NCBI GenBank assembly: GCA_029856525.1
Contig: JAHQXC010000049.1
Span: 1-10,150 of the forward strand
Length of the DNA stretch: 10,150 bases
DNA from: Candidatus Odinarchaeia archaeon
Lineage (GTDB): Archaea > Asgardarchaeota > Odinarchaeia > Odinarchaeales > Odinarchaeaceae
Direction of reading: 5' to 3'
Shown: positions 1 through 10,150 of the stretch, one piece after another
Layout of the letters: each line of letters begins with the position of its first letter
How positions within the stretch are numbered: the first letter of the stretch is position 1
The notes under the pieces: model-generated
Databases searched by the model: none
What the model saw: the letters and a program-made list of their open reading frames with translations, nothing else
What the model was told of the DNA's origin: nothing
Translations under genes and position numbers: made by a program

Positions 1-329
1 TAACTTATAAGAATATTATCGTAATCAGCCTTTAAAACACGTGTTATACTATTATTTTTCTCTAGTAGAATCTTCAAGTTTCCGTTAACTGTTGTTTTTT
101 TAATGAACTCATATAACGGTTCAGTGTCGCATATTAATGTAGAATAGTTATTAGAGGATAACTCTGATATAATCTCCTCAGCTTCGATTATTTTTCTACC
201 GTTTTCTAAATCTAATATTTTATTAGCGATATTGCGGGGGTTTAAATCAAATTTTTTAAAGGCGACTAATATATTAGACTCGTTGAAGGCCATGAAGCCT
301 ATAGGTGTTAAAACTAAATATGCCTTCAA
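1..329 (-). CDS. nop5: Nop5 (Nop56/58) C/D-box sRNP scaffold subunit, N-terminal part; runs off the left edge
   Basis: Missing from the ORF track; translated by hand on the minus strand. The frame is open from TTG at 329 to the edge: MKAYLVLTPIGFMAFNESNILVAFKKFDLNPRNIANKILDLENGRKIIEAEEIISELSSNNYSTLICDTEPLYEFIKKTTVNGNLKILLEKNNSITRVLKADYDNILIS. This resembles the archaeal Nop5 N-terminal domain pattern (MKAY/F-x5-G-x2-AFdE-g-l-v, then a helical segment with L-e-G). An SD-like AAGGTGA (345-339) lies 9 nt upstream of the TTG. An alternative in-frame TTG is at 338. The conserved Nop domain is outside the window. Confidence 0.75.
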   Translation of the reverse strand, partial: MKAYLVLTPIGFMAFNESNILVAFKKFDLNPRNIANKILDLENGRKIIEAEEIISELSSNNYSTLICDTEPLYEFIKKTTVNGNLKILLEKNNSITRVLKADYDNILIS

Positions 330-431
330 TTTTCTCAATCACCTTAGTATTATTAAAATAGATTTACATTAAAATGCTTTAATTAAACTTTAATTTAAAG
401 GATTCTACTATTACAAGAATAAACGAATAGT

Positions 432-1316
432 TTAACGCGGATTTCTTAGCTCAGCTATTTTTTTAACGAATTCATTAAATTTTCCATGGTTTTCAGTTAT
501 AGGATTACTGAAGATAACCTGTTTCACCCCTATTTTTTCTAATTCGAAAACTCGATTTTCAAAATCTTCCATTGAACCGGCTAAACCGAAGTTCTCTTCT
601 AGAAACCCTCTCATATTTTTTAATTCAGTAATGTTATGGTTTAAAAAATATTTTCGAACCTGTTGAAGCTGCCTGTCTACTCCTAGTTCTAAAGCTATTT
701 TCTCAGGTAGCTCTGAGGCTATGAACGCGCATGTGATTAAAAATTTATTTAACAGTGTTTTATCCGGCAGGTAAGCGCTTGGTCCTATAGCGAGGATATT
801 ACTGTTTTTCAACCCTGTTTTATCTATTACTGTTTTAATAATTCTAGGGGATATTGAATTAATTATTACTCCGTCGAATTTGTCGCCTAATTTAATTAGG
901 GTTTTAAATCCGATGGCGCCTAAGTAGATCGGTAGATCTAATTGGAAATCAGTATACGTGTGTAAATACTCTTCTAATAATGGAATGGTTTTAAAAATAT
1001 TTTTACCGATTATTTTCAGATGCTTTTCACCACCTCTCCCTAATCCTATTATAAACCTGTCTCCGAACGCTTCTTTTAAAAGTTTAAAGGCTTGAAAAAG
1101 CTGCAGCGGCTTATGCATGTGCACGGATAATATAGAGGTGCCTATGATTATGCTTTTAGTTTTAGAAGCGACTGTTCCGAGCACAGGGTATATGTGTCTA
1201 TGCTCAGGGCCTTCACCTAACCATATAGCGTCTAGACCGGTTTTCTCTATTATTCTACTTTTTTTAATCAATGCGTGAATATCATACATTCCATCTATAT
1301 GTAATCCTATTTTCAA
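432..1316 (-). CDS. LLM (luciferase-like) family, Mer-like putative F420-dependent oxidoreductase, paralog B (divergent, 294 aa)
   Basis: TIM-barrel LLM pattern: MKIGL start, GLDAIWLGE, I-IGTSILS, GDRFIIGLGRG, LPIYLGAIG, DGVIIN, and a C-terminal G-x-E...LEKIGVKQVIF-NP matching the Mer-type GVTQ-V-GSP end. TTG start lies 1 nt after the stop of the upstream paralog (TGA-A-TTG). Confidence 0.85.
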   Translation of the reverse strand: MKIGLHIDGMYDIHALIKKSRIIEKTGLDAIWLGEGPEHRHIYPVLGTVASKTKSIIIGTSILSVHMHKPLQLFQAFKLLKEAFGDRFIIGLGRGGEKHLKIIGKNIFKTIPLLEEYLHTYTDFQLDLPIYLGAIGFKTLIKLGDKFDGVIINSISPRIIKTVIDKTGLKNSNILAIGPSAYLPDKTLLNKFLITCAFIASELPEKIALELGVDRQLQQVRKYFLNHNITELKNMRGFLEENFGLAGSMEDFENRVFELEKIGVKQVIFSNPITENHGKFNEFVKKIAELRNPR

Positions 1317-1317
1317 T

Positions 1318-2316
1318 TCACTTTCTCCATATTTTTTCAGAGCTCATGGTTTTAATTGTTTTAAGCGGATTAGAGCTGAAGGGTGGTCCTACTATGATTT
1401 CGTCGACACCCAGATTTTTTATTTCAATAAATTGCTGTTTTAGTTCTTCAACGCCTCCGAATAAACAGAATTCGCGTAGAATATCCTCTGTAATATAATC
1501 CATAGCTTGAGATTTATTCCCTTTCAAAAATTCTTTTTTAATTTGGTTTAATAGATCGGTGTCAAGTTTTAACTGAGCTAACAGGGAATCACTCATACTG
1601 TTTATTATTGTTAAAACAACGGATTTAGCTAGTTTTAAGTCTTCAACATTATTTGATAGAATGAATCCGTTCCATAATATTTTTCTAATGTCGTCTGGGT
1701 TGCGGTGAGCGTTAACCGCGGCTTTTTTAACTATTTTCAGAGATTCGCCGAGTAAACTTAGAGGAGCGCTGAATATAACTCCGTCTGCCAGCCTCCCAGC
1801 TAACTCTAGAAGCTTAGGTCCTCGCACACCTAGATAAACTGGTATATTGTATTTTGTAAATGAAAGCTTGTAGGCTACTATTTTTTCATCCCCGTATTCG
1901 AAATTAACTGTCTCCTTGTTAAATATTTTTTTTAATATAGTAATCGTGTCTTGAAGACGGGGGACGACTTTTTTAGGCTTAACTCCTGTTAACCGTTCGA
2001 CTTCAAGACTCCCTCCGACCCCTAGGCCGAGTATAAAATTATTGAAGGTTAATTCGGCTAGTGTGGCGGTTGCTGAGGCTATGGTTGAAATCGGATAAAC
2101 ATAAGGGCTTATAACCCCTAAACCTATTCTAATATTCTTAACATGGTTGGCGATTATAGAAGTATACGTGAACGCCTCGTAGCTGAGTATATCGTCACCT
2201 ATCCATACAGTCTTATAATTGTTTTTGGAAGCTGTTATAGATAGTTTTAAAGCTGTGTGAATAGGGGTGCCTGTGGTTACACCTAGGGATAAGTCGGGGA
2301 TTGTATTCTGCTTCAT
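1318..2316 (-). CDS. LLM family, Mer-like putative F420-dependent oxidoreductase, paralog A (332 aa)
   Basis: Motifs VWIGDD, IRIGLGVISPY, TIASATATLAEL, FILGLGVG, IPVYLGVRGPKLLELAGRLADGVI and LGVDEIIVGPP follow the methylene-H4MPT reductase (Mer) fold along the whole length. The His of the canonical Mer W-I-T-D-H motif is absent, so the mer symbol is not assigned. Confidence 0.88.
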   Translation of the reverse strand: MKQNTIPDLSLGVTTGTPIHTALKLSITASKNNYKTVWIGDDILSYEAFTYTSIIANHVKNIRIGLGVISPYVYPISTIASATATLAELTFNNFILGLGVGGSLEVERLTGVKPKKVVPRLQDTITILKKIFNKETVNFEYGDEKIVAYKLSFTKYNIPVYLGVRGPKLLELAGRLADGVIFSAPLSLLGESLKIVKKAAVNAHRNPDDIRKILWNGFILSNNVEDLKLAKSVVLTIINSMSDSLLAQLKLDTDLLNQIKKEFLKGNKSQAMDYITEDILREFCLFGGVEELKQQFIEIKNLGVDEIIVGPPFSSNPLKTIKTMSSEKIWRK

Positions 2317-2323
2317 TGAGATA

Positions 2324-3103
2324 TTAATTATTAACTTGCGGTTGATAAAATTTTTCGGTTAAAGTTTTCTGGACGACCCCTGTTTTACTGAGGGCGGCGA
2401 TAATAAACGCGGCGAATAAAGCTTGAGCGGCGCGGATTAGAATATATATGTACGGGTAGAGTAAAAAGTAGAATCTCACGGTTTCAACAGACATACCGAA
2501 TATTCCATTATAAATCAGCGGGTATGAAAATATAACTGTGCCTAGGAGATTATCTAAAATATTTCCCACAAGAGCGATGAGAAAGATTATAAGAAAACTG
2601 TATTTAACTGGTCTAGTGGTCTGAGATTGTCTAATTTTTTTAAAATAATAGATTGCAGGATAAAATAATAGTAAACCTAGAATTTTATCATATAACACCG
2701 CTACTGTTTCAAGCCAGTATACAGTGGGAGGCCATAAAGGCGGGGAGATTAACTGTAGGATTATTAGAATGATATAGATGGCTGTGACTGATGTTAACGC
2801 TACTCTATGTTTCTTATAGAAGATTACTCCTGTGAAAAAAGCGTTTACAGCCGGATTGAATAAGAAGGGTAAGCCGAATAAACCTGAACCTAAAATAAAC
2901 CATGATATAGTGGAACCTAATAGTGCTGTTATAAAACCTATGAACGGTCCGAGTAGAAAACCGATTACCACTGCAAAGCCTGCTTCGAATTGGATTTCAA
3001 CTCCAGCCGCTACAGGTATACCTGGGAGTATTGAGAGCACGACGTATAATGATGCGGTTAAAGCGATTAAAACCACTTTATATGTGGAATTGTTTTCTTT
3101 CAT
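2324..3103 (-). CDS. ECF transporter substrate-binding S-component (archaeal long form); substrate unknown
   Basis: Highly hydrophobic 259-aa protein. It has an N-terminal AxxxA-like helix (IALTASLYVVLS) and the typical S-component signature VIGFLLGPFIGFITALLG. About 8 hydrophobic segments by eye. ATG at 3103; stop is 7 nt before the LLM-A start. Confidence 0.8.
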   Translation of the reverse strand: MKENNSTYKVVLIALTASLYVVLSILPGIPVAAGVEIQFEAGFAVVIGFLLGPFIGFITALLGSTISWFILGSGLFGLPFLFNPAVNAFFTGVIFYKKHRVALTSVTAIYIILIILQLISPPLWPPTVYWLETVAVLYDKILGLLLFYPAIYYFKKIRQSQTTRPVKYSFLIIFLIALVGNILDNLLGTVIFSYPLIYNGIFGMSVETVRFYFLLYPYIYILIRAAQALFAAFIIAALSKTGVVQKTLTEKFYQPQVNN

Positions 3104-3113
3104 ATGTAAAACC

Positions 3114-3151
3114 TGTGTAAATTAATACATTGCAATGTATTTTATTACACA
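3114..3151. promoter_or_regulatory. 38-bp inverted repeat, candidate transcription-factor operator
   Basis: TGTGTAA-att-AATACATTG|CAATGTATT-tta-TTACACA. It has a perfect 18-bp core (3124-3141) plus 7-bp outer arms symmetric about the same centre (3132/3133). It lies in the 99-bp intergenic region between divergent genes, one of which encodes a wHTH protein. Confidence 0.8.
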
Positions 3152-3173
3152 AGAGAGATATAAATATTTCCCG
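3151..3173. promoter_or_regulatory. Archaeal BRE/TATA promoter core, apparently usable in both directions
   Basis: Plus strand: purine-rich AAGAGAGA followed by TATAAATA (3159-3166). Minus strand: CGGGAAATA followed by TTTATATC (3164-3157). SD-like AGGTGA/AGGTGG at 3187-3198 precedes the ATG at 3203. Confidence 0.55.
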
Positions 3174-3202
3174 AAACAATAATTACAGGTGAAGGTGGAA
3201 AC

Positions 3203-3676
3203 ATGAATGAAAACGAAGTCTGGCCTTATGTGTTAATACTACCAGGATCTAAAAGCGAGCTTAAAAAAGTGTTTAACACATTATTCAAATCGAATATCCC
3301 GCTGGAAATAGTGGGATTATTCAAAGACTGTGAGAAAATCTACCAATCAGATATTATTAAAAAATTTAAAAACCATTCTAATAAGTCTATACTAAACTAT
3401 CTTAAACAGTTAGTTGACACTAAAATCTTAGAGACTGGGATAGAAAAAATTAAGAAAGAGCAGAGAAGTTTCTGGACTAAATGGTATAAACTCACCAGTA
3501 TAGGCCGCTATATATTATCAATATTCAATCCTGAAATAAACGAAGAGCAGATAAAAAACTTGATTAAAGAATTATTTTCAATATACGTGACGAAAGTAAT
3601 AAAAATAGCAGGCAATTATGGCATTAACCCATCTGAATTAAACATGCTCTTCCAAAAAGCATTAGGGGGAGCTTAA
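3203..3676 (+). CDS. Winged helix-turn-helix transcriptional regulator (ArsR/HxlR/MarR-like fold)
   Basis: 157 aa with wHTH pattern: IYQSDII...SNKSILNYLKQLVDTKILE (recognition helix and beta strand), a wing ending in KWYKLTSIGR (Y-x-LT-x-x-G), then a C-terminal helical extension. Good SD upstream. Confidence 0.85.
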   Translation: MNENEVWPYVLILPGSKSELKKVFNTLFKSNIPLEIVGLFKDCEKIYQSDIIKKFKNHSNKSILNYLKQLVDTKILETGIEKIKKEQRSFWTKWYKLTSIGRYILSIFNPEINEEQIKNLIKELFSIYVTKVIKIAGNYGINPSELNMLFQKALGGA

Positions 3677-3690
3677 GCAAGGTGTTTATT

Positions 3691-4074
3691 ATGATACTAG
3701 AAGATGAGGCTAAAAAATTCTTTCCATCTTATATAACACACCGTGATAGAGCATTATTCGAGGCGGGGGTTAAAATCGGCGCAATCTACCACCAGTTTAT
3801 AGGAACCCCTATCCCAAAAGAGGAGAGAGGCGTGAAACTATTGGAGGCAGCGATAGAGGAGAGTGTGAAAACACAGCCTTGGGTTAAAGATGTTAAAATC
3901 AATATAAAACCGAGCGGAAAAAAGAGCATATACGGTTACGATGAAATCTCTAAAATTAATTTCACTGTTTCGCTGACTATAAAATATGGTAATGCAGAAG
4001 TTGAAGCCGGCCTGGAATATAATAGAGAGCTAGAGTATCCCTTATTTTATATAAAAAAAATTCAAATATTTTAA
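3691..4074 (+). CDS. mptD: Archaeal 7,8-dihydroneopterin aldolase (MptD / MJ0408 / DUF381 family)
   Basis: Family motifs RALFEAGVKIGAIYHQFIGTP, LEAAIEESVKTQPWV and terminal LEYPLFYI. The ATG at 3691 is preferred over the track's GTG at 3682, because that GTG is part of the SD AAGGTG (3679-3684), 6 nt upstream of the ATG. Confidence 0.9.
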   Translation: MILEDEAKKFFPSYITHRDRALFEAGVKIGAIYHQFIGTPIPKEERGVKLLEAAIEESVKTQPWVKDVKINIKPSGKKSIYGYDEISKINFTVSLTIKYGNAEVEAGLEYNRELEYPLFYIKKIQIF

Positions 4075-4077
4075 AAA

Positions 4078-4902
4078 TTATTTAGGTTTTTCTAAAAGTT
4101 TTATTTTACTGAGAATTCTACCATCAGCAGCGTGAGGAGCTCTTACTAATATATCAGAGCTTTTCAACATATCTCTTAACTCATCCACTAGTTTAGCAGC
4201 CGCGGATAATATTTCATGAGCTGCAGCTGCTAGAATCGTATATTGCTCCCAGTTCTGGATTTTAAAACAGGCTTCATGATCTATTTTACCGACTAACTCC
4301 GCCATTTTAAAAGCGGCTAGCGCTCTCGCATTAGCGTAGCTGTTGTTAAAAGGCGGTTTTTCCAGTAGAAACGATGAGTCTACTATAATAGAAGGGAGAT
4401 CTATTATACCTTTCTCAAGTTTTTCAATCACTTCATCAACGATTTTAACGATTGAACTCATCACACCTGTACCAGCTAACACCTTTATTATATCAGAGTT
4501 GAAAACAGCCATTTCTGTAGGATCTAGAAACTCGCGTCTGGCGCCTATCATCGGATCAGCTGTGATAATAATGTAACCTACCTTCTTATTTTTCAGCTCT
4601 GAAGCTATTTTCAAAGAAGAAGAATCGCTTATAACAATTAAAGGTATACCTGTTTCTCTAAGAGTTTCGATAACATTAATGCATTGCGGTAAACTAGCGT
4701 TAGGAGTTATTAGAATAGTTAAATCATGCTTCCATTTAACTAAATCATTGACACTTGCCTCCAAACTTTCACCAGTCATTTTAGAACCTGAACCGAAAAC
4801 TCGGAATTCAACATTAACCCGTTCAGCTCTCTCATCGAATAAAAATTCGAATAACGGGGACATGCCGATGTTACCGATTTTTAAAACCGCTATTTTAATC
4901 AT
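4078..4902 (-). CDS. mtd: F420-dependent methylene-tetrahydromethanopterin dehydrogenase
   Basis: Diagnostic motifs KIGNIG, DERAER, FRVFGSGSKM, PN, DPMIGARREFLDPTEMAVFNSDIIKVLAGTG, AAAHE and RAPHAADG-ILSK; length 274 aa is typical. Confidence 0.96.
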   Translation of the reverse strand: MIKIAVLKIGNIGMSPLFEFLFDERAERVNVEFRVFGSGSKMTGESLEASVNDLVKWKHDLTILITPNASLPQCINVIETLRETGIPLIVISDSSSLKIASELKNKKVGYIIITADPMIGARREFLDPTEMAVFNSDIIKVLAGTGVMSSIVKIVDEVIEKLEKGIIDLPSIIVDSSFLLEKPPFNNSYANARALAAFKMAELVGKIDHEACFKIQNWEQYTILAAAAHEILSAAAKLVDELRDMLKSSDILVRAPHAADGRILSKIKLLEKPK

Positions 4903-4924
4903 AAATAAGAGTATTCTTAAACTC

Positions 4925-4932
4925 TTTTAAAA
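4925..4932 (-). promoter_or_regulatory. Putative TATA box of mtd (probably a leaderless transcript)
   Basis: TTTTAAAA sits 23-30 nt upstream of the mtd ATG (4902), and there is no SD-like sequence in between. Confidence 0.5.
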
Positions 4933-5063
4933 GCGTATTTAATTCACTTCAACGCAGATTGTTTCAAAGCCGGCATGGGAAAGTAAATAAGAATTAGAAA
5001 GCAATATTGTAATACGTTAACATTAACGTTAAAATTATACGAGTATTTAAACTGTTTTCAGAG

Positions 5064-5903
5064 ATGGAGGATATGTTGAAAGAAGACGGTGGAAATGGTT
5101 TAATAATAGGAGTTATAGGCGGATCCGGCTTCTATCACCTCTTAGATGAAGCTGAATTAAAAATTGTAGAAACCCCGTTCGGAGCTTCCCCACCATTATC
5201 GATAGGGTATATAGAAAATACTAGAGTGGTTTTTCTGCCCCGACACGCTCAGCCTGGAAGTGATAAAATAACTCATGCTTTACCCCCTCACATGATAAAT
5301 TATAAAGCGAACATATATGCTTTATACAAGTTGAAGGTTAACAGAATTATCGCAACGCATTCATGTGGAAGTGTTAGGAAAGAGATTAAACCAGGTAGTA
5401 TAGTTATACCGAACCAATTTATTGATATGACTAAAAGACGCGACTCCACTTTCTTTAACGGTGAGCTAAAACCTGAAGCTGGTCTAATACGGTCACCTAG
5501 CGTATTCCATGTAGATGTTACCAAACCCTTCTGCTCGGAGCTTAATAAAATAATATATCAGACATGTATTAAATTCGGCGTCAAACCGGTTAACGGAGGA
5601 GTTTATGTCTGCACCGAGGGACCGCGGTTCGAAACCCCTGCGGAGATTAAATTCTTTAAGAAAATAGGAGGGGATATTGTCGGGATGACGCTTATACCGG
5701 AGCTTGTATTAGCTCGTGAACTTGGAATATGCTATGCGTCAATCTCGCTTGTTTCAAATTATGCTGCAGGAGTTATTGATAGAAAAATCACTTTCAACGA
5801 GGTCATCTCCGAGTTTGAAAAGAAAAAGGATACATTATTTAAAATTTTAAGGAAAGCAGTCTCTGAAATCCCGGATAAAATAGATTGCGAATGCGAAAGA
5901 TAG
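5064..5903 (+). CDS. MTAP/PNP-family nucleoside phosphorylase, probably 6-oxopurine specific (5'-methylthioinosine phosphorylase or purine nucleoside phosphorylase type)
   Basis: Motifs IGVIGGSG, ETPFG, FLPRH, INYKANIYAL, GSV, QFIDMT, EGPRFETPAE, VGMT, LARELGICY and VSNYAAG, plus a C-terminal CEC. The start may be ATG 5073 or TTG 5076 instead, since GGAGG lies at 5066-5070. Confidence 0.9.
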   Translation: MEDMLKEDGGNGLIIGVIGGSGFYHLLDEAELKIVETPFGASPPLSIGYIENTRVVFLPRHAQPGSDKITHALPPHMINYKANIYALYKLKVNRIIATHSCGSVRKEIKPGSIVIPNQFIDMTKRRDSTFFNGELKPEAGLIRSPSVFHVDVTKPFCSELNKIIYQTCIKFGVKPVNGGVYVCTEGPRFETPAEIKFFKKIGGDIVGMTLIPELVLARELGICYASISLVSNYAAGVIDRKITFNEVISEFEKKKDTLFKILRKAVSEIPDKIDCECER

Positions 5904-5921
5904 AACTCTGCACTGTGATTC

Positions 5922-6638
5922 TTACACGTACATGCCTCTATTCCCCTCTGTATCCCTGACTTCCTGCTGCTCTATAACCTCTTTCAATTCGCGCTCAATA
6001 GTCTCAGCGTCGCTTAACAGCTGTTCAGTGTTAATATTCAAGTTACATATCCGGTTAATCACGTTAATCGCGTTTGAAGCAGCACGTGGGTCAGGTCTAC
6101 CCTGCTCAGCGTAGGGTAGCAATGCTATCCCAGGGAAGTTATGAATTTCAAAATACATTAACATGAGCGCTAAAGGTCCTGTTACGAAAAGTCCCTTCTC
6201 CAATATCTGAACACCTATATCCTGGTCTAACTTATAGTTTTTAGTGTGAATACAGCGCACTATATCGTCGCCTTCCTGCTGGAATCTATTATCTAGCCCT
6301 CCTACTAAAATCGCTTGTTTAAAACCCGATGAAATAACCCATTCTGAAACCACTCTGCTGAACTCCTTCTGCTCTAATCGATGAGGTTGAAACCTGCACA
6401 TTAACAGAACTATATTTTTATACTCGTAGAATTCGAAGGGGAAAACTAAACGGCCTTCATCCATTCCTACAAACGAAGGGTTTAAATCAGAGTCAATATA
6501 TCCTATGTAGCTGGCGCCTAATGTTTCAACAATATGCCTTGTCGTAATATAGCCTGTTACACCTATACCGTGAAACCCCGTGATGAACGTGTACCCATCA
6601 TATTTTTTCTGTGATTTAATATTTATAGAAACAGTCAC
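5922..6638 (-). CDS. PAC2-family proteasome assembly chaperone/activator (PbaA/PbaB-like)
   Basis: Motifs ITGFHGIGVTGYI, PFEFY, LVGG, GPLALML and PDPRAAS, a C-terminal helical region, and a terminal HbYX motif (M-Y-V-stop). GTG start with GGGGTGG upstream. Confidence 0.9.
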   Translation of the reverse strand: MTVSINIKSQKKYDGYTFITGFHGIGVTGYITTRHIVETLGASYIGYIDSDLNPSFVGMDEGRLVFPFEFYEYKNIVLLMCRFQPHRLEQKEFSRVVSEWVISSGFKQAILVGGLDNRFQQEGDDIVRCIHTKNYKLDQDIGVQILEKGLFVTGPLALMLMYFEIHNFPGIALLPYAEQGRPDPRAASNAINVINRICNLNINTEQLLSDAETIERELKEVIEQQEVRDTEGNRGMYV

Positions 6639-6752
6639 TAAACCACCCCGAAAACAAAAAGATTAAAATATTTTTACTCCTTTATTTTTGTAAAGTTCAA
6701 AAAAGAAATTACTGATAATTAATATAAGAGTTTCTATTTATGGTGCGGTGTG

Positions 6753-8015
6753 ATGGGTAAAATTACATGTCTTGGTGGTTGTCAAGAGGTAGGCGGCTCA
6801 GGTTTCCTGGTGAGCGCGAATAATAGAAACATTCTACTAGATTATGGAATATACCTTAGAAGAAAGAATCCTTTCCCGATAACGGTAGCTCCAAGGGACA
6901 TCGACGCTATTTTCCTCACTCATGCGCATCTAGATCACTCTGGAGCGCTACCGTTAATGTATATTACCGGTAACCCGCCTATTTACGCGACTAAGATTAC
7001 CATGGAGGTTCTAAGAGTACTACTTGAAGATTATCTTAAAATCTCTGAGGCTATTCTACCCTTCGATGAAGGCGAGATAGCTAGTATCCGTGAAAATTTT
7101 GTTAAAACATCTTACGGAGATATTATTAACGTTGGCGAAGATTTTAATGTTACTATAATAGACGCTGGGCATATTCCAGGAAGTTATATGGCCTTAATAG
7201 AAGTGAATGGTAAAAGAATCCTCTACACAGGGGATATTAACCTCAGAGATACTCTATTAGTTAAAGGGGCTAAACCTGATCTGCCTGAAATAGACTATTT
7301 AATAATGGAGAGCACATATGCTTTAACCAACCACCCGCCTCGAGAGGAATTAGAGAGAGATTTTATCAACGCTGTTAACGAGGTTGTTGAGAAAGGGGGT
7401 GTTGTATTAATACCAGCCTTCGCTTTAAGCCGCAGCCAGGAAGTTTTATGTATACTTGAAAAATATAATTTTGAAAACCAGGTTATATTAGATGGGATGG
7501 CTAGAGATATTAGTAGAATATTTTTAAGGCACCCGAAATATTTTAGAGACTTCAAATTATTAAAAGACGCGCACAGCGGCATTGAATATATTGAAAGACG
7601 TAAAACCAGAGAGATCGCTATTAAAAACAGCGGTGTTATTATCGCCCCTGCAGGTATGTTAAGCGGCGGAGCTGCATTATATTATGCTAGACAGTTAGCT
7701 GACGATGAGCGGCATGGAATATTTATTGTAGGTTATCAGCTACCGGGGACGCCTGGTAGAGTTTTACTTGAAACCGGGAAGCTGCCTGTTAACGGCGGGT
7801 TATTAGATGTTCAAGCTCAAGTGAAATACTTCGACTTCTCAGCGCATGCTGGTAGACAGGAGCTTATGGAATTTATTAAAAGCATACGCGGGAGCCCTAC
7901 CATTATACCGATCCACGGGGAACCTGAGTCCTGTAAATATTTAGCTGAGTACGCCTCTAAGGAACTAGGGTTGAATACTCTTCTACCGGCTGCCGGGGAT
8001 GTTATTGAAATATAA
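6753..8015 (+). CDS. Metallo-beta-lactamase/beta-CASP ribonuclease without KH domains (aCPSF2/aCPSF1b-like)
   Basis: LGGCQEVGGS, LLDYG, THAHLDHSGA (HxHxDH), AGHIPGS, YTGD, MESTY, PAFALSRSQE, GYQLPGTPG, FSAHAG and IHGE give the full MBL plus beta-CASP A/B/C motif set. At about 420 aa it lacks the N-terminal KH domains of aCPSF1. The start is ATG 6753 or the adjacent GTG 6750. Confidence 0.9.
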   Translation: MGKITCLGGCQEVGGSGFLVSANNRNILLDYGIYLRRKNPFPITVAPRDIDAIFLTHAHLDHSGALPLMYITGNPPIYATKITMEVLRVLLEDYLKISEAILPFDEGEIASIRENFVKTSYGDIINVGEDFNVTIIDAGHIPGSYMALIEVNGKRILYTGDINLRDTLLVKGAKPDLPEIDYLIMESTYALTNHPPREELERDFINAVNEVVEKGGVVLIPAFALSRSQEVLCILEKYNFENQVILDGMARDISRIFLRHPKYFRDFKLLKDAHSGIEYIERRKTREIAIKNSGVIIAPAGMLSGGAALYYARQLADDERHGIFIVGYQLPGTPGRVLLETGKLPVNGGLLDVQAQVKYFDFSAHAGRQELMEFIKSIRGSPTIIPIHGEPESCKYLAEYASKELGLNTLLPAAGDVIEI

Positions 8016-8028
8016 ATCGAGTTAAAAA

Positions 8029-8036
8029 TTTAAAAA
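8029..8036 (+). promoter_or_regulatory. Putative TATA box for the presenilin-like gene (leaderless)
   Basis: TTTAAAAA is preceded by an A-rich BRE-like GTTAAAAA and lies 22-29 nt upstream of ATG 8058. Confidence 0.4.
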
Positions 8037-8057
8037 TATCTTCAAGCTGGTAGTTGA

Positions 8058-8927
8058 ATGGGGCTTGAAAAAATCTCGAAAATAGACCAGTATATTCTAT
8101 TTCTAACCTTTCCGTTAATAACAATTCTAGTCTCATCCTTATGGTCCGCTCTCCTAATACCAGCTGATACTACTTATTTAACTGATTTAATACCTGAAGC
8201 GAGGGGAGGGATCACGGTAAGTTTAATCTATGCTTCAATCTTCATCTTCATCGCGTTAATCTCAGGATTTTTAATATATTATTTGATATTGAAAGATAGA
8301 AAAACGATTCTAAAATATTTTTTAGGTTTTTCCATTTCATTTGTAATAATCGTGATACTCCCAGTGTACTCCTCGCTTATACTCGAATACTTGAATTTAG
8401 ATGCTTTCACAGCTATTAGCTTATTCACGTTTTCAATAATAGCGGGTGTTATAATCGGATATATTTCAGCTTACACTGTCTTAAACGATAAAGCAAGTCA
8501 AATGCTTAGAAATATTTTCTTAGTGTTGTATAGCTCGCTTGTAAGCTCTTTCCTAGCTCTGGTTACACCGACTTTAATTCTAATATTTGTATTCATAGGA
8601 TTATCGTTATATGACATCTACTCTGTGATGAAGGGGCCTATAAGGAAAACGCTTCAAATATCTGAGAGCAAAGGGTTAAGTATTAAACTGTATGTGAGTT
8701 TTGGTTCATGGGATATTGGAGTAGGGGATTTAGTGTTCTATTCTATTTTAGTGGCACACGCTCTTCTATTCTATGGGTTAATAATATGGATTGCTTCTAT
8801 AATAGCTCTCACCGTAGGATTACTGTTCACATACCTGGTTTTAACTAGAAGAGAAGTTATTCCAGGCCTACCGATCGCTCTCCTTATAGGTATGATACCT
8901 TTAATAGCCGCTTTACTAATTTTTTAG
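8058..8927 (+). CDS. Presenilin-family (A22, GxGD-type) intramembrane aspartyl protease
   Basis: About 9 hydrophobic segments. Catalytic YD (LSLYDIYSV), GxGD (IGVGDLVFYSILV) and a PAL-like motif (PGLP) occur in the canonical order. Confidence 0.92.
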   Translation: MGLEKISKIDQYILFLTFPLITILVSSLWSALLIPADTTYLTDLIPEARGGITVSLIYASIFIFIALISGFLIYYLILKDRKTILKYFLGFSISFVIIVILPVYSSLILEYLNLDAFTAISLFTFSIIAGVIIGYISAYTVLNDKASQMLRNIFLVLYSSLVSSFLALVTPTLILIFVFIGLSLYDIYSVMKGPIRKTLQISESKGLSIKLYVSFGSWDIGVGDLVFYSILVAHALLFYGLIIWIASIIALTVGLLFTYLVLTRREVIPGLPIALLIGMIPLIAALLIF

Positions 8928-10150
8928 AGTCTAGTCAGATATCTCTCTATCTCCCATTCGCTTATACTAGCCTTGTATTCATCCCATTCTTTTCTCTTAA
9001 CTAGTAGAAAGTTTGAGAACGCCACACTGCCTAACGCCTGCTTCATAAAAGAGCTGTTTTCGAATTCGTTAAGCGCTTCGCCTAATGTCTCAGGTAAGGA
9101 TACTATTCCAAGCTTCTTTCTCTCCTCGAAGGAGAGCTTGTAAACGTTAAGATCTGTCGGCTCAGGTGGTTGAAGCTTATTTTTAACACCTTCTAATCCA
9201 GCTTGAAGTAAGACAGCTAATTGGAGATAGGGATTTCCAGCAGGGTCAGGGCATCTTATCTCGATTCGAGCGGCTGAAGGTTTCTTAGAAAAGTTTGGTA
9301 CACGTATCAGCGGCGATCTGTTTTTAAACCCCCAGGCTACGTAGACAGGGGCTTCATAACCTGGTAAAAGGCGTTTATAAGAATTAGGCCATGAAGCTAA
9401 AACCGCGCACATCTCTCTACCATATTTTAACTGGCCGGCTATAAAGTGTAACGCTGTCTCGGATAAAAAGTTTAGTTTAGAGTTTTCATCGTAGAAAAGA
9501 TTTTCACCTTTCAAAGACCATAAAGACTGGTGGACGTGCATGCCTGAACCGTTAACCCCGTAGAATGGTTTAGGCATAAATGTTGCAATGTAACCGCGCT
9601 GAGCTGCAACTGTTTTAATGATTGTTTTCATAGTAACGGTTCGATCAGCTGTCTCTAAGGCCTCCCCATATCTGAAGTCTATTTCGTTTTGACCCATAGC
9701 AACTTCATGATGTGAGACCTCTATGCTTATACCAAACTGTTCCGCTGTATCGCATATTTCACGTCTTAAATCTTCAGTTTCACCACCAGGGTTGAGATCG
9801 AAATAACCGCGTAGATCGATTGGTTTAGGTTTAGCTAAATTCTCAGTTGGGCTCATAATAAAGAATTCAAGTTCAGGAGCACAGAAGTATTTGTAACCCA
9901 TCTCCTCTGCTTTTTTAACAGCTTTATATAGAATGTAACGGGGGTCGCCTTCAAACCTTTTCATTTCAGGCGTGTAAACATCACAGATCATTCTACAAGT
10001 GGATACCTCCTCTCTACGCCACGGGATTATATTAAAAGTCGAAGGGTCTGGTATTACAATCATATCCGATTCTTCGATCTGCCCGAATCCTGTTACAGAG
10101 CTTCCGTCGAAGGCTTGACCGTTTTGTAAAGCGTCTTCAACATAACGAGT
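8924..10150 (-). CDS. glnA: Glutamine synthetase type I (GSI-alpha); 5' end lies beyond the right edge
   Basis: The frame stays open upstream of the track's ATG 10063 up to the edge (TRYVEDALQNGQAFDGSSVTGFGQIEESDM...), including the FDGSS motif. Catalytic motifs PELEFF, HHEVAMGQNEI, TFMPKP, NGSGMHVHQSL, NSYKRLLPGYEAP, NRSPLIRVP and RIEIRCPDPAGNPYL are present. The Glu of the EAP flap is retained, supporting a true GS rather than a gamma-glutamyl-polyamine ligase. Confidence 0.96.
   Translation of the reverse strand, partial: TRYVEDALQNGQAFDGSSVTGFGQIEESDMIVIPDPSTFNIIPWRREEVSTCRMICDVYTPEMKRFEGDPRYILYKAVKKAEEMGYKYFCAPELEFFIMSPTENLAKPKPIDLRGYFDLNPGGETEDLRREICDTAEQFGISIEVSHHEVAMGQNEIDFRYGEALETADRTVTMKTIIKTVAAQRGYIATFMPKPFYGVNGSGMHVHQSLWSLKGENLFYDENSKLNFLSETALHFIAGQLKYGREMCAVLASWPNSYKRLLPGYEAPVYVAWGFKNRSPLIRVPNFSKKPSAARIEIRCPDPAGNPYLQLAVLLQAGLEGVKNKLQPPEPTDLNVYKLSFEERKKLGIVSLPETLGEALNEFENSSFMKQALGSVAFSNFLLVKRKEWDEYKASISEWEIERYLTRL

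Follow-up and report, generated by a model that had tools for sequence, protein, structure and literature searches.

A testable candidate for cofactor salvage in Candidatus Odinarchaeum: a winged-helix regulator paired with a FolT-like protein and linked to methanopterin genes

What molecule is handled by a divergent gene cluster in which a transporter component lies among enzymes of one-carbon metabolism? This question is raised by a window of 10,150 nucleotides, the entire contig of one Candidatus Odinarchaeum genome. Three genes on the minus strand (S-component, LLM-A and LLM-B, with gaps of 7 nt at 2317-2323 and 1 nt at 1317) and two on the plus strand (REG and MptD) diverge from a shared control region of 99 bp read from the sequence (3104-3202), and a sixth gene, Mtd, converges on MptD. 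The six genes, their spacings and a palindrome had been described in an earlier note, and were borne out by the list of open reading frames and by family scans. Methanopterin is an archaeal C1 cofactor. The regulator, its operator, the FolT-like protein and the two Mer-like enzymes make this locus a testable candidate for cofactor salvage, because related genomes tie the REG/S-component pair to methanopterin genes.

The S-component gene (2324-3103, minus strand, 259 aa) is the first of its operon, upstream of LLM-A. Its sole Pfam match above threshold (PF07155, 35.9 bits vs a cut-off of 26.7) is a RibU-type family, and its subfamily scores fall below the curated cut-offs for both the FolT family (37 bits vs 60) and RibU (33 bits vs 99). 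The ECF S-component fold is confirmed by an AlphaFold2 model (pLDDT 86.6), whose first 23 Foldseek matches are without exception ECF S-components, the best being FolT 7nnt_C (E 3.7e-4). FolT is also the best PDB sequence match (E 2e-3), and together sequence and modelled fold point weakly to this folate S-component as the nearest solved relative. FolT (folate-specific, group II ECF; PDB 5d3m, 7nnt and 4z7f) is the best structural match with a TM-score of 0.66 normalised to the target, the matches to solved chains being short and weak. Both proteins are solitary S-components relying on a shared EcfAA'T module, present in this genome at G000 C104:6313-8749, and both would carry a pterin-arylamine cofactor. 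The Odinarchaeum protein differs in lying under the family cut-off, in being about 75-90 residues longer with extra C-terminal helices, and in being archaeal and tied to methanopterin genes rather than folate genes.

Compared with classical S-components in general, the protein has about 60-90 more residues and extra helices, and an alignment of 12 sequences of its close family shows the invariant polar residues E40, D139-K140, N181, D184 and R224. These features, together with the position of the gene amid biosynthetic genes in family f33 and Bathyarchaeota BA2, would fit a membrane subunit or anchor of a methanopterin side-chain assembly step instead of a transporter. Such a role is judged very improbable, however, as homologues share operons with EcfA-EcfA'-EcfT (L024 and L089), the fold matches transport S-components throughout, and the S-component showed no match to an enzyme-like family or motif.

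The divergent gene REG (3203-3676, plus strand) encodes a protein of 157 aa, for which a Pfam scan gave no match reaching threshold (PadR, 13 bits vs 27). According to its AlphaFold2 model (pLDDT 89.8), REG is a stand-alone PadR/MarR-like winged helix with C-terminal dimerisation helices; almost all of the top 50 Foldseek matches are winged-helix (wHTH) transcription regulators of the PadR/MarR type (E about 2e-3). A homodimer is predicted through interface residues 114-156, with a score of 0.47 vs 0.01 for the best control, contacts agreeing by at least 44% across three runs and a partner pLDDT of at least 73. Among proteins of solved structure, 20 of 30 pairs and 1 of 23 single chains attain this mark. 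REG resembles PadR/MarR repressors in its modelled fold, in its predicted dimerisation through C-terminal helices and in having a palindromic operator, which putatively overlaps the regulated promoter. It differs in that the operator consists of tandem 14-bp palindromes 20 bp apart, and in that its small family (70 representatives) has no Pfam model and is fused to a PfkB kinase domain in about half of its members.

In most other Asgards a ribokinase-like PfkB kinase is joined to the REG homologue, and in Baldrarchaeota and families f2, f16 and f6 the REG-PfkB gene is divergent from the S-component gene. This is the layout of RibU/RbkR and NadR/PnuC, in which a DNA-binding domain fused to a vitamin-trapping kinase controls the vitamin transporter; Rodionova et al. 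in 2017 reportedly described RbkR as an archaeal wHTH-riboflavin kinase regulator paired with RibU. The present system differs from these in several respects. The kinase is of the PfkB ribokinase-like type, not a CTP-dependent riboflavin kinase or NRK, the winged helix belongs to a distinct family, the Odinarchaeum REG has lost the kinase domain, and the Odinarchaeum genome has a canonical RibU-like gene at another locus (C82, 131.6 bits).

The control region contains an inverted repeat at 3114-3151 with 19-nt arms that are 84% complementary. The large palindrome of the earlier note is therefore present, but it is better read as two tandem TGTA-N6-TACA boxes of 14 bp each, box 1 at 3116-3129 and box 2 at 3136-3149, the latter beginning exactly 20 bp after the former begins. 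In the whole 1.32-Mb genome there are only 10 exact boxes, vs about 42 in shuffles, and a zero-mismatch tandem pair occurs at this locus only; the tandem arrangement thus exceeds chance. Odinarchaeia, Baldrarchaeota and a third family all retain the box pair next to the S-component gene. Box 1 has no mismatch in any of the four Odinarchaeum genomes or in three Baldrarchaeota genomes and a single mismatch in G005, and the 20-bp start-to-start spacing is kept in these same genomes and in the diverged Odinarchaeia contig L096. Box 1 sits 12 nt from the S-component start codon, and across lineages the boxes lie 12-22 nt from that start; the promoter of the S-component operon would have to be inside or beside them. 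On the other side, the A/T-rich stretch ATATAAATATTT (3158-3169), about 34-45 nt upstream of the REG ATG, is TATA-like.

Enzyme genes flank this pair on both sides. MptD, the archaeal dihydroneopterin aldolase (3691-4074, plus strand; PF04038, 112.8 bits vs 25), is the sole copy in the genome. Its frame opens at GTG 3682 and its ATG is at 3691, with an SD-like AGGTG six nt upstream of the ATG in the 14-nt gap after REG (3677-3690). Mtd, the F420-dependent methylene-H4MPT dehydrogenase (4078-4902, minus strand; NF002162, 329.9 bits vs a cut-off of 297; PF01993, 329 bits), converges on MptD with 3 nt between the stop codons. The REG-MptD pair is kept in L096, and the convergent MptD/Mtd pair in both G005 and L096. 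From their family and PDB matches, LLM-A (1318-2316, minus strand; PF00296, 124.5 bits) and LLM-B (432-1316, minus strand; PF00296, 67 bits) can be assigned as Mer-like luciferase-like (LLM) oxidoreductase paralogues. Mer is the F420-dependent 5,10-methylene-H4MPT reductase (PDB 1z69, 8qq8), and both LLMs share with it the TIM-barrel LLM fold family and the GxGxG and YLGA.GPK motifs. The best PDB matches are Mer 8qq8 for LLM-A (E 1.9e-34) and Mer 8qpl for LLM-B (E 4.7e-17). Mer is also the best family match for both, yet they fall far under the cut-off of 276 bits for Mer model NF002619, with 167.8 bits for LLM-A and 79.8 bits for LLM-B, whose best NCBIfam model this is. The WITDH segment of Mer is replaced by WIGDD in the full-length LLM-A and by WLGEG in LLM-B, which also has a 24-residue internal deletion; an alignment shows both LLM-B changes to be kept in sister genomes. 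A better Mer candidate is encoded elsewhere in the genome (C109, 263.8 bits). Close orthologues of LLM-A (48-83% identity) are found in Odinarchaeia only and, where checked (sister genomes and L096), adjoin the S-component gene; further LLM-A orthologues are on contigs equal in length to contigs that bear S-component homologues. In L096 the corresponding place is taken by an LLM-B orthologue (42% identity).

A comparison of neighbourhoods across relatives largely favours the link to C1 metabolism that the earlier note had proposed. The whole block is syntenic in three sister Odinarchaeum genomes, and the full module, Mtd / MptD-REG divergent from S-component-LLM-A-LLM-B, exists in L096 at about 42-58% identity. 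The divergent REG/S-component pair itself extends to several Asgard families and two metagenomic contigs of unknown lineage (Baldrarchaeota, f2, f16, f6, L024 and L097; S-component identity to Odinarchaeum 31-42%). The LLM pair is specific to Odinarchaeia, where the S-component adjoins MptD and Mtd; in most other Asgards two nucleotidyltransferases (NT1/NT2) take its place after the S-component, within one operon in four families. H4MPT and C1 genes repeatedly adjoin the conserved genes, in differing orders. Baldrarchaeota have Ftr, NT2, NT1 and S-component, with REG-PfkB, Mer, Mtd and Fwd divergently, and family f33 has FwdDBAC, Mch, MptN-like, CitG-like, S-component, B12 radical SAM, NT1 and Ftr. 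Outside the Asgards, the linkage is seen in a Bathyarchaeota BA2 contig (CitG-like, S-component-like, NT1) and in L097, where the S-component and Mch share one operon. NT1 is also the gene immediately downstream of MptH-like and DmrX genes in L095, and in Methanomethylicia it comes straight after a CitG-like gene. The S-component and NT1 families thus recur near methanopterin genes in several lineages, two of which are non-Asgard (CitG-like, MptH-like, DmrX, MptN-like, Mch, Ftr, Fwd, Mer and Mtd), which supports a tie between the module and the methanopterin cofactor. Part of the linkage, that of REG beside Mtd, may be inherited synteny instead of independent recurrence. The adjacency of a CitG-like triphosphoribosyl transferase and Pol-beta-type nucleotidyltransferases in other lineages recalls the CitG/CitX and MdcB/MdcG prosthetic-group systems, and the chemistry would fit the alpha-ribosyl-phosphate link of the methanopterin side chain; the genes concerned lie outside the window.

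The pterin and C1 linkage is recurrent in several lineages, but no C1 genes stand beside the pair in f6, f16 and L024. These contexts would suit a cargo that is a riboside, a nucleoside or an unrelated vitamin, phosphorylated by PfkB elsewhere, the C1 neighbours reflecting inherited order and general clustering of cofactor genes. The fused kinase is indeed nearest to the ribokinase (150 bits) and ribose-1-phosphate kinase (134 bits) models, the catalytic signature DTxGAGD is kept in 15 of the 21 fused members checked, and the sub-threshold subfamily scores of the S-component leave room for such a cargo. This explanation is considered improbable, as the methanopterin linkage recurs in differing gene orders and outside the Asgards, and as NT1, the operon partner of the S-component, is found inside core methanopterin biosynthesis clusters elsewhere.

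The inventory of pathway genes narrows the possible cargo. MptA (GTP cyclohydrolase) is kept in 9 of the 11 S-component carriers among 41 relatives, including every Odinarchaeum, f2 and Baldrarchaeota carrier, and the two carriers without it are genomes 76-77% complete. Import of a neopterin-type pterin to feed MptD is therefore unlikely, and the presence of both MptA and MptD makes a simple pterin unlikely as cargo. The earlier interpretation is thus partly supported, in that its gene assignments and architecture stand. Odinarchaeum has Mch, Mtd, Ftr and one Mer-like protein as H4MPT-using enzymes; none of its four genomes yielded RFAP synthase or NT1/NT2, and no MJ0208/DmrX-type dihydromethanopterin reductase was found in Odinarchaeum. 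Salvage could fill these gaps. RFAP synthase is not strictly missing across the wider S-component family, since it occurs together with the S-component in G329, G229, G129 and G016. Odinarchaeum still has MptA, MptD, a DHPS-like gene and, in three of four genomes, a CitG-like gene, so that de novo synthesis may be complete via unrecognised enzymes.

We put at about an even chance the explanation that the two operons form a REG-controlled regulon importing a methanopterin-type molecule through the S-component. Dimeric REG would bind both boxes, which would place it across the start region and promoter of the S-component operon and just ahead of the REG promoter, probably keeping the S-component operon repressed until ligand arrives; the regulon would comprise the S-component, LLM-A and LLM-B along with the plus-strand genes for REG and MptD. 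Energised by the shared EcfAA'T module, the S-component would import whole methanopterin, dihydromethanopterin or an arylamine side-chain fragment, the whole molecule or the arylamine side chain being a more likely cargo than a simple pterin. The Mer-like enzymes, probably F420-dependent, would act on the imported molecule by reduction or other processing, and the de novo route to the pterin half would run through MptD.

The Mer-like LLMs belong to F420-dependent families, as does neighbouring Mtd, and the presence of the LLMs therefore cannot tell a methanopterin cargo from an F420 cargo. The S-component might instead import FO (the 8-hydroxy-5-deazaflavin head group) or F420, with CofC, CofD and CofE building or completing F420 and the LLMs co-expressed with the importer. 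We regard this as unlikely, yet a serious rival: the genus carries CofC (141.8 bits vs 105), CofD and CofE (269 bits vs 180), with an FbiB-C-terminal-like domain, while searches of the four Odinarchaeum genomes, the closed one included, gave no CofG/H. Lumazine synthase was likewise not found in Odinarchaeum, and the FO precursor therefore cannot be made. CofH is absent in all 11 S-component carriers, and CofD without CofH characterises 10 of these 11 vs 8 of 30 non-carriers, a pattern of auxotrophy that fits FO import at least as well. The RibU-type Pfam match is also in keeping with such a cargo, and a review of F420 (PMC8498797) has a single mention of a transporter, a putative exporter, and names no importer of FO or F420. 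The eight genomes with CofD but neither CofH nor the S-component speak against FO import, as does the presence of the module in G005, whereas CofD was not found in 3/3 genomes of its genus. Moreover, the partners in other lineages are methanopterin- or methanofuran-specific (NT1/NT2, Mch, CitG-like, MptN-like, B12 radical SAM, Ftr and Fwd), and neither a ribokinase-like kinase nor nucleotidyltransferases fit the known FO-to-F420 chemistry. Finally, three other S-component-like genes in the genome (C82, C51 and C9) could serve FO or riboflavin.

The window constitutes the whole of contig C81 in a genome of 1.32 Mb (G000, 93% complete), whose proteins have close relatives labelled Candidatus Odinarchaeum yellowstonii. 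Reading of its open reading frames returned the six genes of the earlier note at the coordinates it assigned, with the gaps of 7, 1 and 14 nt confirmed. On the minus strand, these are an ECF S-component (2324-3103) and two luciferase-like oxidoreductases, LLM-A (1318-2316) and LLM-B (432-1316); on the plus strand, a 157-aa regulator, REG (3203-3676), and MptD (3691-4074), with Mtd (4078-4902, minus strand) converging on the latter. MptD matched PF04038 at 112.8 bits against a gathering cut-off of 25, covering profile positions 1-108 of 108, and Mtd matched NF002162 / PF01993 over its full length (329.9 bits; curated cut-off 297). The S-component matched PF07155 at 35.9 bits (cut-off 26.7). Both LLM proteins belong to PF00296, and their best models are those of Mer, although both fall far under the cut-offs. 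The palindrome seen earlier in the 99-bp control region (3104-3202) is also real, being an inverted repeat with 19-nt arms at 3114-3151. Additionally, the first 12 nt of the divergent genes (3092-3103 and 3203-3214) are near mirror images with 92% complementarity, and both proteins start M-K/N-E-N; this likeness may have a chance origin.

The whole block is syntenic in three other Odinarchaeum genomes. A further Odinarchaeia contig, more distantly related, has the order Mtd, MptD-REG, divergent from S-component-LLM-A-LLM-B-Nop5-fibrillarin, at 42-58% identity. Outside the Odinarchaeia, the conserved core is the divergent pair of REG and S-component. There REG occupies the N-terminus of a larger protein (about 475 aa), whose C-terminal part is a ribokinase-like PfkB domain (PF00294, 160-190 bits) nearest to the models of ribokinase and ribose-1-phosphate kinase; the DTxGAGD signature is retained in 15 of the 21 fused members checked. 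Full-length relatives of the S-component were recovered by the family profile from 68 of 400 Asgard genomes, and the fused REG-PfkB gene was divergently adjacent to the S-component in 12 of 24 loci inspected. In Baldrarchaeota and in families f2 and f16, the S-component is followed not by LLM genes but by a pair of nucleotidyltransferase paralogues, NT1 and NT2, each about 345 aa long. Since Nop5-fibrillarin lies downstream of the S-component operon in Odinarchaeia and in the f2 genome G005 alike, the LLM pair and the NT pair hold the same syntenic slot. In G005, MptD and a convergent Mtd are also found at the very start of one contig (C31:503-1726), and the REG-PfkB gene is truncated by the start of another (C116:3-995). 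These two contigs may abut, which would give the REG-MptD/Mtd order of Odinarchaeum.

The structure and sequence of the S-component place it among ECF S-components. Its AlphaFold2 model, built from 22 homologues, is a helical bundle (pLDDT 86.6), and the top 23 Foldseek matches in the PDB are all ECF S-components. FolT is the best of these (7nnt_C, E 3.7e-4), followed by BioY, FolT again, RibU, PanT and ThiT, and FolT is also the sole PDB family matched by sequence (E 2e-3). The protein misses the FolT family TIGR04518, scoring 37.1 bits against a curated 60, with 12 of 12 family members below the cut-off, and it misses RibU (NF010182) with 33.3 bits against a curated 99. At 259 aa it is also 60-90 residues longer than classical S-components. 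It is probably an ECF type of new specificity. An energising module is encoded in G000 at C104:6313-8749, where EcfA1, EcfA2 and EcfT show 47%, 40% and 28% identity to the operon of locus L024. In that locus, an S-component homologue shares the operon with EcfAA'T, and in locus L089 a homologue lies near EcfAA'T. The genome also carries a separate CbiMNQO-like set on C30 and three further S-component-like genes. A RibU-type gene at C82:26911-27489 (L044:6912-7490) matched PF07155 much more strongly, at 131.6 bits, and on this ground the S-component of the window was rejected as the primary riboflavin importer; the RibU model gave the C82 gene only 35.3 bits, below its cut-off. No lumazine synthase (PF00885) turned up in the four Odinarchaeum genomes or in the three of sister family f2, and this gap together with the strong C82 gene suggests riboflavin auxotrophy with uptake.

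As to cargo, a methanopterin-type compound is given about an even chance, and the gene neighbourhoods of other lineages point in this direction. The Baldrarchaeota module has a CofE-like gene and Ftr as neighbours at one end; at the opposite end come canonical Mer (444.7 bits), Mtd and FwdDBAC. Family f33 shows a series that starts with FwdDBAC and Mch, continues with an MptN-like ATP-grasp (260.8 bits, where CofF reaches only 90) and a CitG-like gene, and leads through the S-component to a radical SAM protein that binds B12, NT1 and Ftr, after which come EcfT, EcfAA' and a second S-component-like gene. A metagenomic lineage, whose S-component is 42% identical, has a stand-alone REG divergent from an S-component-Mch operon (Mch, 339 bits). 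Bathyarchaeota BA2 has three such genes side by side: one CitG-like, one S-component-like (hhalign probability 98.6%, covering the first 95 residues) and NT1.

The nucleotidyltransferases themselves keep similar company. The NT1 family (Pol-beta-type, about 345 aa) gave 3287 matches with more than 50% identity between phyla, and a sequence search of NT1 against the PDB gave no match. In Methanomethylicia, NT1 directly follows a CitG-like gene. In locus L095, it follows an MptH-like protein resembling dihydropteroate synthase (422.8 bits) and DmrX (294.5 bits), with MptE-like, MptA and DHPS genes adjoining. Across the loci in which NT1/NT2 lie beside methanopterin genes (L095:434-9035, L094:6988-9032, L093:5772-10886 and L089:5278-12116), the partners comprise CitG-like, MptH-like, DmrX, MptE-like, MptA, MptN-like and Mch. 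For several steps in building the methanopterin side chain, no enzyme is known to have been assigned; judged from these neighbourhoods, NT1 and NT2 are candidates for such steps. C1 genes were not seen in the inspected neighbourhoods of the pair in f6, f16 and L024, and where REG adjoins Mtd (Odinarchaeia, f2 and Baldrarchaeota), this may reflect inheritance and not repeated selection.

The biosynthetic capacity of Odinarchaeum bears on which form would be imported. MptA (179 bits), MptD and a DHPS-like pterin-binding protein are present, as are Mch, Mtd, Ftr and a Mer-like protein (263.8 bits; cut-off 276). The genus therefore uses H4MPT and is able to build the pterin head group, a point against uptake of simple pterins such as neopterin. 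Auxotrophy for neopterin or a simple pterin was accordingly rejected: MptA occurs in G000 and in 9 of the 11 S-component carriers among 41 relatives, the two carriers without it being genomes of 76-77% completeness. The reading of the earlier note is thus supported in part: the link to the methanopterin cofactor is well supported by gene neighbourhoods, and the import of a simple pterin is made unlikely by the presence of MptA.

The gaps in the genus lie elsewhere. Family models found neither RFAP synthase MptG nor NT1/NT2 in the four Odinarchaeum genomes, one of them closed, and no MJ0208/DmrX-type reductase in G000 or the closed G002, the two searched. The PF02441 matches in these two genomes are only proteins of about 190 aa and 423 aa, the long ones being CoaBC-sized. 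A flavoprotein match of 187 aa in G000 was rejected as DmrX, as it is UbiX, beside UbiD; this pair (C39:926-2804, L100; 240.6 and 405.6 bits) constitutes a prenyl-FMN decarboxylase system. The CitG-like gene is intact in two genomes (G001:C3:50612-51451 and G003:C79:1219-2061), contains one in-frame TGA in closed G002 (C1:1250804-1251709), and was not found in G000. This damage, together with the absence of NT1/NT2, may represent decay of side-chain assembly genes. With gaps in MptG, NT1/NT2, DmrX and the CitG-like gene, salvage becomes an attractive idea, whether of whole methanopterin or of the arylamine side chain only, and the Mer-like LLMs become attractive candidates for reducing an oxidised form once imported. 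Among the 41 related genomes, MptG occurs in 1 of 11 S-component carriers and 16 of 30 non-carriers (Fisher 0.014, a value inflated by shared ancestry). A strict anticorrelation of S-component and RFAP synthase was rejected; it holds in the close subfamily only, and four genomes (G329, G229, G129 and G016) have both.

A different cargo, FO or F420, would fit another set of gaps. CofG/H (FO synthase), like lumazine synthase, was not found in the four Odinarchaeum genomes, the closed one included, whereas CofC, CofD, an FbiB-C-terminal-like domain and CofE are present in the same genomes, so FO must come from outside. Odinarchaeum thus looks like an FO auxotroph that still makes F420. Moreover, CofD without CofH is found in 10 of 11 S-component carriers and in 8 of 30 non-carriers, and an FO cargo would account for both the RibU-type Pfam match and the F420-dependent operon partners. 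However, it leaves the NT1/NT2, Mch, CitG-like and MptN-like partners of other lineages unexplained, and a search of three genomes from the genus of G005 gave no CofD. For these two reasons FO/F420, which we consider unlikely, is ranked second, not far behind methanopterin; the remaining weight falls on other readings. Only a partial set of F420 biosynthesis genes has been described in MAGs of Odin- and Thorarchaeota, and the same review of F420 mentions a transporter once only, a putative exporter (PMC8498797). The tail-building operon of G000 (C86:2019-4285, L041; C95:2644-3402, L092) was observed to encode the FbiB-C-terminal-like nitroreductase domain (143 bits), CofD and CofC. CofC scored 141.8 bits against 105, and CofE, encoded elsewhere in the genome, 269 bits. 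The stand-alone FbiB-C-terminal-like domain hints at a dehydro-F420-type route.

Turning to the enzymes of the operon, LLM-A and LLM-B are diverged Mer paralogues. Mer is nearest to both by family model and PDB match, yet the models TIGR03555 and NF002619 (cut-offs 348.7 and 276) gave 135.9 and 167.8 bits for LLM-A, and 66.6 and 79.8 bits for LLM-B. The segment after strand 2, W-I/L-T-D/H-H in Mer, reads WIGDD in LLM-A and WLGEG in LLM-B, in contrast to WITDH in canonical Baldrarchaeota Mer and WLTHH in the protein encoded on C109. LLM-B also lacks 24 residues relative to Mer. These segment changes and the deletion are kept in the aligned sister genomes. In NCBIfam, nearly all of their strongest matches are LLM models of the F420 class, and in the PDB they match F420 enzymes best. 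The 1-nt gap suggests that translation of the two genes is coupled, and the products possibly form a heteromer. Their candidate reaction is the reduction of dihydromethanopterin or methanopterin.

REG had no above-threshold Pfam match in the family scan (PadR, 13 bits against 27), and members of its family match only HTH_27, HTH_24 and HTH_5 weakly. Its profile-based AlphaFold2 model is confident (pLDDT 89.8), with three helices followed by a long beta hairpin and three C-terminal helices. Nearly all Foldseek neighbours are wHTH regulators, with PadR, AdcR, MepR and MarR at the top (probability 1.00, E about 2e-3). The models thus combine a winged helix-turn-helix fold with a helical dimerisation module of PadR/MarR type. 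As a predicted homodimer, REG scored 0.47 against 0.01 for the best control; this mark was reached by 20 of the 30 proteins whose solved structures are pairs, and by 1 of the 23 whose solved structures are single chains. The symmetric interface comprises residues 114-156, with contact agreement between runs of at least 44% and partner pLDDT of at least 73. The prediction supports, rather than proves, dimerisation.

The palindrome at 3114-3151 resolves to two exact 14-bp boxes, TGTA-N6-TACA, at 3116-3129 and 3136-3149. The boxes are spaced exactly 20 bp from start to start and lie 12-22 nt from the S-component start codon. The pair is present in all four Odinarchaeum genomes and in three Baldrarchaeota genomes; it also occurs in the diverged Odinarchaeia contig, where one of the two boxes has one mismatch, and in family f2, where each box has one mismatch. 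The S-component proteins are merely about 40% identical across the lineages that share it. A contig with S-component and NT1 (L098) carries a single exact box, and families f16 and f6 carry related variants. In G000, exact boxes number 10, compared with about 42 in mononucleotide shuffles, an under-representation of about four-fold, and no second tandem pair with fewer than two mismatches was found anywhere in the genome. The sole other intergenic exact box (C24:6493, beside the lipoate genes LplA / radical SAM) is single and was judged to be chance, so a wider regulon was rejected; the REG regulon in G000 appears to be this locus alone. From this pattern, REG dimers would bind the TGTA-N6-TACA boxes. 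The boxes sit between the start codon and any possible upstream promoter element, which makes repression of the S-component operon by REG most likely. An A/T-rich element, ATATAAATATTT, at 3158-3169 has the boxes located just upstream and probably serves REG-MptD. REG represents a new wHTH regulator family, joined to a kinase in other lineages, and regulation through a defined operator is, at the sequence level, well supported by conservation.

These observations can be joined in one reading, which is tentative and, taken as a whole, doubtful. Odinarchaeia would use an ECF S-component, dedicated to this task, to scavenge environmental methanopterin or the arylamine side chain of the cofactor. 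The translationally coupled LLM-A and LLM-B would act as an F420H2-dependent reductase, returning imported methanopterin or dihydromethanopterin to the tetrahydro form and standing in for the missing DmrX-type enzyme, and REG would be a repressor that senses the ligand. Baldrarchaeota and other Asgards would practise the same salvage with other enzymes. Were this reading correct, the S-component would be the first methanopterin transporter and REG the first regulator responsive to methanopterin, and the LLM pair would represent a dihydromethanopterin reductase of a new type. Searches of a library of papers found no importer or dedicated regulator described for methanopterin or FO, and nothing relevant on an archaeal ECF transporter of F420/methanopterin or on CitG or nucleotidyltransferases in methanopterin synthesis. 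The locus provides clonable candidates, namely a transporter, two reductases and a compact regulator whose conserved operator is sharply defined, and sister lineages add a kinase and a pair of nucleotidyltransferases with ties to the same pathway. The locus is also relevant to the reliance of small-genome Asgard archaea on cofactors from neighbouring organisms, and the apparent lack of FO synthase, lumazine synthase and RFAP synthase in Odinarchaeum matters for culturing and for syntrophy models.

The rest of the contig encodes the N-terminus of Nop5 (3-338), an MTAP-like phosphorylase (5064-5903; 268.9 bits, cut-off 274.85) and a PAC2 proteasome assembly chaperone (5922-6638). At 6750-8015 lies a beta-CASP / metallo-beta-lactamase RNase of 421 aa, which matches positions 176-628 only of the aCPSF1 model and is a short form lacking the KH domains of the N-terminus; the Cas14 model of type VII CRISPR is matched as well, but at 244.6 bits, below its threshold of 800. 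A presenilin-like intramembrane protease (8058-8927; PF01080, 61.6 bits) and glutamine synthetase (8924-10063) follow.

What the first reader, a model, noticed from the sequence alone, without database searches (positions are those of the whole stretch)
432..2316. Tandem, translationally coupled, non-canonical Mer paralogs: possible LuxAB-style heterodimer
Seen: two LLM genes are joined by TGA-A-TTG. They are highly divergent from each other, so this is not a recent duplication. Both lack the His of the Mer W-I-T-D-H motif (A: WIGDDIL; B: WLGEGPEH). A keeps a Mer-like GLGVISPY at the beta3 cis-peptide bulge, whereas B has GTSILS, closer to the FGD-type GTSV. B is about 40 aa shorter, lacking the excursion before the PIYLGA strand. 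Established: Mer, FGD and Adf are homo-oligomers, while bacterial luciferase is an alpha/beta heterodimer of tandem paralogs. Inference: the pair is either an obligate heterodimer with one catalytic and one structural subunit, or two sequential reductases acting on the imported substrate. Auto-annotation as mer is probably wrong.
Basis: partly seen in the sequence, partly recalled or inferred. Interest (0 to 1): 0.65.

Follow-up and report, generated by a model that had tools for sequence, protein, structure and literature searches.

The report
Conserved pair of Mer-like enzyme genes
Two back-to-back genes in this Odinarchaeum (Asgard archaeon) genome look like the methanogen enzyme Mer but lack its catalytic residues; they belong to an old, uncharacterised two-gene cassette shared by several archaeal phyla, and whether the two proteins form one enzyme is still untested.

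Summary
Gene A (1318-2316, minus strand, 332 aa) and gene B (432-1316, minus strand, 294 aa) are luciferase-like (LLM) genes joined by TGA-A-TTG.

Neither gene is the cell's Mer:
- Both score far below the NCBIfam Mer cut-off.
- Both lack the catalytic Glu6 and Asp96 of Mer.
- A third LLM on another contig keeps those residues and is the likely true Mer.

New here: the A-then-B cassette is ancient and widespread. It is found in all 4 Odinarchaeum genomes, 2 Wukongarchaeota, 45 of 86 Thorarchaeota and 2 of 251 sampled Bathyarchaeia. A and B form separate, mirrored clades.

B was never found away from A. A stands alone in at least 24 Thorarchaeota genomes, so an obligate heterodimer is not general. 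A has an invariant, re-tooled pocket. B keeps part of a Mer-like pocket, which is further eroded in Odinarchaeia.

Most likely this is one F420-type oxidoreductase system, with A as the core and B as an optional partner, acting on a pterin-related substrate. The complex, cofactor and substrate are inferred. No multimer prediction could be run. I found no description of the pair in the papers searched.

The parts
1318..2316 (-). Gene A: 332-aa Mer-like LLM, the constant member of the cassette. Its signature at Mer's pocket positions is Gly for Glu6, Asp-Asp for Asp35-His36 (Glu-Asp in the other lineages), Gly-Val at the beta-3 bulge, Gly for Asp96, Arg for Gln160 and Ser for Asn178.
   Evidence: AlphaFold pLDDT 91.2. 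Best solved-structure match is Mer 1z69, TM 0.91. A-clade support is 100. The site tables show the signature is invariant in Odin, Wukong, Thor and Bathy members.
432..1316 (-). Gene B: 294-aa short Mer-like LLM with a TTG start, lacking the alpha4-beta5 hairpin. It has His (Asn in its relatives) at the Glu6 position, Ser-Ile at the bulge, Gly at Asp96, and keeps Asn178.
   Evidence: AlphaFold pLDDT 91.5. Best solved-structure match is Mer 1z69, TMq 0.88. B-clade support is 99-100. Site table.
1314..1331 (-). A/B junction: stop codon TGA, one base, then the TTG start of B, preceded by GGAGAAAG inside the 3' end of A. This is a likely translational coupling site.
   Evidence: The same layout occurs in 5 Odinarchaeum-type sequences. 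Thorarchaeota pairs mostly overlap by 4 nt.
2324..3103 (-). ECF-type S-component-like membrane protein (259 aa), 7 nt upstream of A on the same strand. It is probably the first gene of the Odinarchaeum operon.
   Evidence: PF07155 35.9 bits; TIGR04518 (folT family) 37.1 bits, below its cut-off. It holds this position in all 4 Odinarchaeum genomes but not in Wukong, Thor or Bathy. EcfT genes are present elsewhere in the genome.
3203..3676 (+). Divergently transcribed 157-aa protein with no Pfam or NCBIfam match. It may be a winged-helix regulator (a lead only).
   Evidence: The ESM Atlas neighbours carry HTH_27, HxlR or TrmB domains in a minority of their members. Conserved in the genus.
3682..4074 (+). 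Archaeal dihydroneopterin aldolase (MptD type), which works in methanopterin biosynthesis.
   Evidence: PF04038, E 1.5e-32. Conserved neighbour in the genus.
4078..4902 (-). Mtd, the F420-dependent methylene-H4MPT dehydrogenase.
   Evidence: PF01993 329 bits; NF002162 329.9 bits, above its cut-off of 297.

Best explanation
A and B belong to two distinct, anciently separated subfamilies of the Mer branch of F420-type luciferase-like (beta-alpha)8 oxidoreductases. They are inherited, and probably also transferred, as a translationally coupled A-then-B cassette. Neither is the cell's methylene-H4MPT reductase; that role falls to the third LLM on contig C109.

Most likely the cassette encodes one F420(H2)-dependent oxidoreductase system acting on a pterin or H4MPT-related compound other than methylene-H4MPT. 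A would be the indispensable catalytic component, with a re-tooled pocket: Gly, Thr-Thr, Glu/Asp-Asp, Arg and Ser at Mer's catalytic positions. B would be an optional partner that pairs with A across the usual two-fold LLM dimer interface, where Mer forms a homodimer.

Shown: fold and family; loss of Mer's catalytic residues; a separate Mer in the same genomes; conservation, co-inheritance and tight coupling of the pair; A existing without B.

Inferred: F420 as cofactor, the physical A:B complex, and the substrate.
For: Family and fold:
- PF00296 matches, and the best NCBIfam, PDB and Foldseek matches for both proteins are Mer or other F420-dependent LLMs.

Not Mer:
- Scores are 167.8 and 79.2 bits against a cut-off of 276.
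- Glu6 (E6Q keeps 0.4% of kcat) and Asp96 of jMer (PMC11094777) are Gly/Gly in A and His-or-Asn/Gly in Odin B.
- A better Mer sits on C109, and Wukong and Thor genomes that carry the pair also have canonical Mers of 459 and 446 bits.

Cassette:
- A-then-B adjacency in 4/4 Odinarchaeum, 2/2 Wukong, 43/45 B-bearing Thor and 2 Bathyarchaeia genomes.
- A and B are separate clades (support 100 and 99-100) with mirrored internal topology.
- The junction is conserved as stop + 1 nt + TTG or as a 4-nt overlap.
- Both genes are under purifying selection.

A as the core:
- A's pocket signature is invariant in all lineages. The lineage consensus agrees at 10 of 16 Mer pocket columns, against 68 of 314 columns overall. 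For B the figures are 3 of 16 against 40 of 280.
- A occurs without B; B never occurs without A.

Pterin context:
- mptD and mtd lie next to the pair in Odinarchaeum.
- An AfpA/DmrB-like flavoprotein lies divergently next to A in 12 of 15 Thor loci (TIGR02699 216 bits; PDB 3wis, 'putative dihydromethanopterin reductase').
Against: - No direct evidence of a complex.
- A occurs alone in at least 24 Thor genomes, and its residues do not differ in any telling way from A's that have a partner. A therefore does not need B.
- Outside Odinarchaeia, B keeps Glu/Asp35, Asp96, Asn178 and the bulge. This suits an active enzyme in its own right as well as it suits a structural subunit.
- The neighbours differ between lineages: ECF-S in Odin, AfpA in Thor, CobZ-like and a flavin reductase in Wukong, carB-like in Bathy. 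Context therefore gives no single substrate.
- F420 versus FMN cannot be told from sequence.
Confidence: 0.45

Rival explanations
1. A and B are two independent homo-oligomeric enzymes that catalyse successive steps of one pathway. They would be co-transcribed for balanced expression but would not form a complex.
For: - Outside Odinarchaeia, B conserves Glu/Asp35, Asp96, Asn178 and the bulge, so it looks like an enzyme.
- A works without B in at least 24 Thor genomes.
Against: - B has never been seen without A, and always lies immediately downstream with overlapping or 1-nt-spaced codons.
- The phylogenies are mirrored across four phylum-level lineages.
- Odin B has lost further pocket residues (Asp96, Gln160, Pro162) while still under purifying selection. 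This fits a partner role better than a free-standing catalyst.
Confidence: 0.3
2. A, B or both are divergent isoenzymes of Mer that still reduce methylene-H4MPT, using another proton donor.
For: Mer is the closest family by sequence and by fold. mtd is a neighbour in Odinarchaeum. JGI annotates many orthologs as Mer.
Against: - Glu6 is absent from every A and B examined, and Asp96 from every A. In jMer, E6Q leaves 0.4% of kcat and D96N leaves 4%.
- Genomes with the pair also carry a canonical or near-canonical Mer.
- Scores are far below the equivalog cut-offs.
Confidence: 0.08
3. The pair is the LLM part of a two-component reduced-flavin (FMNH2) system rather than an F420 enzyme. Reduced flavin would be supplied by a neighbouring flavoprotein.
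For: A PF01613 flavin reductase gene follows the pair in G399 (Pfam-tested), and an untested 162-aa gene holds the same place in G398. An AfpA flavoprotein lies next to A in Thor. A riboflavin/folate-type ECF-S gene lies upstream in Odin.
Against: - Both proteins nest with Mer inside the F420-dependent LLM clade, which is reported to be monophyletic (PMC6279831).
- All the top NCBIfam and PDB matches are F420 enzymes.
- Odinarchaeum keeps cofD and cofE and other F420 enzymes.
Confidence: 0.07
4. B is a decaying duplicate without function.
For: Odin B has lost several Mer pocket residues, uses a weak TTG start, and sits on a long branch.
Against: - dN/dS is 0.11-0.19 within the genus.
- The reading frame is intact in every genome.
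- 71% mean column identity among six Odinarchaeial B proteins down to 43% pairwise identity.
- The model is a confident, complete barrel.
- The family is conserved across phyla.
Confidence: 0.03

Closest known systems
Mer, the F420-dependent methylene-H4MPT reductase (jMer PDB 8QPL/8QPM; M. barkeri 1Z69; NCBIfam NF002619, TIGR03555)
   Same: Same (beta-alpha)8 fold with the helical subdomain (TM 0.91 for A, 0.88 for B). Closest family by sequence. The beta-3 bulge motif Gly-Val is kept in A. The GxGP and DGV strand-end motifs are kept. Both occur in organisms that use H4MPT.
   Different: - The catalytic Glu6 is absent in both: Gly in A; His here in B, and Asn, Ser or Ala in B of other genomes.
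- Asp96 is Gly in A and in Odin B.
- His36 is replaced in both.
- A has Arg and Ser where Mer has Gln160 and Asn178.
- B lacks the alpha4-beta5 hairpin.
- Scores lie far below the equivalog cut-offs.
- A separate Mer exists in the same genomes.
- The genes come as a conserved pair, whereas jMer is a homodimer from a single gene.
Bacterial luciferase LuxAB (PDB 1LUC), an alpha/beta heterodimer of tandem LLM paralogs
   Same: Tandem, divergent LLM paralogs in the order long-then-short. The downstream one is shorter through an internal deletion and has the less conserved pocket. The two genes are tightly coupled.
   Different: - Only a distant relative within the superfamily (Foldseek rank 48 for B).
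- LuxAB uses FMNH2 and O2.
- The deletion lies at a different place (LuxB detail from memory).
- Here the long subunit often occurs without the short one.
- A heterodimer has not been shown.
Other F420-dependent LLMs: Fgd1 (3B4Y), Adf (1RHC), FGD2/hydroxymycolic acid dehydrogenase (9FP4)
   Same: Same superfamily and a cis-peptide bulge. B's Ser-Ile resembles Ser-Val of Fgd1 and Cys-Ile of Adf (PMC5352752).
   Different: Much weaker matches than to Mer. By my recollection their catalytic His corresponds to Mer's His36; that position is Asp in A and Gly in B.
DmrB/AfpA and DmrX dihydromethanopterin reductases (PDB 3WIS/4MWG; TIGR02699, TIGR02700)
   Same: Related by context only. An AfpA/DmrB-like gene lies next to A in most Thorarchaeota, and mptD lies next to the pair in Odinarchaeum. 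Both point to methanopterin metabolism.
   Different: An unrelated fold (flavodoxin-like FMN protein). No such gene was found in three Odinarchaeum genomes.

Membership tests
Mer (5,10-methylene-H4MPT reductase, EC 1.5.98.2) | Score above the curated equivalog cut-off (NF002619: 276 bits; TIGR03555: 348.7 bits) | tested here: not met
   A scores 167.8 and 135.9 bits; B scores 79.2 and 66.6 bits. Gene C on contig C109 scores 263.8 bits, just under the cut-off.
Mer (5,10-methylene-H4MPT reductase, EC 1.5.98.2) | Catalytic Glu at the end of beta-1 (jMer Glu6) | tested here: not met
   Gly in all A proteins. His in this B, and Asn, Ser or Ala in other B proteins. Glu is kept in C and in the canonical Asgard Mers (residue role from PMC11094777).
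Mer (5,10-methylene-H4MPT reductase, EC 1.5.98.2) | Asp at the end of beta-4 that contacts the pterin (jMer Asp96) | tested here: not met
   Gly in all A proteins and in Odinarchaeial B proteins. Asp is kept in Wukong, Thor and Bathy B proteins and in C.
Mer (5,10-methylene-H4MPT reductase, EC 1.5.98.2) | Non-prolyl cis-peptide bulge after beta-3 (Gly61-Val62) | tested here: inconclusive
   The sequence motif is Gly-Val in A and Ser-Ile in B. The cis conformation itself cannot be read from the tools available here.
Mer (5,10-methylene-H4MPT reductase, EC 1.5.98.2) | TIM barrel with a helical subdomain, superposable on solved Mer structures | tested here: met
   Foldseek top hits are 1z69 and 8qpl: TM 0.91 for A and 0.88 for B.
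Mer (5,10-methylene-H4MPT reductase, EC 1.5.98.2) | F420H2-dependent reduction of methylene-H4MPT | not testable with these tools
   Needs an enzyme assay.
LuxAB-type heterodimeric LLM | Tandem paralogous genes encoding the two subunits | tested here: met
   A-then-B adjacency holds in all genomes that have B and where the contigs allow a check.
LuxAB-type heterodimeric LLM | The two subunits always co-occur | tested here: not met
   B was never found without A. A occurs without B in at least 24 Thorarchaeota genomes.
LuxAB-type heterodimeric LLM | One subunit has no functional active site | tested here: inconclusive
   B's pocket is less conserved than A's (3/16 against 10/16 columns) and is eroded in Odinarchaeia. 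Elsewhere B keeps Asp96, Asn178 and Glu35.
LuxAB-type heterodimeric LLM | A physical alpha/beta complex | not testable with these tools
   No multimer prediction is offered.
Luciferase-like monooxygenase superfamily (Pfam PF00296) | Match above the gathering score | tested here: met
   A 124.5 bits and B 66.9 bits, against a cut-off of 27.9.

The most novel reading that the evidence does not exclude
The A(B) cassette encodes a previously unrecognised, Mer-derived, F420H2-dependent pterin reductase. The most specific version is a dihydromethanopterin reductase. It would supply H4MPT in Odinarchaeum, where I found no DmrX or AfpA-type reductase and where the pair sits beside mptD. It would work alongside the AfpA/DmrB-like protein in Thorarchaeota. 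In this reading A:B is a true LuxAB-like heterodimer, which I have not seen reported for an F420-dependent LLM.
Probability: 0.12. Interest if true: 0.75.

Novelty: new variant of a known kind. Interest (0 to 1): 0.55.

Why it matters
Some pipelines annotate these genes as Mer: JGI does so for many orthologs, while NCBI uses the generic name 'LLM class flavin-dependent oxidoreductase'. Counting them as Mer inflates or distorts reconstructions of the Wood-Ljungdahl/H4MPT pathway in Asgard and Bathyarchaeia genomes.

Recognising two separate subfamilies gives annotators a simple rule:
- A has the signature Ser-x-Gly-x-Thr-Thr, Glu/Asp-Asp, Gly-x-Gly-Gly, Gly-Val-Arg-Gly-Pro.
- B is short, lacks the hairpin, and usually has Asn in place of the catalytic Glu.

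It also gives enzymologists a defined, widely conserved target. If A:B is a complex, it would be a heteromeric member of the F420-dependent LLM branch, which I have not seen reported. It would also be a natural example of how a Mer scaffold that binds both F420 and a pterin was re-tooled for other chemistry.

Tried and rejected
Gene neighbourhoods were taken from the genome search and the fetch from genomes instead.
- The metagenome scan with the B profile gave one locus only, which has the same junction.
- The genome contigs pattern scan returned mostly generic LLMs and missed the Wukong and Thor B genes. It is not evidence of absence.
- I looked for A residues that differ between Thor genomes with and without B, as a possible interface signature. 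Only 3 weak columns came up. The tree needs about 3 changes of B status, but well-supported branches force only 1. Uninformative.
- No RNA holder was listed for the operon.
- PMC2253363 (the Mer-F420 structure paper) is not held. I therefore could not check whether the hairpin missing from B lies in the Mer oligomer interface.
- ESM Atlas searches gave only generic LLM or HTH leads.
- Five non-Asgard genomes reached through earlier loci had no B-like gene.
- Equal contig lengths in the A-like and B-like hit lists (5372, 4504, 3985, 19917) suggest further pairs but were not verified.
- I rejected 'B starts at the downstream ATG' because that would delete strand beta-1.
- I rejected 'the pair is the genome's Mer'.
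- The jMer paper's 'Gln178' falls on an Asn by my count of the PDB sequence, and Gln is at 160. I report both positions.
Full report
**Observation**

The window is contig C81 of a 1.32-Mb genome that is 93% complete. Its closest protein relatives are from Candidatus Odinarchaeum.

- On the minus strand, A (1318-2316, 332 aa) is followed by B (432-1316, 294 aa, TTG start). On the coding strand the junction reads TGA, A, TTG.
- Both are PF00296 luciferase-like proteins. They are 23% identical to each other.
- B lacks the beta-hairpin between helix 4 and strand 5 that A and Mer have (alignment; AlphaFold models, pLDDT 91.2 and 91.5).
- Five Odinarchaeum-type sequences share the layout GG(A/G)GAAA(G/A), stop, A, TTG.
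- dN/dS within the genus is 0.08-0.23 for A and 0.11-0.19 for B, with dS near saturation. Both genes are maintained by selection.

**Not Mer, and the real Mer is elsewhere**

- Mer is the best NCBIfam, PDB-sequence and Foldseek match for both proteins. Even so, A (167.8 bits) and B (79.2 bits) lie far below the Mer equivalog cut-off of 276.
- Gehl et al. 2024 (PMC11094777) define jMer's key residues:
  - Glu6: E6Q leaves 0.4% of kcat.
  - Asp96, a carboxamide at position C, and Phe233.
  - The Gly61-Val62 cis-peptide.
- At these positions:
  - A has Gly, Gly, Ser (Arg at Gln160), Thr and Gly-Val.
  - B has His, Gly, Asn (Ile at Gln160), Phe and Ser-Ile.
- A third LLM on contig C109 (P0003) scores 263.8 bits. 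It aligns with jMer from residue 1 and keeps Glu6, His36, Gly61, Asp96, Gln160 and Asn178. It is the likely Mer.
- Wukong and Thor genomes that carry the pair also have canonical Mers, at 459 and 446 bits.

**The pair is an old cassette**

- B-type proteins were at first found only in Odinarchaeia. A profile search of 1.8 billion representative proteins then showed a wider family of short LLMs.
- Whole-genome searches found A followed directly by B, on the same strand, in these groups:
  - All 4 Odinarchaeum genomes.
  - Both genomes of family f33, which cluster names identify as Wukongarchaeota.
  - 45 of 86 genomes of family f31, identified by names as Thorarchaeota. In 43 of those 45, B lies immediately downstream of A.
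  - 2 of 251 sampled Bathyarchaeia.
- Trees (quick IQ-TREE with SH-aLRT support only) gave this picture:
  - The A-clade has support 100 and the B-clade 99-100, both apart from the true-Mer clade.
  - Each clade splits the same way, into a Thor type and an Odin/Wukong/Bathy type.
  - The duplication therefore predates these lineages, and the two genes have travelled together.

**Asymmetry between A and B**

- B was never found without A.
- A occurs without B in whole Thor genera:
  - g79 has B in 0 of 17 genomes and A in 15.
  - g76, g77, g68 and g69 also lack B.
  - In all, at least 24 genomes have A but no B.
- Six loci show A in the same syntenic slot with B simply missing. Five of those genomes have no B anywhere.
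- A's substituted pocket is invariant in every lineage:
  - Gly at Glu6.
  - Glu/Asp-Asp at Asp35-His36.
  - Gly at Asp96.
  - Arg at Gln160.
  - Ser at Asn178.
- The lineage consensus for A agrees at 10 of 16 Mer pocket columns, against 68 of 314 columns overall.
- For B the agreement is 3 of 16, against 40 of 280. Most B proteins nevertheless keep Glu35, Asp96 and Asn178 and have Asn at the Glu6 position. Odinarchaeial B proteins have additionally lost Asp96, Gly61 and Pro162.

**Context**

- Odinarchaeum: ECF-S-like gene, then A, then B, on one strand. Divergent from these are a 157-aa possible wHTH gene and mptD, followed by mtd. EcfT genes exist elsewhere in the genome.
- Thor: an AfpA/DmrB-like flavoprotein lies divergently next to A in 12 of 15 loci.
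- Wukong: a CobZ-like gene lies upstream. A PF01613 flavin reductase gene lies downstream in G399, and an untested 162-aa gene holds that place in G398.
- The ECF-S link is therefore specific to one lineage. A loose association with methanopterin metabolism recurs.
- Odinarchaeum has no AfpA or DmrX-type domain.

**Interpretation**

- The evidence supports a functional A(B) module that is not Mer.
- A heteromer is favoured by four points:
  - The translational coupling.
  - The mirrored phylogenies.
  - The fact that B never occurs alone.
  - The eroded but still selected B in Odinarchaeia.
- Two points weaken the heteromer reading: A stands alone in many Thorarchaeota, and B's pocket is partly conserved.
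- F420 use follows from the proteins' position inside the F420 LLM clade (PMC6279831) and from cofD and cofE in the genome. It is an inference.
- The substrate is unknown. A pterin such as dihydromethanopterin is the best guess from context.
- I found no description of this pair in the papers searched.

**Limits**

- No multimer prediction was possible.
- The trees are 'quick' searches with some long branches.
- Genome counts rest on MAGs of 60-100% completeness.
- The Bathyarchaeia result rests on a sample.

Noticed in passing
Whole genome G000 and its relatives G004, G005, G006: No CofG or CofH (Fo synthase) above ~30 bits in any of the four Odinarchaeum genomes, one of which is a single contig. 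CofD is present in all four, and CofE in this genome (the only one searched). The genus may therefore depend on imported Fo (the deazaflavin core). The riboflavin/folate-type ECF-S gene that heads the A-B operon is a candidate importer.
   Followed up: partly
G000:C109:4365-5423 (L004:1471-2529): The likely true Mer of this genome scores just under the NCBIfam cut-off (263.8 against 276) and sits on a long branch (1.3-1.5 changes per site), yet keeps all the catalytic residues. It lies between ribose-phosphate diphosphokinase and pelota, not in a C1 gene cluster.
   Followed up: partly
G000, G004, G006 (whole genomes): No AfpA/DmrB or DmrX-type flavoprotein domain was found; only ferredoxin-like partial hits appeared. 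Wukong G399 has a bona fide DmrX (265.7 bits). How Odinarchaeum reduces dihydromethanopterin is therefore open.
   Followed up: partly
Thorarchaeota loci L177-L191, e.g. L186:8471-9031: An archaeoflavoprotein AfpA gene (TIGR02699, 216 bits; closest solved structure is a 'putative dihydromethanopterin reductase') lies divergently next to gene A in 12 of 15 Thorarchaeota loci, whether or not B is present.
   Followed up: partly
window 3203-3676 (+): A conserved 157-aa protein with no Pfam or NCBIfam match lies between the operon and mptD. Protein-language-model neighbours are archaeal hypothetical proteins, a minority of which carry winged-helix domains. It may be the local regulator.
   Followed up: partly
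window 2324-3103 (-): The ECF S-component-like protein is 259 aa, longer than the 163-183-position S-component models it matches. It matches the riboflavin and folate S-component models only over its first ~140 residues.
   Followed up: no
Wukongarchaeota loci L018/L175 and L019/L176: Here the pair is preceded by a CobZ-like alpha-ribazole phosphatase (TIGR03161, 156 bits). In G398 it is followed by a gene with a B12-binding domain, and in G399 by a PF01613 flavin reductase. This context differs from both Odin and Thor.
   Followed up: no
Odinarchaeia family f2 (G001-G003): None of the three genomes of the sister family (78-91% complete) matches A at E<=1e-10. They appear to lack not only the pair but any Mer-type LLM.
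   Followed up: no
PMC11094777 compared with PDB 8qpl sequence: The paper's 'Gln178' of jMer falls on Asn178 when I count along the PDB chain as aligned by HMMER, and a Gln is at 160. I could not resolve the numbering, so I report both positions.
   Followed up: no

Follow-up and report, generated by a model that had tools for sequence, protein, structure and literature searches.

A conserved pair of TGTA-N6-TACA boxes as a candidate repressor operator between a winged-helix gene and an ECF-type transporter gene in Asgard archaea

Two neighbouring TGTA-N6-TACA boxes occupy the intergenic region between a small winged-helix gene and a divergently oriented transporter gene of an Odinarchaeia-type genome, and the same double box recurs between the corresponding genes of distantly related lineages. 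On the strength of this conservation and of the predicted promoter layout, we hold with moderate confidence that two winged helix-turn-helix (wHTH) dimers bind these boxes over the predicted transporter start and repress the operon that encodes an ECF-S-like transporter and two luciferase-like oxidoreductases (LLM). All positions refer to the window, that is, the whole stretch of 10,150 nucleotides that was analysed. The host is an Asgard archaeon (Odinarchaeia-type) and not a methanogen: homologs of the genes of the locus come from organisms named Thor-, Hod-, Odin- and Promethearchaeota, and part of the methanopterin pathway is encoded in the host genome (mtd, mptD and an MptE-like gene).

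The intergenic gap between the two divergent units spans 99 bp (3104-3202). On its minus-strand side lies the proposed target, a gene for an ECF-S-like membrane transporter (2324-3103), the product of which matches the Pfam family ECF-ribofla_trS with 35.9 bits (cut-off, 26.7 bits) and scores under the cut-off of the NCBIfam model for folate-family S components. It is followed on the same strand by two LLM genes (1318-2316 and 432-1316) encoding Mer-like (F420-type) oxidoreductases that belong to Pfam Bac_luciferase; both proteins score under the cut-offs of the NCBIfam Mer models. The three genes are separated by only 7 nt and 1 nt, their order (transporter-LLM-LLM) is also found in three relatives, and the LLM genes are probably co-transcribed with the transporter gene. 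EcfT-like genes are located elsewhere in the genome, so that a shared energising module would be at hand for the S component. On the plus-strand side, the gap is followed by the gene of the proposed regulator, a stand-alone winged-helix ORF of 157 aa (3203-3676, assigned from a structural model and profile matches), and by mptD (3682-4074, plus strand), which encodes the archaeal dihydroneopterin aldolase (Pfam DHNA, PF04038, 1.5e-32); mtd occupies positions 4078-4902.

Box 1, the transporter-proximal dyad (TGTAAATTAATACA, 3116-3129), and box 2, the TATA-proximal dyad (TGTATTTTATTACA, 3136-3149), both match TGTA-N6-TACA exactly and are joined by the 6-bp linker TTGCAA (3130-3135). The whole element covers 34 bp (3116-3149), with dyad centres 20 bp and half-site centres 10 bp apart. 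Within the gap, TGTA tetramers start at 3105, 3116 and 3136 and TACA tetramers at 3126, 3146 and 3184. An inverted repeat with arms of 19+19 nt (3114-3132/3133-3151; 84% complementarity) encloses both boxes, and we regard this 38-bp repeat as mostly a side effect of two neighbouring dyads that share the same half-sites. Boxes, linker, tetramers and inverted repeat had all been described in the initial annotation of this DNA and are present where it placed them. Two of its interpretations stand only in part. It had read the tetramers as a phased array of five; they are indeed present, but TGTA 3105 and TACA 3184 were not found to be conserved in the compared loci, and the five phased tetramers therefore reduce to two dyads 20 bp apart. 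Similarly, the linker is palindromic here as it had noted, but this palindromy is not kept in the relatives. The window contains two TGTA-N6-TACA sites against 0.13 expected, and none of 200 dinucleotide shuffles of the window contained at least two of them; the above-chance signal in the intergenic gap is confined to the two boxes.

The conservation of these boxes was followed at two evolutionary distances. In a footprint of three genomes of the same genus (identity of the regulator proteins, 77-87%), all 14 positions of box 1, 12 of the 14 positions of box 2 and all ten positions of an AT-rich element (3159-3168) were invariant; the corresponding values were 7 of 34 for the remaining spacer (3169-3202) and 14 of 31 for the adjacent ECF-S codons. 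Full invariance of box 1 and of the AT-rich element was seen across four same-genus genomes. Beyond the genus, the complete arrangement (TGTA-N6-TACA, 6 bp, TGTA-N6-TACA, in the exact 20-bp register) was found at 13 loci of four lineages, the proteins of which are only 33-42% identical. This set comprises four loci of genus g1, two of the sister family g2, four of a different family, g7, and its relatives, and three of a metagenome lineage. It should be noted that the pattern itself served to retrieve the three metagenome loci, which are for this reason independent evidence for the gene association only, and not for the motif.

Alignment of the 13 sequences revealed 16 invariant columns out of 34, namely 14 tetramer positions and the AA in the spacer of the proximal box. 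Both tetramers and two spacer A's of box 1 are invariant at 13 of 13 loci. The tetramers of box 2 are invariant at 11 of 13, since the two g2 loci, where the double box is slightly degenerate, carry one degenerate base (TGTT, in the transporter sense). In g7 the double box is present in four genomes, one of which adds a third, partial box after a further 20 bp. The linker measures 6 bp everywhere while its sequence drifts (TTGCGA, TTGCAG, ATGCTA, TAGTAA and others), and across the 13 loci the dyads have conserved half-sites about 10 bp apart around a free AT-rich centre. Because the tetramers and their spacing are conserved and the spacers are free to vary, the comparison supports the view that the pair of boxes functions as an operator bound by a protein. 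Phylogenetic footprinting upstream of orthologous regulators had been proposed in the initial annotation as a check, and the boxes do recur beside orthologous regulators in the four lineages.

The promoter context of the boxes is equally constant. A shared AT-rich, TATA-like element at 3157-3166 would serve as a promoter: its minus-strand reading, TTTATATC (3164 to 3157), faces the transporter gene, and its plus-strand reading, TATAAATA (3159-3166), faces the regulator gene. Across the loci the octamer takes the forms TTTATATC/A/G, TTATAAAT or TTTAAAAT and precedes the distal box (in the transporter sense) by 7-18 bp in all lineages. The order in the transporter sense is constant: octamer, 7-18 bp, distal box, 6-bp linker, proximal box, 11-21 nt and the ECF-S start, the last stretch before the start codon often containing a GGTGA-type ribosome-binding site. 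In the window, the minus-strand octamer lies 7 bp upstream of box 2, which would place the transporter transcript start near the linker. Taking an archaeal start at about 26 bp from the TATA centre, a prediction made from the TATA position only, transcription is expected to begin at about 3134, in or next to the linker. The distribution of TATA-to-ATG distances in this genome was flat, with no sharp profile for calibrating leader length.

In genus g1, 9 bp separate the end of box 2 from the plus-strand TATA downstream of it (3159-3166). The intergenic region is short in both g1 and g2, and the AT-rich element doubles there as a plus-strand TATA, about 35 nt before the regulator ATG; in these two groups it may thus act as a bidirectional promoter core. 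This arrangement, with a similar placement of the boxes in g2, would also suit boxes whose main task is to activate or autoregulate the plus-strand regulator-mptD unit by bringing TFB/TBP to its TATA (3159-3166). Predicted RbkR sites located just upstream of promoter elements have been taken as activator sites (PMC5397151). However, in g7 the regulator gene is about 250-400 bp away and the boxes remain beside ECF-S, with the TATA on one side and the ECF-S start on the other; it is therefore their geometry relative to the transporter promoter, and that alone, which is constant. Moreover, mptD is absent from the metagenome lineage that has the boxes. We thus regard a mainly activating role towards the regulator gene as quite unlikely. 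The initial annotation had proposed that the element covers the start of the transporter transcript and represses it, and the position of the boxes over the predicted ECF-S start and downstream of a conserved TATA is a geometry consistent with repression of the ECF-S/LLM unit.

A role of the repeat as an RNA hairpin in the 5' leader had been named in the initial annotation among the findings that would speak against an operator. In the transporter mRNA such a hairpin might serve for attenuation, for stability or in the manner of a riboswitch. The minus-strand RNA of the intergenic region can indeed fold into a 16-pair hairpin of -19 kcal/mol, with z = -3.07 compared to shuffled sequences. By contrast, covariation in the inter-box helix over nine orthologous loci was 0.047, below the mean of 0.078 for shuffled columns, and the proportion of paired cells at the same loci was 66.7% compared to 70.5% after shuffling. 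Pairing is limited to the invariant tetramers, the spacers being almost never complementary, and within the genus none of the changes in the box 2 spacer (T to G, T to A, T to C) is matched by a compensating change in box 1. This uncompensated variation of the spacers speaks against an RNA hairpin. In addition, the predicted transcript start falls inside the element, so that only half of it would be transcribed, and the search of Rfam returned no match, only noise (E-value 0.6). Taken together, these observations make a leader hairpin very improbable.

To delimit the regulon, the 1.32-Mb metagenome-assembled genome (G000) was searched for further sites. The exact single box TGTA-N6-TACA occurs 10 times genome-wide, compared to 11 times for the reversed control, which is no enrichment, and sites with at most one mismatch do not outnumber those of four composition-matched palindromes, whether in intergenic regions or overall. 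When the double box was searched with at most three mismatches, 9 sites per strand were obtained compared to 5 for the control, and matches with 0-1 mismatches were found solely at 3116-3149. The only other intergenic single box, located before a radical-SAM gene (C24:6493), is not conserved in three relatives, and near-matches on contigs C56 and C73 fall within ORFs. Each of six genomes (G000, G004, G005, G006, G013 and G002) contains the double box only once; in five relatives the best match was always the ECF-S/wHTH locus, with no match to the reversed-pattern control. The double box being unique and the single boxes unenriched, the regulon is a local, single-locus one and no wider regulon was found. 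The motif had been expected to be directly usable for mapping a regulon, with further sites upstream of other mpt, mch, ftr and mer-type genes; neither expectation was borne out, as the scan of the genome revealed none upstream of such genes. The motif marks one promoter per genome and is thus unfit for inferring a C1-pathway regulon in annotation.

The finding that a single TGTA-N6-TACA is as common genome-wide as control palindromes would also be compatible with a functionless AT-rich palindrome that arose by chance. Yet two sites were obtained in 0 of 200 shuffles, the double box is unique per genome with no control match in the relatives, and it is maintained in the same register and position in four lineages whose proteins share so little identity. 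Recent horizontal copying of one DNA segment could have produced such a pattern, but the diverged flanks and coding sequences argue against it. A chance origin is therefore hardly credible.

Regarding the protein that might read the boxes, the 157-aa product of 3203-3676 matched no Pfam or NCBIfam family at threshold, MarR and PadR included, and the members of its family gave only sub-threshold matches in Pfam, to HTH_27, HTH_5, HTH_24 and PadR. Its structure was modelled with AlphaFold2 on an alignment of 26 homologous sequences; a model obtained from the single sequence (pLDDT 51) was discarded. The retained model (pLDDT 83) displays helices at residues 32-41, 48-54 and 60-72 followed by strands at 76-85 and 88-97, which form a long beta-hairpin wing (76-97), and three C-terminal helices. 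Searched against the PDB, the family profile matched AdcR (4.8e-5), 2p4w, which was deposited as an ArsR-family regulator (1.2e-4), and several PadR structures, while MarR-family regulators predominated among the best Foldseek matches and TFIIE-type winged helices also ranked high. By both approaches the best matches in the PDB were nearly all wHTH proteins, and on the basis of the model the 157-aa protein has a winged-helix DNA-binding fold. No kinase domain was found in this protein, which is thus not an RbkR-like fusion of kinase and regulator. Residues S59-N60-K61, which open the recognition helix, do not vary in the family alignment, a constancy that parallels that of the TGTA half-site. 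The initial annotation had designated the product of 3203-3676 as the most likely reader of the boxes. Its fold is supported and its gene is the only one, besides that of the transporter, that always accompanies the boxes; it is therefore retained as the candidate reader.

Outside this genus, nearly all homologs of the 157-aa protein correspond to the N-terminal 150 aa of a larger protein of about 440-480 aa, found in Asgard genomes, the remainder of which is a PfkB/ribokinase-like kinase (wHTH-PfkB). The wHTH(-PfkB) gene and the ECF-S-like gene are divergently adjacent in every locus examined, and match coordinates indicate the same divergent adjacency in most Asgard genomes in which both genes were found. 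At the double-box loci the divergent neighbour of the boxes is a wHTH homolog in 13 of 13 cases. Among the metagenome matches to the pattern, 7 of 57 have ECF-S and/or wHTH beside them, the loci of the metagenome lineage included. The metagenome lineage (L119/L137/L141) encodes a stand-alone wHTH of 159 aa (33-35% identity) and has kept both the double box and ECF-S; neither PfkB nor mptD was found near its wHTH gene. Several Asgard families also have mptD linked to the wHTH gene. The gene company of the boxes across the lineages has only two constant members, the transporter gene on the downstream side and the wHTH gene on the upstream side. A separate PfkB gene on contig C113 of the host genome was considered as a detached kinase partner, which it is not clearly, being only 30% identical to the fused domains. 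A literature search for the motif, for MptD with PfkB or for an Asgard winged-helix PfkB protein returned nothing.

Other Asgard genomes depart from this pattern. In three families (f15, f16 and f19), mptD is followed by wHTH-PfkB, to which one complete genome adds an MptE-like gene; in these families ECF-S was not found, nor was TGTA-N6-TACA upstream of the mptD - wHTH-PfkB operon. This joint lack of transporter gene and boxes is a negative correlate in favour of an operator tied to the transporter. Thorarchaeia-type genomes have, as the counterpart of the double box, a palindrome of another sequence, TGTAGTTyAsTAAACTACA, with TGTACA after it. Searched with one strict pattern, it gave a single exact match at the ECF-S/wHTH-PfkB locus in three of five genomes; of the other two, G392 has its match before an ECF-S-like gene alone and G352 has two matches elsewhere. 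In the Thorarchaeia-type genus g83 (the closely related G391 and G392, 92% and 96% complete), a related TGTAGT-N7-ACTACA palindrome precedes an ECF-S-like gene, and no wHTH homolog was detected by protein or profile query in either genome, whereas positive controls matched. Another factor could therefore read such sites, and the missing wHTH gene of g83 could reflect an assembly gap or a different reader.

These cases bear on whether the boxes, as a genuine operator, might be read by a different factor encoded elsewhere, the adjacent wHTH having another role, for instance as a former N-domain of the kinase. Both the g83 palindrome before an ECF-S-like gene without a detectable wHTH homolog and the wHTH-PfkB genes of f15, f16 and f19, which are retained with no boxes nearby, are in line with such a separation. 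It is countered by the wHTH gene being the divergent neighbour of the double box throughout the four lineages, including one that lost PfkB, mptD and the LLM linkage yet retains wHTH, and by the recognition-helix SNK residues, which are invariant in step with the invariant TGTA half-sites. We consider a reader encoded elsewhere rather unlikely, and the adjacent wHTH protein remains our candidate for the regulator.

According to the mechanism that we propose, each TGTA-N6-TACA dyad would be occupied by one dimer of the 3203-3676 winged-helix protein. With half-sites 10 bp and dyads 20 bp apart, both dimers would sit on roughly the same face of the DNA, where they might bind cooperatively, as the initial annotation had proposed. 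Relative to a minus-strand start at about 3134, box 2 would extend from about -15 to -2 and box 1 from about +6 to +19. Archaeal repressors commonly block RNA polymerase recruitment from such positions without displacing TBP/TFB. Bound in this way, the regulator would leave the access of TBP/TFB free and block the recruitment of RNA polymerase, and so would act as a repressor. In this genus the boxes also closely precede the plus-strand TATA of the regulator-mptD unit, so some autoregulation of that unit would be possible. The ligand of the regulator may be a pterin or a methanopterin-related compound, because of the linkage to mptD, mptE, Mer-like reductases and, in the relatives, a fused small-molecule kinase.

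Among archaeal palindromic repressor operators that overlap the transcription start (YtrA/MDR1/Phr type), the closest parallel for this architecture is that of YtrA(Sa) of Sulfolobus acidocaldarius, a wHTH dimer; the 14-bp semi-palindromic core that it recognises has outer half-sites that are conserved around an AT-rich centre. Its operator is located downstream of the BRE/TATA and covers the start site, its regulon is very small and consists of membrane-protein genes, and a steric block of RNA polymerase recruitment has been proposed as its mechanism (PMC6746942). The boxes described here share with the YtrA operator the 14-bp dyads and the AT-rich centre and would, by prediction, also lie downstream of a TATA, cover the start and serve a membrane-protein target within a very small regulon. 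YtrA is a member of the GntR family, whereas the 157-aa protein fits no family of Pfam at threshold; the YtrA operator has a single core with flanking half-sites whereas two full dyads 20 bp apart are present here, and the half-site sequences differ. Binding was demonstrated for YtrA and is inferred here.

RbkR, the riboflavin kinase/regulator of archaea, offers a second comparison. In several classes its operators consist of two adjacent palindromes, taken as the sites of two cooperating dimers (PMC5397151). As in RbkR, the wHTH of most Asgard relatives is fused to a small-molecule kinase and encoded beside genes of cofactor biosynthesis and transport, including an ECF S component. By contrast, the fused kinase is PfkB/ribokinase-like and not a CTP-dependent riboflavin kinase, and the 157-aa protein is devoid of a kinase. 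In addition, RbkR sites have been taken as activator sites upstream of promoters whereas the boxes here lie downstream of the TATA, and the motifs (TTACT...AGTAA and TGTA-N6-TACA) are unrelated.

As for the protein itself, the helix-turn-helix, the beta-hairpin wing and the helical dimerisation elements are shared with repressors of the MarR/PadR/ArsR type (AdcR, 3tgn; MepR; 2p4w), which commonly use palindromic sites in divergent promoter regions. The matches to these repressors are nevertheless weak, with a profile E-value of 5e-5 at best, TM of about 0.35-0.45 and none at the Pfam gathering score; the three-helix C-terminal extension and the kinase fusion of the relatives are also atypical of them. 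At the level of the DNA motif, TRP boxes (TGTACA) bound by TrpY of Methanothermobacter occur several times in a divergent archaeal promoter region, and bacterial TyrR boxes (TGTAAA-N6-TTTACA) and CRP boxes (TGTGA-N6-TCACA) are likewise TGT.../...ACA dyads. Their spacings, half-site lengths and regulator families differ from those described here, and the likeness is one of resemblance only.

In kind, the double box would be an ordinary local repressor operator, and its interest lies in a clean and testable regulator/operator pair that belongs to an uncharacterised wHTH(-PfkB) family. More tentatively, the boxes could be the cis-element of a largely Asgard-specific family of bifunctional wHTH-PfkB kinase/repressors, which would follow an RbkR-like logic with unrelated domains. 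Such proteins would sense an intermediate of the pterin/methanopterin pathway and shut an ECF-type salvage importer and Mer-like reductases at cofactor sufficiency, Odinarchaeia and one metagenome lineage having kept the DNA-binding module alone. We regard this wider scheme as possible rather than probable.

To our knowledge, experiments have so far revealed almost nothing of how the transcription of individual genes is controlled in Asgard archaea. The locus described here provides a compact and precisely delimited candidate operator, of 34 bp with four invariant tetramers, together with a small candidate regulator of 157 aa. The ECF-S-like importer, the Mer-like reductases, mptD and, in the relatives, mptE and the fused PfkB point to a switch tied to pterin/methanopterin supply, and the ligand of the regulator would therefore reveal the cargo of an orphan transporter. 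If the wHTH-PfkB kinase/repressor scheme holds true, this pair would be among the first experimentally tractable operator/regulator pairs of Asgard archaea, and cofactor scavenging would be a regulated trait in these organisms.

The metagenome search with the double-box pattern, two TGTA-N6-TACA dyads separated by a 6-bp linker, retrieved a lineage (L119, L137 and L141) in which both the double box and the ECF-S-like transporter gene are retained. These loci encode a stand-alone winged-helix (wHTH) protein of 159 aa (33-35% identity; L119:1795-2274, minus strand, also found in L137 and L141), with neither PfkB nor mptD, and its gene adjoins a nucleotidyltransferase gene (Polbeta/NTP_transf_2) in L119. 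This protein is a second, independent stand-alone form, beside the 157-aa wHTH ORF of the window. The same search also matched repeats on further metagenome contigs (L094, L098, L101, L102, L103, L110, L120, L121, L128 and L146, two of them labelled human gut): many contigs share a nearly identical array in which a 20-bp unit (TGTACAAATTTACAGTGAGG, with variants) is directly repeated, and others contain similar iteron-like TGTA...TTACA tandem repeats. Since none of these repeat-bearing contigs carries the Asgard genes, both kinds of repeat were rejected as relatives of the operator.

In other Asgard families, the domain homologous to the 157-aa ORF forms the N-terminal part of a wHTH-PfkB kinase fusion of ~440-480 aa (in the stretches L028:3-2369, genome G123, and L015:460-2300), whose sole annotation is 'carbohydrate kinase'. 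In Thorarchaeia-type genomes, another conserved element stands between the ECF-S-like gene and this fusion, ~20-75 bp before the start of the former (L035-L041 and L068-L085); it is composed of the 19-bp palindrome TGTAGTTyAsTAAACTACA followed, after 10 bp, by TGTACA. Its half-sites are identical to those of the window boxes whereas the spacing differs (TGTA-N11-TACA). Of five genomes searched, four each contained a single exact match to the palindrome. In two genomes of a Thorarchaeia-type genus (G391 and G392; loci L071 and L074), TGTAGTCAGCCAAACTACA is located 68 bp before the start of an ECF-S-like gene, and the upstream neighbour is a DUF92 membrane protein gene; neither protein search nor profile search found a wHTH homolog in these two genomes. 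Locus L015 of genome G003 lacks the boxes, and the position of the ECF-S gene, upstream of wHTH-PfkB, is occupied there by an ORF with a Cas12f1-like TNB (TnpB-type) domain (L015:90-434), probably as the result of a mobile-element insertion or rearrangement.

Within the window, a crude coding mask scored box 1 as coding owing to a 97-aa GTG ORF (2832-3125, plus strand) that is antisense to the ECF-S gene, extends into this box and is most likely spurious. Three further genes encode a PAC2 proteasome-assembly-chaperone-like protein (5922-6638, minus strand), a beta-CASP/metallo-beta-lactamase ribonuclease (6750-8015, plus strand), which lacks the N-terminal part as its alignment to the aCPSF1 model covers residues 176-628 only, and a presenilin-like membrane protease (8058-8927, plus strand).

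Elsewhere in the same genome, a stand-alone PfkB kinase (contig C113:764-1657, minus strand) shares ~30% identity with the kinase domain present in the orthologous fusions, and may be either a partner that became separated from the 157-aa wHTH protein or an ordinary ribokinase paralog. Regarding the fusion itself, one complete genome displays the gene order mptD, wHTH-PfkB, MptE-like gene, and this position between mptD and the MptE-like gene suggests that the wHTH-PfkB kinase contributes to methanopterin or folate synthesis, in the pterin branch.
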